A stretch of DNA of 64,000 nucleotides from a virus. Its lineage: Duplodnaviria; Caudoviricetes. The stretch lies in IMG/VR virus record IMGVR_UViG_3300028854_000488; one strand, written 5' to 3'. Positions within the stretch are counted from its first letter, which is position 1. The number at the start of each line of letters is the position of its first letter. The notes beneath the pieces are model-generated. The model saw only the letters and a list, made by a program, of their open reading frames with translations. It ran no database searches and was not told the DNA's origin. Position numbers and translations under genes: made by a program. This document shows positions 1-64,000 of the stretch, in pieces.

Positions 1-1701
1 TTTATAAAGAAAATAGATTTACAATCAGGTAAGATTTCAGAAGAAGAAAATCAAGAAAATAAAGAATCAAATGAAAATGAAAATGAAGTTTCTTTTGAAT
101 CTATTAAAAAAGATATAGGGGAAGATTTATTTAATAAAATGATGAATGGTTCAGAAGGAGAGGATGTTGAAGAATTGATAAAAAAATCAGGAATAAAAAC
201 AGATAATGATATACCAATAATAAAAAGTATTAACGATGTAAAAGAAGTTATTGACAAGGAAGAATATGATAAAATGAAAACTGAAACATATGAGTTTTTG
301 AAAAAAAATATTCAATTTTTTGATGATATTAAGAAAAGTGCAGATGAAGGTGATGAAGAATCAAAAAAGAAGCTTGATATGATAAAGGCAATTTATGTTA
401 ATTATGAAATAGTTAAAAAATTAAAAGAAAAAGAAACTAAAAATGAAAAAGCACCAGATGAAGCATCAGTAACAAATGAAGCATTAGCTAAACTTAGAAC
501 AGATTCTAGTGCTGGTAAAATAGGAATAGATTCAAATAAACCAACGATTAGTCCAGCGGCTAATCCGAAATCAATAATTAAAAGTTTTGTTAGTGTAAAA
601 AGTATTATAACTAAAAGAGATCAAGATAAATATAAAGAACGTGAAGCTGATTTTTCTTTGCCAATATCTTCTATAAATTTAGCAGAAATAGAAAAAACAA
701 TTGCTAGAAATGATGCTGCAATGAAGGAAGTATCATCAAATGTAAATTCTGAAAGTTTAAAAGTAATTCAACTTACAGCAAAAGATTTATTTGTTACAAA
801 AGAACAAAATGTTGAAACAGAAAAATTGAAATTGAGATGGGATAAAGAATTATCTAAAGTTTATGCAAGTTTTTCATTATTAATGGATATACCGAGTGTT
901 GATATTAGAGAAGGTTCATATGGCTCAGGATTAAATTTATCTGGAACTACAATAAAAGCAAATAAAGAAATAAAAAAGTTTGAAAATGATTCTGAATCAT
1001 TGAAAATTGGAGATAATTTAGGAGATTCATTAAATCAATCTGAAACTAAGATAGGAGGATTAGAAGGCAATTGGCAATATTGTATATTTGAGTATCAAGG
1101 AATTAATTATAATGCTACAATAGCTCCGATTAGTTCTGCTCCTTCAAATGGATTCTATATGTTTATGATTACTCAAACAATAAAGAAAATAGAAAATAAT
1201 ATTGTCACTTCAAATTTTAAAGAATTTGAAAAATTATTTTCATCCACTAATTTTGCAAATGTTAATTTAAAAAAAGATGATGTAATTAATATATATTTTA
1301 TGTTAAAGAAAGGAGCAAGTTTACCATCAGGAACAAGTGCTAATACTAATGGGCAAAGTAATAGTTTTTTGGTTTTTAATAATTATATTAGTTCTGACAA
1401 CCAAACAAACAAATTGTTTTTATGTGAGCCATCAGGTGAAAAATTTATAGCTGATTTGGAATTAAGTAATCCTAGTAATACTTTTGATGGTGTAATAGCC
1501 AGCAATTATCAAAAAGATAAAATTAATATTAAGAGTTGCCGTAAATTTGATAGAGTTAAATTTTGGTGGAAAGCATTAAATTTTATAACTGATTCTAATG
1601 ATAAGAAATTCTGTGCTTTTAAAGATGAAGAAAGTTCACCTAAATTTTGGGATAATAAAGTAGTATTAGATAATTTGAAAAAAATTGCATCTAAATTTTA
1701 A
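1..1701 (+). CDS. Large hypothetical (probably virion) protein, 5'-truncated by the window edge
   Basis: Frame 1 is open from base 1 to TAA at 1699-1701, so the true start lies upstream of the window (track start 139 is internal). Confidence 0.7.
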   Translation, partial: FIKKIDLQSGKISEEENQENKESNENENEVSFESIKKDIGEDLFNKMMNGSEGEDVEELIKKSGIKTDNDIPIIKSINDVKEVIDKEEYDKMKTETYEFLKKNIQFFDDIKKSADEGDEESKKKLDMIKAIYVNYEIVKKLKEKETKNEKAPDEASVTNEALAKLRTDSSAGKIGIDSNKPTISPAANPKSIIKSFVSVKSIITKRDQDKYKEREADFSLPISSINLAEIEKTIARNDAAMKEVSSNVNSESLKVIQLTAKDLFVTKEQNVETEKLKLRWDKELSKVYASFSLLMDIPSVDIREGSYGSGLNLSGTTIKANKEIKKFENDSESLKIGDNLGDSLNQSETKIGGLEGNWQYCIFEYQGINYNATIAPISSAPSNGFYMFMITQTIKKIENNIVTSNFKEFEKLFSSTNFANVNLKKDDVINIYFMLKKGASLPSGTSANTNGQSNSFLVFNNYISSDNQTNKLFLCEPSGEKFIADLELSNPSNTFDGVIASNYQKDKINIKSCRKFDRVKFWWKALNFITDSNDKKFCAFKDEESSPKFWDNKVVLDNLKKIASKF

Positions 1702-1720
1702 ATAAAATATAAAATATAAA

Positions 1721-2869
1721 ATGAAAAAAAAATATTCAGATTTCATGTTAAATGAACAAGATACATCAACAGCGGTAGCTCCTATTACAACAAAAAAAGA
1801 TGATGTAGTTAATGATTCAACATCAATCAATTCAGTCAATCCTGATGTATCAGGTGATAAAAAAATAACAACTGAACAAGATTCAGGTGAAGAAAAAAAA
1901 GAAGAAGATGATGTACAACCTGAAAATTCAATTTCTAATTTTGATAAATTAAAAGGAGAAGAAATTATTAAAAAAATTAGTGATTTTTGGATAAATAAGG
2001 TAATAACAGAAAATCAATTGAATTTTTCTGGTAATACTTTAAAAACTCTTTATAAAAAAGAAAAAAATCCAAAATATTCTAAATATAAACAAACAATCAA
2101 TGAAGTTATCGCTGATAAAACAGCAGATTGTACAAAAAAATTTATAGATTCTGATGCAGGAGATATGTTTTTTTATAAAAAATATCCAGTTAAATTAGTT
2201 AAAAAAGGATTAGAAGGTAATCCTAGTATTATATCATTTTTTAAAAGTAATGATGATAATGATTATAATTCAAAATTAAAAGAAATTATAAATAGTAAAG
2301 AATATGTAGATAGTTCAAATTTAGAAGAATATCAAAAGAAATTAAAATTAGAAGAATTTGAACTTATGACTGATATTGACGAAGAACATATTTATATGTA
2401 TAAAGAACAGCCAGTTGAATTTAAAATTGAGAATGGTGAAATAAAAAGTATGATTGATGCAGATACAAATAAAAATATTAGTTTATATGATGAAAATAAT
2501 AAACCTATATTTGATATAACAAAATTAAAAAAATATAATAAATCGGATAAATCAAATACATCAACAAGTACAACAACTAATCAATCATCAAGAACAGAAG
2601 TAGTAACAACATCAGGAACAACAGTTGCACCAATAACAGAGGTAGTACCAATATCAGGAACAACAGTAACAACAGTTGCAACAGGAACAACAGTAGTAAC
2701 AACATCAGGAACAACAGTTGCACCAGGATCAATCACACAAAAATCAAATGTAGGTACTCAAAAAAATACAAATATAATAAAAAATTTAAATGATTTTAAT
2801 AAGAATAGAGGATATAATTCAACTAAAAAGAATACATTAGATAAAAATAAAAATAAAAATACATTTTAA
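1721..2869 (+). CDS. Hypothetical protein with CTS-like N-terminus and Thr-rich repeats
   Basis: MKKKYSDFMLNE start; VVTTSGTTVAP-type repeats near the C-terminus. Confidence 0.7.
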   Translation: MKKKYSDFMLNEQDTSTAVAPITTKKDDVVNDSTSINSVNPDVSGDKKITTEQDSGEEKKEEDDVQPENSISNFDKLKGEEIIKKISDFWINKVITENQLNFSGNTLKTLYKKEKNPKYSKYKQTINEVIADKTADCTKKFIDSDAGDMFFYKKYPVKLVKKGLEGNPSIISFFKSNDDNDYNSKLKEIINSKEYVDSSNLEEYQKKLKLEEFELMTDIDEEHIYMYKEQPVEFKIENGEIKSMIDADTNKNISLYDENNKPIFDITKLKKYNKSDKSNTSTSTTTNQSSRTEVVTTSGTTVAPITEVVPISGTTVTTVATGTTVVTTSGTTVAPGSITQKSNVGTQKNTNIIKNLNDFNKNRGYNSTKKNTLDKNKNKNTF

Positions 2870-2870
2870 T

Positions 2871-3296
2871 ATGAAACATATAAATAATTATGAAATTTTT
2901 TTAGAAGATAATAATAATCCTAATACTTCACAAGGTTATATAAATTCATTATCTAATAAAGCAAAAATAAAGTCAGTTCAAAATAATAATCAGCCTAATA
3001 ATCATAAACCAACAGATGATGTAGATAATATATTACAAAACACTGAACAACAAAAACAAAATATTGTAGCAAAGAAAGATGTTATTGAAAAAGGATTATT
3101 ACAAAATATTCAAGATTTAGAGCCAGAAAATCAAAAAGAAGTTAAAACTCAGGTTCAAGATTATAAAACTCAGGTTCAAGAATTTGATAAGACAGTTCAA
3201 CAAATAGATAAATTAAATCAAACTCTTAAAAAATCTAATGTTAGACAAAAAAATAACCCTGATATGAAAACTGTAAGAACTCAAAATAAATTTTAA
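2871..3296 (+). CDS. Gln/Asn-rich coiled-coil protein with CTS-like N-terminus
   Basis: MKHINNYEIFLE start; tightly packed in the operon. Confidence 0.7.
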   Translation: MKHINNYEIFLEDNNNPNTSQGYINSLSNKAKIKSVQNNNQPNNHKPTDDVDNILQNTEQQKQNIVAKKDVIEKGLLQNIQDLEPENQKEVKTQVQDYKTQVQEFDKTVQQIDKLNQTLKKSNVRQKNNPDMKTVRTQNKF

Positions 3297-3302
3297 TTAT
3301 AA

Positions 3303-6290
3303 ATGTCTAAAATAGATGAAAAATATATAGAATCATTAGGTACATTCACCCATGCATTAGAGGAAATAGTAGAATTATTGAAAGAGCAGCAAAAAACTGG
3401 TAAGTCAGATGTAGTCAATGATTTTTTAAAAACTCCTATGGATAATTTGAGCCATGTTGTTAAAGATTTACAGAAAATTACTGAGCAAGGATTCAAAAAT
3501 GTTAGAGATGATAATCAAAAAATATTACAAAAAATAGATGGTATAAAGAAGCAAAAAGAATCTGGAATGTTTGAACATATAGAAGATCCTAAAAACAAAA
3601 ACAAAATTGTTGATGGTATCAAAGTTGTTGTTTTAATTGCAGCAGGTGTTTTAGCATTAGGATTAGCATTTAAAATAATAGGGAAAGTAGATTTTCTTTC
3701 TGTTATTGCATTATCCGCAGCGATGGTTGGTATGTCTATTGCTTATAATAAGATTGCTGATATAAAAAATTTAAAATATACTAACGTACTTTTAATATCT
3801 GCTATTATGCCATTAATGGCGATTGGATTAGCGTTATCTGGATATATATTAAAAAGTATGCCTGAATTTTCAATAATGCAATCAATATCTATTATGCTTA
3901 TTAGTACTGCAATGGGATTAGCAACTTATTTTATAATGAAATCAATTTCTAAGATTAGTATATCATCAATAAAAATGATACCATTACTTCCTTTGATTTT
4001 ACCAATGATAGCTTGGGGTATTGTAAAATCTTCACAAATTTTAAAGAATGTAGAGAAGATGTCATTTGCTCAAGTATTATCAGTAGGTATGATAGGATTG
4101 GCTTTGGGCGTAGCAACATTTGGTATTTCAATTGCATTGAAAGGATTAAAAAATGTAACATATAAAGAAATGTTGGCATTGCCATTTATGATACCATTAA
4201 TTGCTGGAGGTATTGTTTTGGCTAGTGAAATATTTAAAGGTTTTATTCCAATCAGTAATCCATTGGATTTATTAATTGGTAGTGCTGTTATTGGATTATC
4301 ATTATTGTTTTTTACTCCTGCAATTTATTTTTTAGGTAAAATGAAATTCGCTGATGTTCTTACTGGAGTCCTTATGATTTTACCTATGGCTTTTGCAATT
4401 ACACAATCTAGTATAATTTTTAGTAAATTTATACCTCTTAAAGATCCATTAAATATAGTTTTAAGTACATTAGCAATGGGATTGTCTATATTGATTTTTA
4501 CTCCTGCAATTTATGTTTTAGGTAAAATGTCTATCGAAGATTTACTTATTGGTATAGGTGGAAGTATATTAACTTCTATCGCAATTGTTGTTATAGCTAA
4601 TATATTTTCATCATTACCTACTAAAATGATTACTCCAGATTTTATGTGGACCTTATCTGCTGGATTAGCAGTGGGTGGATTCGCACTTATTGCTACTGTG
4701 GTTGGATTATTTGCTGGAACTGATCCATTTTTTTGGATTGGTCTTGCTGCAATTTTAGCTGTTGCAGGTACAATTGTAATAGTTTCTTATATGTTACAAG
4801 CAGGAAATTATACTAAATATCCGCCGTTAGATTGGGCATTAGGTGTTGGAGGATCATTAATAGCATTTAGTTCAGCTATGGTTATTGCATCAGTTGGAGG
4901 TATTGCTAGTGCAATATCAAAAGTATTTACAGGTGATGAAGATCCTTTAATTAAAATTGCTAATACTATGGTTGCAGTATCTTGGCTTTTACAAAACGGA
5001 AAATGGGAAAGTGGATATCCGAAATTAGAGTGGGCATTAGGAGTAGGTACTGCTTTTACAATGTTTGCTGCTGCATATGTTGCAATTACAGGATTACAAG
5101 GAATTAATAGAGTATTTTCATTTTTAACCCTACATAAATCTCAAAGTTTTAATGACTTTGTAATATCAGCGGCAAATGCTATGAAAACAGCAAATGCAGA
5201 ATTGTCAGGAGTTAATTGGGGAGCAGCAGGTAGTTATCCATCTAAGGATTATGCTGATGGAGTTGGTGGACTATTAAAATCATTTGCAGAAACATATGCA
5301 GTAGTATCTTTGGTAGGATCAAGTATATTTAGTATAAATCCTGAAAGTTTTGAAGTATTTGTTAAAAATGCTGCAAATTCTATGCTTGTAGCAAAAACAA
5401 TATTAGATTCTACAAATTGGACTAATGCTGGACATCCTACTAAAGAATATTCAGATGGAATTGGTAGCTTTCTTATATCAATGGCAACAGCATATTCTAA
5501 AGTTAATGACATTGGAATTATGCGTATTCTTGCTTCATTACTTGATGTTGGAGGTAAAATGTCAATTACAGATTTTGTAAGAGAATCTTCAACTGCTATT
5601 GTTTCTGCGTCTAATATATTATCAAAAGGAAATTTTACTAATATTCCAGATGCTACATATTTAACTAATTTTAATAATTTTTTAGTTTCAATGGCAAAAA
5701 ATATTAATGATTTTAATGTAAATATTAATGATTTAATGAATTTTACTAATAATTTAGGTATGTTATCTCCATCATTAATGTTATTATCAAATGCAACACA
5801 AAATCCTTTATCAGATCTTTATATACAAGGTTTTGATAAATTGGTTAAAATATTAAATAATATGCCAGACAAAAGTATTCAAATACATAAATTGGCAGAT
5901 TCTTTTGTCGATCTTTCTAATTCATTGAAAGATATCACAACTTTTGATAATTTATCAAAAGTATCCGCTAGCGTTGTTTTATTGAGTGCAGTTGATGATG
6001 CAAAATTACAAGTAATTCTAGATAAATTGAAAGATAATCAAGATACAATAAAAACAATTTATGGTAATTCATCAGCAACTCCAAATTTAGTTCAAACTAT
6101 TGGTAAAGCTTTTACTTCATTATTCGGAGACGATAAAATAGAAGCTAATAAAAAAGCAAATGAGCCAATTGTTGTTACAACTACAATTGAGCCTCAATTT
6201 TATACTGGTATAACAGAAATGATAAGTTTATTAAAAGGAATTAAAAATTCATTAGATAAACCAACACCAGCACCAAGTTTTCATAGATAA
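3303..6290 (+). CDS. Tape-measure-like protein with many hydrophobic segments
   Basis: 995 aa; long Ala/Gly/Ile/Leu-rich hydrophobic repeats (PL..L..S..G..L..FTPA.Y.LGKM) flanked by coiled-coil ends. Confidence 0.55.
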   Translation: MSKIDEKYIESLGTFTHALEEIVELLKEQQKTGKSDVVNDFLKTPMDNLSHVVKDLQKITEQGFKNVRDDNQKILQKIDGIKKQKESGMFEHIEDPKNKNKIVDGIKVVVLIAAGVLALGLAFKIIGKVDFLSVIALSAAMVGMSIAYNKIADIKNLKYTNVLLISAIMPLMAIGLALSGYILKSMPEFSIMQSISIMLISTAMGLATYFIMKSISKISISSIKMIPLLPLILPMIAWGIVKSSQILKNVEKMSFAQVLSVGMIGLALGVATFGISIALKGLKNVTYKEMLALPFMIPLIAGGIVLASEIFKGFIPISNPLDLLIGSAVIGLSLLFFTPAIYFLGKMKFADVLTGVLMILPMAFAITQSSIIFSKFIPLKDPLNIVLSTLAMGLSILIFTPAIYVLGKMSIEDLLIGIGGSILTSIAIVVIANIFSSLPTKMITPDFMWTLSAGLAVGGFALIATVVGLFAGTDPFFWIGLAAILAVAGTIVIVSYMLQAGNYTKYPPLDWALGVGGSLIAFSSAMVIASVGGIASAISKVFTGDEDPLIKIANTMVAVSWLLQNGKWESGYPKLEWALGVGTAFTMFAAAYVAITGLQGINRVFSFLTLHKSQSFNDFVISAANAMKTANAELSGVNWGAAGSYPSKDYADGVGGLLKSFAETYAVVSLVGSSIFSINPESFEVFVKNAANSMLVAKTILDSTNWTNAGHPTKEYSDGIGSFLISMATAYSKVNDIGIMRILASLLDVGGKMSITDFVRESSTAIVSASNILSKGNFTNIPDATYLTNFNNFLVSMAKNINDFNVNINDLMNFTNNLGMLSPSLMLLSNATQNPLSDLYIQGFDKLVKILNNMPDKSIQIHKLADSFVDLSNSLKDITTFDNLSKVSASVVLLSAVDDAKLQVILDKLKDNQDTIKTIYGNSSATPNLVQTIGKAFTSLFGDDKIEANKKANEPIVVTTTIEPQFYTGITEMISLLKGIKNSLDKPTPAPSFHR

Positions 6291-6424
6291 TTTTAATAAT
6301 ATTTTTATCTTATAATTAAACTTTAATTTAATTCTAACCTATAAGTAATTGAAATAAATATTTTGATATAGTATTTATTTCAATTGAACCAATATCAATA
6401 AATATATAAATAAAAAAAGAAGAT

Positions 6425-6850
6425 ATGAAAAGATTTTTATATTTGATAAGATATTTTAAACTTCTTAAGAAGAATAAAAAATTTTTAGCAGATTCAAGGA
6501 TTAATAAAAATATTAATCCTTATGGAATACAATATGATTGGATAGGTAGATTATATACAGTATTAAATTTACCTTTAGATGATAAAGAAAATATGGACAA
6601 ATATGGATATTATTATATTGATAATATGGTTCGAAATCATGTTGTTGAAATTAATAATTTTTTATTTGAATTAGGAATTTTAGAATATGTAGAACTAGAT
6701 ACAGATAATATTCAACAAATAGATGATTTGAATGTAAGAATAGTATTGAAATTTAAATATCTTAATCTTAAATTTTTTGCAAGATTTTTTGTAGGAACTA
6801 TAATATTATTAATATTATTAGGATTTATATCTTTATTATTTTTTTTATAA
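6425..6850 (+). CDS. Hypothetical membrane protein
   Basis: C-terminal hydrophobic helix; TATATAAATA upstream. Confidence 0.65.
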   Translation: MKRFLYLIRYFKLLKKNKKFLADSRINKNINPYGIQYDWIGRLYTVLNLPLDDKENMDKYGYYYIDNMVRNHVVEINNFLFELGILEYVELDTDNIQQIDDLNVRIVLKFKYLNLKFFARFFVGTIILLILLGFISLLFFL

Positions 6851-6892
6851 ACTTTATTGAACATTTATAATATATTTAAAAAACAAAAAATT

Positions 6893-7330
6893 ATGGCAAA
6901 AGAACAATATCACGAATTAGCAGATTATATTATAGACTATTTTAAAGTCTTAGAAAAAAAATTGTGCATTCCAATAAATTTAAAATTTGTATTTCAAGCA
7001 GATGATAAACAAAAAACATTAGTAAAAATAGCTAAAATTAATGATAGATATGTAAGTCTATTAAACGCTGAATTATTGGTTAGTTTTAATGAAAATTTCT
7101 TTGATGCATTTGATGATGAAATAAAAAATATTTTAATTGATCAAGAATTAGCATTAATTGAAGCTGATCTTGAAAAAGGAACTATCAAATTAGGTAAAGC
7201 AGATTTAATAACATCATATGGTATTATTAATAGATATGGAGTTGAAGCAGTAGAACGAGCAAATAAATGTAGAGATTTATATAATAGTCAGCAAGCAGAG
7301 AAAGAAAAAGAAGCAAAATCAAATAAATAA
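6893..7330 (+). CDS. Phage metallopeptidase-like protein, probably inactive
   Basis: ILIDQELALI aligns by eye with the L(I/V)DHELxH motif of phage metallopeptidases with both His lost; ATG at 6893 preferred over TTG 6857. Confidence 0.4.
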   Translation: MAKEQYHELADYIIDYFKVLEKKLCIPINLKFVFQADDKQKTLVKIAKINDRYVSLLNAELLVSFNENFFDAFDDEIKNILIDQELALIEADLEKGTIKLGKADLITSYGIINRYGVEAVERANKCRDLYNSQQAEKEKEAKSNK

Positions 7331-7353
7331 ATAACAAAAATAAATAAATAACA

Positions 7354-8121
7354 ATGGAAGAAAAAAAATTTTTTAATTTTAAGAGTGACGAAACATTCAA
7401 TTTAAACGAAGAGTATACAAAATTATTTGTAGATGGAGATGATAAAAAAATTAGTTCAAATGATACTAAAATTAAAGATGCAGAAAAAATTATAGAAGAA
7501 ACTGGATCGAAATATATTGAAAGTACATCACTTCAAAAATATGAATATTTGTTTACAAATTTAGATGTATTTTTGAATAGATTTCAAACTGATTCAGATG
7601 AAGTTAAAAATATGACTAAAGATGATAGGGATAAATTATTTGGATATGGAAGAGAATTATTTTCAACATATCAAACTCAATATAGTTCATTGAATTTTAA
7701 TTTTGAACTTTCTATGAAGGAATGGAATTATATGGATAATATTTTAACTAAAAAATTATCATATAATGGAAATGAACTTTTCAATTTTTGGGAACTTTTT
7801 ACTAAATTTATTGATCCAACTAGAAATTATATTAAAGCATTGCCTAAGGCCGCTGAATCATTTGTTCCAGTTTGTTCAATTCAAAGCTTAGTATTAGTGA
7901 GTCATCTATTGATGAAGCATGAAGAAAAAGGATCAACTGATCATTTCTTTTATTTTAAAAATATATTAACTGAGGTAGGATTGATGACTAGATTATTTAA
8001 TGCGTATGGCGTTGTATTAGAAAGATATACTAATATGTTTAATAATTGGGTAGATGCATTAAATGCAATGGATGGATATAATAATATAGATAGAACAGAT
8101 GATACAAGAACAGAATCATAA
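7354..8121 (+). CDS. Hypothetical protein
   Basis: 255-aa ORF, A-rich leader. Confidence 0.7.
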   Translation: MEEKKFFNFKSDETFNLNEEYTKLFVDGDDKKISSNDTKIKDAEKIIEETGSKYIESTSLQKYEYLFTNLDVFLNRFQTDSDEVKNMTKDDRDKLFGYGRELFSTYQTQYSSLNFNFELSMKEWNYMDNILTKKLSYNGNELFNFWELFTKFIDPTRNYIKALPKAAESFVPVCSIQSLVLVSHLLMKHEEKGSTDHFFYFKNILTEVGLMTRLFNAYGVVLERYTNMFNNWVDALNAMDGYNNIDRTDDTRTES

Positions 8122-8461
8122 TCACAGCAATAAAAAAGAAATTTTTTCTGAAATTAGAGACTTAATATATAAAAATACCGAAACTGATATTAATATAAGT
8201 GAAGTTAAGATTTCATTATTGAAAAATCCTAATATTGTTAATGAGATAAAAAATCTCAAGATTATTGAATTAGATAATCTTGAAGATTTTTTATCCTATG
8301 TGAATTATGATCACTATCTTATATTTAAATTTAATAATTTTTATTATTTCTGTGATACAGAACTTACTTCATATTTAGAAAAACTTAGTTTGATTAAAAT
8401 GATTGATTTTTCAAAGTATCTCAGAAAAGATAAAATAAATAACATAGAAAAATTTAATTAG
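8099..8461 (+). CDS. Hypothetical protein with RKxKLxxL C-terminal tag
   Basis: Ends YLRKDKINNIEKFN. Confidence 0.65.
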   Translation: MIQEQNHNHSNKKEIFSEIRDLIYKNTETDINISEVKISLLKNPNIVNEIKNLKIIELDNLEDFLSYVNYDHYLIFKFNNFYYFCDTELTSYLEKLSLIKMIDFSKYLRKDKINNIEKFN

Positions 8462-8486
8462 TAAATAATAAAATAAAAAATATAAT

Positions 8487-8795
8487 ATGCCAAAATCAAA
8501 AAATAATAAAACTCATAAAGCTAGATTAGCATCTTACAACGCTAATAAGAAAAAACAGCAAGAAATTTTAAAAAAGAAAATGATGGATGAATATCTTAGA
8601 CTTCAACAAGATAAGATGAAAGAACAAGCTCATACATCAACAGAAGACGTAACTGGTCCAGAAATTAATATTGATGAATTGAATAATTATGATGAAAGTC
8701 CAGATATAGACTTCAATAATATATCTGTCGAATCAGAAATTGATTTAGAGCCTGAAAGTAATACAAATGAAGAATTATTAAAATCAGATAATTAA
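8487..8795 (+). CDS. Hypothetical protein (basic N-terminus, acidic C-terminus)
   Basis: ORF in the + strand operon. Confidence 0.65.
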   Translation: MPKSKNNKTHKARLASYNANKKKQQEILKKKMMDEYLRLQQDKMKEQAHTSTEDVTGPEINIDELNNYDESPDIDFNNISVESEIDLEPESNTNEELLKSDN

Positions 8796-8804
8796 TTTAA
8801 TCAT

Positions 8805-9854
8805 ATGATAACCATAACAAATAATAATATATATTATAGTGAAGAATCAATTTCATATTTATCATCAATAGATGAAGCTGATATTGTAAATCCAAATGAT
8901 ATAATACTTTTCCTATCTGATACAGTAGAATTAGGCGAAAATTTAATATTTAAAAGATTATTCGATATTGTATCATATAATGTTAATGATTTTAATGATA
9001 TTTTTTACTCATCACTAGGAGGATATTATATCGATCCTTTTCTTCAAGAAATTGAGAATAATATAACAGATAAAATCGACATGGATTATCTTGAAGTTAA
9101 TTGGAATTGTAATAAATATGATAATGAATTAACCGCTACTCCAACTATTCAAGGTGTATCAAACGATTATACTAAATTTTATGCAATAGATTTTATATCT
9201 CTTAATAATATTAAAAATTTAAATATTTCAATTAATAATAATTTTACTGTATATGATTATAATAAATTAATAGATGGACAAATAGAAGAAGATTCAATAA
9301 CGAATTTGGGGGAAAAATCATTTACTGTTTTTGATTTATATAATGCAATATTTAGTGAAATAACATTTCATGGAGGTCCTCTTGATAAAAAAGAGAGATT
9401 TGAAAATTTAGAAAAATGTATTGACGAAGATGATGATGATGATTTTAATATTGATGATTATAAAGAGTTGAAAAAATCTACAATAGATGAACTAATTGAT
9501 AAATATGAAAAAGAAGATATTTATTTGGTTAAATATAAAGATTTTAGATGTAGAGTCGATGAAAATAGAATTAAAAATAAAGAAAATTTATCTAAATTAA
9601 AAAAATGCGTAAAAGATAAATTGATTATTTATGAAGATATTTTTAAACCTAATAAAAGTTATAAAAAATATTATAAAAAATTAACAAATATTGAATTTAA
9701 TATGCAGACATTGTACGGGGAAGATGAAGATATTATGTATCATAAATTTTGGGAAACTCCTATGTGCACATGTCCAAAAATTAATAATATAGAAATATAT
9801 CCTTCCAAAAAATATTTTGTTGATGATAATTGTCCAATACATGGTAAAAAATAA
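8805..9854 (+). CDS. Hypothetical protein with C-terminal Cys/His motif
   Basis: 349 aa; CTCP...CPIHG possible metal site. Confidence 0.7.
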   Translation: MITITNNNIYYSEESISYLSSIDEADIVNPNDIILFLSDTVELGENLIFKRLFDIVSYNVNDFNDIFYSSLGGYYIDPFLQEIENNITDKIDMDYLEVNWNCNKYDNELTATPTIQGVSNDYTKFYAIDFISLNNIKNLNISINNNFTVYDYNKLIDGQIEEDSITNLGEKSFTVFDLYNAIFSEITFHGGPLDKKERFENLEKCIDEDDDDDFNIDDYKELKKSTIDELIDKYEKEDIYLVKYKDFRCRVDENRIKNKENLSKLKKCVKDKLIIYEDIFKPNKSYKKYYKKLTNIEFNMQTLYGEDEDIMYHKFWETPMCTCPKINNIEIYPSKKYFVDDNCPIHGKK

Positions 9855-9857
9855 ATT

Positions 9858-9891
9858 AAAAAAGCTTCAGATTAAATCTGAAGCTTTTTTA
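9858..9891. terminator. Bidirectional intrinsic terminator
   Basis: AAAAAAGCTTCAG-ATTAAAT-CTGAAGCTTTTTT between convergent genes. Confidence 0.8.
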
Positions 9892-10141
9892 ATTTTTCTT
9901 TTCTTATATGCTTAATAGAATATTCTAAACATTCTTCCGATATACCTTCATATGTTATATGATTTATAGTTTTATTTGTTATAAAAACTGGATTTCCAGA
10001 ATCCCAATAATCTGTAAAATAACTAAATCTATCAATTGCTATAATTATCATTGAATTTTTATGATACCAAGGATATTCAATAATATCACTACAACATTCA
10101 TTACAAATAACTATATCTCCTATTTTAAACTTGTTCGTCAT
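9872..10141 (-). CDS. Small KOW/SH3-like protein with RKxKLxxL tag
   Basis: FKIGDIVIC start; ends IRKEKLKKLQI. Confidence 0.65.
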   Translation of the reverse strand: MTNKFKIGDIVICNECCSDIIEYPWYHKNSMIIIAIDRFSYFTDYWDSGNPVFITNKTINHITYEGISEECLEYSIKHIRKEKLKKLQI

Positions 10142-11289
10142 TGTTTGTTTTTATAACCATTATTTTTATGATCTTTAAATAAAAAATTCATTTTTTCTCT
10201 TGATGAATCGTATGCTTTAGAGTTATTTATTTTAAATTCATTTCTTGTTTGGTATTTATTTGCTTCTTCTTGTAATTTTTCAATAGTCCAATAACCAGTT
10301 CTTACTTGTTTTTCAGAATATCCTTCATTTAAATGATTTTCAAATAATTTATCTAATATTTTTTTATACCATGCAGCTTTATATGCTAATATATTATAAT
10401 TTCTAAAATCTTGTCTTGTTTTATATTTATTAGCCTCAGATTGTAATACATCAAATGTCCAATAATCATCTATAAAACCTTTATTTATATGATTTTCAAA
10501 TAATTCATCTAACATTCGTTTTTGTTGAGCAGTCCAATATGCACCATAATTTTTACTAAATTCTTTTCTAGTTTTACATGAATTCGCTAATTTTTGCAAT
10601 GATTTTTTATTCCATTTTATAGAAGCACATCCTAATGAGCCAGTTTTTGCAATATTAAACATATTCCAATTGTTATTTATATAATATTCTAACCAATATT
10701 TTTCTTGTGCTTGAGCATCTGTTGATTTTAATTCGTCTTCTAATATTTTATACTTTGGTAGAGGAATATTATTTTCTTTGCAGAATTTATTTAAAGATTC
10801 ATCAATAGAAAAAATGTGTTCGTTATCTCTTCTTTTTATATTATTTGTTAATCCAACATAAGCTCTATTAAATTCTGGTAATTCGTATACATATATAACA
10901 TAAATATTTTCTTTCCATTCAGGCTTATCTAAATATCCATTATTTTGATGATTTTCAAATAACTTATTTAATATTTTTTTACTACACGCCGTATAATATG
11001 CTGGTGAATTATTTTTTCTGAACTCCTTTCTGTTTTTATATTTATCTGCTTCTGTTTGTAATATTTCAAGTGACCATTTACTTTTATTTCCTATTTTTAT
11101 TTTACCTTCATTTTGGTGATTTTTAAATAATAATTTAAGTAAATTATTTTTAATAGAATATTTATATTCGCGTAAGTTGTTATTTCTAAAATCTTGTTGA
11201 GTTTCATATTTATTAACTAATAATTGTAATTCTTCTAATGTATAATATATTTTAGATTTTTTATTTTTTACGATTAATTTATTTTTCAA
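10138..11289 (-). CDS. GIY-YIG homing-endonuclease-like protein with tandem WT.E.LQ.EA.KY repeats
   Basis: IYVIYVYEL..FNRAYVGLTNNIKRRDNEH core; five flanking repeats. Confidence 0.75.
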   Translation of the reverse strand: MKNKLIVKNKKSKIYYTLEELQLLVNKYETQQDFRNNNLREYKYSIKNNLLKLLFKNHQNEGKIKIGNKSKWSLEILQTEADKYKNRKEFRKNNSPAYYTACSKKILNKLFENHQNNGYLDKPEWKENIYVIYVYELPEFNRAYVGLTNNIKRRDNEHIFSIDESLNKFCKENNIPLPKYKILEDELKSTDAQAQEKYWLEYYINNNWNMFNIAKTGSLGCASIKWNKKSLQKLANSCKTRKEFSKNYGAYWTAQQKRMLDELFENHINKGFIDDYWTFDVLQSEANKYKTRQDFRNYNILAYKAAWYKKILDKLFENHLNEGYSEKQVRTGYWTIEKLQEEANKYQTRNEFKINNSKAYDSSREKMNFLFKDHKNNGYKNKQ

Positions 11290-11580
11290 TTATATTTTTT
11301 TATTTTTTAAATATTGCTCTTCAATTTTTGCCCATTTCATTATTGGACACGTGCCACCAGTGTCTTTATATGTGTGATTTGTGAATATCTTTGCTCTCAA
11401 AGCGCATCCACATAGATTACATCTTGTAAATATATCAAATTCTCCTACCGCAACTGTTTCTTTATGCTCACATTCGTTACAAATTTGTATTCTTTCTGAT
11501 GCAAGTTCTGATTGTTCTAAAGTTGGATCAAAGGAAATTTTCCATGCAGTAAAAATTTCTTTTATTTTATTTATATCCAT
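11290..11580 (-). CDS. Small Cys-rich zinc-binding protein
   Basis: RIQICNECEH...RCNLCGC...CPIMKW. Confidence 0.65.
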   Translation of the reverse strand: MDINKIKEIFTAWKISFDPTLEQSELASERIQICNECEHKETVAVGEFDIFTRCNLCGCALRAKIFTNHTYKDTGGTCPIMKWAKIEEQYLKNKKI

Positions 11581-11623
11581 ATTTTTTTTATTTTATATAT
11601 AAAAACAATATGGCTATAATATA

Positions 11624-11654
11624 AAAAAAGTATATAATATTTTATATACTTTTT
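11624..11654. terminator. Intrinsic terminator-like hairpin
   Basis: AAAAAAGTATATAA-TATT-TTATATACTTTTT. Confidence 0.55.
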
Positions 11655-11655
11655 A

Positions 11656-11826
11656 TTATTCAATAATGCTCATGCCTATTTTAAATTTATAACCATCTAT
11701 ATCTATTTCATTTATTGATTCACAATCATCAATATTATCAACAAAAGATATTTCAACACTTTGAGTATTATCACAAATATAATCTTTATATTCTAATATC
11801 GCTTCTACTAATCTTTTATCATCCAT
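11656..11826 (-). CDS. 56-aa ORF resembling the extreme C-terminal domain of type-2 IleRS
   Basis: Manual translation MDDKRLVEAILEYKDYICDNTQSVEISFVDNIDDCESINEIDIDGYKFKIGMSIIE; below track length cutoff. Confidence 0.4.
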   Translation of the reverse strand: MDDKRLVEAILEYKDYICDNTQSVEISFVDNIDDCESINEIDIDGYKFKIGMSIIE

Positions 11827-11879
11827 ATTTTTATTTAAATTTTTATTTATATATTAACTTTTTATAGAATAATATATCG

Positions 11880-11959
11880 AACCTACGATGGGATTCAAAC
11901 CCACATTTACAACTTCAATTACAGTTACTTGATTCGTAGTCAAGACTGGTTACATAGGC
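11880..11959 (-). tRNA. tRNA-Arg(ACG)-like gene lacking a D-arm, long variable arm
   Basis: Acceptor GCCTATG/CGTAGGT, anticodon arm CTTGA-CTACGAA-TCAAG, T-arm GTGGG-TTTGAAT-CCCAT; only ACCAGT where the D-arm should be. Confidence 0.6.
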
Positions 11960-12582
11960 ATGTTATCGTATTTATCATTTTTTTCAATTAATTTTTGAAT
12001 TTCATTTTTAAAACAATCTCTTGCTTTTTCATTTTCATTTTTATACATATTTATAAGCCTGATATATTCTGGTATAAAATAAATGTCAACTTGCCCATAT
12101 CCTAATCCACCACAAGTTAATTCTCCAATACAGTGTTTAAAGAATATACCTTTAGTCATATATGAAGATCCAAAAATTTCTATATTAAATTTATTATCAT
12201 CATAATCATTAAATTCTTGCTCACAATCATATTCACATTTTAATAATAACATTTTATCATAGTTATTATTGTAAGGTTTTCTTGTTTTATCTGGATTTTT
12301 TAAATAAATAAATTTTTTATTATTTAAAAATGCTAATTTTAATTTTCTTTTTAACTTTATTTTTTTATTTTCTGGGAGCCAACGATATTCGACCAAATCT
12401 GTACATTTAAAATCAATTGTTAATTTAATTCCAAATATAAATTTAGATAATATTGAAAATTCAGAATAATTTTGTGGTTTAGGAATATCTAATTCAAAAT
12501 TACAATGATCACATTTTAGTATAGTTTTTATAAATTCAGAATGTATTCCTATATTATTATATCTAGCCATTATTTTACTCAA
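11950..12582 (-). CDS. Hypothetical protein
   Basis: 210-aa ORF; last codons overlap the 5' end of the tRNA-Arg-like gene. Confidence 0.65.
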   Translation of the reverse strand: MSKIMARYNNIGIHSEFIKTILKCDHCNFELDIPKPQNYSEFSILSKFIFGIKLTIDFKCTDLVEYRWLPENKKIKLKRKLKLAFLNNKKFIYLKNPDKTRKPYNNNYDKMLLLKCEYDCEQEFNDYDDNKFNIEIFGSSYMTKGIFFKHCIGELTCGGLGYGQVDIYFIPEYIRLINMYKNENEKARDCFKNEIQKLIEKNDKYDNMPM

Positions 12583-13054
12583 TAATATTGTTAATATTTA
12601 TTAATTTTTCTTTCATAGAACATCTATATTTATATTTTTTAACTCCTTCTATTTTATCATCTAAACACTGATCAATTAAATATTCAGATTGACGAATAAC
12701 ATATTCCTTATTACAATTTTCTTTATTATCTCCATAATGACTAGTATCAAAACCTATCATCCAATAATTATTGAATTTTTCATAATTATCTAATGTTACA
12801 TCTCCATCAATTGATAATCCGTCAATCCATTTTAAAAATGAATCTGAATTAAAAAGTTGTCCGTATGTTAATCCACCATGAACTCTTATATCATTTATAT
12901 CATCATATGGTTTTTTATATAATGGATGATTAGTAGGTAATAATATATAACCATTTCCCCATCCAAATTCTAACATAGAAGGATATAAACTAAATAATGA
13001 TAAATGTTTAACTAAATAATTTTCAATTACTAATGTGTAAATTCCGTATTTCAT
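12575..13054 (-). CDS. Conserved phage hypothetical protein (VHGGLTY...WxxGFDxxH type)
   Basis: GWGNGY, VHGGLTY and WMIGFDTSH motifs; ATG 13054 follows the promoter at 13073-13104. Confidence 0.65.
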   Translation of the reverse strand: MKYGIYTLVIENYLVKHLSLFSLYPSMLEFGWGNGYILLPTNHPLYKKPYDDINDIRVHGGLTYGQLFNSDSFLKWIDGLSIDGDVTLDNYEKFNNYWMIGFDTSHYGDNKENCNKEYVIRQSEYLIDQCLDDKIEGVKKYKYRCSMKEKLININNIIE

Positions 13055-13072
13055 TTTATATTTTATTAAAAA

Positions 13073-13104
13073 CAAAGATACTATTTTTTTATTAATTAAC
13101 CAAA
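13073..13104 (-). promoter_or_regulatory. Bacteroidota-type housekeeping sigma promoter
   Basis: TTTG-N20-TATCTTTG on the minus strand. Confidence 0.75.
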
Positions 13105-13123
13105 TAAATAATTAAAATATTTT

Positions 13124-13747
13124 TTAACTTTTTCCTGATATATTATCAACATTTTCTTGAATTTTATCAACATTTTCTTGTATATCATCAGTGCGAGTTT
13201 TTACGAAATTATCATTCTCTTTTACATTCTCTGTTATGTTATTAACATTTTTTTGTATATTATCAATATCAGTTTGAATATTTTTATCATTTTTGTCAAC
13301 ATTTTCCTGAATATCATCAACATTTTCCTGAATATCATCAACATTCTTTTTTATTTTATTATCTGTTTTTTCAACATCAATTTTTATATCATCAACATCT
13401 TTTTCGATATAGTCAACATCTTTTTCAATATCATCAACTTCAGTTTTAATATTTTCTGTCATTCCTTCTATTTTTTCAGATAATTCTTCAATTTTTTTAA
13501 TTATACTATCAGTCCTTTCTCCACTTATTTTAGCAATATAACCCAAAACTGGTAACGCTACACCTTGAAAAAATACGGAAACTATATATTGCATCCATGC
13601 AACTGGTCCTGAAGGCTGACTGAAAAATAATGGTATTATAACTAATAATGTTATTATCCAAAACATAGCCATACTAGATAATGAATTTGATAATATAACT
13701 GCTAAACCTTCTTGTAATGATTCAAATTTTTGTAACAATTTCTTCAT
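13124..13747 (-). CDS. Two-TM membrane protein with heptad coiled-coil repeats
   Basis: Two hydrophobic helices then (N)VDDIQEN repeats. Confidence 0.7.
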   Translation of the reverse strand: MKKLLQKFESLQEGLAVILSNSLSSMAMFWIITLLVIIPLFFSQPSGPVAWMQYIVSVFFQGVALPVLGYIAKISGERTDSIIKKIEELSEKIEGMTENIKTEVDDIEKDVDYIEKDVDDIKIDVEKTDNKIKKNVDDIQENVDDIQENVDKNDKNIQTDIDNIQKNVNNITENVKENDNFVKTRTDDIQENVDKIQENVDNISGKS

Positions 13748-13802
13748 ACTACTTTTTATCTTTATATATAAAAAATGTATAATAAATTATTTGTAAAATT
13801 AG

Positions 13803-13885
13803 TGGACTGAGAGGGATTCGAACCCACAAGCTCCGAAGAGAACGCATTTACAGTGCGGCGAGCCAACCAACTGCTCAATCAATCC
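13803..13885 (-). tRNA. tRNA-Tyr(GTA)
   Basis: Cloverleaf; loop CT-GTA-AA; long variable arm; GGTTCGAATCC. Confidence 0.92.
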
Positions 13886-13890
13886 ATTTG

Positions 13891-13963
13891 TACTCCCAGT
13901 AGGCATTGAACCTACATGACGTGCTTATAAGGCGCGCATACTTACCAATTATATGATAGGAGC
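13891..13963 (-). tRNA. tRNA-Ile(TAT)
   Basis: Acceptor GCTCCTA/TGGGAGT; loop CT-TAT-AA; GGTTCAATGCC. Confidence 0.85.
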
Positions 13964-13972
13964 ATTATTTAG

Positions 13973-14046
13973 TAGTCTCGGTGAGACTTGAACTCACGAT
14001 TTATTGCTTATCAGGCAATTGCTCTAACCAACTGAACTACAAGACT
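13973..14046 (-). tRNA. tRNA-Ile(GAT)
   Basis: ATTGC-CTGATAA-GCAAT; GAGTTCAAGTCTC. Confidence 0.92.
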
Positions 14047-14113
14047 ATATAAGTTTATTTTTATTAATCATAACATACTATTAGTATGATAATAGTCACA
14101 ATTATAAACTATG

Positions 14114-14183
14114 TACCGAATATGATGTTCGAAATCATTTGGATTTCCTTATGAGAGAAATCTCTTTTCCACTAAGCTTCGGC
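14114..14183 (-). tRNA. tRNA-Met(CAT), degenerate
   Basis: TTTCT-CTCATAA-GGAAA; T-arm ATGAT-TTCGAAC-ATCAT; weak D-arm and acceptor mismatch. Confidence 0.55.
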
Positions 14184-14196
14184 ATTATGTTTATTG

Positions 14197-14270
14197 AGGC
14201 CAAGGTGGGACTCGAACCCACACAATATAGTTTTGCAGACTATCCCCTTATTCCATTCGGGCACTCGGTC
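14197..14270 (-). tRNA. tRNA-Cys(GCA)
   Basis: ATAGT-CTGCAAA-ACTAT; GTGGGTTCGAGTCCCAC; U discriminator. Confidence 0.92.
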
Positions 14271-14278
14271 ATTTTTTG

Positions 14279-14350
14279 CGGGAGTGAGGAATCACGATAT
14301 CCTAACCTACTGGTTAACAGCCAGTTGCTCTGCCTTTGAGCTACATTCCC
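14279..14350 (-). tRNA. tRNA-Asn(GTT), atypical T-arm
   Basis: ACTGG-CTGTTAA-CCAGT; T region AGGATATCGTGATTCCT lacks TTC. Confidence 0.8.
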
Positions 14351-14361
14351 ATATATTTTTG

Positions 14362-14436
14362 CTGGAATAGTTGGATTCGAACCAATAACCCTCACTTTAA
14401 CAAAGTGCCGCTCTAACCGTTAAGAGCTACATTCCA
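14362..14436 (-). tRNA. tRNA-Asn(GTT), second copy
   Basis: CACT-TTGTTAA-AGTG; TTGGTTCGAATCCAA. Confidence 0.85.
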
Positions 14437-14444
14437 ATAATAAG

Positions 14445-14519
14445 CGGACTATAACGGTTACGGTCCGTTAATTTTACTTGAGTGACGGTCAAGTTCTCCA
14501 CCAAGGAGCCTAATAATCC
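14445..14519 (-). tRNA. tRNA-Asp(GTC), atypical
   Basis: CTTGA-CCGTCAC-TCAAG (C at position 33); T-arm AACGG-ACCGTAA-CCGTT. Confidence 0.65.
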
Positions 14520-14525
14520 ATTTTT

Positions 14526-14600
14526 TGGTACTGATTAAGAGAGTTGAACTCTTCTTGGCAGGTTGAAAACCTGTAGTCCTAACCGATAGACGAAACCAGC
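14526..14600 (-). tRNA. tRNA-Glu(TTC), CCA encoded
   Basis: CAGG-TTTTCAA-CCTG; GAGTTCAACTC; ends ACCA. Confidence 0.9.
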
Positions 14601-14614
14601 ATTAATTTATTTTG

Positions 14615-14760
14615 TGAGATGGAGGGGATTCGAACCAATTGTAATAACTTCTGTGCTTTTCATGTACACTTATTACACATATCTTAATACGTTTATTTAC
14701 CTCATTCCTTAGACACCTGGGTCCATCCCAGGCTGGCTTCACCACAACCATAGCCACCTC
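14615..14760 (-). ncRNA. 146-nt tRNA-like RNA with a large insertion
   Basis: Acceptor GAGGTGG/CCATCTC-A, hairpin CCTGG-GATGGAC-CCAGG, about 75 nt insert containing a TGTAATAA/TTATTACA stem, GGTTCGAATCC. Confidence 0.5.
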
Positions 14761-14785
14761 ATATTTATTTATTCATTATCCAGTA

Positions 14786-14797
14786 TTTCAAAGAGCA
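14786..14797 (-). promoter_or_regulatory. boxA-like antitermination site
   Basis: TGCTCTTTGAAA, similar to rrn boxA TGCTCTTTAACA, directly 5' of the tRNA run. Confidence 0.55.
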
Positions 14798-14800
14798 TTT

Positions 14801-14847
14801 AAAAACAAAAAACTCAGTTCTTATTTTTAAGAACTGAGTTTTTTTAT
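14801..14847 (-). terminator. Attenuator terminator 1 ahead of the tRNA array
   Basis: AACTCAGTTCTT-AAAAAT-AAGAACTGAGTT followed by TTTTGTTTTT. Confidence 0.85.
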
Positions 14848-14871
14848 TATTCACATAATAATTTTTTTAAC

Positions 14872-15003
14872 TTATCCAGTTCTTCGTACAATATTTTCAT
14901 CATCATTAATATAATCATTATTCATATTAATACATATCTCTTCCATATTGTAATTAATGTTACAATTGCGATAAATGCGATATATGTTATTCATGTTATT
15001 CAT
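14872..15003 (-). CDS. Putative 43-aa attenuator leader peptide
   Basis: MNNMNNIYRIYRNCNINYNMEEICINMNNDYINDDENIVRRTG; A-rich initiation region; last codons complementary to the 5' arm of the terminator. Confidence 0.7.
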   Translation of the reverse strand: MNNMNNIYRIYRNCNINYNMEEICINMNNDYINDDENIVRRTG

Positions 15004-15035
15004 AATGTTTACTTTTTTAATTTATTGTTTTTTGT

Positions 15036-15725
15036 TTATTTAAAATTCTTTATTATTCCTGATATTGTGGATTTTGAACAATCTAATAACTTAGAAATGT
15101 CTATTTGTCTTACTCCATCAATATATAATTTTTTAACAACTTCTTTATCTATTTTACTAGACATTTTTTTAAATTTTAATGATTTGTTTTTTATTAGTTC
15201 ATAATTATTATTAAAAAAATCAACATCAGAATGTTCAATTGTATGACAATTTGCACATAATATTTGACATTTATTTAATTCTTCTATTATTTCTATTCTT
15301 ATCTCTTCTATGGAAGAAATATTTTCTTTGACAAATCTAAATTCAAAATTTTTATCTTTTAAATGATGAAAATGTAATGCACTTGTTGTATTATTATATC
15401 CACATTTTTCACATCCTTTTACATTTTTATATTCTAAGAATATTTTTTTATCATTTGTTCTATATGTCTTAGGTTTATCATGAAACTCATAATGACAATT
15501 TTGACATAATAACTCACATTTTTCAACTTCTTTGAATATATTTTTCCAATTTTTACCCCACATACGAGATAATCTATATTCTTTATCTTCAGAATTCGTA
15601 TGATGAAAACATAATTTAAAAAAATTAGTTTCTCCACATTTTTTACATTTACCTCCTAAAAAATTTATTGCTTTTAATTTTTTAGCAAATCTTAAAATTT
15701 TAGTACTATACATTTTATCTGTCAT
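15036..15725 (-). CDS. Double HNH endonuclease with C-terminal HTH, inside the tRNA array
   Basis: Two CxxCG...FHH...C.LLC.NCH units; GVRQIDISKLLDCSKSTISG HTH. Confidence 0.8.
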   Translation of the reverse strand: MTDKMYSTKILRFAKKLKAINFLGGKCKKCGETNFFKLCFHHTNSEDKEYRLSRMWGKNWKNIFKEVEKCELLCQNCHYEFHDKPKTYRTNDKKIFLEYKNVKGCEKCGYNNTTSALHFHHLKDKNFEFRFVKENISSIEEIRIEIIEELNKCQILCANCHTIEHSDVDFFNNNYELIKNKSLKFKKMSSKIDKEVVKKLYIDGVRQIDISKLLDCSKSTISGIIKNFK

Positions 15726-15801
15726 AGTTCAACTTTTTATTTTATATATAAATATAAAATAATGAACTTTTTATAAAATGTATAATTTTTTATTTATTTG
15801 T

Positions 15802-15870
15802 TGCGTGGAGGTAGATTCGAACTCCTACTTCAGCTTATGAGACTGATATGTTACCATTACAATATCCCGC
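15802..15870 (-). tRNA. tRNA-Met(CAT), imperfect acceptor stem
   Basis: TCAGT-CTCATAA-GCTGA; GTTCGAATC. Confidence 0.65.
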
Positions 15871-15884
15871 ATTTTTTATTATTG

Positions 15885-15955
15885 TTGCGATCGTAGGATT
15901 CGGACCTCGTTTCAGGGTTATGAGCCCTATATGCTGCCATTGCATCACCATCGCG
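15885..15955 (-). tRNA. Initiator-type tRNA-fMet(CAT)
   Basis: TAGGG-CTCATAA-CCCTG with three consecutive G-C pairs; C1-A72 mismatch. Confidence 0.7.
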
Positions 15956-15962
15956 ATATATT

Positions 15963-16352
15963 TTAATTTTTTTCTTTATCAATTTTTTTATAGAGTTTTT
16001 TAGCAATTTCTTTTGCTTTTGAACTCATACCTTTTTCTGTTTTAGGAACTTCTTTATCGTCAATTTTGATTTTATCAGCAAACATTATAAATTTTTCAGT
16101 TCTATCAGATTTTCTTTTCAGTTCATCGTAATTTTCTTGAATTTTATTTACTACTTTTACTGACTCATCAATTTTTTTTTCTTTACTTTTAATTTCGTTA
16201 TAATAATTTTGAATATTTATTATTTCTTCTTTAACGCTTTGATGTCTTTCAACATTTTTTTCTTTTTTACGTTTTTTTTCTTCTTTTATATTTTGAAGTT
16301 TACTATTTTCTATTTTTTTATCTTCTAATAATTTCTTAACAAATTTATTCAT
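15963..16352 (-). CDS. Lys/Glu-rich coiled-coil hypothetical protein
   Basis: ATG 16352 (MNKFVKK) lies just after terminator 2; the track start at 16367 is inside the hairpin. Confidence 0.6.
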   Translation of the reverse strand: MNKFVKKLLEDKKIENSKLQNIKEEKKRKKEKNVERHQSVKEEIINIQNYYNEIKSKEKKIDESVKVVNKIQENYDELKRKSDRTEKFIMFADKIKIDDKEVPKTEKGMSSKAKEIAKKLYKKIDKEKN

Positions 16353-16385
16353 AAAAAAACCAGTCATTTTTTAATGACTGGTTTT
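16353..16385 (-). terminator. Attenuator terminator 2
   Basis: AAAACCAGTCATT-AAAA-AATGACTGGTTTTTTT. Confidence 0.8.
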
Positions 16386-16414
16386 GTATAATTTTAGGCA
16401 TATAAGCCTGAATT

Positions 16415-16492
16415 TTAAATTCCAGTCAATTGTGATGTATCATCATTAATGATATTTTCGTTACACATTTCTATATATAAATTTTGATACAT
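16415..16492 (-). CDS. Putative 25-aa attenuator leader peptide 2
   Basis: MYQNLYIEMCNENIINDDTSQLTGI; TGACTGG near its end is complementary to terminator arm CCAGTCA. Confidence 0.55.
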   Translation of the reverse strand: MYQNLYIEMCNENIINDDTSQLTGI

Positions 16493-16576
16493 TTTGTTTT
16501 CTTTTTTATTTTTTTTTTAGTCTTTCTTATATATAATAGAAAAAAAGTCATTTTTTTCTATTTTTAATTTGTAGTA

Positions 16577-16608
16577 CAAAAGTAATACAAAGTTTTTAAT
16601 CTACCAAA
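16577..16608 (-). promoter_or_regulatory. Bacteroidota-type promoter driving leader 2 and the tRNA region
   Basis: TTTG-N20-TACTTTTG. Confidence 0.75.
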
Positions 16609-16686
16609 TGTTTTTAAACTTATTTAAAAAATAACCTTTCTTTTCAGTGAAGAAAAAAAAGGTTTAGTTTTTATACTTTTTAATTT

Positions 16687-16866
16687 TTACAACGAAACTT
16701 CTTCTTTTTTCATTGTATAAAATGTAAGTCCACCTTTTTCTTTTCCAACACCAGGTACAGTCATAAAATTATTAAAATTTACACTTTTTTTTACTGAATG
16801 ATATTCATTTTTAGTCAAAAAGAAAACTTTTGCTGATTTAGATGAATTTTCTGAATTTGTTGTCAT
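16687..16866 (-). CDS. 59-aa hypothetical protein
   Basis: Manual translation MTTNSENSSKSAKVFFLTKNEY...KKEEVSL; follows the promoter at 16915-16946. Confidence 0.5.
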   Translation of the reverse strand: MTTNSENSSKSAKVFFLTKNEYHSVKKSVNFNNFMTVPGVGKEKGGLTFYTMKKEEVSL

Positions 16867-16914
16867 AATAGTTGAATTTAAATTGTTTAAATGTTTGTTG
16901 TTTTAATTACACTA

Positions 16915-16946
16915 CAAATGTACTTCGAATACTTTTATGTACCAAA
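16915..16946 (-). promoter_or_regulatory. Bacteroidota-type promoter
   Basis: TTTG-N20-TACATTTG. Confidence 0.75.
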
Positions 16947-17073
16947 TATTTAATTTGTTTTTATTATTCTTTATAATAATTTGTATATATTTCACATTTA
17001 GAATATAATTAAACTATAAAAATACTAATAATTAAAAAAATATAATAATATATACTCAAAAATAATATAGATT

Positions 17074-17316
17074 ATGAAAAAAATAAAGAATTTTTTAGAT
17101 TATAATTCTATGAATGAAAAATGGGAAGAAGATGTTAAAGTTAAGCATACTGGTGAACATGCAGGTAAAACTATTGAAGAATTAAATAATGAATTATCAT
17201 CACTTAAAAAAAGAAGTAAGAAATATCAAGATGAAGGTAAAGATGTGCCTAAGAGTATTATTGATCAAGAGCAAGAAATAAATTTTGCAATTAGAGCAAA
17301 ACGAAATTGGAAATAA
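17074..17316 (+). CDS. Small protein with CTS-like N-terminus
   Basis: MKKIKNFLDYNSMNE; AATATATA upstream. Confidence 0.65.
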   Translation: MKKIKNFLDYNSMNEKWEEDVKVKHTGEHAGKTIEELNNELSSLKKRSKKYQDEGKDVPKSIIDQEQEINFAIRAKRNWK

Positions 17317-17345
17317 AAAAAGCTTCTAAAAAGAAGCTTTTTTTT
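17315..17345. terminator. Bidirectional terminator
   Basis: AAAAAAAGCTTC-TAAAAA-GAAGCTTTTTTT. Confidence 0.8.
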
Positions 17346-17346
17346 A

Positions 17347-17868
17347 TTAGTGTTGACTAACTGTTATATTCTTTAAATTATTAAATAATCCATCGTGTTC
17401 AAGTGCGCTATAATAGTTTCCGTCATTATCTGAATAGCTGAAGCAATACATTACTGATCCAGTTACTTCTTTTCCATCAATTATTTGAAGTTTTAACTTT
17501 CTTATATTAAAGAAATCTTTAAGTATTTTTGCTGAATATTTATTTGTAGCATTGTTATATGCTGTCCATCTATCAGATGAATCCTCTATATATTTAAAAT
17601 CATCATATTCAGGCGCTCCATCTCCATAATATCCGCTACTTAAAATTTCAATAGCTTTTTCAGTATTATTTTTAGTTTGATCACATATGTCAGACCATAC
17701 AGTCATTGCAACTTGTTCAACTGAATAAGTATTATCAAAATCATAATATGATTGATTTTTAGTGAATAACATATTTTTTACATCATTTACACATTTAGGT
17801 TCCATTGGAAAAATAACGATAAAACTACTTGATGATGAGTTACTAACAAAACCATTTCTTATTTTCAT
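17347..17868 (-). CDS. MKIRxGFVSNSSSSSF family protein 1
   Basis: MKIRNGFVSNSSSSSFIV. Confidence 0.8.
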   Translation of the reverse strand: MKIRNGFVSNSSSSSFIVIFPMEPKCVNDVKNMLFTKNQSYYDFDNTYSVEQVAMTVWSDICDQTKNNTEKAIEILSSGYYGDGAPEYDDFKYIEDSSDRWTAYNNATNKYSAKILKDFFNIRKLKLQIIDGKEVTGSVMYCFSYSDNDGNYYSALEHDGLFNNLKNITVSQH

Positions 17869-18035
17869 ATTATTTTATTTTTATCTTTTTTATTAGTTAA
17901 ATCTATTTTGATGTCTGGTTTTTTGAAAATTGCTTCAAAAATTCCTACAATAAAACTTCCTATAATAGAAATTATTAAAAAACATCCAATAAATGTCCAA
18001 AAATCTGAAGTTACATATTTTAAAATTTCTATCAT
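17865..18035 (-). CDS. 56-aa single-TM protein
   Basis: Manual translation MIEILKYVTSDFWTFIGCFLIISIIGSFIVGIFEAIF...; ATGA overlap with the next gene. Confidence 0.5.
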   Translation of the reverse strand: MIEILKYVTSDFWTFIGCFLIISIIGSFIVGIFEAIFKKPDIKIDLTNKKDKNKII

Positions 18036-18670
18036 ATATTTTTATTTATTTCGTCTAATTTATCTTTTCTTTTATATATTGGATTACACACTAAACATAT
18101 AAGTCCATGTTTTTTTGTGTTCCACATATCATAATAATCGCCATTTTTCTTACATTTTGGACAATATGTTGAACTTTCTTTACCAACTATTTTAAAATCT
18201 AAAGAATAATAATCATTATCAAAAGCATCAAAATCATTTTCATATTTAGTTAAATATTCTATAGTATTCCAGTCATCACTATTAACTTTATAATTTTGTT
18301 GTATTATTCTTAATTCTGATATCGCATCATCTGATAATTTTGTATTATATTCATACAACTCCCAATCTTCGTTATTGCATGTAGAAACTAAATAGCGATC
18401 AGCTACTTTTTTTATATATGTATCATAGTTACAACTTTGAAAGGTTATAGCTTGATTTTCATCTATATTTTTTAATATATTAATATATGAATTATATTCA
18501 GTTATACTATATGCATCATATTCTTTATTTTTCATATCATTATCAATATATTGTTCATATTTTACATTAATCATATATGTAGCAAGATCACGTACACTCT
18601 TAAAACTTTTATCAGAAATTATAAAACTACTAGATGACGAATTACTTACAAATCCACTTCTTATTTTCAT
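18032..18670 (-). CDS. MKIRxGFVSNSSSSSF family protein 2 with C-terminal Zn ribbon
   Basis: MKIRSGFVSNSSSSSF; CPKC...CLVC; ends KRKDKLDEI. Confidence 0.8.
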   Translation of the reverse strand: MKIRSGFVSNSSSSSFIISDKSFKSVRDLATYMINVKYEQYIDNDMKNKEYDAYSITEYNSYINILKNIDENQAITFQSCNYDTYIKKVADRYLVSTCNNEDWELYEYNTKLSDDAISELRIIQQNYKVNSDDWNTIEYLTKYENDFDAFDNDYYSLDFKIVGKESSTYCPKCKKNGDYYDMWNTKKHGLICLVCNPIYKRKDKLDEINKNI

Positions 18671-18684
18671 TTTTATTATTTATA

Positions 18685-18987
18685 TTAACAATATCTAGTT
18701 CCAGTTATTAATTCAACTTCACTGATATCAACATTTAATGTTTCAGATACCAATTTAGATTTTTCTATTATATCATCTATTGATGTTATACTACTATATA
18801 ATTCTTCTCCATTTGAAATTATATAACCAATAATATAATTATAGTTAGTCATATCCACATAAAGTGTTTCTATTCCATTATCAAACCCTTGTTCAATTTC
18901 TTCTTCTGTACAATCTAATCTTTTGACTCCAATTATTACAAAACTACTTGAACTTGAATTACTTACAAATCCTGTTCTTATTTTCAT
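18685..18987 (-). CDS. MKIRxGFVSNSSSSSF family protein 3
   Basis: MKIRTGFVSNSSSSSF. Confidence 0.8.
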   Translation of the reverse strand: MKIRTGFVSNSSSSSFVIIGVKRLDCTEEEIEQGFDNGIETLYVDMTNYNYIIGYIISNGEELYSSITSIDDIIEKSKLVSETLNVDISEVELITGTRYC

Positions 18988-19007
18988 TTTTTATTTATCT
19001 TTTATTT

Positions 19008-20042
19008 TTATAATAAATGTGGTTTTGCTTCAGCAATTCCAGCATTTGTTACTTGAACCCATTTTGGATTATATTCAGATAGATTGTTAGCTCCACCATA
19101 AGATAATGCTGAACGAACTCCATCTATTAATCCTTCTATTACAAATTTGACACCACCTTTAAATGGTATTGTTGTTGACTCACCTTCCACGTTTCTTTCT
19201 GCTTGATTGTGAACAGTTTTTGTTTCTAATGAAGCAGAGCCTCTATAACGTTTATATAAGCCATTAGAACTCTCTATAATCTTTCCTGGTGACTCTTCTG
19301 TTCCAGCTAATAGAGAACCTAACATAACACTAGATGATCCTAATGCAAGAGCCTTAGAAATATCACCGCTATTTCTAATTCCTCCATCTGCCATAACAGG
19401 AACTTTAGCAACAGATATAATATCAATTAAACTTGTTACACTTGGTATTCCAAATCCTGTTTTTAACCTTGTTGTACATAACGCCCCATTTCCAATTCCG
19501 CATCTTAATCCATCAGCACCCCAATTCTGTAAATCAATTGCTGCTTCTGCTGTTGCAATGTTACCTGCAATTACATCAATATTTAAATTTAAGCCTTTAA
19601 TTGCTTCAATTGCTTTTTTGACATTTATATGATGTCCATGAGCAACATCAATAAGAATGACATTTACTCCAGATTTAATTAATTCTTTTGCTCTTTCTAA
19701 AAAATCTCCAGTTGATCCTACTGCAGCCATTATTGGAATTTTACGTCCAATAAAAGGATTATGAGAACTATTATTAATATAATTAGTTAATTTTTTAATT
19801 TCAACAATTTGATCTTCTATAGTCATAAATCTATGAATACATCCAATGCCTCCTAATTGAAACATTTTACATGCCATTTCATATTCACAAACTGTATCCA
19901 TTGGTGATGCAACTAATGGTATAATTAATTCATAATTTTTTGATAACTTTGTTATTAAACTAATTTCACTTCTATGTTCTACTTCAGAATATGATGGTAT
20001 GTTTTGAATATCGTCATATGTTAATGCTATATTATTTATCAT
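19008..20042 (-). CDS. guaB: IMP dehydrogenase / GMP reductase family protein, no CBS domain
   Basis: ASPMDTV, IDVAHGH, GNIAT, GIGNGALCTTR, ADGGIR, YRGSAS, EG motifs; GuaB vs GuaC not resolved. Confidence 0.85.
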   Translation of the reverse strand: MINNIALTYDDIQNIPSYSEVEHRSEISLITKLSKNYELIIPLVASPMDTVCEYEMACKMFQLGGIGCIHRFMTIEDQIVEIKKLTNYINNSSHNPFIGRKIPIMAAVGSTGDFLERAKELIKSGVNVILIDVAHGHHINVKKAIEAIKGLNLNIDVIAGNIATAEAAIDLQNWGADGLRCGIGNGALCTTRLKTGFGIPSVTSLIDIISVAKVPVMADGGIRNSGDISKALALGSSSVMLGSLLAGTEESPGKIIESSNGLYKRYRGSASLETKTVHNQAERNVEGESTTIPFKGGVKFVIEGLIDGVRSALSYGGANNLSEYNPKWVQVTNAGIAEAKPHLL

Positions 20043-20087
20043 TTTTTATTTTATATTTTATATTATTTAATTTTTATTTAATTTTCA

Positions 20088-20531
20088 TTAAAATGATATT
20101 AATTTTAAATATCTACTATCAAAATTAATACTATTATTTATATGAGATCGTAATATTGGATGCAATTTAAAACTTAAATCTGAATCAGATATTATATCAA
20201 TATTTCCAATATATTTTTCGAAATTTTTAATTACATTTTTAGTATTATTAATATTAGAATTTAATATAAAATTAATAATATTTAATAATTCAAAATCTTG
20301 CTTATTAATTTTCCATATTTCACAATATTTAGACCAAAAATTCATATCATAATCTATCTCTTGTTTCTTATAATTATTTTCAATATCACATATAAAAATA
20401 TTTTTACCTAATTTATTAAAAAAAGTCATTGATTTTTCTATTAAATAATCAGGTGATGTATATATGATTTTATTATCATTTAACATAATACCAAGGTAAT
20501 AAAATATATTATGAATTTGATTTTTTGTCAT
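20088..20531 (-). CDS. Hypothetical protein
   Basis: ORF in the minus-strand operon. Confidence 0.6.
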   Translation of the reverse strand: MTKNQIHNIFYYLGIMLNDNKIIYTSPDYLIEKSMTFFNKLGKNIFICDIENNYKKQEIDYDMNFWSKYCEIWKINKQDFELLNIINFILNSNINNTKNVIKNFEKYIGNIDIISDSDLSFKLHPILRSHINNSINFDSRYLKLISF

Positions 20532-20556
20532 AATTTTTTTAATTATAAATAATTAT

Positions 20557-20949
20557 TTAATAATTGTCATTACTTACCATTTGAATATACGTGCAAATTA
20601 CTCCTGAAATTCCATATTTTTCAAATTTTTGACGTAATGCATCATCTTCTTCTGGTGTACGATCTTTAAATTCTGTTACTTCACCATCTTCTAATCCACC
20701 GAGTGAATCACCTACAATAAGAGTATTATAATCTTTTTCTCCAAAATAATTACCATTTACTTCAATTCTGAAATCATCATCAATTTTATTTGATATAAAT
20801 TCATATTTATCATATTCATCTTCAATATTATCAAATTCTTCAATAGGAATATTTAATACTTTAACTAATTCTTCTACTGTAATTTTAATTCCTCTTATCA
20901 CAAAAGATGAACTACTTGAATTACTTACAAAACCATTTCTTATTTTCAT
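20557..20949 (-). CDS. MKIRxGFVSNSSSSSF family protein 4
   Basis: MKIRNGFVSNSSSSSF. Confidence 0.8.
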   Translation of the reverse strand: MKIRNGFVSNSSSSSFVIRGIKITVEELVKVLNIPIEEFDNIEDEYDKYEFISNKIDDDFRIEVNGNYFGEKDYNTLIVGDSLGGLEDGEVTEFKDRTPEEDDALRQKFEKYGISGVICTYIQMVSNDNY

Positions 20950-20968
20950 TTAATTTTTTTTTTTAATT

Positions 20969-21412
20969 TTAATAACTTCCTCCACTTTGAATACGAATGT
21001 TATCATTATCAACATTTATTCCTTTATCACATAGATAAGATTCTAGTCCATCACCAGAATCATCAGATGCTGAACATTCATAATAACGATATTCTTTATT
21101 CTTTATTTTTTCTAACTCTTCTCTTGAAATATCAGGACAACTATCATTTATAATTATATTTATCATATCTTCTTCTGATAAATTTTTATCTTCTGAATAA
21201 CAATAATTATTAAATATATCTTTAATAGTCATTTCTTTTAGATTTTCTAACATCCAATTAGATAATTCAGAAGCAAATCCACATAGAATAGAGTTTTCTT
21301 TTAAATCAAATAATTTCATAAGCATATTATTTGATATTTTTTGATCATTTTTAATAAGAACTATAAAAGAACTACTACTACTGTTGCTTACAAATCCATT
21401 TCGTATTTTCAT
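20969..21412 (-). CDS. MKIRxGFVSNSSSSSF family protein 5
   Basis: MKIRNGFVSNSSSSSF. Confidence 0.8.
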   Translation of the reverse strand: MKIRNGFVSNSSSSSFIVLIKNDQKISNNMLMKLFDLKENSILCGFASELSNWMLENLKEMTIKDIFNNYCYSEDKNLSEEDMINIIINDSCPDISREELEKIKNKEYRYYECSASDDSGDGLESYLCDKGINVDNDNIRIQSGGSY

Positions 21413-21413
21413 A

Positions 21414-21767
21414 TTATTTATTATTTAAAATTTCATTAATTTTATTTTTATTTGCAATAATAATTTTGCCTTCATCTGGTCCACCTTCAACTTCTGCAAT
21501 TACATATGGCTTAACTAATTTATCTAAATGATCAGGAAAATCGAAATCTTCAAATTCATCTGTATTACAATACTCATATATGGAATCATACCATAATTCT
21601 TCATTGTCGATGAGCATTTTTAATAAGTCTTTAAATCCATCTAATGGAAAATCTTCATATTTATTAGTAATCTTATCATAATCAATAACATCAAGAAAAT
21701 TCTCAGGTAACAGAATTACAAAAGACGAACTACTTGAGTTGCTCACAAATCCACTTCTTATTTTCAT
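21414..21767 (-). CDS. MKIRxGFVSNSSSSSF family protein 6
   Basis: MKIRSGFVSNSSSSSF. Confidence 0.8.
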   Translation of the reverse strand: MKIRSGFVSNSSSSSFVILLPENFLDVIDYDKITNKYEDFPLDGFKDLLKMLIDNEELWYDSIYEYCNTDEFEDFDFPDHLDKLVKPYVIAEVEGGPDEGKIIIANKNKINEILNNK

Positions 21768-21792
21768 ATTATTTATATTTAAATTTTATTAT

Positions 21793-22306
21793 TTAGTTTA
21801 TTAATCTATCAATTCCTATTGCAAATCCAACTCCTCCATCATATTCTCCCCCACCACAAATTTGTTTTGATGAACCTAATTTTTCACAAGTGATTTCAAA
21901 TCCTTTACCGTCTTTATAATAATCAAGTCCTCGTTTAACATCATTATTAATGATATAATTATCAATATTGACAGTGAAATTATTTGTTAATAATTTCATT
22001 GCTAAATGTTGTAAATTTGCTCCTTCAGATAGATAATCATGAGTAGGATTTAATATTTCAACTCCAAATTGTGTAAATTCTCGGAATCTTGCATATTGTG
22101 GTTTTTCACCACGGAAACATCATGTTGTTATTCTCTTCACCAACTTTATTTTTGAATAATTCTTGAAGTTGAATAATAGGTATTTGAATTTCTTGAAAAT
22201 GATATTCATCAATTAATATTGTAATCATAGAATTAATCAAGTTTCTCTTTTCATTACCAACTAAAATTCTGGTTCCTTTATAACAAGTTTCTTTTATTAT
22301 TTTCAT
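21793..22306 (-). pseudogene. hisS: Histidyl-tRNA-synthetase-like catalytic core, frameshifted by an internal deletion
   Basis: Frame A: YKGTR...FQEIQIPII...KVGEENNNMMF. Shifted frame from 22119: CFRGEKPQYARFREFTQFGVE (motif 2)...GGGEYDGGVGFAIGIDRL (motif 3). No anticodon-binding domain. Confidence 0.75.
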
Positions 22307-22749
22307 TTACGATAATTTCTTTTATTATTATATTGTTTTATTTTTTGAGTATCCATTTTTGATTTATTTTTATTGTTGAATACTTTTATTTCTCTTTGAT
22401 ATTGGTTATTAATCTCATCAATTATTTTACAATCATCATATGTATACCAATACATTGTACTATAATTAGATATAGATTTATTATTATCAATTCTTGAATT
22501 TTGAATAAAATCTAAAATTAAATATTCAGAACTATAATATTCTATTTTGTTATCTAAATTTAATATTTTTAATTTCCTTATTAATTGTGTATCAACACTG
22601 AAATTTATAATACCAGTACACACATTATCAATATGTAATCCAAAATATTCTAATTTACTAAATTTAATAATTCTTTTTTTATAACATTTGATAGCATCAT
22701 CATTACATTTTGAGACATCAAAAGTAAAGTATGTAATATTATCTATCAT
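22303..22749 (-). CDS. Hypothetical protein
   Basis: ATGA-coupled ORF; internal IRKLKILNL. Confidence 0.6.
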   Translation of the reverse strand: MIDNITYFTFDVSKCNDDAIKCYKKRIIKFSKLEYFGLHIDNVCTGIINFSVDTQLIRKLKILNLDNKIEYYSSEYLILDFIQNSRIDNNKSISNYSTMYWYTYDDCKIIDEINNQYQREIKVFNNKNKSKMDTQKIKQYNNKRNYRK

Positions 22750-23048
22750 TTTTCTAACTCTTTTTTAGTAATATATTCAATAACTTCTTTTGATTTTTTA
22801 ATTTCAGACATTACAAATAAGTATAATGTATCTTTAATGATAATTTTTTCTCCATTTGAAGAATTATCTAATATTTTTAATAAATTATTAATAGGACCTA
22901 TTTTATTTCTAATATCAGCAAGTTCTTCAAATTGTATTTTTTCAATTTCTTTAAGAAGATCTTGTTTATCATTCCAACTTGATGTTGGTTGTTGATCAGA
23001 ATCAAATTTCCAAAAACTATTTATTAATTTTGATATTTTTTTTATCAT
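22746..23048 (-). CDS. Hypothetical protein
   Basis: ATGA-coupled ORF. Confidence 0.6.
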   Translation of the reverse strand: MIKKISKLINSFWKFDSDQQPTSSWNDKQDLLKEIEKIQFEELADIRNKIGPINNLLKILDNSSNGEKIIIKDTLYLFVMSEIKKSKEVIEYITKKELEK

Positions 23049-23302
23049 ATTGTTTTATTTAATTCTTTTAATTTATTTAACCTTAATAATTTAGTTTTAT
23101 GATATTTAATCTTATTTAAGAATAAATGTTTATCTGAGAATTCTCCTAAATAAATGTCAAAACCTCCATAATATAACTTGAAACTATCATTAACATTTAA
23201 ATATTCAATTTCCATTGCACGATAAGAAGATTTAGTATCATACCAAATATCATCTTCAATATCATATTTAAAATTATTTAATATTAGATCAGTATATTTC
23301 AT
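23045..23302 (-). CDS. Hypothetical protein with RKxKL-like tag
   Basis: Ends LRLNKLKELNKTI. Confidence 0.6.
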   Translation of the reverse strand: MKYTDLILNNFKYDIEDDIWYDTKSSYRAMEIEYLNVNDSFKLYYGGFDIYLGEFSDKHLFLNKIKYHKTKLLRLNKLKELNKTI

Positions 23303-23351
23303 ATAATAAAGTTACTATTTATTTTTGAAATTGCCAAATTATTTTTGAATT

Positions 23352-23825
23352 TTATTCTATTATTTTATATTTATTATTATCTAAGCATATAACTTCCTTA
23401 TAATCATCTTTATATTTTAATCCAGGTAAATACGTATCAATATCACATGATATATAATCAATATAATATGAAGTTTGCTCATATTTTCTATATGATCCAT
23501 ACCAAATTAAAGTATAATTATCATTTATATTTACTTTATTTTCTCTCCAAATATAGCCTTGTTTACCTAAAACGCTAATTAAATCGTTATTATATTTTCT
23601 ACAATACCCGCATATCGGTAAATCAACATGTTTTCTAACTATTTCATATCCAATTTTATTCAATTCTTCGAATATGTCTTTCACCATCTGTTCAGCTTCT
23701 TCTACTTGAAGTACTGCATACACGCCTTCTTTATTTTCTGTATATCTTGATATATAAATTGCTTCATAAAGAGCAAATTCAATTAACTCTATCTCTTTTT
23801 TTATTGATAAATCTTCTGTTGTCAT
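23352..23825 (-). CDS. Hypothetical protein
   Basis: 157-aa ORF. Confidence 0.6.
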   Translation of the reverse strand: MTTEDLSIKKEIELIEFALYEAIYISRYTENKEGVYAVLQVEEAEQMVKDIFEELNKIGYEIVRKHVDLPICGYCRKYNNDLISVLGKQGYIWRENKVNINDNYTLIWYGSYRKYEQTSYYIDYISCDIDTYLPGLKYKDDYKEVICLDNNKYKIIE

Positions 23826-23844
23826 AATTTAATATATTTAATGA

Positions 23845-24761
<917 letters not shown>

Positions 24762-24798
24762 ATGCTTAATTATTTAGTGTAATATATTATTTAGTTTG

Positions 24799-24830
24799 CA
24801 AATATACAAATAAAAATTGAATAAACCAAA
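24799..24830 (-). promoter_or_regulatory. Bacteroidota-type promoter
   Basis: TTTG-N20-TATATTTG. Confidence 0.75.
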
Positions 24831-25028
24831 CTTAATATATACAATTAAAAATGAAATGATATATATTAACGAATTTGAATACTTTTTATTTGAAAGACAA
24901 CATGTTGATGGTGTTATTGATAGAGTAGAACAAGATAAAAATGATTCAATAGAGAACGAAGGTTATTTTGAACAAGATATAAATTATGATGAATATAAAA
25001 AATCCTGAAAATAAGGACTTTTTATTTT

Positions 25029-25868
25029 TTATAAATCAGTAATAACTTCATCAATAACTTTATTCAATTTTAAAATATGTTTTTTTAATTTATATTTGAA
25101 TCTCTTATTCCAATTATTAAAATATTCAATTATTTCATTTTCATTGCTAACATTAGTTATAAATGAAAAATTTATAAAATTATTTTTTAATTCATTATTA
25201 AAATCATTAATTAATATGCAAGTCAAATTAACACCAAGTATTTCTATTAAATCACTTGTGTATGATTTTGGATTAAAATTATCAATCTCTTTATATTTTT
25301 TCCAAATATGAGTAGTTTTTAATATATTAAATAATTGTATTTTATCTTTGATATTTTTAAATTTTAATAATTGATATGTTTGAGAAACTCTAGCATTTAA
25401 TTCATTATCTAATGTTAAATAAACTATATTTCTAAAATATGAGAATATATCAAAATTGTCTTGCTTAATCGTTTGTATTAAAGATTTTTTAATATTATTA
25501 TAAAGTGGTAATTTTTTATTATTTTTAACAATATTATAAAACTCATACAAATGTGTTAGCTCATGTGTAACAATTTCAATTAAATAATAATGATCAACAT
25601 CTTCTATAAATGGTAAATCAAATTTTATTGATAAATTATTCAAAATATCATCATCAGTATTTTTTTTAACAAAAAATGCTGAATTATAATCTCTAGTTAT
25701 ATTATTAACTTCTATTGAAATTTTATTAATTAATTTTAATTCTGATATATCTATTTCTATATCAAAAACTTTAATGTCTTTGAAAATATTACCAACTATT
25801 ATGGTAGATAATTTTTTTATAAAGTTAGATATACCCTTACCTTCATTTAAATAATCATAATATGTCAA
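25029..25868 (-). CDS. HExxH zincin-like protein, paralog A
   Basis: IVTHELTHLYE...YLTLDNELNAR; N-terminus YLNEGKG. Confidence 0.6.
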   Translation of the reverse strand: MTYYDYLNEGKGISNFIKKLSTIIVGNIFKDIKVFDIEIDISELKLINKISIEVNNITRDYNSAFFVKKNTDDDILNNLSIKFDLPFIEDVDHYYLIEIVTHELTHLYEFYNIVKNNKKLPLYNNIKKSLIQTIKQDNFDIFSYFRNIVYLTLDNELNARVSQTYQLLKFKNIKDKIQLFNILKTTHIWKKYKEIDNFNPKSYTSDLIEILGVNLTCILINDFNNELKNNFINFSFITNVSNENEIIEYFNNWNKRFKYKLKKHILKLNKVIDEVITDL

Positions 25869-26009
25869 TTCAATTATTTATTTTTATAATAGTATATATT
25901 AAATTATATTGATTCAAACAGGTTTCTTTTTTATCATATTTTCAATATAATTATTTTTTGAATTTTTATATTATTTTACTCTATTTTTATTATATACCAA
26001 TAATAATAT

Positions 26010-26204
26010 TTATTGCTTCTTTGAGTAAGGAGTGACATTATAACCTTTAGATTCAAAATCTTTACGTATAAGATGCTCAATATATTTTGACCTATTCACA
26101 TTATTTTCTTTTAAATAATCTTCCATAATATCATCTAATTTATTATCAATTGTTATTGAAATACCAGGTTTTTTATTCTCATCAGATAATTTTTTTCTAG
26201 ACAT
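26010..26204 (-). CDS. Ribbon-helix-helix-like protein
   Basis: ISITIDNKL...NRSKYIEHLI. Confidence 0.6.
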   Translation of the reverse strand: MSRKKLSDENKKPGISITIDNKLDDIMEDYLKENNVNRSKYIEHLIRKDFESKGYNVTPYSKKQ

Positions 26205-26350
26205 AATTCTTTTTTATTTCATATATAATAATTTTTATAAATAGTTTTGAAAATATGTTATATAACATATAAAAAATATAATAAAAACATGAAAATAACA
26301 TTTTTTGACTTTTAAATATTTATATATAGTAATAAATAAAATAAGTTATT

Positions 26351-26515
26351 ATGAATAATATAAAAACAAAAATCGCAAGAAGAGTTTCAATAGATAGAAA
26401 ACTTGATAATCTAATGAATGAAAAAATATCAAATAAGTCAAAGTATATTGAGTATCTAATATATCAGGACTTGAGTAAATTGAATGACGAAAGAATTAAA
26501 AAAATAATATTGTAA
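26351..26515 (+). CDS. Ribbon-helix-helix-like protein (54 aa, not in track)
   Basis: MNNIKTKIARRVSIDRKLDNLMNEKISNKSKYIEYLIYQDL...KKIIL. Confidence 0.6.
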   Translation: MNNIKTKIARRVSIDRKLDNLMNEKISNKSKYIEYLIYQDLSKLNDERIKKIIL

Positions 26516-26517
26516 AA

Positions 26518-27558
26518 ATGGAAGAATGTAAAATATGTAATAAAAAGTTTAAAAGTTGGGGAGGGTTAATTAAACACGTAATTTCATCTCACAATGTTTC
26601 TAAAAAATACTATTATGACTCTTTCTATAAAAAAGAGAATGAAGGAATATGTCCTGTTTGTGGCGAAGAAGCAAGTTTTAATAAAAGAGCATTTGGCTAT
26701 TTTATACATTGTTCAAATAAATGTGTAAATAAAAATCCAAAAACAAGGGAGAAAATAATAGAAACAAATATGATAAGATATGGAGTATCAAATAATACTC
26801 AATTAGATTACTATAAAAATTTAAATCGTGAAATTTGGAAAAATAAATCAAAAGAAGATCTTGACAGTATTGTACAAAAAACAAAAAATACATGTTTAGA
26901 AAAATATGGTGAAGATAATCCTGCAAAATTAGATGATGTTAAACAAAAAATGAAAGATTCTTGTTTAGAAAAATTTGGAACAGAATACGCATTACAAAAT
27001 AAAGATGTGATAGAAAAAAGAAAAATGACAAATTTAGAAAAATATGGTGTTGAAAATGTATTTCAAATTCCAGATATTATTAAAAAATTACGTCAAAACA
27101 TGATTGATAAAGGATATAGAGTAGATGAAAACGATTATACAAAATTTGAAAATTATTATAAAAAATGTCAAAGTTTAACAAAAATAAACATTAGAGCTAC
27201 CAATTTTAAAGAAAATTGGAATGGTTATGATTATTATGATAATGAATATATAAAAGATAATTATGTATTATATGAACAAAATAATGAAAATTATCCAAAT
27301 ATTGATCATAAAATAAGTATAATTTATGGATTTTTAAACGATATAAATTATGAAGATATTTGTGCTATTGAAAATCTATGTTTCACTAAAAGAAGACATA
27401 ATGCATCAAAACACACAAAAAATGAAGATGATTATAAAAAAGTGACAATTTTTAATTGTCACTTTTTATTAAATTTTATATATCGGACAATCTCTACCGC
27501 AAGACAACAAATTATTTTTAAAATTTTTAGTTTTTTCGTTATTCCAAATATCAGTTAA
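26518..27558 (+). CDS. Zn-finger/repeat HNH-type endonuclease
   Basis: C2H2 and CPVC...CSNKC fingers; T.LEKYG repeats; NIDHKISI...NL...N core. Confidence 0.65.
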   Translation: MEECKICNKKFKSWGGLIKHVISSHNVSKKYYYDSFYKKENEGICPVCGEEASFNKRAFGYFIHCSNKCVNKNPKTREKIIETNMIRYGVSNNTQLDYYKNLNREIWKNKSKEDLDSIVQKTKNTCLEKYGEDNPAKLDDVKQKMKDSCLEKFGTEYALQNKDVIEKRKMTNLEKYGVENVFQIPDIIKKLRQNMIDKGYRVDENDYTKFENYYKKCQSLTKINIRATNFKENWNGYDYYDNEYIKDNYVLYEQNNENYPNIDHKISIIYGFLNDINYEDICAIENLCFTKRRHNASKHTKNEDDYKKVTIFNCHFLLNFIYRTISTARQQIIFKIFSFFVIPNIS

Positions 27559-28551
27559 GAAATCATTACAATTCAATACACTTAATCCGTTTTTCCATTC
27601 ATCATTAACACCTTCACAGAAACTACATGGAAAATAATTTCCATCTACATTTACATAAGAAGAGTAAACTGAACTCTCACAAGGCTCAATACATTGATCC
27701 ATTTGATCTTTAAATTCTGTAGTTAAAGATTCATCTGATTCCAAATAAGTGAAGAATTTGCGACTGCTGCATGAGTCAAATCCGAACCTAATTTTTTTTG
27801 ATATTGAATATTTGCACAATTCATTAAATTTTTCTTGTGATAATTGAGAAAAACCAGTTTTTGCATTTCCTTTCTGCTTGAGTGACAAAAAAATAATAGC
27901 GTTCATTTTACTAAGTCTTGGATCATTTTGCATATCATTTATAACTTCATATGCTGTATCAATAGTATTTTCCGAAATCATAAAATGTATATTTATTTGA
28001 TCCATTCCACGGTTTGTCAATTCAGATATTGCGTTATAAGTCAACTCTTTATCATATACGCTAATTGCTACTGCTCCGCAATATTTTGCAAGATTATCAA
28101 AATACTCTGATGCCATTCTTGCTCCATTAATTGTAACGTTAGGAATTACAGAATTTTCTCTACAATATTCAAAAATTTTCCACATATCAGGATTACTATC
28201 AATATCTCCAATTCCTGCTGCTAATTGAGTTATTGATGGAGGTAGTTTAGAAAATACTTTTTTGAAAGTTTCAAAATTCATATACTTGCCCTTAGAATTA
28301 TTAGATTTATAACAAAATTTACAAGGTGTTCCAACTCCATGACATGTTGTACTAATCTCCATGTCTATGATCTCTGGTAATGATAAATCAATATCTCCAT
28401 CATCTTCTTCTGTTTTACCCCATCTTGCGAAGTAACCGTTTTTCTTATTGAAGAAGAAATTATAGTTTTCTGATTTTAATATTTTAGCATCATTAGTATC
28501 TACAATTAGTGCGTCTTCTCCGTTAGAGAGTTTTAATTTAGTTTGTTTCAT
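27469..28551 (-). CDS. Radical SAM protein with SPASM/twitch-like C-terminus
   Basis: CHGVGTPCKFC (CX6CX2C); CES...VNVDGNYFPCSFC...CGRDC. Confidence 0.8.
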   Translation of the reverse strand: MKQTKLKLSNGEDALIVDTNDAKILKSENYNFFFNKKNGYFARWGKTEEDDGDIDLSLPEIIDMEISTTCHGVGTPCKFCYKSNNSKGKYMNFETFKKVFSKLPPSITQLAAGIGDIDSNPDMWKIFEYCRENSVIPNVTINGARMASEYFDNLAKYCGAVAISVYDKELTYNAISELTNRGMDQINIHFMISENTIDTAYEVINDMQNDPRLSKMNAIIFLSLKQKGNAKTGFSQLSQEKFNELCKYSISKKIRFGFDSCSSRKFFTYLESDESLTTEFKDQMDQCIEPCESSVYSSYVNVDGNYFPCSFCEGVNDEWKNGLSVLNCNDFLTDIWNNEKTKNFKNNLLSCGRDCPIYKI

Positions 28552-28822
28552 ATTTTTTTAAATTGTTTAATTTTTGTTTTCTTTCAAATTTCAATGATGT
28601 TTCAAATAATCCTATATAATATATTTGATATGGTTCTTCTTTTAATCCAACACGTATAATTGAATTGTCTACTATTGAATTGACTAATTGATCTACAGTA
28701 TAAATTTCATTAAAATTTAATGTTTTTGGTACACCCATTTCTTCAAATATATTTGTAGGTTGTTTAAGTACAATTTTATCACCAATTTTCAAAGATGTTA
28801 TCATTATTATATCATTTAGCAT
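28538..28822 (-). CDS. KOW-like protein with RKxKL tag
   Basis: LKIGDKIV; ends ERKQKLNNL. Confidence 0.6.
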   Translation of the reverse strand: MLNDIIMITSLKIGDKIVLKQPTNIFEEMGVPKTLNFNEIYTVDQLVNSIVDNSIIRVGLKEEPYQIYYIGLFETSLKFERKQKLNNLKKYETN

Positions 28823-29070
28823 TCAAATTTTTCTTTTTCATCTATTTCATTTACATCACAAAAATGAGTTTTTAATACATATAATGCTTTATTAAAATTA
28901 TTTTCAGTAGTATCTATAACATCTTTATATTCTGATGAACTATCAGCAAATAAAATTGTCCAACCATTTTCACCTGCTTGAATTGTTACTGTTAATTGTC
29001 CAACACCAACTTTAAAGCTTTTACTTTTTTTTACCTCACTTGAAGGCATCATTCCAAAAAATCTATTCAT
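28816..29070 (-). CDS. Hypothetical protein
   Basis: ORF in operon. Confidence 0.6.
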   Translation of the reverse strand: MNRFFGMMPSSEVKKSKSFKVGVGQLTVTIQAGENGWTILFADSSSEYKDVIDTTENNFNKALYVLKTHFCDVNEIDEKEKFEC

Positions 29071-29087
29071 ATTATTTATTTTTAAAA

Positions 29088-29507
29088 TTAGTCCATCTCT
29101 GAAATTTCATCTTCTGAAATTTCAATACAATCAATATCTTTTCTACAATCTTCAAGAAAAATATGAATAAATGTTTCATTTTTTCTTGGCATAATACCTC
29201 TTACTATAGTATGTCCATTTTTATTATAATGTTTCCAAATAGGAACATTAAATTTATCAAATTTCCAATCTGATTTTTCATATGATTCAAAAATTATTGG
29301 TTTTAAATCATTTTGTTTTCCTACTCTATTAAATCCATTAGGAAGTCCTAATAATATATGCCCTATTCCAAATATCATAGTTCCTATTACATGTTTTCCA
29401 CATCCAACTCCTGCTATTGTATTAGGTTCAAAACATTTAATGTTTGATCCACATACGCAACCAGGACATTGATATTCTTGAATTGCTAATTTAAATTTTT
29501 TTTCCAT
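29088..29507 (-). CDS. Cys-containing hypothetical protein
   Basis: CPGCVCG...C...GC. Confidence 0.6.
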   Translation of the reverse strand: MEKKFKLAIQEYQCPGCVCGSNIKCFEPNTIAGVGCGKHVIGTMIFGIGHILLGLPNGFNRVGKQNDLKPIIFESYEKSDWKFDKFNVPIWKHYNKNGHTIVRGIMPRKNETFIHIFLEDCRKDIDCIEISEDEISEMD

Positions 29508-29770
29508 TATTTATTTTAATAAATTTTTAATTTTTTCAGGTATTTTGTTATTATTTATTTTTTTTAAATTTTTTATATAATGATCATATGATATTTTTTC
29601 ATCAATACATCTCTTAATTTGATTATAAAATGTATCAATTATTTCATCTGGTATTAGTTCTAAGTAATTATAAATCATAATTTTTAATTATTATCATTGG
29701 GTATAATATTATATATTTCATCTAATAATTTATATAAATCTTTTTCAGTTTTCAATAATTTTTTTTCATA

Positions 29771-30085
29771 TTATTTTTTCACAGCTAAAATTGAACTACC
29801 ACAAGAATTATAAACTTCAATACCAACAAATACTGTATCTTCATATAGAGTAAAATAATCATTACTGCAACCTACTGTATAAATACCGTTAATACCAGTT
29901 TTATAGTAATTAGTTTTATCTATAATAGATGTTTCTTTCCAACTATTATCATGACATTCTTCAACACAATCTGTCATTCCATCAAATGAACTAATATTTT
30001 TTACAAATAGTTTATCACTATTCCTTTTTGCAAAACTTTTTAATGTAGCAAGTGTAATTTTTTTTGTGCCTATTAACTGTTTCAT
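29771..30085 (-). CDS. Hypothetical protein
   Basis: Preceded by TATCTTTG (30109-30116). Confidence 0.6.
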   Translation of the reverse strand: MKQLIGTKKITLATLKSFAKRNSDKLFVKNISSFDGMTDCVEECHDNSWKETSIIDKTNYYKTGINGIYTVGCSNDYFTLYEDTVFVGIEVYNSCGSSILAVKK

Positions 30086-30139
30086 ATTGGTTATGTTTTA
30101 ATTAGATACAAAGATACTAATTATTTATCAGATTAATAG

Positions 30140-30541
30140 TTATTTGACAAAATCTTTAATGATTTTTAATCTTTCTTCATCTGACATAGATTTTTTTATA
30201 TCATAAGAATATTTTTCTGATATTAATCTTAATCTTTCACTTTCAGAATAGTTATATAGATTATCAATATTAGAGCAATCTGTTATAATATTATCATTTT
30301 CATCATAAATGATATAATTATCTTTATTTTTTATTAATATATCATCTATACTATCATATATAAAATCATTTATAATATCATAAAATGTTTCACCATAAAT
30401 AGATTTTAATAAAATATTATTGATTTTATTATAATCTTCTAAAAAATCAAATAAATCTAATCCATTATCATGAATATTATTTTCTTTTTTACCTTTTTCT
30501 ATAGATAATTCTATAAATTTTATGAATGCATTTTTTGTCAT
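30140..30541 (-). CDS. Hypothetical protein
   Basis: ATG 30541 preferred; TATATTTG at 30561-30568. Confidence 0.6.
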   Translation of the reverse strand: MTKNAFIKFIELSIEKGKKENNIHDNGLDLFDFLEDYNKINNILLKSIYGETFYDIINDFIYDSIDDILIKNKDNYIIYDENDNIITDCSNIDNLYNYSESERLRLISEKYSYDIKKSMSDEERLKIIKDFVK

Positions 30542-30607
30542 AATTATGTTATTTAGAGTACAAATATACAAAATAAATTTGGAATAAAAAAATTAATATA
30601 TAAATAT

Positions 30608-31231
30608 ATGAAAATAAAATTTGAAGAATTTATATTAGAATCAAAAAATTATAACCTTTATAAAGGAGTAGGTAATTTAAAACAAATTTTACTTGATGGT
30701 AAAATAAAATTACTAAAAGGTGAATGGGGTTATCAATGGAGTTCAGATATGAGAAGAAATTTAGGAATAAAAGATGAAGTTGGCATATCAGTAACTAGAA
30801 ATTTTTCAACTGCTGTTGGTTATGGTGATGCTGTAATAGAATTTGATACTCAAAAATTGAGTGATAAATATAAAATTATTCCAATAATAGAAAATTTAGA
30901 CTATTATTTGAATTTACCAAAAGAAAAAACTAAAAAATTATCAATATCAAAACAACTTAGATTAAAAGAATTTGGTAAAGAATATTGGAACATCAAAACA
31001 AATAAAGATGCATTCGATTTTGGTATTGCAGAAGAGATAATAGTATCAAATGAAGTTTCAATAAAATATATAAAAAAAGTATATATTATTTATAGTAATA
31101 GAGATATAACAAAAAAAATTGAATTGCTAAAATTGAATAATATTCCTTACGAAATAATATCAAAAGATGATAAATATTTATCTAACGTTAAATATAGAAA
31201 AAATAAGATTAATACTTATTCACAGATGTGA
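30608..31231 (+). CDS. Putative ADP-ribosyltransferase-fold protein with CTS-like N-terminus
   Basis: MKIKFEEFILE; LYKG...ISVTRN...AEEII order resembles the ART catalytic strands. Confidence 0.4.
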   Translation: MKIKFEEFILESKNYNLYKGVGNLKQILLDGKIKLLKGEWGYQWSSDMRRNLGIKDEVGISVTRNFSTAVGYGDAVIEFDTQKLSDKYKIIPIIENLDYYLNLPKEKTKKLSISKQLRLKEFGKEYWNIKTNKDAFDFGIAEEIIVSNEVSIKYIKKVYIIYSNRDITKKIELLKLNNIPYEIISKDDKYLSNVKYRKNKINTYSQM

Positions 31232-31406
31232 TATTATTATCTTTAAATTCTATTTCTAAATTATTTGAGAATATTTCTACAACCTCATCATCTTTCATAT
31301 AAACATAATCTTCACTTGAAGGCAGCCAACCATTTAAAGATTCATTTAATCTACAAGATTTTTTTAATCTTAATTGTAAAATTTCGTCCAATTCTTTAAA
31401 TTTCAT
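31209..31406 (-). CDS. Hypothetical protein
   Basis: TATCTTTG at 31437-31444 upstream. Confidence 0.5.
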   Translation of the reverse strand: MKFKELDEILQLRLKKSCRLNESLNGWLPSSEDYVYMKDDEVVEIFSNNLEIEFKDNNITSVNKY

Positions 31407-31801
31407 ATCATTTATATTTATATAAGTTTATAAATACAAAGATACTACATTATTAATCATATGTCAATAATATAAAGTATATTTTCAATTATTTATATAT
31501 TTTTAACTTATTATCATAATTTGCTGATTATAAGTACATTAAAATAAAAATAAACTAATTATTTAATTTTTACTATATAACAATGAGAATAATTTAATTT
31601 TAGTAATAAAGAATTACTATATAATAACATAACTAATAATTATAAATCAAATTAGATAACCTAATTTTATAATTAATTGATGAATTAATCCGCTGATTTT
31701 CTTACTGTAAATCCTATCTTATAAGCGGAATTTATTACCATTTGGATATATTTATTTTTATCCTATTTACTGATTCATCAATAAAAAAACAATTTAAAGA
31801 C

Positions 31802-32272
31802 ATGAGAAAAATTTTACTAGGCATAATAATGCTATTCGCTTTTAGTGTATATTCAAATACTCAAAACATTACAACAAGATTTATTGATAAATATAATGCA
31901 TTAACTATATCATTAAGCAACGAATATAAAATCCCTGCTAGCGTAATTCTTTCAATTTCAATATGGGAAAGTGGTTCTGGAACAAGTAAATTGAGTAGAA
32001 CTAAACATAATTATTTTGGAGTTAAACAAGGAAAACATTATAGAAGTTATGAAAATGATTCTATATCATTTAGGCATTTTTGTGAGTTTACTTCAAAAAG
32101 AAAATATTATTCTAAATTAATAAATAATAATGTTACAGATTATAATATATGGGTACATAACATTCAAAGAGGTGGATATTCGCAAACAAAAAATTGGGGT
32201 AAACATATCGTTGACATGATTAAAATATACAATTTAAATAAAATTGATAATCAATATGTTTTTATTGATTAA
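31802..32272 (+). CDS. Glucosaminidase (GH73/FlgJ-like) muralytic enzyme with signal peptide
   Basis: MRKILLGIIMLFAFSVYS signal; IPASVILS...WESG.G.S.L....NYFGVK...GGYS. Confidence 0.75.
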   Translation: MRKILLGIIMLFAFSVYSNTQNITTRFIDKYNALTISLSNEYKIPASVILSISIWESGSGTSKLSRTKHNYFGVKQGKHYRSYENDSISFRHFCEFTSKRKYYSKLINNNVTDYNIWVHNIQRGGYSQTKNWGKHIVDMIKIYNLNKIDNQYVFID

Positions 32273-32409
32273 TTTGAAAATTATTTAATTTATTGAGTTT
32301 TTCAATTCTATCATCTTTCAATTTTTTTCTTTCTGCTTCTCTATCATATTTATATGATAGTTTTGCGTTTGAAAAACTTGGATCTGCTACTAAATCATAA
32401 GTAAATAGT

Positions 32410-32721
32410 TTATTTAAAATTATTTTCAATTGATTTTAATTTCTTTTTTCTTAAATGCTTAACATATTCATTTGGAAAATTATCATAGTCTAATACAGGT
32501 TTATCAGATGCTTTTTTTATCATATCTAATTGCCATTGTATAGATTCTATTGGATCCTCACATTCACTTTCATATGAAAAAATGTTTATTGAATTTTCTG
32601 TACAAGATTCAGGTATATCACTTTCATCATTGTAATATACTTCATAAACACCAAATTCGACTTCAGAGTCAAAATCTGTTACCATTCTTTTTGCTAAAAT
32701 TCTATAATTCCAATACGACAT
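32410..32721 (-). CDS. Hypothetical protein with RKxKL tag
   Basis: WNYRI...FGVYEVYY; ends LRKKKLKSI. Confidence 0.65.
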   Translation of the reverse strand: MSYWNYRILAKRMVTDFDSEVEFGVYEVYYNDESDIPESCTENSINIFSYESECEDPIESIQWQLDMIKKASDKPVLDYDNFPNEYVKHLRKKKLKSIENNFK

Positions 32722-32757
32722 AATATATTTATATCACATGATAAAAAAAAGTTTAAT

Positions 32758-32787
32758 AAAAAAGTCAGAATAATTATTCTGACTTTT
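32758..32787. terminator. Perfect palindrome, probable terminator
   Basis: AAAAGTCAGAATAATTATTCTGACTTTT. Confidence 0.7.
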
Positions 32788-34231
32788 CTATTGTATCTAA
32801 TTTAATTAATTTGTTTGTTTTTATAGCTGATCGTATGTCAAACTTATCAGAATGACAACCATTTTGAAATGGTACTTTTTTTCTCCATAAGAATTCGTCT
32901 GATATAATATTTTCAAATGATTTTCTCAAAATATACTTCAAGTGTTTTCCTTTACCGTTATTTTCATCACGATATTTTGGAGGTATTCTTAAACAAAAAT
33001 TCACAAAATTATAATCAGCAAATGGAGTTCTTGCTTCAATTGTACCTCCATACATCATAGATTTATTTAATGTACTCAGATTTTTATGATTTACATTTTT
33101 AACTAATGATATTCTTCTGTTATGATATTTTGTTTCATCATTCCAGCACCACCTTTTAACATCATCATATGATCCAAATATTTCATCACTAACATCTCCA
33201 CCAAATACTACTTTAAATCCTCTATTTGATATTTCTTTAGCTAATAATATTTGTGCAATAGCAAATGATAATTGAATATAATTTTCACTTTCTATCGCAT
33301 AAATTGTTTCTTGCAATTTTTCTTTCATTACATCAAATGGAATATCAATAATAACTAATTTTATATTATTTTCTTCTGAGAATTTTTTTGCAAAATATAA
33401 ATCATCTTTTAATATTTTTTTTGAATTTGTGGTGCCAGATATATTTATAACAAAACTTGTAATATTTTGTATTCTTTTAGATAATAAATATGTTATTAAT
33501 GTAGAATCTATTCCACCACTTAATATTGTGCATATGGGTACATCTGATACTAATTCATTATCAATAGCGGCATTTAGTAATCTTCTTATATTCGTTGTAT
33601 AATAATTTTCACCTTTGTCAATTTTGTCATAATTAATATTATCAAATGTAAAATATTTTGACATTTTTAATTCATTAGTATCTAAAAAATATTCTAATAC
33701 TGTACCAGGCTGAACATCACAAATATTATCATTGGTATCAAAACATTTTTTTTCACTGGCAAATATCAGTTTACTATCATACTTATAATGAAATGGTAAT
33801 CTTCCAATATAATCCCTACCTAAAACCAATTTATTTTTAATTTTATCCAAGATACAAAAACAAAACATACCGTCTAATGATGACATAAATTTTATTAAAT
33901 CGTCAGAATATTCTATATAAATTAATAATAATAATTCTACATCTGATTTATAATTATTAATATTGTATTTTTTTCTCAAATATGAAAAGTTATCAATAGT
34001 TCTATTAAATAATTCACCGTTAAAAACAATAACATAATTATCATCTTTACTATGAAATGGCTGATTTGAATAATCTGACAAATCAACAATAGATAATCTA
34101 TTATGACCCATAAATATATTTTTATATTCGTATATTTCTTGATAATCTCTTCCTCTGTGCTTAATTTTATCTAATGATATCTGAATATCTTCTTTAGATC
34201 CGAAACCATTTCCACCTACAATTCCACACAT
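32774..34231 (-). CDS. asnB: Asparagine synthase (glutamine-hydrolysing) family amidotransferase
   Basis: MCGI Ntn start, KHRG, GHNRLSIVD, FNGE, LSGGIDS, GGDVSDEIFG, EARTPF. Confidence 0.85.
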   Translation of the reverse strand: MCGIVGGNGFGSKEDIQISLDKIKHRGRDYQEIYEYKNIFMGHNRLSIVDLSDYSNQPFHSKDDNYVIVFNGELFNRTIDNFSYLRKKYNINNYKSDVELLLLIYIEYSDDLIKFMSSLDGMFCFCILDKIKNKLVLGRDYIGRLPFHYKYDSKLIFASEKKCFDTNDNICDVQPGTVLEYFLDTNELKMSKYFTFDNINYDKIDKGENYYTTNIRRLLNAAIDNELVSDVPICTILSGGIDSTLITYLLSKRIQNITSFVINISGTTNSKKILKDDLYFAKKFSEENNIKLVIIDIPFDVMKEKLQETIYAIESENYIQLSFAIAQILLAKEISNRGFKVVFGGDVSDEIFGSYDDVKRWCWNDETKYHNRRISLVKNVNHKNLSTLNKSMMYGGTIEARTPFADYNFVNFCLRIPPKYRDENNGKGKHLKYILRKSFENIISDEFLWRKKVPFQNGCHSDKFDIRSAIKTNKLIKLDTIEKSE

Positions 34232-34398
34232 AAATTTAGTTTGTTTAATTTATTTCTTCTTGTAACATTCTTTATTGCTATATCAATAAGCTTGTTTGTG
34301 ATATCTTTTTTATAATATCTGAAATAATAATCTCGTTTAAGTAATTCTAATTGAGATATACTAGCTGTCATTAATTTATTAAGAATACCATCTTCCAT
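34216..34398 (-). CDS. Small protein with RKxKL-like tag
   Basis: Ends TRRNKLNKLNL. Confidence 0.55.
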   Translation of the reverse strand: MEDGILNKLMTASISQLELLKRDYYFRYYKKDITNKLIDIAIKNVTRRNKLNKLNLCVEL

Positions 34399-34521
34399 TT
34401 TTTTTATATAATAGCATTTCTCCTACTACCTGAATATCTTTATATTTTAAAGTAAGTTCAGTAATTAATTCTAATTCTTCACAAGAATTATTTAACATTT
34501 TAATTAACTCTTCCATATTTT

Positions 34522-35034
34522 CTACATTATTTTTTTACTTAATTTATTAAATATTGGAGAACAGTGTTTTAATTTGCACCATTGAACAGATTTAAATGTT
34601 TTTATGTCGTATAATCTACCTGTATCCTCACCATTATATGAAATGTCATGATAATATGCCTTACCCCAATGATAGACAAGGATCATCTCTGCTTTATAAC
34701 CAAAATATTCAGATTGAATTATGTGATGATATGGTATTTCTTTTCCAAGGATATAATTAGCAGATAAATTACCATCCTTAAATTCAAAGTTATCTAAACT
34801 CTGATATTCACTTCCTTCAAATATCCAAGTTTCTTTAATGCTATTGAAATAAATATTCATTAATCTACTAAACTCTTGAGTATTAATAATCTTAACATTA
34901 AAAAGCATAAATTCATTAAATGATAATCTTTTATCTACTTTTTTTATATCATTTCTTATAGAATATGTATCAGTATCTCTATTATATTGTATTAATTTAC
35001 CACACTCTGATTTATAATATACTTTTTTATTCAT
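34522..35034 (-). CDS. Hypothetical protein
   Basis: 170-aa ORF. Confidence 0.6.
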   Translation of the reverse strand: MNKKVYYKSECGKLIQYNRDTDTYSIRNDIKKVDKRLSFNEFMLFNVKIINTQEFSRLMNIYFNSIKETWIFEGSEYQSLDNFEFKDGNLSANYILGKEIPYHHIIQSEYFGYKAEMILVYHWGKAYYHDISYNGEDTGRLYDIKTFKSVQWCKLKHCSPIFNKLSKKIM

Positions 35035-35036
35035 GT

Positions 35037-35372
35037 TTATTTTTTAAGAGTTAGTAGATAATATTTATCTTTATTAATCATAGATTTATATGTTAATTCA
35101 GATTTACATTGATAATTTCCAGAAGGTAACATCATCAATATATCCTGTTCTTCAATAGGCAAATCAAGTTGCTCATAATCACCATCTAAGAACACTGGAA
35201 TATCAAATTTTGCTAATTCTTCTGCATCATTATCAATATAAGCTCCTACTCCTTTAGGTAAATAATTACTTAATTCTCCTAAATTTATATTATCAGTTGA
35301 TATTAATAATTCACTTTCACTTGAAGAGAACATTCCATAAGGATGAGTTGTAGTAAATCTTAATTGCTTCAT
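35037..35372 (-). CDS. Hypothetical protein
   Basis: 111-aa ORF. Confidence 0.6.
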   Translation of the reverse strand: MKQLRFTTTHPYGMFSSSESELLISTDNINLGELSNYLPKGVGAYIDNDAEELAKFDIPVFLDGDYEQLDLPIEEQDILMMLPSGNYQCKSELTYKSMINKDKYYLLTLKK

Positions 35373-35501
35373 AAATATATTATTTTTTTTATATTATTTC
35401 TAATCTATAAGCTTTTCCTTCATTATTATCTTCACATTTACTATCATATTCAAATTTATCAAAGTTTTTTATGATAAATTTCTTACATTTAGTTTTTCTC
35501 A

Positions 35502-35879
35502 TTATTCTATTTTTAAATTACCAAAAATATCTTTATTAAAATATATAATTTCTTGTAGCTGTTTTGTTCTTGATTCCATTTTAATGTTATTTAAATAAAA
35601 TTGAGCAACATTATTTAAATCTATAACAATTAAGTGTGTATATAGTAAATCAATTCTCATTTCTTCTATACTTATACTACCAACCTTATGATTTATAATA
35701 CTATCAGATAACAATTTAATAATAGCAAATTCTCCACAAATTGACTTAATTAATATAGAAAGTGCAGAATTGTACACTTTTTCTTTGTTACATCTTGTGA
35801 TTATAGCATCAGCTTTTTCTCTAAATAATTCTAATACTGATTTGAAATTACCAATTGGTTTAATATCTTCAATTTTCAT
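35502..35879 (-). CDS. Hypothetical protein
   Basis: 125-aa ORF. Confidence 0.6.
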   Translation of the reverse strand: MKIEDIKPIGNFKSVLELFREKADAIITRCNKEKVYNSALSILIKSICGEFAIIKLLSDSIINHKVGSISIEEMRIDLLYTHLIVIDLNNVAQFYLNNIKMESRTKQLQEIIYFNKDIFGNLKIE

Positions 35880-35881
35880 TA

Positions 35882-36388
35882 TTAATGATTTAATTTTGAA
35901 TCATATTCCATTCCAATTGATATTAACCAATCATTAGCAGATTCAATTGTAGTAAAATGAATTGTTTCAAATATATTCTCCTCTATACAATCCCAATATC
36001 TATTAAAATCTGAATTATTAACATTTTCAATATCATCATATGATTCATCTTCTTCTTTATAATCAATAACACAAGTAACGACATCATCTTCAATATAACA
36101 TAAAAATACAGCTTCATCAGGATTTATAGTGCTCCTATTTCTATTTTTATATTTTTTTTCAATTCTATCATTTTTTATTGACATAACTTCATTATCATTA
36201 ATATCAGTAACTAATGGAGTCCATATTTCAGTACCATTAATTACTGTCACAAATGCTTCATAACCATCTTTATTTTTGAATCTATAATGCGTAACTACGT
36301 TATTATCAGGTTGTTCTACTACAAATTCCCAATCTATAATACCAAAATCTTCTTCTATTTTTTTCTTACAACGTTCTAATATGTTCAT
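35882..36388 (-). CDS. Hypothetical protein
   Basis: 168-aa ORF. Confidence 0.6.
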   Translation of the reverse strand: MNILERCKKKIEEDFGIIDWEFVVEQPDNNVVTHYRFKNKDGYEAFVTVINGTEIWTPLVTDINDNEVMSIKNDRIEKKYKNRNRSTINPDEAVFLCYIEDDVVTCVIDYKEEDESYDDIENVNNSDFNRYWDCIEENIFETIHFTTIESANDWLISIGMEYDSKLNH

Positions 36389-36611
36389 TATTATTTATTT
36401 TTTTAGATTCGATTTCTTTTTCTTTTTTCTTTACTTCTTCAATATTTTTATTCATATTTTGAATAATAGAACGAATTTCTTCTTCTTTCTGTTCAGATCC
36501 ACTAAGATGACTATATTCATCATATCTAAAATTATATTTAGGATGATAAATTTTAGCAATACTATTCAATGCTTCATTCTTATACTGTTGTATGATTTGA
36601 TTTTTTGTCAT
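36366..36611 (-). CDS. Hypothetical protein
   Basis: 81-aa ORF. Confidence 0.55.
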   Translation of the reverse strand: MTKNQIIQQYKNEALNSIAKIYHPKYNFRYDEYSHLSGSEQKEEEIRSIIQNMNKNIEEVKKKEKEIESKKINNNEHIRTL

Positions 36612-36899
36612 GATTTTATATTTTATATTGTTTATAACTTAAGCCCAGAAATTTCAATCACAATATCTTCTTTTAATTTACCAGTACAAATTGCAAGAAC
36701 TTCACTAATTTCAAAAATTGAAATTCTATCGACATCTTCTTGATTTTTGCTTGATCTAACAAATGCTCTTGCATTGTTTATCATCATTTTATAATACGGA
36801 TTTTCCATTTGATTTAGTTTTATAATTTTGATACAAAGATATATAAAAAAATCCAGAACTAATCTGGATTTATTGTTTATTTAAAAAGATTAATATTAT

Positions 36900-37142
36900 T
36901 TAACTTATTTCATATTCACTTTTTATTTTTAATAACTTAAGTTTTCTCTGTTCTTGAAGTGTACAGAAATATTCATAGAAATTAGGATAATCTCCTACAA
37001 ATTTAGTTTTATTAAGAGAAAATATTCCAAAATTATACAAATAAACTATATAATCATCATAAAATATAATATAATAATATTCACCTTCAATATAATTATT
37101 ATATGCCTTTTTACAAATATATTTTGTATTTTTATTTAACAT
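36900..37142 (-). CDS. Small protein with RKxKL tag
   Basis: Ends QRKLKLLKIK; TATCTTTG at 37192-37199. Confidence 0.6.
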   Translation of the reverse strand: MLNKNTKYICKKAYNNYIEGEYYYIIFYDDYIVYLYNFGIFSLNKTKFVGDYPNFYEYFCTLQEQRKLKLLKIKSEYEIS

Positions 37143-37268
37143 TATTTATATTTTTAAATTGAAGCATCATTTTCATGATTTTTAATTTTTACAAAGATAA
37201 TGAAATTATTTGATATTACAAAAAAATAATAAATATTTTTATATATAGTAGAAATAAATATTTTAAAT

Positions 37269-37928
37269 ATGAGTAGAATTAATAAATTTGATGAGTTTGT
37301 AAATGAGTATAATTATAAATTTGATGATTCAGAATTTTATGATTCAGAATTTGATGACCCTGAATTCTATGACCCTGATTATGATGACTCTGTATTTGAT
37401 GACCCAACAATGGGTGGTTTAAGTATTGATACTTTACAAATTGCCGCAGATAAATATAAAACAAAAGAAGAATTTATTAAAAATGATCCAAGAGCTTATG
37501 ATATTGCTCTTAAAAGTAATTTATTAGATTACTTATTCAATAAACAATCTAAACAAGTGCCAAAAGGATATTGGACAGAAGAAAACCTTCAAAAAGAAGC
37601 TGATAAATATGAATTACGAAATGATTTCAAAGATAATAATGCTTCAGCATATAATATTGCTTGTGATAAAGACATATTAGATAAATTGTTTAACGATCAT
37701 GAGAATCAAGGATATGCGGAAAAACATAATCCTAATAAAGTTTTTACGAAAAAACAATTACAAAATATAGTAAATAAATATAAAACACGAAGAGAATTTC
37801 AAAAAAATGATTCAGAAGCATATTCTAATGCTGTTAGAAATAGTTTACTAGATGAATTGTTCAAAGATAAACCAAACCAAGGATATAAAGGAAATCAAAG
37901 ACAAAATAATAAAAATGACATCAGATGA
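37269..37928 (+). CDS. Nuclease-less WT.E.LQ.EA.KY repeat protein with CTS-like N-terminus
   Basis: MSRINKFDEFVNE; acidic DDPEFY repeats; three repeats as in the GIY-YIG proteins; no GIY-YIG core. Confidence 0.65.
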   Translation: MSRINKFDEFVNEYNYKFDDSEFYDSEFDDPEFYDPDYDDSVFDDPTMGGLSIDTLQIAADKYKTKEEFIKNDPRAYDIALKSNLLDYLFNKQSKQVPKGYWTEENLQKEADKYELRNDFKDNNASAYNIACDKDILDKLFNDHENQGYAEKHNPNKVFTKKQLQNIVNKYKTRREFQKNDSEAYSNAVRNSLLDELFKDKPNQGYKGNQRQNNKNDIR

Positions 37929-38062
37929 TGTCATTTTTATTTTTAGTAATTTAAATTTTATTTCTTCTATTCTACTGTAAAAATAATCCGTAATTCTACT
38001 ATCACAAGTTAATATAGAAATATTATAGAAACATTTAGATTTCAATGTATCTATATATTTTT

Positions 38063-38995
38063 TTATTCATATTTTTGTTTAAAAATGAATTTTTTATGAA
38101 TATAAAGAAGTAAATCTTTTATATTAATTGTATCTGATTTGTTATTTTTAAATTCATTTATAGATAAAATATCATCCAAAACTTTATATCCTTCTATTAT
38201 ATATTCATCAGATTTAGTAATAAAATATTTTTTCCAATTTTCAAAAAATATAAATATATCATTTTTATCTGCACATAAATTACCACCAAAATAATTTATA
38301 AAAATATTTACTTTATCTATAATATCTTGCTCATTAATTAATTTATTATAATCAAATGATTTTAAAATATTAAAAGATTTATACATGTAAGAATCATGAT
38401 ATAACCTATATAATTCTTCTTTAGAACACTTACAATTTATAAACATCTCCCATATCATAGTATTTCTAGCTATTAATTCGTGTTCTAATGATAAATAAAT
38501 TAATTGTAAAAAATCTATAAAATATTTATTGCTTTCATTTTTAAGTAACTCAGTATAAAATAAAGAATTTGTGAATGATTTCATATCACTTTCTTCATTT
38601 ATAGTGTAAACATCATAGATATGTCTTATTTCATGACTTATAACTGAACATAATTTATCTACATTTAAATTTATATCATCAATTATAATTGGTATTATTG
38701 TTCTATCTTTTCCTGTTACTAAATCATTTATATTTACATTTGAATAGTAAATAATATCTTTATCCTCATATCTTATTTCAGAATTCAATTTGTTAAATTT
38801 AACATCTAATTCTATGATCAAATTACAAAATTCTAATGAATTTAAATCTATATTTTTTTTAAATGATTTCGTTTGATTGCCTATAATTTGCCTTATTTCA
38901 TTAAATAACTTTTTTAATTCATCTGGAATTTCTTTATTGAATGATTCATATGTTTTTATGTATTTATTCCATAAATTTTTATTTAATATTTTCAT
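38063..38995 (-). CDS. HExxH zincin-like protein, paralog B
   Basis: VISHEIRHIYD...YLSLEHELIAR. Confidence 0.6.
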   Translation of the reverse strand: MKILNKNLWNKYIKTYESFNKEIPDELKKLFNEIRQIIGNQTKSFKKNIDLNSLEFCNLIIELDVKFNKLNSEIRYEDKDIIYYSNVNINDLVTGKDRTIIPIIIDDINLNVDKLCSVISHEIRHIYDVYTINEESDMKSFTNSLFYTELLKNESNKYFIDFLQLIYLSLEHELIARNTMIWEMFINCKCSKEELYRLYHDSYMYKSFNILKSFDYNKLINEQDIIDKVNIFINYFGGNLCADKNDIFIFFENWKKYFITKSDEYIIEGYKVLDDILSINEFKNNKSDTINIKDLLLYIHKKFIFKQKYE

Positions 38996-39077
38996 ATAAA
39001 GTTTTTATTTATATATAAAAAGATAATAAATCTAATATTAATTTTTAATATATAAACGAAATAAAATTTTTAAAATT

Positions 39078-39992
39078 ATGAAATATGTAAAAACATTTGA
39101 ATTATATCGTGACTATGATATAGATTCTGTTGGTAATCTTGCTGTTGGTAATCTTGGTGGCTATCCTAATAATAAAAAACAATTATTAGCTTATATAGAA
39201 GCTGGCGGCGATATTGATGTTATAGATAAAAATGGAAACACTCCTTTAATTAGATCTGTTACAAATAGCAAGAGTGAACTGACAAATATTTTAATTAAAA
39301 GTGGAGCAGATTTAAATATTCAAAATAATAATGGAGAAACAGCATTAATGAAAGCAACAAAAAATAGAGATGTCATGAGATACATTAGTTTATTGATAGA
39401 TGCTGGTGCAGATTGGAATATAGAAAAATATGACAAATTTTTATCATCTGTAGAAAATCCTATCTCTTATAGAGACAAATTATTAGCTAATATTGATTTT
39501 TTTGAGATGTTAACACCAAAATATCAAGAATTAACAAAAGAAAAATATCCAGAAAAATATAACTATTATTTAAGTAAAAAAGAAAGTTCAAATTCAAATT
39601 CAAATTCAAATTCACAGAATAATAAAGGAGATACAGCATTAATTTATGCAGTGAAAGATAGAAACATTAAACGTGTAGAATCTTTAATAAAATCTGGTGC
39701 AAATTTGAATATACAGAATAATAAAGGTGAAACAGCATTAATTATTGCTGCTCGTTATCTAAATATGAATATAATTTATAAATTGATAGAAGCTGGATCA
39801 GATTGGAATATAACTAAATATAAAGATAATACTATTCTTTCATTTAATTCTATTAATGGTGGTAAACCTTATACGCCGAGAGGTAAATTTTATGAAGAAA
39901 AAGATTTTTTTGAAATATTATCACCAAAATATCAAGAAATATTAAAAGAGAAATATCCAGAAAAATATGCTAAATATTTGGCAAAAAAATAA
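39078..39992 (+). CDS. Ankyrin-repeat protein with internal duplication
   Basis: GNTPLI/GETALM/GDTALI/GETALI repeats; two ends DFFE.L.PKYQE..KEKYPEKY. Confidence 0.85.
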   Translation: MKYVKTFELYRDYDIDSVGNLAVGNLGGYPNNKKQLLAYIEAGGDIDVIDKNGNTPLIRSVTNSKSELTNILIKSGADLNIQNNNGETALMKATKNRDVMRYISLLIDAGADWNIEKYDKFLSSVENPISYRDKLLANIDFFEMLTPKYQELTKEKYPEKYNYYLSKKESSNSNSNSNSQNNKGDTALIYAVKDRNIKRVESLIKSGANLNIQNNKGETALIIAARYLNMNIIYKLIEAGSDWNITKYKDNTILSFNSINGGKPYTPRGKFYEEKDFFEILSPKYQEILKEKYPEKYAKYLAKK

Positions 39993-40070
39993 TATTCAAA
40001 TTGAAAAATAAAAAAAGCCAGAACTAATCTGACTTTTTTATTTAAAAAGATTAATATCATTTAATATCAT

Positions 40071-40634
40071 TCAATTTAAAATATTAAATAATATATATTC
40101 ATTTGACATTATCAACTTAAATGAATAATTTCCATAATCTAAATTTTCAAGTTCAATTAAATATGAACTATCGCCGTATTTTGTAGCTTTATATTCAATT
40201 GTGTTTGGATTTTTTGATTCACCTCCACCAAAAACACTACCAGTTGCTATTACAATAGATAGATATTTTTCACCTTCTGGTTCTAATTTTATAATCTTTA
40301 TAATAGTAGTAGGATCAATTGTATTATTAAAACATTTAATGATAAATTTATTGTTTTTATTTTTGAATGTGTATGAACCATTATCATGTGATAAAAATCT
40401 CAATCTTATTGTAGCTTTACCAGCAAATAACCCAACATATGGTATATAAGATGCAGCATTTGCATTATTTTTATATGTTGGTATTTGTTTTTTTAATAAT
40501 ATACCGTCGCCAATTGTGTCATTGACATATACAACATTATTTAAAAATTCAGGTTCTTTTATTTTTATTGTTTGTGTGAAAGAATTAATGCTAAAAATAA
40601 TTAACATTATTAAAAATAATATATTTTTTTTCAT
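40071..40634 (-). CDS. Secreted or membrane-anchored hypothetical protein
   Basis: Signal-like MKKNILFLIMLIIFSINSFT; follows the promoter at 40693-40724. Confidence 0.6.
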   Translation of the reverse strand: MKKNILFLIMLIIFSINSFTQTIKIKEPEFLNNVVYVNDTIGDGILLKKQIPTYKNNANAASYIPYVGLFAGKATIRLRFLSHDNGSYTFKNKNNKFIIKCFNNTIDPTTIIKIIKLEPEGEKYLSIVIATGSVFGGGESKNPNTIEYKATKYGDSSYLIELENLDYGNYSFKLIMSNEYILFNILN

Positions 40635-40692
40635 ATTTGTTAGACGATAACCTATACATCGTGAGGTTTTGGATTTTAAGATTTTTGAAAAA

Positions 40693-40724
40693 CAAATATA
40701 CAAAAAAAGTTTGGATTAACCAAA
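40693..40724 (-). promoter_or_regulatory. Bacteroidota-type promoter
   Basis: TTTG-N20-TATATTTG. Confidence 0.75.
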
Positions 40725-40813
40725 CTTTTTTAAATATTTTTAATAAATTACTATACTAAAAATTATAAATATTACAATCCATATACTATTATCTTCTCAA
40801 TATTTTTAAAATT

Positions 40814-41656
40814 TTATTTTTTAAAATTATTAAAATCAGATATATATTTATTATAATCAATAACTTTTGATTTATTATATGTATTTGAAACATAAGTCTC
40901 AAAAATTTCCCAGTCTTTTTCTATTTCATTCAAAATTCTTTCAGAATTTTTTAAAAAAACATCTGATTTTAATTTAAATATTTTAAACCAGAAATTTAGC
41001 CAAGTTTCAATACTATTTGAAGTTATTGTTTTAACATCGTTTTTAATAAGTATATCATTAAAATCATCAACTTCTTTTTGTTTTAATTGTGAAACAAGAA
41101 TACTCATTTTTATATTTTTTATATTATCATATAATTTATATGTTTCCCAATCTTTTAATCTTAATATAGCATCATCTTTTGAACATCTACCTTCACTTTT
41201 AATATAAATATAAGTTTGAGCAACATTAGCATTAACTTCATTGTCCAATGTTTTATAAAAAATATCAGTAATAAATTCCATTGCATTAGACATAGAATAA
41301 TTTTTAAATTTTAATAAAGATGTTTTTATTTTATTATATTTTGGATAGTCCTTATCTCCAATACCTAAAATTTCTATAACATGAGTTAGCTCATGCGATA
41401 TATTTTCCTTAACTCTATTTTCATTACCATTTGTTGGTATTCCAATATTAACTATAATATTATTAGGTTTAATAATTTTAATGTTTGAGTAATAACTATT
41501 TATATTGTTAAAAATTATTGTAATATCTCTATATCCAATATCATCACGTCCAAATTTTAATATGTGAGATGAATATGAATTATTAATAAATAATTTCCAT
41601 ATATTGTTTACTTCGTTCTTTATTATATCTGATATACCTTTACCCTCATTTAACAT
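40814..41656 (-). CDS. HExxH zincin-like protein, paralog C
   Basis: NISHELTHVIE...YKTLDNEVNAN; MLNEGKG. Confidence 0.6.
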   Translation of the reverse strand: MLNEGKGISDIIKNEVNNIWKLFINNSYSSHILKFGRDDIGYRDITIIFNNINSYYSNIKIIKPNNIIVNIGIPTNGNENRVKENISHELTHVIEILGIGDKDYPKYNKIKTSLLKFKNYSMSNAMEFITDIFYKTLDNEVNANVAQTYIYIKSEGRCSKDDAILRLKDWETYKLYDNIKNIKMSILVSQLKQKEVDDFNDILIKNDVKTITSNSIETWLNFWFKIFKLKSDVFLKNSERILNEIEKDWEIFETYVSNTYNKSKVIDYNKYISDFNNFKK

Positions 41657-41776
41657 ATACTTATTCTATTTTTATTATATATTAAAGAATATATGTTATA
41701 TTATTAAAAAATCAGAATAATTACTATTGATTTTTAATTTTACTAATTATTCTCAATACTAATATCTTCACAATAT

Positions 41777-42040
41777 TTATATCATTTCATATGTTTTTTG
41801 ATACATATGTTCAATTTTATTAAGTTCTAATATATCATAAATATCATCAGTTTCCATAGATATAAATGAAGTATCATCTTCATTTAATAATGATAATAAT
41901 TTTTCAAATTTTATTTTGAAAAAATCACGAGTTTTTTCATTAACATCTAAGACATCCCAATAAAAATCCCAAGTATCATTAGTTTTAACTAATGCAGAAC
42001 AACAAAATTCAAATTCTTTTTTTAATTCTTTTTTATTCAT
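41777..42040 (-). CDS. Hypothetical protein
   Basis: 87-aa ORF. Confidence 0.55.
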   Translation of the reverse strand: MNKKELKKEFEFCCSALVKTNDTWDFYWDVLDVNEKTRDFFKIKFEKLLSLLNEDDTSFISMETDDIYDILELNKIEHMYQKTYEMI

Positions 42041-42498
42041 ATTTTTGTTTTTAATTCTATTATATTTTTTACATCAATAGTTTTTTGACCTGGTAATATT
42101 GTTATTATATTAATATTCAAATTATTAGAAATATTAACAATTATAGTAAAATTATATTCTGAAAACCATAATGAGTATTTTCCATTATTCTTAATATAAT
42201 CATAATTATTAATAAATAATTCATCTAATCCTTTACTAATTAATGTATTTAATTCTGTTATATTTTTTAACGAAGTTCTTTCTTTAAATCTTTTTATTAA
42301 ATCATGCTTAATTGTGTGATTCCAATTTATATTCAACCTAATCTTTTTATTATCTATTCTTTTAGAGATAGTTTTATTTTTTATAAAATTATCTGTATTA
42401 ATAATTTCTTGATCACTAAAAGTGACTCCAGTACCTTTAATTATAGATATATCTGATAATCTTGCTTCATTAAATAATTTAAAATTTAATATCCTCAA
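42037..42498 (-). CDS. Hypothetical protein with CTS-like N-terminus
   Basis: MRILNFKLFNE (TTG start). Confidence 0.6.
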   Translation of the reverse strand: MRILNFKLFNEARLSDISIIKGTGVTFSDQEIINTDNFIKNKTISKRIDNKKIRLNINWNHTIKHDLIKRFKERTSLKNITELNTLISKGLDELFINNYDYIKNNGKYSLWFSEYNFTIIVNISNNLNINIITILPGQKTIDVKNIIELKTKI

Positions 42499-42519
42499 AG
42501 TACGATTTTTAAGTATATA

Positions 42520-42678
42520 TTATTTTTTTATTTTACTAATTATTATTTTCTCAATATATTCAGAATAATTCTCAATCCCATTATCCTCACAATATTTTTG
42601 CCAAAGTTCATACACTTCAGGATCAATAGATACTGATAACTTTTTTCTTTTCTTATCTTCTGGCACAGTCTTTCTCAT
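42520..42678 (-). CDS. Ribbon-helix-helix-like protein (52 aa, not in track)
   Basis: MRKTVPEDKKRKKLSVSIDPEVYELWQKYCEDNGIENYSEYIEKII. Confidence 0.6.
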   Translation of the reverse strand: MRKTVPEDKKRKKLSVSIDPEVYELWQKYCEDNGIENYSEYIEKIIISKIKK

Positions 42679-42809
42679 GACATATATAATAAAATTATTT
42701 TAAAATGTTTTATTTTTATTAAACTTTTTCTTAATAATTAACTACAATTATTATAAAATTGTCAAAAAATGATTTTTGTATATTAATATATACAATAAAA
42801 ATAATAATT

Positions 42810-42992
42810 ATGAGAAGAAAAATAGAAAAAAAGAAAATGACATTTTCAATATCATTTGATCCAGATATATTAAATACTGTAAATAATACAATAGCAAATA
42901 GATCAAAATATATACAAAATATTATGATAGATGAAATGTGCAAAAATTATGAAATAAAAGAAGAACTAAAAAATAAACATATTATATTATGA
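42810..42992 (+). CDS. Ribbon-helix-helix-like protein
   Basis: FSISFDPDIL...NRSKYIQ...KHIIL; ATG at 42810. Confidence 0.6.
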   Translation: MRRKIEKKKMTFSISFDPDILNTVNNTIANRSKYIQNIMIDEMCKNYEIKEELKNKHIIL

Positions 42993-44287
42993 AGTGGACT
43001 AAGGAAATGTTGCAGGAAGAAGCAAACAAATATACAAATAGAATGGAATTTAGAGAAAATAGCAAAGCGGCTTACAGATATTCATATAGAAATCATATAA
43101 TGAATGAATTATTCGAAAAACATATAAATAAAGGATATATTATAACATGGACTAAAAAAAAATTAAAATATACCAACAAGCAGTTACAAGAAGAGGCTAA
43201 TAAGTATTTTACTCGTGGAGAATTTATTAAAAATAATAAACCTGCGTATCAATATTCATGTAGCAAAAATATGATAGATGATTTGTTTAAAAATCATAAA
43301 AATAATGGATATTATATAAAATGGACTGATGAAAAATTACAAGAAGAGTCTAATAAATATTGTACTAGATGTGAATTTCAACAAAAATCGAATGGTGCAT
43401 ATTTATCTGCAGTTAGAAGAAATCTGATGGATGATTTATTTAAAAATCATAATAATAATGGATATTCAGATAAATACTCTAAAAATTATATTTATTTTGT
43501 TTATGTTTATGAATTGATAGATTATAATAAAGCTTATATTGGATTGACTATTAATATTGATAGAAGAGACAAAGAGCACGTATTTGATCAAAATGAAAAA
43601 TTAAATAAATTTTGTAAAGAATCTAATATTTCATATCCAAAATATAAAATATTAGATTCTAATTTAAATTCAATAGATGCTAAAGAAGCTGAAATATTTT
43701 GGATTGATTATTATAAACAAAATAATTGGAAATTATTTAATATTGCGAAAGGAGGTTCTTTAGGTGGCAAACCTTTTAAATGGACCGAAAATAAATTAAT
43801 AAAATACGTTAAAAAATATAAAACTAGAGGAGATTTTTGTAATGATAACGAATCTGCATATAATTCTGCAAATAGATTAAAAATAATGGACAAATTATTC
43901 GAAAATCATATAAATAGTGGTTATACTAATAGACAAGTTAAAGAAGGATATTGGACGAAAGAAAAAATACAAGAAGAAGCTAACAAATATAATACTATAA
44001 TGCAATTTAGAAAAGAATGTAGTAAAGCATATCATGCGGCAAGTAATTTAAAAATAATTGATGAATTATTTAAAAATCATATTAATCAAGGCAGGACAGC
44101 AAAGCATAAATATTATTGGACAACAGAAAGATTACAAGAAGAAGCTAACAAATATAAAACAAGAAATGATTTTAGAAAAAATGATATAAACTCTTATAGT
44201 TATTCTAAAACTAAAAAAATATTAAATGAATTATTTAAAAATCATATAAATCAAGGATATATTCAAAAACAAAAAAAGTCAGAATAA
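42989..44287 (+). CDS. GIY-YIG endonuclease with six WT.E.LQEEANKY repeats
   Basis: IYFVYVYEL..YNKAYIGLTINIDRRDKEH core. Confidence 0.75.
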   Translation: MKWTKEMLQEEANKYTNRMEFRENSKAAYRYSYRNHIMNELFEKHINKGYIITWTKKKLKYTNKQLQEEANKYFTRGEFIKNNKPAYQYSCSKNMIDDLFKNHKNNGYYIKWTDEKLQEESNKYCTRCEFQQKSNGAYLSAVRRNLMDDLFKNHNNNGYSDKYSKNYIYFVYVYELIDYNKAYIGLTINIDRRDKEHVFDQNEKLNKFCKESNISYPKYKILDSNLNSIDAKEAEIFWIDYYKQNNWKLFNIAKGGSLGGKPFKWTENKLIKYVKKYKTRGDFCNDNESAYNSANRLKIMDKLFENHINSGYTNRQVKEGYWTKEKIQEEANKYNTIMQFRKECSKAYHAASNLKIIDELFKNHINQGRTAKHKYYWTTERLQEEANKYKTRNDFRKNDINSYSYSKTKKILNELFKNHINQGYIQKQKKSE

Positions 44288-44302
44288 TTATTCTGACTTT
44301 TT
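44271..44302. terminator. Perfect palindrome identical to 32760-32787
   Basis: AAAAGTCAGAATAATTATTCTGACTTTT between convergent genes. Confidence 0.75.
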
Positions 44303-44323
44303 GTTTTTGAATTATTTTAAAAA

Positions 44324-46195
44324 TTAGTGAACTTCTTCGAAATCCACGTCATTTATGTTTTCAGATTCATCTTTATTAGTTGATGTACTTTCATTAGTTG
44401 ATTGATTATTATTCTCTTCGTAAAGCTTAGAACTTATATTTTGCCAAGTATCATTCAATTCTTTACTATATTTATCAATATCATCCAGATTTTGAGTTTT
44501 GTGAGCTTCTTTAAGATTATCAAGCTTAGAATTCAATTCAGTTTTATTTGATTCATTCAATTTATCGCCATATTCTTCAATTTGTTTTTCAGTTTGAAAA
44601 ATCATAGCATCTGCTTGATTAAGTTTATCAATCTTTTCTTTTTCTTTTTTATCTGATTCCGCATTTTGCTCAGCTTCCATCTTCATTTTTTCAATTTCTT
44701 CTTTTGTTAAAGATGATTTACCTTCTATTCTAATATCATTAGATTTACCAGTTGCTTTATCAACTGCTTTAACTGTCAAAATTGAATTGCTATCTAAACT
44801 GAATGTAATTTCAATCTGTGGTGTGCCTCTACGAGCAGGTGGAACATCAAGTGAAAATGTGCCTAAATGTTTATTGTTTTTGTATAGAGGTCTATCTCCA
44901 GTACAAACATTTACCTGTACGCTTGGTTGTGAATCTGATGCTGTACTAAATACTTGACTCTTAGATGTCGGGATCGTAGTATTTGCGGGAATCATGATAG
45001 TAGCAATTTCACCCATTGTCTCAATAGAAAAGTTCAACGCTGTTACATCAAGTAATAATATATCTGTATTATCTCCATTTAATACAGAACCTTGAATAGC
45101 GGCTCCAGATGCAATTGCAGTATCAGCATTTAGAGATTTATTTGCTTTTTTACCAAAGTATTTTTCAATACTTTCTACCAAATAAGGTATCCTGGTGCTA
45201 CCCCCCACTAAAATTATATCATCAAATTGTGAAATTTGTTTGTTACTTTTCTTAAGTGATGACATAATTAATTTCATTGTTTTATCAACATAAAATTGAA
45301 TTAATTGCTCAAATTTAGCACGAGTAATAATTTTATTTAAATGTCGTGGTTGTCCATCTACCGCCGTGATGTACGGTAAGTTGATTTCAGTTTGTGTTAC
45401 ACTAGATAATTCTATTTTTGCTTTTTCTGCGGATTCAGTAATACGTTGTAGTGCCATTGAATCTTTACGAATATCTACACCAGTTTCTTTTAAAAATTCT
45501 TCAGAAACATAATCAACAATTGCATCATCAATCAAATTTCCGCCTAAATCTAAATTACCGTCTGTTGATAGTACTTCATATAAACCATCTGATACCGTAA
45601 TTGCTGAGCTATCCGTTGTACAACCACCAGCATCTATGACCATATATAGTTTATCTGTCTTATCTTTAATATTTAATGCTGCTGCTGTTGGCTCTGAAAT
45701 AATTCTATCTACTTGAAACCCAGCTATTTCACCTGCTACCTTAGTGCAACTTCTTTCATCCGAATTGAAATAAGCTGGAGTCGTTATAATTACCGAGTCT
45801 ATTTTACAAGATAGATAATCTTCTGCTGTTTTTTTCATTTTTTGAAGAATCATTGCTGAAATTTCTTCTGGCGAATATACTCTATCACCAATTTTTACTG
45901 CTGCCTTACCATTATTATCAACTATATCATAAGGACGTTTTAGATGTTTAACTTCATCATATGTTCTACCAATAAGTCGTTTAATATTAAAAATGGTATT
46001 TTTAGGATTTAATGCTGCTTGGCGTTTAGCAGACTCTCCAACTTTAATTTCTCCTGTTTTTTGATCAAATGCTACGATAGAAGGAGTTGTTAAATTTCCT
46101 TCTGCGTTTGGTATAACAACTGCTACACCTCCCTCAATGATGCTTACTACCGAATTGTATGATCCAAGATCTACTCCAATAATTTTTTTACTCAT
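44324..46195 (-). CDS. dnaK: Hsp70 chaperone DnaK
   Basis: IIGVDLGSYNS, TPSIVAF, ITTPAYF, EPTAAA, ILVGGSTRIP, LLLDV, GTPQIEITF. Confidence 0.95.
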   Translation of the reverse strand: MSKKIIGVDLGSYNSVVSIIEGGVAVVIPNAEGNLTTPSIVAFDQKTGEIKVGESAKRQAALNPKNTIFNIKRLIGRTYDEVKHLKRPYDIVDNNGKAAVKIGDRVYSPEEISAMILQKMKKTAEDYLSCKIDSVIITTPAYFNSDERSCTKVAGEIAGFQVDRIISEPTAAALNIKDKTDKLYMVIDAGGCTTDSSAITVSDGLYEVLSTDGNLDLGGNLIDDAIVDYVSEEFLKETGVDIRKDSMALQRITESAEKAKIELSSVTQTEINLPYITAVDGQPRHLNKIITRAKFEQLIQFYVDKTMKLIMSSLKKSNKQISQFDDIILVGGSTRIPYLVESIEKYFGKKANKSLNADTAIASGAAIQGSVLNGDNTDILLLDVTALNFSIETMGEIATIMIPANTTIPTSKSQVFSTASDSQPSVQVNVCTGDRPLYKNNKHLGTFSLDVPPARRGTPQIEITFSLDSNSILTVKAVDKATGKSNDIRIEGKSSLTKEEIEKMKMEAEQNAESDKKEKEKIDKLNQADAMIFQTEKQIEEYGDKLNESNKTELNSKLDNLKEAHKTQNLDDIDKYSKELNDTWQNISSKLYEENNNQSTNESTSTNKDESENINDVDFEEVH

Positions 46196-46198
46196 AAT

Positions 46199-46546
46199 TT
46201 ACTTTAATTTTTTTTTTGAATTATTAATTTTTTTTAATTTTAATTTTCTATATTCTTTTAGTGATATGAATCTTTTAACATCTAATGAAAATGAACTATT
46301 ACCAAATTCTTCAAATGATAAATTTATATATATGTAATCTAAATTACCAAAAGTTTTATAATAATCTGTTGTAAAATAATCATTATCTGATGAATACCAC
46401 ACTCTTCTGACTGTTAATATATCATATTTTTTAATATTAATATTATCTTTTTCAAATAATTTATTATTTTTTAAAAGTTTCAAATAATCATCAAATGAAA
46501 ATATATTATAATCTACAATTACTACTTTATCTCCTGATTTAAACAC
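46199..46546 (-). CDS. KOW-like protein with RKxKL tag
   Basis: MFKSGDKVV; RFISLKEYRKLKLKKI. Confidence 0.65.
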   Translation of the reverse strand: MFKSGDKVVIVDYNIFSFDDYLKLLKNNKLFEKDNINIKKYDILTVRRVWYSSDNDYFTTDYYKTFGNLDYIYINLSFEEFGNSSFSLDVKRFISLKEYRKLKLKKINNSKKKLK

Positions 46547-46770
46547 AACTTTTCAAGTTTTAATTTTCTATATTCTTTTAGTGATATGAATCTGTCTGCT
46601 CTGAAATTTCCTCCTATATTAATTAATTTTATATATTGATTAAGCATATAATAATGACCATAACTTTCTATTTTATACGTAGAATATTTTTTCAAATTCT
46701 TATATGGTTCAAATGTTTTAGTATCATTACTATCATCAATACAAACTATTATATTTCCTTCTTTAAACAT
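46522..46770 (-). CDS. KOW-like protein with RKxKL tag
   Basis: MFKEGNIIVC; RFISLKEYRKLKLEKL. Confidence 0.65.
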   Translation of the reverse strand: MFKEGNIIVCIDDSNDTKTFEPYKNLKKYSTYKIESYGHYYMLNQYIKLINIGGNFRADRFISLKEYRKLKLEKLCLNQEIK

Positions 46771-46867
46771 AATTAATATATTAATTACTTTTTATTATTA
46801 TTCAAATGTTATGCCAAACCAAAAATAATGTCAATTTGTCATATAATATGACACAATGACATCATAA

Positions 46868-47050
46868 TTAATAATACCAGCAATTTAAGCATTCATCAAT
46901 ACTATCATCAATATGAATCAATGATTGTATATCTTGTTTTCCTTCTGGAAAATATACATTATTAGAAATTTTTTCTCTTAAATCATCAATATGTTTTAAA
47001 ATATCTTCTCTAATTGTATGCTCATAAATTTTTATTTCTTCGTTTTCCAT
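46868..47050 (-). CDS. Hypothetical protein
   Basis: ATG 47050 follows the promoter at 47069-47100. Confidence 0.55.
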   Translation of the reverse strand: MENEEIKIYEHTIREDILKHIDDLREKISNNVYFPEGKQDIQSLIHIDDSIDECLNCWYY

Positions 47051-47068
47051 ATTTTTATAATTTTGATG

Positions 47069-47100
47069 CAAAGATAATACATTTTTAGATATTTACCAAA
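47069..47100 (-). promoter_or_regulatory. Bacteroidota-type promoter
   Basis: TTTG-N20-TATCTTTG. Confidence 0.75.
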
Positions 47101-47110
47101 TTTTATAATG

Positions 47111-47147
47111 AAAAAAGGATGAAAAATAATTATTTTTCATCCTTTTT
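47111..47147. terminator. Palindromic terminator after rtcB
   Basis: AAAAAGGATGAAAAATAATTATTTTTCATCCTTTTT. Confidence 0.75.
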
Positions 47148-47151
47148 GTTA

Positions 47152-48546
47152 TTAAAACTTTTTCATTTTTTGATAAGAAATAGCATTTCTTTCATTGCTA
47201 CGTTGTTTATCTTTCTTTTTTTGTTCTTTTCTATCTTTCCATGAAGTACCTTCAGATTTATCTTTGATGTTTAAGATTGGTTTAATTTTATCAAGAATTA
47301 ATGCAGTAGGTTCAATAGCTTTTTCAATCATTTCTGAGTTTTTGTAAGCAAATGGAGATTCATCAATTGTACTTTTACATACAGATGTTGAATAAACATT
47401 TTTCATTACTCTCTGAAAATCTTTTAAATCAATTGACTCTTTTGCTTTTGATCTTGACATCAATCTACCACTACCATGCGGAGCTGAATTATTCCAGTCT
47501 TCATTCGATTTCCCTTCACATATAAGTATTCCATCTCTCATATTGAATGGTATAATCATTTTTTCTCCAAGATAAGATGATATTGCTCCTTTTCTTATGA
47601 TAAAGTCTTTAAAGTCGACATAGTTATGTATTGAATTTATTTCTTCATCAAATTTTTTGATATTTAATGCTTTTTTTATCAAAGATAACATAGTTTTTCT
47701 ATTCCATAGAGCATATTGTTGTGCAAAAATCATATCAAATAGATATCCAATAAGATTTTCACCGTCTAAATATTCTTTATTAATATTAAGACTATATCTT
47801 GTTCTTAAATCTTTTATTTTTTTATCAATATCAGATTTTGGATAAGTGTTCATAACAATATCATCTAATTCCATATTATATTCTTTGGTAGCAACAAATA
47901 CTTTACCTCTTGCTACATTAGTCCAATATTCAGCAATTTTCAAACCAAAATTTCTTGAGCCAGAGTGAACTGTTATCCAATAATCATTAGTTTTATCTGA
48001 TTTGCCAAGTTCAATAAAGTGATTGCCTCCTCCTAATGTACCAATTGATTGAAAAAATTTACCTTCATCCATATTAATATCTTTCAATTTAGCTGTTAAC
48101 CATTTTTCATTATATGTTGGTGACTCATAAGAAGTTCCAAATTTCTCATTAAATTTTGCAGCAAATTTATCAGCAATTACTTGTACATCATCAAAAGGAA
48201 TATTTTTGAATACTATATCTTCATGCATATCAAATCCCATAGGAACATTTTCACGTATCAGATTATCAATTTTCTCTAAATCTAATGAAGTTTTACCTGA
48301 AAATCTTGCAGACAACATGCCACATCCGATATCTGTTCCGATCGTACTTGGTTTGATGTATTTTCCTAATTCCATGGAAAATCCAATGCAGATATCCGAT
48401 CCAACATGTGCATCTGGCATTATTCTAATTTTCAATCCATTAGATGTTTCTGAGTTTATAACATTGTATATTTGAGTAAATACTCCTTCTTCAACTTCAT
48501 CTATAAATATTTTAGCATCTGTATATTTACCTTTTAATTCTATCAT
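47152..48546 (-). CDS. rtcB: RtcB family RNA ligase
   Basis: IMPDAHVG, IGTDIGCG, GTLGGGNHFIE, VHSGSR, HNY, RKGA, SAPHGSGR, DESPFAYK. Confidence 0.95.
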   Translation of the reverse strand: MIELKGKYTDAKIFIDEVEEGVFTQIYNVINSETSNGLKIRIMPDAHVGSDICIGFSMELGKYIKPSTIGTDIGCGMLSARFSGKTSLDLEKIDNLIRENVPMGFDMHEDIVFKNIPFDDVQVIADKFAAKFNEKFGTSYESPTYNEKWLTAKLKDINMDEGKFFQSIGTLGGGNHFIELGKSDKTNDYWITVHSGSRNFGLKIAEYWTNVARGKVFVATKEYNMELDDIVMNTYPKSDIDKKIKDLRTRYSLNINKEYLDGENLIGYLFDMIFAQQYALWNRKTMLSLIKKALNIKKFDEEINSIHNYVDFKDFIIRKGAISSYLGEKMIIPFNMRDGILICEGKSNEDWNNSAPHGSGRLMSRSKAKESIDLKDFQRVMKNVYSTSVCKSTIDESPFAYKNSEMIEKAIEPTALILDKIKPILNIKDKSEGTSWKDRKEQKKKDKQRSNERNAISYQKMKKF

Positions 48547-48602
48547 AATTTTACTTTTTTATTTATATTTAATTTGCAAATGTACAACAATTATTTTAAT
48601 TA

Positions 48603-50960
48603 TTAAAATGTTTCACTAATTTCTTTCAATTTATTTTTTCTTTCAATTCTTTTACTAATAAAAAATGTTTTAATAATTATATAGCAATCAACGTTAACAT
48701 CAGTCATTATTAATATAGAACTATTTTTTTCATCTTCATAAATGTTTAATATTCTATATTCTTTACCTACTGTTATTAATAAATCATTTGTATTATCATT
48801 TTTTATACAAATAGCTAATTCTCCAACTTTAAATTTGTTGTTTGATTTCATTTATTTTCATTTTTCTAAGTTTTTGTTTACTAATGAAATAAGATTCAGG
48901 TACAAAAAAATTATAATTATTATTACATATCATATACATATTACTTGAATTACAATTACTTAATTGAAGTACTTTATATTCGTTATTTATTGTCAATAAT
49001 AGTTCAGTAAAAGTATCATTTTTTATACAAATAACTAATTCACCAACTTTAAATTTGTTTTTTGATTTCATTTATTTTCATTTTTCTAAGTTCTTTTTTA
49101 CTAGCAAAACAGGATTTAGGTACAAAATAATTAATATTTATATCGCATGTTACGCATATATTATCAGTATTAAATATTCCCATTGCTGATATTTTATATT
49201 CTTTATTTATTGTCAATATATTTGAATATTCAAAGGTTTTTATACAAACAATGGTATCATTTGTTTTGAACATATTTATTTAGTTTTTCAAGTTTAAATT
49301 TTCTTAAATCTTTTAAATTCTTTTTATTTATAAAATATGAATCAGGTAACGGCATTATAAGATTATTATCGCATATTATATTTAAATATCCGCTATTTTT
49401 ATATATCCATAATATTTTATATTCTTTATCTACTGTTATTAATTGATTGCTATTTTTTATACAAATAGCATAATCATCAATTTCAAATTTATTATTTTTA
49501 ACTAATTTCATTTAGTTTATTTAATTTTAATTTTCTATATCCTTTTACACTTATAAATCTCGTCATATCATAAACTGAATATCCATATTTATTTTCAATT
49601 TCATCTAATATATATGAAGTGCTTTCATATCGACTACTAGTATCATCAAGTGATTCATAACAATTTCCATCATCTCCCCAATATGATAGAATTTTTTTAA
49701 TTGTGTAAGTTTTATTTATTTCTAATGGATTTATTTTATGAAATTCTAACATATATGATACGAAATCATAAAAAACATAATCTTGTTTAGGTTCATTATC
49801 TATACAAACAACTACATCACCTATTTTGTACATATTTATTTAGTTTTTTTAATTTTAATTTTCTGATTGATTTAATATCAGTAAAAAAACTTATTGGTAC
49901 AAATTGGCTGAATTTTTTAGTGTCACTTTTTACTACAATTTTATTTTGAAAATACCAATCAATATATTCAATTTTATATTTTTTACCTATTGTTAAATGT
50001 TGATCCCAATAATCATTATCATCAATTTTTACACAAGTGACAATTTGGCCAATTTTAAAATCATAATTTGTCAATTCATTTTCTTTCATTTAGTTTATTT
50101 AGTTTAACTTTTCTTAAAATTAAAATTAATTGATTTTCGGGTAAAGATAATAATCTAAATCTCATATTTGTATTCACTATATGATTATAATGAATAGTTA
50201 CAACATAATTATCATTATTACAATCATATCTTATTTCACGTATATAAAAATCACTGTCTGGTATTTGTTCATCATAATATTTTTTCAGTTCTCTTAATAA
50301 CAATAAATATGATTTGGTATCTAAGTTTGAAACTATATTGGTTGGCATAATTTATTTAGTTTATTTAGTTTATTTATTCTGGATATATTATTTAATTTGC
50401 ATTCAGATAAATAATGATGTTCAGTAGTATAAAAATATCCTGATAATCTATATTTTTTTCTCATTTTAACAGAAATAACATACTCAGAATTATTATGATA
50501 ACTTTTTCTAAATCCTGATATATCATATACAGTATATTTAAAATTATCATTTAGTATATTTGAATAATATATTTTTAATTCTTTGAGTAAATTTTCATAT
50601 GATTGCGTATTTTCTTTATATTTATACATTATTAATTTTTTCTAATTTTTGTTTTCTTAAAAAAATATTATGTTCTTTATCATCATTAAATTGATATAAT
50701 ATATCATTAACTACTTCATATTTAGAGTATGTAATAACAAATGGCAAATAATCATCAAATTTAATATAGAAAGAATATTCACTTGACATAAAAATTGAAA
50801 AACTTAAATTAAATTTCTCAGTCATTGCAATTATTGCGCCAGATCTAATTAATTCATTTTTTTCATTCAATTGAATATATTTATCCATAGAATAACAGTT
50901 TTTAGGCATACCCCATAACCCGTTATCTTGTTTTTTAGAATTTATTTTTATTATTTGCAT
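48603..50960 (-). CDS. Tandem array of nine small ORFs (74-112 aa), mostly KOW-like, all with the RKxKLxxL tag
   Basis: ORFs 48603-48851, 48829-49071, 49049-49273, 49257-49511, 49498-49833, 49817-50089, 50076-50348, 50333-50629, 50622-50960; overlapping stop/start. Confidence 0.7.
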
Positions 50961-50968
50961 AATACTGA

Positions 50969-51472
50969 TTATAAATTGCCTAATTTACTTACTTCGTCAT
51001 TTAATTTAGTTCCAAGTGATTCTAAATTTATCATTTGCTTTTTTATTTGTTCTATACTATTATTAAATTCTTCTTTAATATCTTCTTCAGATATATCTTC
51101 GCTTGTCATTAGTTCATCAAATTTTTTAAATAATTCTTGACTTTCTATATTATTTGATACAAATTCGAATGAATCATAATCTATATTTTGATCAATTTGA
51201 TATTCATTTTCAGTTATTTTTTTATCTATGGTAAGTATATCATTTTTCCTTTTATCTGAAAATTCTTTAAAGTTAAAAACATATTCTTCATTTTTAAGAG
51301 GACACCATTCTGCAGTGTAAAAACTAACATTATCATTAAAATTAATAAAATATTCATCATTTTTTAAAAATTTTGATAGTATACATTCACTTATTGGTTC
51401 ATCTCCTGATTCATAATAATATTCAGTATTACAAAATGGACAATTTCCACAGCAATTTACGGTTTTTTTCAT
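50969..51472 (-). CDS. Cys-rich N-terminus plus coiled-coil protein
   Basis: CCGNCPFC...C...WCPL. Confidence 0.6.
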   Translation of the reverse strand: MKKTVNCCGNCPFCNTEYYYESGDEPISECILSKFLKNDEYFINFNDNVSFYTAEWCPLKNEEYVFNFKEFSDKRKNDILTIDKKITENEYQIDQNIDYDSFEFVSNNIESQELFKKFDELMTSEDISEEDIKEEFNNSIEQIKKQMINLESLGTKLNDEVSKLGNL

Positions 51473-51635
51473 TTTAAATTATTTATTTTTTCGATTTTTT
51501 CTTTTCTTTTCTTATTGAGTTCTTTTCTTTTAATTTCTCTCATAAATTCGTCATCAAATATAATATGTTTAGGATATAAGTTTGCATAATCCATATTTAC
51601 TATCTGATATTCAAATTTATAATTTTTCTTCATAA

Positions 51636-51854
51636 TTATTTATATTGTTTATTTCTATTATGCTTCCAAGTTTTATACATTCTTATTTGATACATCAATA
51701 ATTGTTTCTTTTTATATTTTTTTGTTATTCTTGAATATTCTGGATAAAAGTGTAAACCTTCGTCCCAATACGGATCTGTATCATCTTTTGTTAAGATGTT
51801 ATAAGTTTTGTTGTCAGTTACAACTTCTGATTTTTTACATTTGAATTTTTTCAT
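51636..51854 (-). CDS. Small basic hypothetical protein
   Basis: Ends YRTWKHNR-like (MYKTWKHNRNKQYK). Confidence 0.55.
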   Translation of the reverse strand: MKKFKCKKSEVVTDNKTYNILTKDDTDPYWDEGLHFYPEYSRITKKYKKKQLLMYQIRMYKTWKHNRNKQYK

Positions 51855-52079
51855 TTTTATTAGATTATTTTTTAATAATCTAATATTTATCTAATTTTTT
51901 CTTCATTTTTGATATATTATGCTAATTTATTTTTTATATATATGTTTTTTAAATAAATGTTTTTTAAAAATATAAAACTTTTTTTATTTATAATATATAA
52001 GTGATATAATTTTAAATGAACTATACTCAACTAGATTTTTACAAAGATAACAAAAATATTTAATAATACAAATTTTTAT

Positions 52080-52370
52080 ATGATAAATAATAAAGTTGAA
52101 AGACTTTTAGCTGGAGAAACTATTATTAGTAAAGAACCAGGAAACTCAATGCTTCCAATAATCAAATCAAAACAGCCTGTAACATTAGAACCTGCAACTT
52201 GGGAATCAGTTGAAGTGGGAGATATTGTATATGCTAAATATCACGGAAAATTATATACACACTTAGTAAAATCAAAAAACTCAGAACAAGGTGTTCTTAT
52301 TGGTAACAATAAAGGACATATAAATGGATGGACCAAAAATGTTTATGGTAAAGTAATAAACATTTTATAA
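52080..52370 (+). CDS. S24/S26-type peptidase-like protein
   Basis: PGNSMLPII (Ser), VGDIV, THLVK, GNN. Confidence 0.6.
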   Translation: MINNKVERLLAGETIISKEPGNSMLPIIKSKQPVTLEPATWESVEVGDIVYAKYHGKLYTHLVKSKNSEQGVLIGNNKGHINGWTKNVYGKVINIL

Positions 52371-52386
52371 AAAATAAATAAATATA

Positions 52387-52578
52387 ATGATGAGAGCAAT
52401 ATGTAAGCTAGATTACGGACAGTTTGAAAATAACAAAACCTACAATTATTCATGCACTAACGACAATAAATTCCACGTTGATGGTCAATATGGAAAAACA
52501 GAATTTAATAAAAGACAATTTAATGCATTATTTACATTAGAAAGAACAAAAAACCCAAACAAATCATTTAATTTTTAA
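52387..52578 (+). CDS. Hypothetical protein
   Basis: 63-aa ORF in operon. Confidence 0.5.
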   Translation: MMRAICKLDYGQFENNKTYNYSCTNDNKFHVDGQYGKTEFNKRQFNALFTLERTKNPNKSFNF

Positions 52579-52588
52579 TATCTAATTT

Positions 52589-52831
52589 ATGAAATTTAAT
52601 ATCGGAGATAATGTTATATTCATAAATAATTCTAAAACTATTTATGCTTGGGATCTTGTTGATTATAAAATCTATAAAATTGAGAATTTTTCAATTCGTT
52701 CGTCTGAATTTATGTATTCGGTGAGTGATAATGATAGTAATACAACTCAAAGTTGGTATTTTGAATGTGATTTTATTTCATTGCAAGAATATAGAAAAAT
52801 TAAATTAAACGAAATAAAACAATTATCATGA
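52589..52831 (+). CDS. KOW-like protein with RKxKL tag
   Basis: MKFNIGDNV; YRKIKLNEI. Confidence 0.65.
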   Translation: MKFNIGDNVIFINNSKTIYAWDLVDYKIYKIENFSIRSSEFMYSVSDNDSNTTQSWYFECDFISLQEYRKIKLNEIKQLS

Positions 52832-53139
52832 GAAGATTTAGTAAAAAATTAAAAAATATATTTAATTCTATTAATCCATATTACGAAATTAATAAAGAAT
52901 CCGATAGATTTCAAGAACTCAGAATAAAATTGAATGAAAATCGATTAGATTATATAATAAAAGAGTTTGAAAGAATAGAAAATATGAGTGATGAAGAAAG
53001 AATAGAATATAAAAAAAATTTATTGAAAGAAGAAGCAAATAATATAATTGATAAATTAGAATCAAATTCAGAATTATATAAAGAATATAATAATATTATG
53101 AGGAGAAAGAAAATTAAAAAATTAGAAAGTAATGAGTAA
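52828..53139 (+). CDS. Coiled-coil protein with RKxKL-like tag
   Basis: Ends RRKKIKKL. Confidence 0.6.
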   Translation: MRRFSKKLKNIFNSINPYYEINKESDRFQELRIKLNENRLDYIIKEFERIENMSDEERIEYKKNLLKEEANNIIDKLESNSELYKEYNNIMRRKKIKKLESNE

Positions 53140-53704
53140 TTTAGTAGAACATGCAAAAAGAGAATTTCTTAAATTAGGTTATAAACCAATTGATAAATGC
53201 GAAAATGATCCAAATAAATGGATACAAGAAAATATATTAGAATTACTTGAAATATTTTCTAAACAAGGTCATTCTGGATTTTCAGCATCATATGTACTTA
53301 GTTATTTTAATAAATTGGCTAATTTTGAACCAATTGCTCCGATTATGTGTACCGATGATGAATGGAATGATATAGCAGATGAATGTTATCAAAATAATCG
53401 TTGTTCTGCAGTATTTAAAGAAAAAATTGATAGTAATCCATATTATTTGGATGCTATTATTTTTGTTGATGAAAATAATTCATCTTTTACTGGTAGAGCA
53501 TATAATAATAGTCATGATAGTATAACAAGTAGGCAAACAATTAAATTACCATTTACACCTAAACGTTTTTATGTTGATGTAGTTTATTATAATGATGAAA
53601 ATCATATTAAAGATGAATCCCAATTAAAAGAAGTTTGGAAATATTATGAGCATCAAGAAACTAAGTCATATATTAGATTACAAAAATTAAAATCAATAGA
53701 ATGA
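53132..53704 (+). CDS. Conserved phage hypothetical protein with RKxKL-like tag
   Basis: HAKREF...QGHSGFSA...FEPIAPI; ends IRLQKLKSI. Confidence 0.65.
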   Translation: MSNLVEHAKREFLKLGYKPIDKCENDPNKWIQENILELLEIFSKQGHSGFSASYVLSYFNKLANFEPIAPIMCTDDEWNDIADECYQNNRCSAVFKEKIDSNPYYLDAIIFVDENNSSFTGRAYNNSHDSITSRQTIKLPFTPKRFYVDVVYYNDENHIKDESQLKEVWKYYEHQETKSYIRLQKLKSIE

Positions 53705-53952
53705 AAATTGGAGATGTTCAAGTTTATTTAGGAGATACTAATATGTATTATACTAAAAATAAAAAATATTATGTATATAGGATAAATTCTCATTTTATAC
53801 CTGGAACTATTTGTGGACATATAATGAATGATATAGGAGATAGTGTTTATTTTCGTGATGATGATATCGACAGGAATTGGATAGATTTAAAAAAATATAG
53901 AAAAGAAAAAATTAATAATTTAAATAATATTTATGAAAAAAACTTTGAATGA
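53701..53952 (+). CDS. KOW-like protein with RKxKL tag
   Basis: MKIGD; YRKEKINNL. Confidence 0.6.
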   Translation: MKIGDVQVYLGDTNMYYTKNKKYYVYRINSHFIPGTICGHIMNDIGDSVYFRDDDIDRNWIDLKKYRKEKINNLNNIYEKNFE

Positions 53953-54103
53953 TTTTGATTATAGTTTTAAATTTCCTGATAATGATTTTAATAATTTATC
54001 GTTAGAAATGCTACAAAAATGGAAAACATTAATCAATCAAGATAAAATAAAATTAAAAAAAGAAGAAAGAATTGCTAAATTAAATGAAATAAATTCTAAA
54101 TAA
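53933..54103 (+). CDS. 56-aa protein with RKxKL-like tag (not in track)
   Basis: MKKTLNDFDYSF...ERIAKLNEINSK. Confidence 0.5.
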   Translation: MKKTLNDFDYSFKFPDNDFNNLSLEMLQKWKTLINQDKIKLKKEERIAKLNEINSK

Positions 54104-54104
54104 A

Positions 54105-54419
54105 ATGACAATACAAAATTATAAGAAAAAATATTTAATATGTAAAGATGATTTTGGTAAAAATATTTATGTTGGAGATACTGTGGAATTATTTTGTCCA
54201 CTTGAATTTTCAACTACATGGAAATCAATTGTTTATTGGAGTATGTTATCTGGAGCGTGGGTAGATTTTCCTACTATATTTATTGATACTCCAAATCCTC
54301 AAAGAATTTTATATTCATTACTTAATCAGCAAGAATATAATATTTGTGATGTAGATAGTGATATTCCAATAAAATATAAAGGATATTGTAAAAAAATAAA
54401 ATCTTTTTATACAAAATAA
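54105..54419 (+). CDS. YopX-like hypothetical protein
   Basis: DDFGKNIYVGDTV resembles the DxxGxEIYEGDIV signature. Confidence 0.45.
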   Translation: MTIQNYKKKYLICKDDFGKNIYVGDTVELFCPLEFSTTWKSIVYWSMLSGAWVDFPTIFIDTPNPQRILYSLLNQQEYNICDVDSDIPIKYKGYCKKIKSFYTK

Positions 54420-54420
54420 T

Positions 54421-54454
54421 AAAAAAAGACTGAAATAATTATTTCAGTCTTTTT
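54421..54454. terminator. Palindromic bidirectional terminator
   Basis: AAAAAGACTGAAATAATTATTTCAGTCTTTTT. Confidence 0.75.
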
Positions 54455-54473
54455 ATTATATAATAAATGTTAT

Positions 54474-54848
54474 TTACTTTGAATCGTTTCCTATAGTATT
54501 AGTTTTTGTAGTATTCGTATCAGTAGTATTTTCTCCTGTATTATCATTAGTAATATTACTAGTATTTGTATCAGTAGTGTTAATTATTTTTTTACCTTTT
54601 TCTATATAATTAATAATATATCCAGCAACCGCAAATTCTATTCCAGCCCATATTGCGAAATCACCTGCTGATATTGTACTTAATGAGTGTAATAAAAAAT
54701 AAATCATACCCCATTGACCAATTATAAACGCAATCGAAGATTCAATCCTTTTCTTAGAAAAAAATGATGGTTGATTTGAATAAATTTTTAATATTTCCAT
54801 GACAAATCTTTTTATATTAGTCCATCCAAAAAAATATGTTTTATTCAT
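54474..54848 (-). CDS. Two-TM membrane protein (holin-like size)
   Basis: Two hydrophobic helices; Thr/Asn-rich tail. Confidence 0.55.
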   Translation of the reverse strand: MNKTYFFGWTNIKRFVMEILKIYSNQPSFFSKKRIESSIAFIIGQWGMIYFLLHSLSTISAGDFAIWAGIEFAVAGYIINYIEKGKKIINTTDTNTSNITNDNTGENTTDTNTTKTNTIGNDSK

Positions 54849-54859
54849 AAATTATATTA

Positions 54860-55381
54860 TTATTTTTTACCTTGTCTTTTTAATATGGCTTGCTGCAATG
54901 CAGTTGGTAGTTTCTTTTGGGCTGCAGAAAGACCAGTTTTTTCTTCTTTTTCATCATCGTCTTTAGAAAACTTTTTTATTGCCCCTTTTTTATCTTTACA
55001 TTCTTTTTCATCATCTTTACATTTTTTTACGACTTTACCTTTTTTCTCATATTTATCATCGTCATCATCGTCATCATCTTTGATGTTTTTGAATTCTTTA
55101 AGAATATCTTTACCTACATTTGTGCGTTTAGTTGGACCAGAACTTTTAAAAAATTCTTTATCTGTAAAATTATCAAGATCACAAAGATTATTCAATTTAC
55201 CAAATACGTGTTCTTCTTTACTTTTTGGTTTTTCTGTAATACATTTACCACCAGATTCTTCTTTATTTTCAAAAATATCTTTAGCAACTTCAGTTCTTTT
55301 AGTCACTTTTGCATTTTTGAAAATTTCTTTTTCTGTAAAATCATCAATACTAAGTAGATTATTTAATTTATTATCTTTCAT
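54860..55381 (-). CDS. Highly charged probable virion-internal protein
   Basis: Duplicated LNNL..(I/L)D.FT.KE...K.TKRT.V.KDI unit; ends AQKKLPTALQQAILKRQGKK. Confidence 0.6.
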   Translation of the reverse strand: MKDNKLNNLLSIDDFTEKEIFKNAKVTKRTEVAKDIFENKEESGGKCITEKPKSKEEHVFGKLNNLCDLDNFTDKEFFKSSGPTKRTNVGKDILKEFKNIKDDDDDDDDKYEKKGKVVKKCKDDEKECKDKKGAIKKFSKDDDEKEEKTGLSAAQKKLPTALQQAILKRQGKK

Positions 55382-55404
55382 ATTATTTTATTTTTATTTT
55401 TATA

Positions 55405-55740
55405 TTATTTTATTGTTTTGTATTCTATATATTTTTTATAAAAAATGTCGTGATATATACTATTAAAATTTTTAGCAGATTTCATGTTTTGGGTTAAATG
55501 ATTATCTGTTTCAGTTCTCAAATCATTTAACATTTTTATGCCTTGTTCATTCTTTCCATTTTTAAAATAATTATTAGCAGTTTCATCTAATAGTTTAGAT
55601 TGTATATTAAGATAATTAACTAATTCAGTTTCAGCATTTTTATCTTGTGTTATTCCGTTTTCTGAATATCCAGCATAATCATCATCATTATTTTCGTTGT
55701 TTTCATTAACGAACATATCAAAAATCTTTAAGTGATTCAT
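55405..55740 (-). CDS. Protein with CTS-like N-terminus
   Basis: MNHLKIFDMFVNE. Confidence 0.6.
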   Translation of the reverse strand: MNHLKIFDMFVNENNENNDDDYAGYSENGITQDKNAETELVNYLNIQSKLLDETANNYFKNGKNEQGIKMLNDLRTETDNHLTQNMKSAKNFNSIYHDIFYKKYIEYKTIK

Positions 55741-55771
55741 ACATTTATTTTTTTTTTATATACTATATATA

Positions 55772-56038
55772 TTATTTTTTATTTGTTTTTTCTTCACCGC
55801 AAATATCAATTTTAATTTTTTCTAAATCTTTAGTTGCACCTTTTCCTTTTGTCCAATATTTGTTTACATTATCAAAAAATTCACTTTTCTTTTCATCTGA
55901 TAATTTAGCAGGAGATTTAACATCATAACAATCAAGTATGAATTTAAAATATTCTCTATATTCTATTTGTAAATCTGATAATTTTTCATTTAATGATAAA
56001 CTTTCATTATATTGTTTGAAATTTTTAATTTTATTCAT
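55772..56038 (-). CDS. Protein with CTS-like N-terminus
   Basis: MNKIKNFKQYNE. Confidence 0.6.
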   Translation of the reverse strand: MNKIKNFKQYNESLSLNEKLSDLQIEYREYFKFILDCYDVKSPAKLSDEKKSEFFDNVNKYWTKGKGATKDLEKIKIDICGEEKTNKK

Positions 56039-56089
56039 TGATATTATTAGTTTTTTATATATATATTAAATAATAAAAATCATTTTTTA

Positions 56090-56296
56090 TTATTTTAATG
56101 TAAATTGTCTTTTAATTAAATTTCCTTTTAATTTAACAGATTTTTTAGTACCATCTTCAAAATAAATTATAATCTCAAAATTATCAAAAATTAAACCAAA
56201 GTCTTGATATTCAATCATATCATAACTACTTGATAGAATGACAACATTTTTATTATGATAAAATCCTTTTCTTCCTATATAATATTCTTTAAACAT
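56090..56296 (-). CDS. Hypothetical protein
   Basis: 68-aa ORF. Confidence 0.5.
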   Translation of the reverse strand: MFKEYYIGRKGFYHNKNVVILSSSYDMIEYQDFGLIFDNFEIIIYFEDGTKKSVKLKGNLIKRQFTLK

Positions 56297-56309
56297 TTAT
56301 AAATTTAAT

Positions 56310-56798
56310 TTATCTTGGATTAATTCTATTCGCAACTTGCATCATAGAATTATATCTTGCTTTTTCAAACATTTCTAATGATACATAATCAGTATTAGTG
56401 AAATCTACTGTTTCATTTAAACTTTGACGTTCTTGCGCTTGTTTAACTTCATTTAGTCTTTCATCATGAAGTTTTTGCATAACTTCATTTAATTTATTTT
56501 CTTTTGCTTCTTGTTTAACTTCATTAATATTAAATCCATTTACTTTTGTTTCAATGTTAAATTCATTAATGTTAAAGTCTTGTGAGTATTCTTGACGTCT
56601 TACTTCATTTATATTTTGTTGACTATAATTACTATAATTAGTATTATAATTAGTATAATCAGGAGTTTCTTTTAACATTTGTCCATTAAAAGAATTATCA
56701 TTACCTCTTAATTGCTCGTATGTGTAATCTGTTGTTTCTATTTTTTTAGCATTTACTTGTTTGAATAAATCTAAATACGATTGATCATAATATTCCAT
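56310..56798 (-). CDS. Asn/Gln-rich hypothetical protein
   Basis: 162-aa ORF with repeated (L/I)NE motifs. Confidence 0.6.
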   Translation of the reverse strand: MEYYDQSYLDLFKQVNAKKIETTDYTYEQLRGNDNSFNGQMLKETPDYTNYNTNYSNYSQQNINEVRRQEYSQDFNINEFNIETKVNGFNINEVKQEAKENKLNEVMQKLHDERLNEVKQAQERQSLNETVDFTNTDYVSLEMFEKARYNSMMQVANRINPR

Positions 56799-57074
56799 AA
56801 AAATTTATTATTTTTTGTTATATATTAATAATTAAGTATATATTAATATTTACATATTGAATTTATTTGATTTATTTTTAATTTTTTGAATTTCTATTGC
56901 TTCTTTCGTAGCTAATATTAATTCATCTTCTGCTCCAGTAAAAATTTCACCTTCCCTTTTTAATCCGTTTTTTGGTTCAGATCCCATATATCTGGTAAAC
57001 ATAATAAGATTATTAGGTACATTATCATACTTAACATCATAATAGCATATAGTTTCTAATTTCGATGAAAAACA

Positions 57075-58528
57075 ATGAAATCAGTTTAAAATTAAGTTAA
57101 TAATTTTTGGGGTAACTACAAACCCCTCTATTCCGTCAATAAATATATTCGGAAATGCTTTTCTTAAAATGTTATAACTACCATTTACATCTGCGTTAAT
57201 TATCACATTTGAATTTTTTATTTTATATAAACCTCTACTTTGACGATATCCACTGAATATTTTTTCGGTTTTGTCTCCGTAAACTGGTATTAAATCTAAA
57301 TTCAAAAATGAAGATTTGCTAGTATAACTTTCTTCTTGTAATATAACTCTTATTCCTTCTTTTTCGCACTTATACGATAACATCGATATAAATCTACTAT
57401 GTGGAATCTGTATGAAATTCTGGTTGTTCTGTTTTGACATGTTGCATTCTTGTTTCCAACCATCATTTTTACCAATAACTAATTTTGATATGTTATTGAT
57501 AATTAATTCTTTAACTATTTGATTACTTGCTTTGTGTAGGTAATCATCTACTTTATTGTTTCGTTTATTTGTTAACTTCCTTATTCCTTTACTTGACTTC
57601 TTTTTATTAGTGATTTCAAGAACTGATTTCATTTCTGCTAAACGTTTATTGTAATATTGATTTGTAGATTTAAGTGGTCTACCATTAAAAATTAATGGTT
57701 GAAATCCTTTAATACTGGTCGTTAATGTCGCTAAATTATTTACACCTAAATCAATTGAAGCGTATCGTTTGTTGTCTCTGACTTGTTTCTTTTCATTATA
57801 GGTATAACACACTTCAATCACGTATTGATCAAGCCTTGGTATTATCCGAACGCAATCTATTGAATTAATATCAGTTAACTTGGTATAGAATTCTATTTTA
57901 GTACCTGATAACTTGATTTTGTTTGTTTTCTTGAATACTTTTCTTGATATCGCTTGATAATTATATGAAATAATAAATCTTCCTTTAATCTTATGAAGAA
58001 ATCCTGGTTGCTCTGGATAACTTTTATACTTTGATTTATTTTTACCATAATCTTTACATGAATTAAAGAAACTTTTGTAATTTCGTTGAACCTGAATGAT
58101 AGTTCCAGTCGCAACTTTCATTGGTAATCTCTGAAAGCACTCTTCAGACTTCATTACTTGATATAACTTATTTAAAGGATTATAATCAGTTGTTTCTAAA
58201 CCTTGTCTGATTAAATAAACTGATCGATTATAGATGTTCTTTGATTTAAAACATAATTCATCACACTCTTTATAATTTGAATGTGATTTAGTAATTATAT
58301 GTCTTTCCGTCAATTTCATGTATTAATACCTAATTTTAATGTATATATTAATAAAAATATATTATTTATTTATATTTTATAGAAATTAAATCATTAAAAG
58401 TTTAAATTAATTTATTATTTTTATTTAACTATTTATTTTAATTTATATGATAAATATTTACTATCTTAGTTTATTAAATCATTTGATGAAATAATTTCAT
58501 TGAAATTCATTATTTTTCATTCATTTAT
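57075..58528 (-). mobile_element. Non-autonomous IS200/IS605 (IS1341-like) element
   Basis: tnpB only, no tnpA; TTCAT at both junctions. Confidence 0.7.
57081..58319 (-). CDS. tnpB: TnpB RNA-guided endonuclease
   Basis: RuvC motifs SIDLGVNNLA, QEESYTSK, NADVNGSYNI. Confidence 0.9.
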   Translation of the reverse strand: MKLTERHIITKSHSNYKECDELCFKSKNIYNRSVYLIRQGLETTDYNPLNKLYQVMKSEECFQRLPMKVATGTIIQVQRNYKSFFNSCKDYGKNKSKYKSYPEQPGFLHKIKGRFIISYNYQAISRKVFKKTNKIKLSGTKIEFYTKLTDINSIDCVRIIPRLDQYVIEVCYTYNEKKQVRDNKRYASIDLGVNNLATLTTSIKGFQPLIFNGRPLKSTNQYYNKRLAEMKSVLEITNKKKSSKGIRKLTNKRNNKVDDYLHKASNQIVKELIINNISKLVIGKNDGWKQECNMSKQNNQNFIQIPHSRFISMLSYKCEKEGIRVILQEESYTSKSSFLNLDLIPVYGDKTEKIFSGYRQSRGLYKIKNSNVIINADVNGSYNILRKAFPNIFIDGIEGFVVTPKIINLILN

Positions 58529-58752
58529 ATGAAGATTTTGAATACCTTTATCATATTCAAAGTCAGCAATGATACCTACATTATTATCTAAAAAATCAAC
58601 AATAGATTCATATTTATTTTGTCTATCTTTGATGTCAATTATAACATAATCACCAATTTTAAATTTAGTATTTATATTTTCAAAAAATCTAATATATTTC
58701 ATTTATAACTTATATTTATTTATATATATTAAAAAAATAAAGTTATTTTTGT

Positions 58753-59379
58753 ATGTCAAAAAGTGAAACACCAACAGCAAAAGATTATAAAGAATCTTTT
58801 CAAGATAATATAGATAAATTAAAAAGTGAAATTGAAGATGCCCAAGAAGAATTAGATTTTGATCCAACAGAATTTTTTCCAGTAAATAATAATATTGATC
58901 TAAATTTCAAAATTGAAATGCATGATTATGAAAAAGATTTGGAAGTAATTAGAGAAGAGTCAAAAGAAACTCTTGAATGTATAGCAAATTTGTATTTATC
59001 TGAGGATATTATGTTAAATAAAAACATAAATAATATAATTAAAAATGATGCACTTGCAATTTCGGATTTAAAATTTTCAATATCATGTTCAAAAAGAGGA
59101 TTGATTAATTTAATGAAGCAAATAGATAATGGTAGCTCTGATGCAGATTTGTTTCAAGCAGTATCAATGTTTCAAAGAGAGATGAAAGATTGTATTGAAA
59201 CTTTATATAAATTACAAAAGAGTATGAAAGAGTTCTTTAAAGATCTTAAAGAAGAATTAAAAGAAATAAATATCGGAGATGCTGATTTAGAAATACATGA
59301 TAAATATAAAGATATGAGAATTTCGGATAGAGATATAAATAAATCAATTGATGCTGCATTAGCAAATAAGAAAAAATAA
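58753..59379 (+). CDS. Coiled-coil hypothetical protein
   Basis: 208-aa ORF followed by a terminator. Confidence 0.65.
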   Translation: MSKSETPTAKDYKESFQDNIDKLKSEIEDAQEELDFDPTEFFPVNNNIDLNFKIEMHDYEKDLEVIREESKETLECIANLYLSEDIMLNKNINNIIKNDALAISDLKFSISCSKRGLINLMKQIDNGSSDADLFQAVSMFQREMKDCIETLYKLQKSMKEFFKDLKEELKEINIGDADLEIHDKYKDMRISDRDINKSIDAALANKKK

Positions 59380-59411
59380 AAAAATTCAGTAGATTTATAC
59401 TGAATTTTTTT
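59378..59411. terminator. Intrinsic terminator
   Basis: AAAAAAATTCAGTA-GATT-TATACTGAATTTTTTT. Confidence 0.7.
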
Positions 59412-59690
59412 AAATGTTTCTGATTTAACTTTGTATATTGCTGCTATAATAATATTAACATATTGAGTTTTTTTATTATCCAACAAATTATACATTTTCT
59501 TTGTACTATCAGACAATCCTTTTAATTTATTATATTCTTATTCTGTTAAATAAACAATTTTAGAATTTTTGTTTCTAACTTCAAATTCCTGAGTTTTAGT
59601 TAATTCTCCATTTTCAGATAACTCATATATATTTCTAATTTTAGACGTATCAAATTATTCATTAATTTTTTCTATTTTCATTTAATTTTT

Positions 59691-60416
59691 TTAATTTTTT
59701 TTATATTTATTTAATATAGATAATATTTGTTTATTATATTTATTAGAATAAAAATAATCATTTTTATTTACAATATCAAATACATTAAGTCCATCATCAT
59801 TAGGTTCTGGTTTAAAATTATAGTCTTTAGCATATAAATTTGCACCTTTCTGTAAAAGTTCATCAATAATTTTCAATCTCATATCAACATTATGATTTTC
59901 ACCAGAAAGTATATGATCTTTTCTTTTTAAATTTTCGACTGCTAGTATTAATGGAGTAGATCCATCTCTACTTATAGAATTAATATCAATATTAGGCTGT
60001 TCTAATAATAGTTCAAATACCTTAAATCCTTCTTCATTTAAACGTTTCTCATACACAATACTAGATAGTGGGCTAAAATTTGCATGTCCTTTTAAATTAA
60101 TATCAGCTCCTTTATCAATTAAATACTTACATACATCATAATTCTGATATGAACTTGATAAATTAAGTATATTATCACCAGCCAATTCAACATTTATTAT
60201 TTCAGGATGCGCATCAATAAGACTTATAACATTATTTGTTTCTTTATTCATAAGATATGTTCTACACTCATAATAATAACTATGAATATTTTTTTCTAAA
60301 TCTTTTTTCTGTTTTCTGCCGTCACTGTATTTCGTGAATGTTGATGTATAATCATCACCATAAAAATGTTCATCATTTGTAAATCCTTCAAATGATTTTA
60401 AATGTTTATTTTTCAT
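59691..60416 (-). CDS. Ankyrin-repeat protein with CTS-like N-terminus
   Basis: MKNKHLKSFEGF; KGADINLKG..SPL, DGSTPLILAV, LLQKGANL. Confidence 0.75.
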   Translation of the reverse strand: MKNKHLKSFEGFTNDEHFYGDDYTSTFTKYSDGRKQKKDLEKNIHSYYYECRTYLMNKETNNVISLIDAHPEIINVELAGDNILNLSSSYQNYDVCKYLIDKGADINLKGHANFSPLSSIVYEKRLNEEGFKVFELLLEQPNIDINSISRDGSTPLILAVENLKRKDHILSGENHNVDMRLKIIDELLQKGANLYAKDYNFKPEPNDDGLNVFDIVNKNDYFYSNKYNKQILSILNKYKKN

Positions 60417-60518
60417 AATATCTATTTTTTTTTATAAATTAAATTTATCTGTTGTTCTATTAAATTCAGAATCATCTTTAACTCTTAAATATTCTTCAAA
60501 TTTATTTACTTTCATATA

Positions 60519-60827
60519 TCAATTTTTATTTTTAATATATTTATCATAAATAACTTCTGCAGTATATTCTTTTCTTTTATCTTTAAGATTATTAATTTCT
60601 TTTATTATTTCTGGATTATTATCAAAAATATTTCTAATAAATAATACAGCGTCATCTGATTGCTTAAATGATTTTTCACTTATATTGTGTTCATTACAAT
60701 ATATGTAGTCAATATGATCAAATACATCATCAACATAATTTCTTATAGGTACTTTCCATCCAAATGAATTTATTTCATGATCTGGATTTTTATTGTACAT
60801 CTCTGTTATTAATTTTATGTGATTCAT
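60519..60827 (-). CDS. Protein with CTS-like N-terminus
   Basis: MNHIKLITE; TTTTTATATATA upstream. Confidence 0.55.
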   Translation of the reverse strand: MNHIKLITEMYNKNPDHEINSFGWKVPIRNYVDDVFDHIDYIYCNEHNISEKSFKQSDDAVLFIRNIFDNNPEIIKEINNLKDKRKEYTAEVIYDKYIKNKN

Positions 60828-60900
60828 TGAAATAATTTTTTTATTATATATAAAAAATTAAATAATTTAATTTTTTTATTATATATAAAAAATTAAATAA

Positions 60901-62748
60901 TTATTTTATAAATTTTTCAACCTTTTTATTAGTATCTTCTTTTAAGTATATTTTATTCATTATATTAAATATATATTTAAAAAATTTTTTAAGTTCTTTT
61001 CGTTGAAATTTTCTTGAATCAATAAGAATATCACTATGTATATTATTTAATTCAAATTTAGTATATATTGCTTTAAATAATATACTATTTTCTATAACAC
61101 TATTATTTTTGAAATATATTCTTTCTAAATCATTACATTTTATTGTTCTATTTTTTATTTCATTAAATTCAGTCTCAATATAAATTTCATAAATTTTTCT
61201 TATTGTATTATTTTTAAATTTTGAAATAATATCTTTATCTATAATATTATTAATCACAAGATAATTTAATATTTCTCTTTCATCATTTTCAATTAAAATA
61301 TCATTTTCACTACTAATATTATTGATATCAAGTAGTTTTTTATTAACTTCATCAGGTGCAAATACTTTACCTTTTTCATCTGATTCATTCCATAGCATAG
61401 TTATTCCCCATTTAACTCCTGATATATCATTAATGATTTTATTTCTAAATAAATCTAAAAACTTAATATCTTTATATGATTCTAATTTACATTTATTGAA
61501 TATATTAGAGCAAGAACCTATACCATCATGCCCCCCTGCAACAGTTCTATCATCATTATATCCCATATGAGTTTGAAAATTTTTTAATAAACCATCCATA
61601 TATTTACCTAAATTATTAATCGGTAATCCTAATTTATCTTTTGGTAAATCTTCTTCTAACATATCTGACATTTTAGTTGTTAAATTTGCAAGTTGAAGAG
61701 TATTACCATATTGTAATAATACAAAATTTATTTTAGTATCATTAGGTATGATGCCAGATTTTACATCTTGTGCAAAAATTGCTTTTGCTCTTAGAGCATT
61801 AGACCATGTACCAGATGGAACATACATAAGATTTACAATAATTTGATATACAACTGGTTTAACTTGTAATTTTACTACATCTGAATTTATAATATTACCA
61901 TCATTGTCATAATCTATATATGAAATATTTTGTGCGAATTTTTTCCAAAATTGTTCTTGTGAAGTGAATATAATTTTTTTACCATCTTCTGAGAATCCTT
62001 GATATTTTTCTCCAATACCTTTTGTTTTTATTTTCATTTGTGCTAATCTTAAATATGCATCAGATACAAAATCAGGTTCATCACCATTTTTGAAATTAGG
62101 ATTGTTTTTAGGATAGAATATTTTAAATAACCTGAATATATTATAAATTGATGGCTCTTGAGATGCATTTATAACTTCAATAAATGTTTTATGATCAGAA
62201 CGTTTTAACATTTGATTAAATGATGCTGCAAAATTTAATTTTGCATTAGGCCCGCTAGCAATTTTTTTTAAATCAAAATCTAATATTCCTTTGATATCAA
62301 CGTTATATTCTTCATATTTAGCAGAATCAACCATATCAATCCAATCTTTAGTATCATTTGAAAACGGTATTCCTAATTGTAACGCTAAACCTTCAGCAGC
62401 AGAACCTGTATCAGTTTTTATGCTACCTTTCTTTTGAGCTATTATTTTATCTTCTTCTGAAAAAACACCGTGATGATCAACGTAATAATTAAATATTTCG
62501 TCATCTGATGCAAAATCTAAAGTTATATTAATCAACGAGTCATCAAGTTTAAATGCTGAAACACCTTCTTGATAATCAATCAATCCATATTTGATAATTT
62601 TAAAATCATGATTAATTAAATAATTTTTCATTATTATTGCGGAAACAATTCCGTCTAAATCGTTGTGTGTAATTAAACATACATTTTTTCCAGATTTTCC
62701 TTTTTTAATCCAATAATTTATATTATTTGGAAGTCTTGGCGCTGCCAT
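60901..62748 (-). CDS. DHH-family phosphoesterase-like protein
   Basis: THNDLDG, LDF, VDHH, AGGH motifs; TATCTTTG at 62776-62783 upstream. Confidence 0.7.
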   Translation of the reverse strand: MAAPRLPNNINYWIKKGKSGKNVCLITHNDLDGIVSAIIMKNYLINHDFKIIKYGLIDYQEGVSAFKLDDSLINITLDFASDDEIFNYYVDHHGVFSEEDKIIAQKKGSIKTDTGSAAEGLALQLGIPFSNDTKDWIDMVDSAKYEEYNVDIKGILDFDLKKIASGPNAKLNFAASFNQMLKRSDHKTFIEVINASQEPSIYNIFRLFKIFYPKNNPNFKNGDEPDFVSDAYLRLAQMKIKTKGIGEKYQGFSEDGKKIIFTSQEQFWKKFAQNISYIDYDNDGNIINSDVVKLQVKPVVYQIIVNLMYVPSGTWSNALRAKAIFAQDVKSGIIPNDTKINFVLLQYGNTLQLANLTTKMSDMLEEDLPKDKLGLPINNLGKYMDGLLKNFQTHMGYNDDRTVAGGHDGIGSCSNIFNKCKLESYKDIKFLDLFRNKIINDISGVKWGITMLWNESDEKGKVFAPDEVNKKLLDINNISSENDILIENDEREILNYLVINNIIDKDIISKFKNNTIRKIYEIYIETEFNEIKNRTIKCNDLERIYFKNNSVIENSILFKAIYTKFELNNIHSDILIDSRKFQRKELKKFFKYIFNIMNKIYLKEDTNKKVEKFIK

Positions 62749-62816
62749 ATTTTTATATCTTTAATAATTAGATTACAAAGATACAAAATATTTTTTATAT
62801 ACAACTATTTAAGTGA

Positions 62817-63314
62817 TTATTTTTTCTTTGATAGTAAAGATGTTATATCATTAATAAATTTCTCAGAATTTTTTGGATTCATATTTTCAATTATAGTAAA
62901 ATTTTGATTCCCTTTAATTTTTATTCCTTCTGTAATTTTTCTTAATTCAGGTTTTGTTGAATAATATTTTAATAAAGTATTGACGAATTCATTAATATTC
63001 ATTTTTAATTTTTCATTATATTTAACAATATGTAATTGATTATCTTTTTTTCTAATAAAGTAATCAGTATCTGAATATTTATTTTTTATAGTTTCTAATA
63101 TATCAGTTATATGTCCGCTATTAAATTTTATAATTTTTTCCTCTAATATTTCAATACTCAACATAGAGTCATCTTTAGGAGCTAGTAAAACTTCTTCTTT
63201 TATAGGTTTAATAACCTTTTCAATAGTTTCATCTACTGCATTATTTGATGAAATATTATCAGATTCTATTTTTGTATCAATTATATTAAAATCTGTATAT
63301 TTTTTAATAGGCAT
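62817..63314 (-). CDS. Hypothetical late protein
   Basis: MPIKKYTDF; TTAATATATA upstream. Confidence 0.6.
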   Translation of the reverse strand: MPIKKYTDFNIIDTKIESDNISSNNAVDETIEKVIKPIKEEVLLAPKDDSMLSIEILEEKIIKFNSGHITDILETIKNKYSDTDYFIRKKDNQLHIVKYNEKLKMNINEFVNTLLKYYSTKPELRKITEGIKIKGNQNFTIIENMNPKNSEKFINDITSLLSKKK

Positions 63315-63391
63315 ATTATATTGTTATTTTTTATTATATATTAATAAATTAAAGTCATTTTTATTTTTTATTGAATAAAAGTTAATTATAT

Positions 63392-63429
63392 AAAAAAAGA
63401 TTATTACTTTATAGTAATAATCTTTTTTT
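63392..63429. terminator. Intrinsic terminator
   Basis: AAAAAAAGATTATTAC-TTTATA-GTAATAATCTTTTTTT. Confidence 0.75.
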
Positions 63430-63444
63430 GTGTTAAATAATTAA

Positions 63445-63954
63445 TTAAATTTCTTGTGCTGGTACTTGAGATGCAGCAGATTGAGCACTTGGTTGAATAG
63501 TTGCTTGAACTTGTCCTTGTGCTGAGCCTGCAGGTTGAGCTTGTGCAGTTCTTGGTTGAACTTGTGCTTGTGCACCTTGTGCCTGTGGTTGAGCTTGTGA
63601 ATCATCATTAAATTCATCTTGTGCACCTTGAGCTTGTGGTTGAGCCTGAACTGGTCCTTTATCTGAACCTGTTACTATTTCAACAGGAAGATTTTCTATG
63701 TTCAAATAATTTTCATTTGCCCATTGTACTAATCTTTCAGCTAATCTTTTTTCACCCATTTCTGCTCTTAAATCTTTACCAGAGCTTTCTTTTACTTTTT
63801 TGATGAATGATCCAACTAAAGATTTAGGAAGATCAACATCAACACTAACTCTATAAAAATCATCAATAGCATCTACCATTTCATTTATTGCTGAATCTTG
63901 TGTAATAGATTTCTTACCTTTGAAATCGTTTAAACTTAAAATATTTTTTGTCAT
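63445..63954 (-). CDS. Hypothetical late protein with Gln/Ala/Pro-rich tail
   Basis: QAQPQAQGAQ repeats; TTAATATATAAATA upstream. Confidence 0.65.
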   Translation of the reverse strand: MTKNILSLNDFKGKKSITQDSAINEMVDAIDDFYRVSVDVDLPKSLVGSFIKKVKESSGKDLRAEMGEKRLAERLVQWANENYLNIENLPVEIVTGSDKGPVQAQPQAQGAQDEFNDDSQAQPQAQGAQAQVQPRTAQAQPAGSAQGQVQATIQPSAQSAASQVPAQEI

Positions 63955-64000
63955 TTTGTTGATATTATTTTTTTTTATTTATATATTAATTTTATTTATA

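Follow-up and report, generated by a model that had tools for sequence, protein, structure and literature searches.

A tnpB element of probable IS607 lineage, lacking a transposase, within a small conserved huge-phage gene

A tnpB gene inside a small phage gene

The window, by which we mean the whole 64-kb stretch of DNA that was analysed, comes from a huge phage and has a GC content of about 22%, which the base composition of the element described here matches. Several of its ORFs match PHROG families, and a 995-aa ORF matches only uncultured phage genomes of 630 to 735 kb. The window also encodes a full-length HSP70/DnaK (44324-46195), an asparagine synthase (32774-34231), an RtcB ligase (47152-48546), an IMPDH/GMP-reductase-type enzyme (19008-20042), and a phage-encoded ankyrin-repeat protein (59691-60416; Pfam Ank, 2e-10). 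A giant-virus/Fanzor reading, raised by the HSP70, the asparagine synthase, the ankyrin protein, and the low GC content, was dropped given the PHROG and huge-phage matches.

On the minus strand, a tnpB gene and its flanking sequences separate the two halves of a small phage gene, hereafter the host gene (Table 1). The 412-aa TnpB matches OrfB_IS605 (PF01385, 1.8e-24) and Cas12f1-like_TNB (PF07282, 1.6e-11), both above the Pfam curated cut-offs. A phmmer search of the PDB gave no match, and a profile search of the same database matched TnpB and Cas12f. In an alignment of 12 clade members (A4), the RuvC residues D190, E329/E330, and D377 are invariant, and the catalytic residues of the window protein are intact. 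RuvC-I reads D-L-G, and the RuvC-II glutamate sits at the alternative position, with G-K-N at the canonical one, an arrangement that has been described before (PMC10711439). The CxxC...CxxC zinc-finger motif is absent from the protein and from all 12 members of the alignment, so that the missing cysteines, rightly pointed out in an earlier note made on this DNA from its letters alone, are a trait of the clade and not a sign of decay. Because loss of the zinc finger is documented in large TnpB branches (PMC10691335), the missing C4 finger is also compatible with membership in TnpB. Judged by its domains, its RuvC triad, and the predicted guide RNA described below, the protein is a predicted OMEGA-type RNA-guided nuclease. 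Its best phage matches, at about 43 to 45% identity, are in Nodularia phages, Bacillus phage G, Prevotella Lak-A1, and Staphylococcus BE04, and no relative above 46% identity was found in the phage, IMG/VR, or GTDB collections.

The host gene is conserved in other phages. A library-wide phmmer search with its C-terminal half recovered 14 homologues (P0001 to P0014, best value 9.8e-24), most of which are 108 to 124 aa long and have the N-terminal half as well; the closest relative, P0015 (120 aa), came from a further search. Both P0015 and P0001 cover the two halves without interruption, and the nearest intact homologues are 72 to 79% identical. Two contigs that are syntenic with the window at about 74 to 79% DNA identity (L010 and L011) carry the gene uninterrupted and lack the element. 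In the window, the N-terminal ORF reads into the element and meets a stop at 58517, giving 61 aa. A metagenome scan with two host-protein sequences returned only P0001-type loci; IMG/VR held no close relative of either half, a search for longer proteins with the C-terminal half returned nothing, and the same phage lineage yielded no empty allele. Judged from these relatives, the insertion of tnpB into a small conserved huge-phage gene is real, the earlier note having rightly placed a TnpB element inside a phage gene, and the splitting of this gene by tnpB is a fairly ordinary event. As a separate observation, two of the homologues, P0009 (364 aa) and P0013 (1,983 aa), each match the C-terminal half in five separate stretches, and this half may be a repeatable domain.

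The host gene appears to be broken in this genome, with no intron that would remove the element by splicing: region 56800-58800 has no match to a group I intron or to any other Rfam family, either at the gathering threshold or at E values up to 10. The TGA stop codon of tnpB is in frame with the C-terminal fragment, with no further stop between them (57081-57050). Frame-sharing is probably due to chance, as other ORFs of the window also end in TGA, and read-through fusing TnpB to the C-terminal fragment was dropped as a candidate since TGA is the normal stop in 7 of 41 long ORFs.

Both tnpB and the host gene are preceded by the same short box. The motif TTWATATATA has 35 copies in the window where 11.3 are expected, a threefold over-representation, and 19 of them lie 13 to 25 nt before the ATG of an ORF, those of tnpB and the host gene included; further sites are, e.g., 56819-56828 and 41676-41685. 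Its number and spacing mark it as a phage-specific promoter-like or leader motif. The copy within the element had already been spotted in the earlier note and is indeed present.

Table 1. Features of the tnpB locus, listed in the direction of transcription (coordinates are window positions)
Feature	Coordinates	Strand	Basis
TTAATATATA box, 20 nt upstream of the host gene ATG	58723..58732	minus	motif count and spacing
Host gene, N-terminal part, codons 1-53, ending in GG+TAT	58542..58702	minus	aligns with P0015 residues 1-54 and P0001 residues 1-52
GGTAT, last bases of the left flank, candidate TAM	58542..58546	minus	left flanks of relatives: GG+TAT, GG+TAC, GGTGG
Inserted element with revised ends, 1493 bp	57049..58541	minus	right end: covariance model; left end: gap-free joint and shared TAT
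Element left end, 222 nt, non-coding, very AT-rich, several ATGAAW/TTCAT copies	58320..58541	minus	stops in translated frame
TTAATATATA box inside the element, 22 nt before the tnpB ATG	58342..58351	minus	motif count and spacing
tnpB, 412 aa	57081..58319	minus	Pfam matches, 12-sequence alignment A4, PDB profile matches
3' part of the predicted omega RNA scaffold	57049..57134	minus	full-length match of covariance model R1
Host gene, C-terminal part, from codon ATA at 57050 to the stop at 56852-56850	56850..57050	minus	phmmer and alignments
Predicted guide/target, first 20 nt of the right flank	57029..57048	minus	directly after the scaffold end

Ends of the element and its predicted guide RNA

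The earlier note had placed the insertion at TTCAT, a motif that is present on the minus strand at both proposed junctions (58533-58529 and 57079-57075). Removal of 57075-58528 (1,454 bp) does restore the frame and joins fragments of 58 and 74 aa (...GIQNLH-CFSSKLET...), yet the resulting 132-aa protein, when aligned with either P0015 or P0001, shows an insertion of 13 aa precisely at the joint. Joining GGT (58546-58544) to ATA (57050-57048) instead gives a protein of 119 aa with 95 of 120 identities to P0015, in which DK-GICY-YDVKY aligns to DK-DIYN-YDVKY with no gap at the joint. The alignment to P0015 has one gap column in this case, which is N-terminal, versus 14 for the TTCAT joint. There are 471 copies of TTCAT on the two strands of the window, and the left end of the element is full of ATGAA/TTCAT copies; the pair at the junctions is probably a coincidence. 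Thus, the location of a TnpB element within a phage gene stands, given the intact relatives, but its insertion at TTCAT probably does not: the intact gene that relatives carry has a junction unlike the TTCAT joint, an outcome that the earlier note had itself named as counting against its reading. The ends given there probably lie about 15 to 25 bases too far inward, and the TAM and guide derived from them are therefore probably wrong.

The right end follows from homology. A covariance model (R1), built from 12 relatives with the window left out, matches 57134-57049 over its full length (40.5 bits, E 2.6e-5) and sets the right end at 57049, which is 26 nt past the 57075 of the earlier note. The terminal motif GAAACTAT occupies 57056-57049, 32 nt past the tnpB stop, and the stretch leading from the stop to this motif resembles the right end of a related element (L004). 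AACTGA at the tnpB stop had been a candidate terminal motif and was dropped, as the covariance model and L004 put the motif 32 nt downstream. In the closest bacterial relatives (L020 to L025; 45 to 46% identity; Ktedonobacteria and other MAGs), the region after the stop ends in GGAAC-TAT or GGAAC-TGT, followed by divergence, and the homology of L021 to L024 breaks off exactly at the terminal motif. Two pairs of filled and empty phage genomes also put the right end at this terminal motif. Comparison of Staphylococcus BE04 (filled) with Terranova (empty), whose flanks are 99.5% identical, gives GGAACTGA followed by a run of A, and comparison of Nodularia kac68v161 (filled) with kac65v151 (empty) gives GAACGGT. 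The Nodularia pair fixes the right end only, with about 200 bp of the terL 3' end replaced and the left end not defined. The exact right-end DNA of the window element had no match in IMG/VR.

The left end rests on protein colinearity, because the nearest intact homologues are only 72 to 79% identical, and it could be off by one or two codons. A target-site duplication of a 4-codon segment was considered for the junctions and dropped, the two DNA copies being dissimilar.

The predicted omega RNA scaffold runs from within the 3' end of tnpB to the right end of the element. It folds into three hairpins (57126-57109, 57107-57088, and 57084-57056) and a free tail, AACTAT (57054-57049), with a z-score of -2.59, and the tail is able to pair with the loop GTAGTT at 57119-57114. 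Pairing in the first hairpin is satisfied at 96% in a set of 16 sequences, three of its pairs being changed on both sides. The loop-tail pairing is 73% satisfied in the same set; two sequences have C-G in place of U-A, and one pair is changed on both sides. Covariation thus lends moderate support to a pseudoknot between the loop of the first hairpin and the tail, a feature of known omega RNAs (10.1101/2023.11.20.567912). The guide of such RNAs is the sequence that follows the scaffold end (PMC8612924, PMC10711439). As the scaffold ends at 57049, the predicted guide would be the first 16 to 20 nt of the right flank, starting at 57048. That TAM and guide can be read from the flanks, a general rule on which the earlier note relied, is established (PMC8612924; 10.1101/2023.03.14.532601). 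The guide named there (57074-57055) lies within the terminal hairpin of the predicted scaffold, and its TAM, TTCAT, belongs to a joint that conflicts with both the length of the relatives' gene and the scaffold end at 57049.

The revised junctions share three bases. TAT at 58544-58542, the last bases of the left flank, recurs at 57051-57049 and is a candidate crossover core; the flanks are otherwise unrelated. The left flank and right end are GG+TAT and ACTAT in the window as well as in L024, GG+TAC and ACTAT in L021, and GGTGG and ACTGA in BE04. The left flanks of these four elements therefore have the form GG+T-R-N, and the same T-R is found at the right end. L020 (TG+TGT and ACTGT) is an exception, with TG and not GG before the core. 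The window element itself ends in ...AACTAT, not GG, whereas most IS607 members end in GG. A GG followed by a T-R core suggests an IS607 sub-lineage with a crossover core unlike the textbook GG. The T-R match at both ends fits a crossover by a serine recombinase at matching dinucleotides, which is how IS607 elements recombine, and the fixed nucleotide at the right flank of IS607 is part of the RNA scaffold (PMC10711439). IS607 targets GG, inserting within it or after it, and its TAMs are rich in G (PMC13565253); the recognition motif of the window element is probably GGTAT-like. In the occupied allele, the guide match is preceded by AACTAT and not by GGTAT, so that self-cutting would be avoided only if the GG is read. 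In L024, GGTAT is found immediately outside each end of the IS607 copy, left and right (3793-3800 and 1827-1834), which could be a 5-bp duplication or a coincidence.

Lineage and comparison with known systems

The closest relatives of the element, at 45 to 46% identity, are IS607-type and not IS605-like, and some of them carry a serine-recombinase tnpA. In L001, L020, and L024, a tnpA of about 200 aa (MerR-HTH/resolvase type), recognized by eye from conserved motifs and not by Pfam, lies just upstream of tnpB. The window contains neither a tnpA of either kind, as the earlier note had it, nor a second copy of tnpB, and tblastn with three serine-recombinase TnpA queries found no tnpA remnant in the left end (58320-58541). 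With tnpA present in these relatives and none here, this copy appears to be a non-autonomous derivative. Membership in IS607 is consistent with the junctions, which have no terminal inverted repeats, no target-site duplication, and a short core matching at both. Membership in IS200/IS605 (IS1341 group) is at variance with the relatives' gene length and the scaffold end, with which the TTCAT ends conflict. We consider it likely that the element is an IS607-lineage unit of 1,493 bp, composed of tnpB and a guide RNA without a transposase, inserted after GG+TAT between codons 53 and 54 of the host gene, with its guide starting at 57048 and with homing as its inferred activity.

A complete IS607-type tnpA and tnpB unit (L001:2069-4600; IMGVR_UViG_3300045988_175598) lies directly upstream of an ORF that resembles a CHAP-domain lysin without its N-terminus, and it may interrupt a phage endolysin gene. 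The tnpB element of Nodularia phage kac68v161 (L014, 1998-3749; compared with L040, 900-1099) carries an apparent C-terminal remnant of a serine-recombinase tnpA, and the terminase large-subunit gene of this phage departs from that of the empty kac65v151 over about 200 bp at its 3' end.

The IS607 family combines a serine-recombinase TnpA, TnpB, and an omega RNA, e.g., in ISXfa1 and in the IS607/IStron elements of C. botulinum. The window element resembles this family in that its closest TnpB relatives are accompanied by serine-recombinase tnpA genes, it is inserted next to GG, it lacks inverted repeats and a target duplication, the same short core occurs in its left flank and at its right end, and its predicted guide RNA overlaps the 3' end of tnpB and the right end. 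Unlike IS607, it has no tnpA, no zinc-finger cysteines, and no match to a RAGATH-18-type RNA; its right end is ...GGAAC-TAT and not GG, and its inferred motif is GGTAT-like and not GGG, TGGG, or AGGAG.

Solo tnpB genes are common in phage genomes. Those of Staphylococcus BE04/Quidividi, Nodularia kac68v161, Bacillus phage G, Prevotella Lak-A1, and the crAss-like phage csAssE-Sib belong to the same clade as the window gene (38 to 45% identity over the full length), lack a transposase, and share its terminal scaffold motif, and among near-identical Staphylococcus phages the filled and empty states form a precise polymorphism. Whereas these genes are mostly intergenic or at gene ends, the window copy interrupts a coding gene midway and has the upstream box of its own host phage.

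The window protein also resembles the alternative-glutamate TnpBs (pro-Fanzor, TnpB2, and RIIr), with the glutamate six residues before the former zinc-finger position, G-K-N at the canonical position, NADxN in RuvC-III, and an association with IS607 (PMC10711439, PMC10691335). It differs from them in having D-L-G and not D-P-G in RuvC-I, in the loss of the zinc finger, and in being hosted by a bacteriophage and not by a eukaryote or giant virus. Since the host is a huge phage and RuvC-I is not DPG, the protein does not classify as a Fanzor.

Possible homing and alternative explanations

Homing between co-infecting phages is plausible for this element and would be the most likely reason for its persistence. 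In the proposed mechanism, tnpB would be driven by the phage-type upstream box, and TnpB with its guide RNA would cut phage genomes without the insertion, in which the guide match comes immediately after a GGTAT-like motif. Repair by recombination with an occupied genome would then copy the element in, and through such cutting and repair it could persist and spread without a transposase. Homing driven by TnpB has been demonstrated in bacteria for both IS605 and IS607 (10.1101/2023.03.14.532601; 10.1101/2023.11.20.567912), and transposase-independent spread in plasmids (PMC11870625). Homing into co-infecting phages is treated as theoretical only in a 2026 review (PMC13565253), and a literature search found no experimental test of TnpB homing in phages. 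The window bears no sign of recent spread, as there is no relative above 46% identity and no second copy.

The proposed outcome, in which an empty allele in a co-infecting genome is cut and the element copied in by repair, resembles that of phage homing endonucleases, whether intron-borne or free-standing (T4 I-TevI, SegF). Unlike these, the element would recognize its target by a guide RNA and a short motif, and not by protein alone; it has no intron, and the host gene is destroyed. With slightly less than even confidence, we tentatively extend this to a wider proposal: Cys-less TnpB/guide-RNA elements of the IS607 lineage without a transposase may be maintained in lytic huge phages by acting as RNA-guided gene drives, which are wired to phage promoters, cut insertion-free genomes during co-infection, and are then copied in. 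If this is true, they would be the RNA-guided counterpart of phage homing endonucleases. The element is a clean, testable case, as its target site, guide, and candidate motif are all readable from sequence.

An IS605/IS1341-type element of 1,454 bp, situated 3' of TTCAT and using TTCAT as TAM and 57074-57055 as guide, would explain why TTCAT lies on both sides and why the deletion reopens the frame, and AT-rich pentamer targets are typical of IS200/IS605 (PMC13565253). We regard it as very improbable. Compared with the two closest relatives, the restored protein then has an insertion of 13 aa located precisely at the joint, and the covariance model extends 26 nt past the proposed right end. 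The guide in this model makes up the last hairpin of the predicted scaffold, and the sequence after the tnpB stop is similar to the right end of L004. In addition, the nearest relatives are of the IS607 type, and TTCAT is very common in the window. The proposed right end would also itself end in the TAM, so that the nuclease would cut its own occupied allele. A TAM inferred from the nearest direct repeat can thus mislead; the repeat here is probably coincidental, and the revised ends emerged only via the gene length of the relatives and the guide-RNA model. The element lies in sense orientation inside a coding gene, and IS607-type IStrons exist (10.1101/2023.11.20.567912), so one might also picture it being spliced from the host mRNA to leave a functional gene. 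With the Rfam search of 56800-58800 negative at E values up to 10 and a left end that spans only 222 nt and is extremely AT-rich, we give this hardly any credence.

The homing reading has also to be weighed against two that accept the revised ends. An inert passenger that arrived once and no longer moves or homes, with a tnpB that is merely undecayed, is suggested by the lack of tnpA and of a second copy in the window, by the lack of any relative above 46% identity in the three collections searched, and by the broken state of the host gene, which points to its dispensability. This is unlikely, though not negligible, given that the 412-aa ORF is intact with all clade-invariant residues, the predicted scaffold structure is intact, the phage-type box stands at canonical spacing, and the phage-like base composition implies long residence under selection. 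Quite unlikely, too, is a nuclease that the phage has co-opted as a weapon against competitors or as a regulator, and not for the element's own spread. The phage-type box before tnpB predicts expression, as co-option would have it, and nuclease-dead relatives of TnpB are known as phage-encoded regulators (10.1101/2025.07.22.666180); the catalytic residues here are intact, however, so that the protein is not a nuclease-dead regulator. Moreover, the predicted guide matches only the insertion site of the element itself, and the L010 and L011 alleles differ from it in the motif and in the first guide positions.
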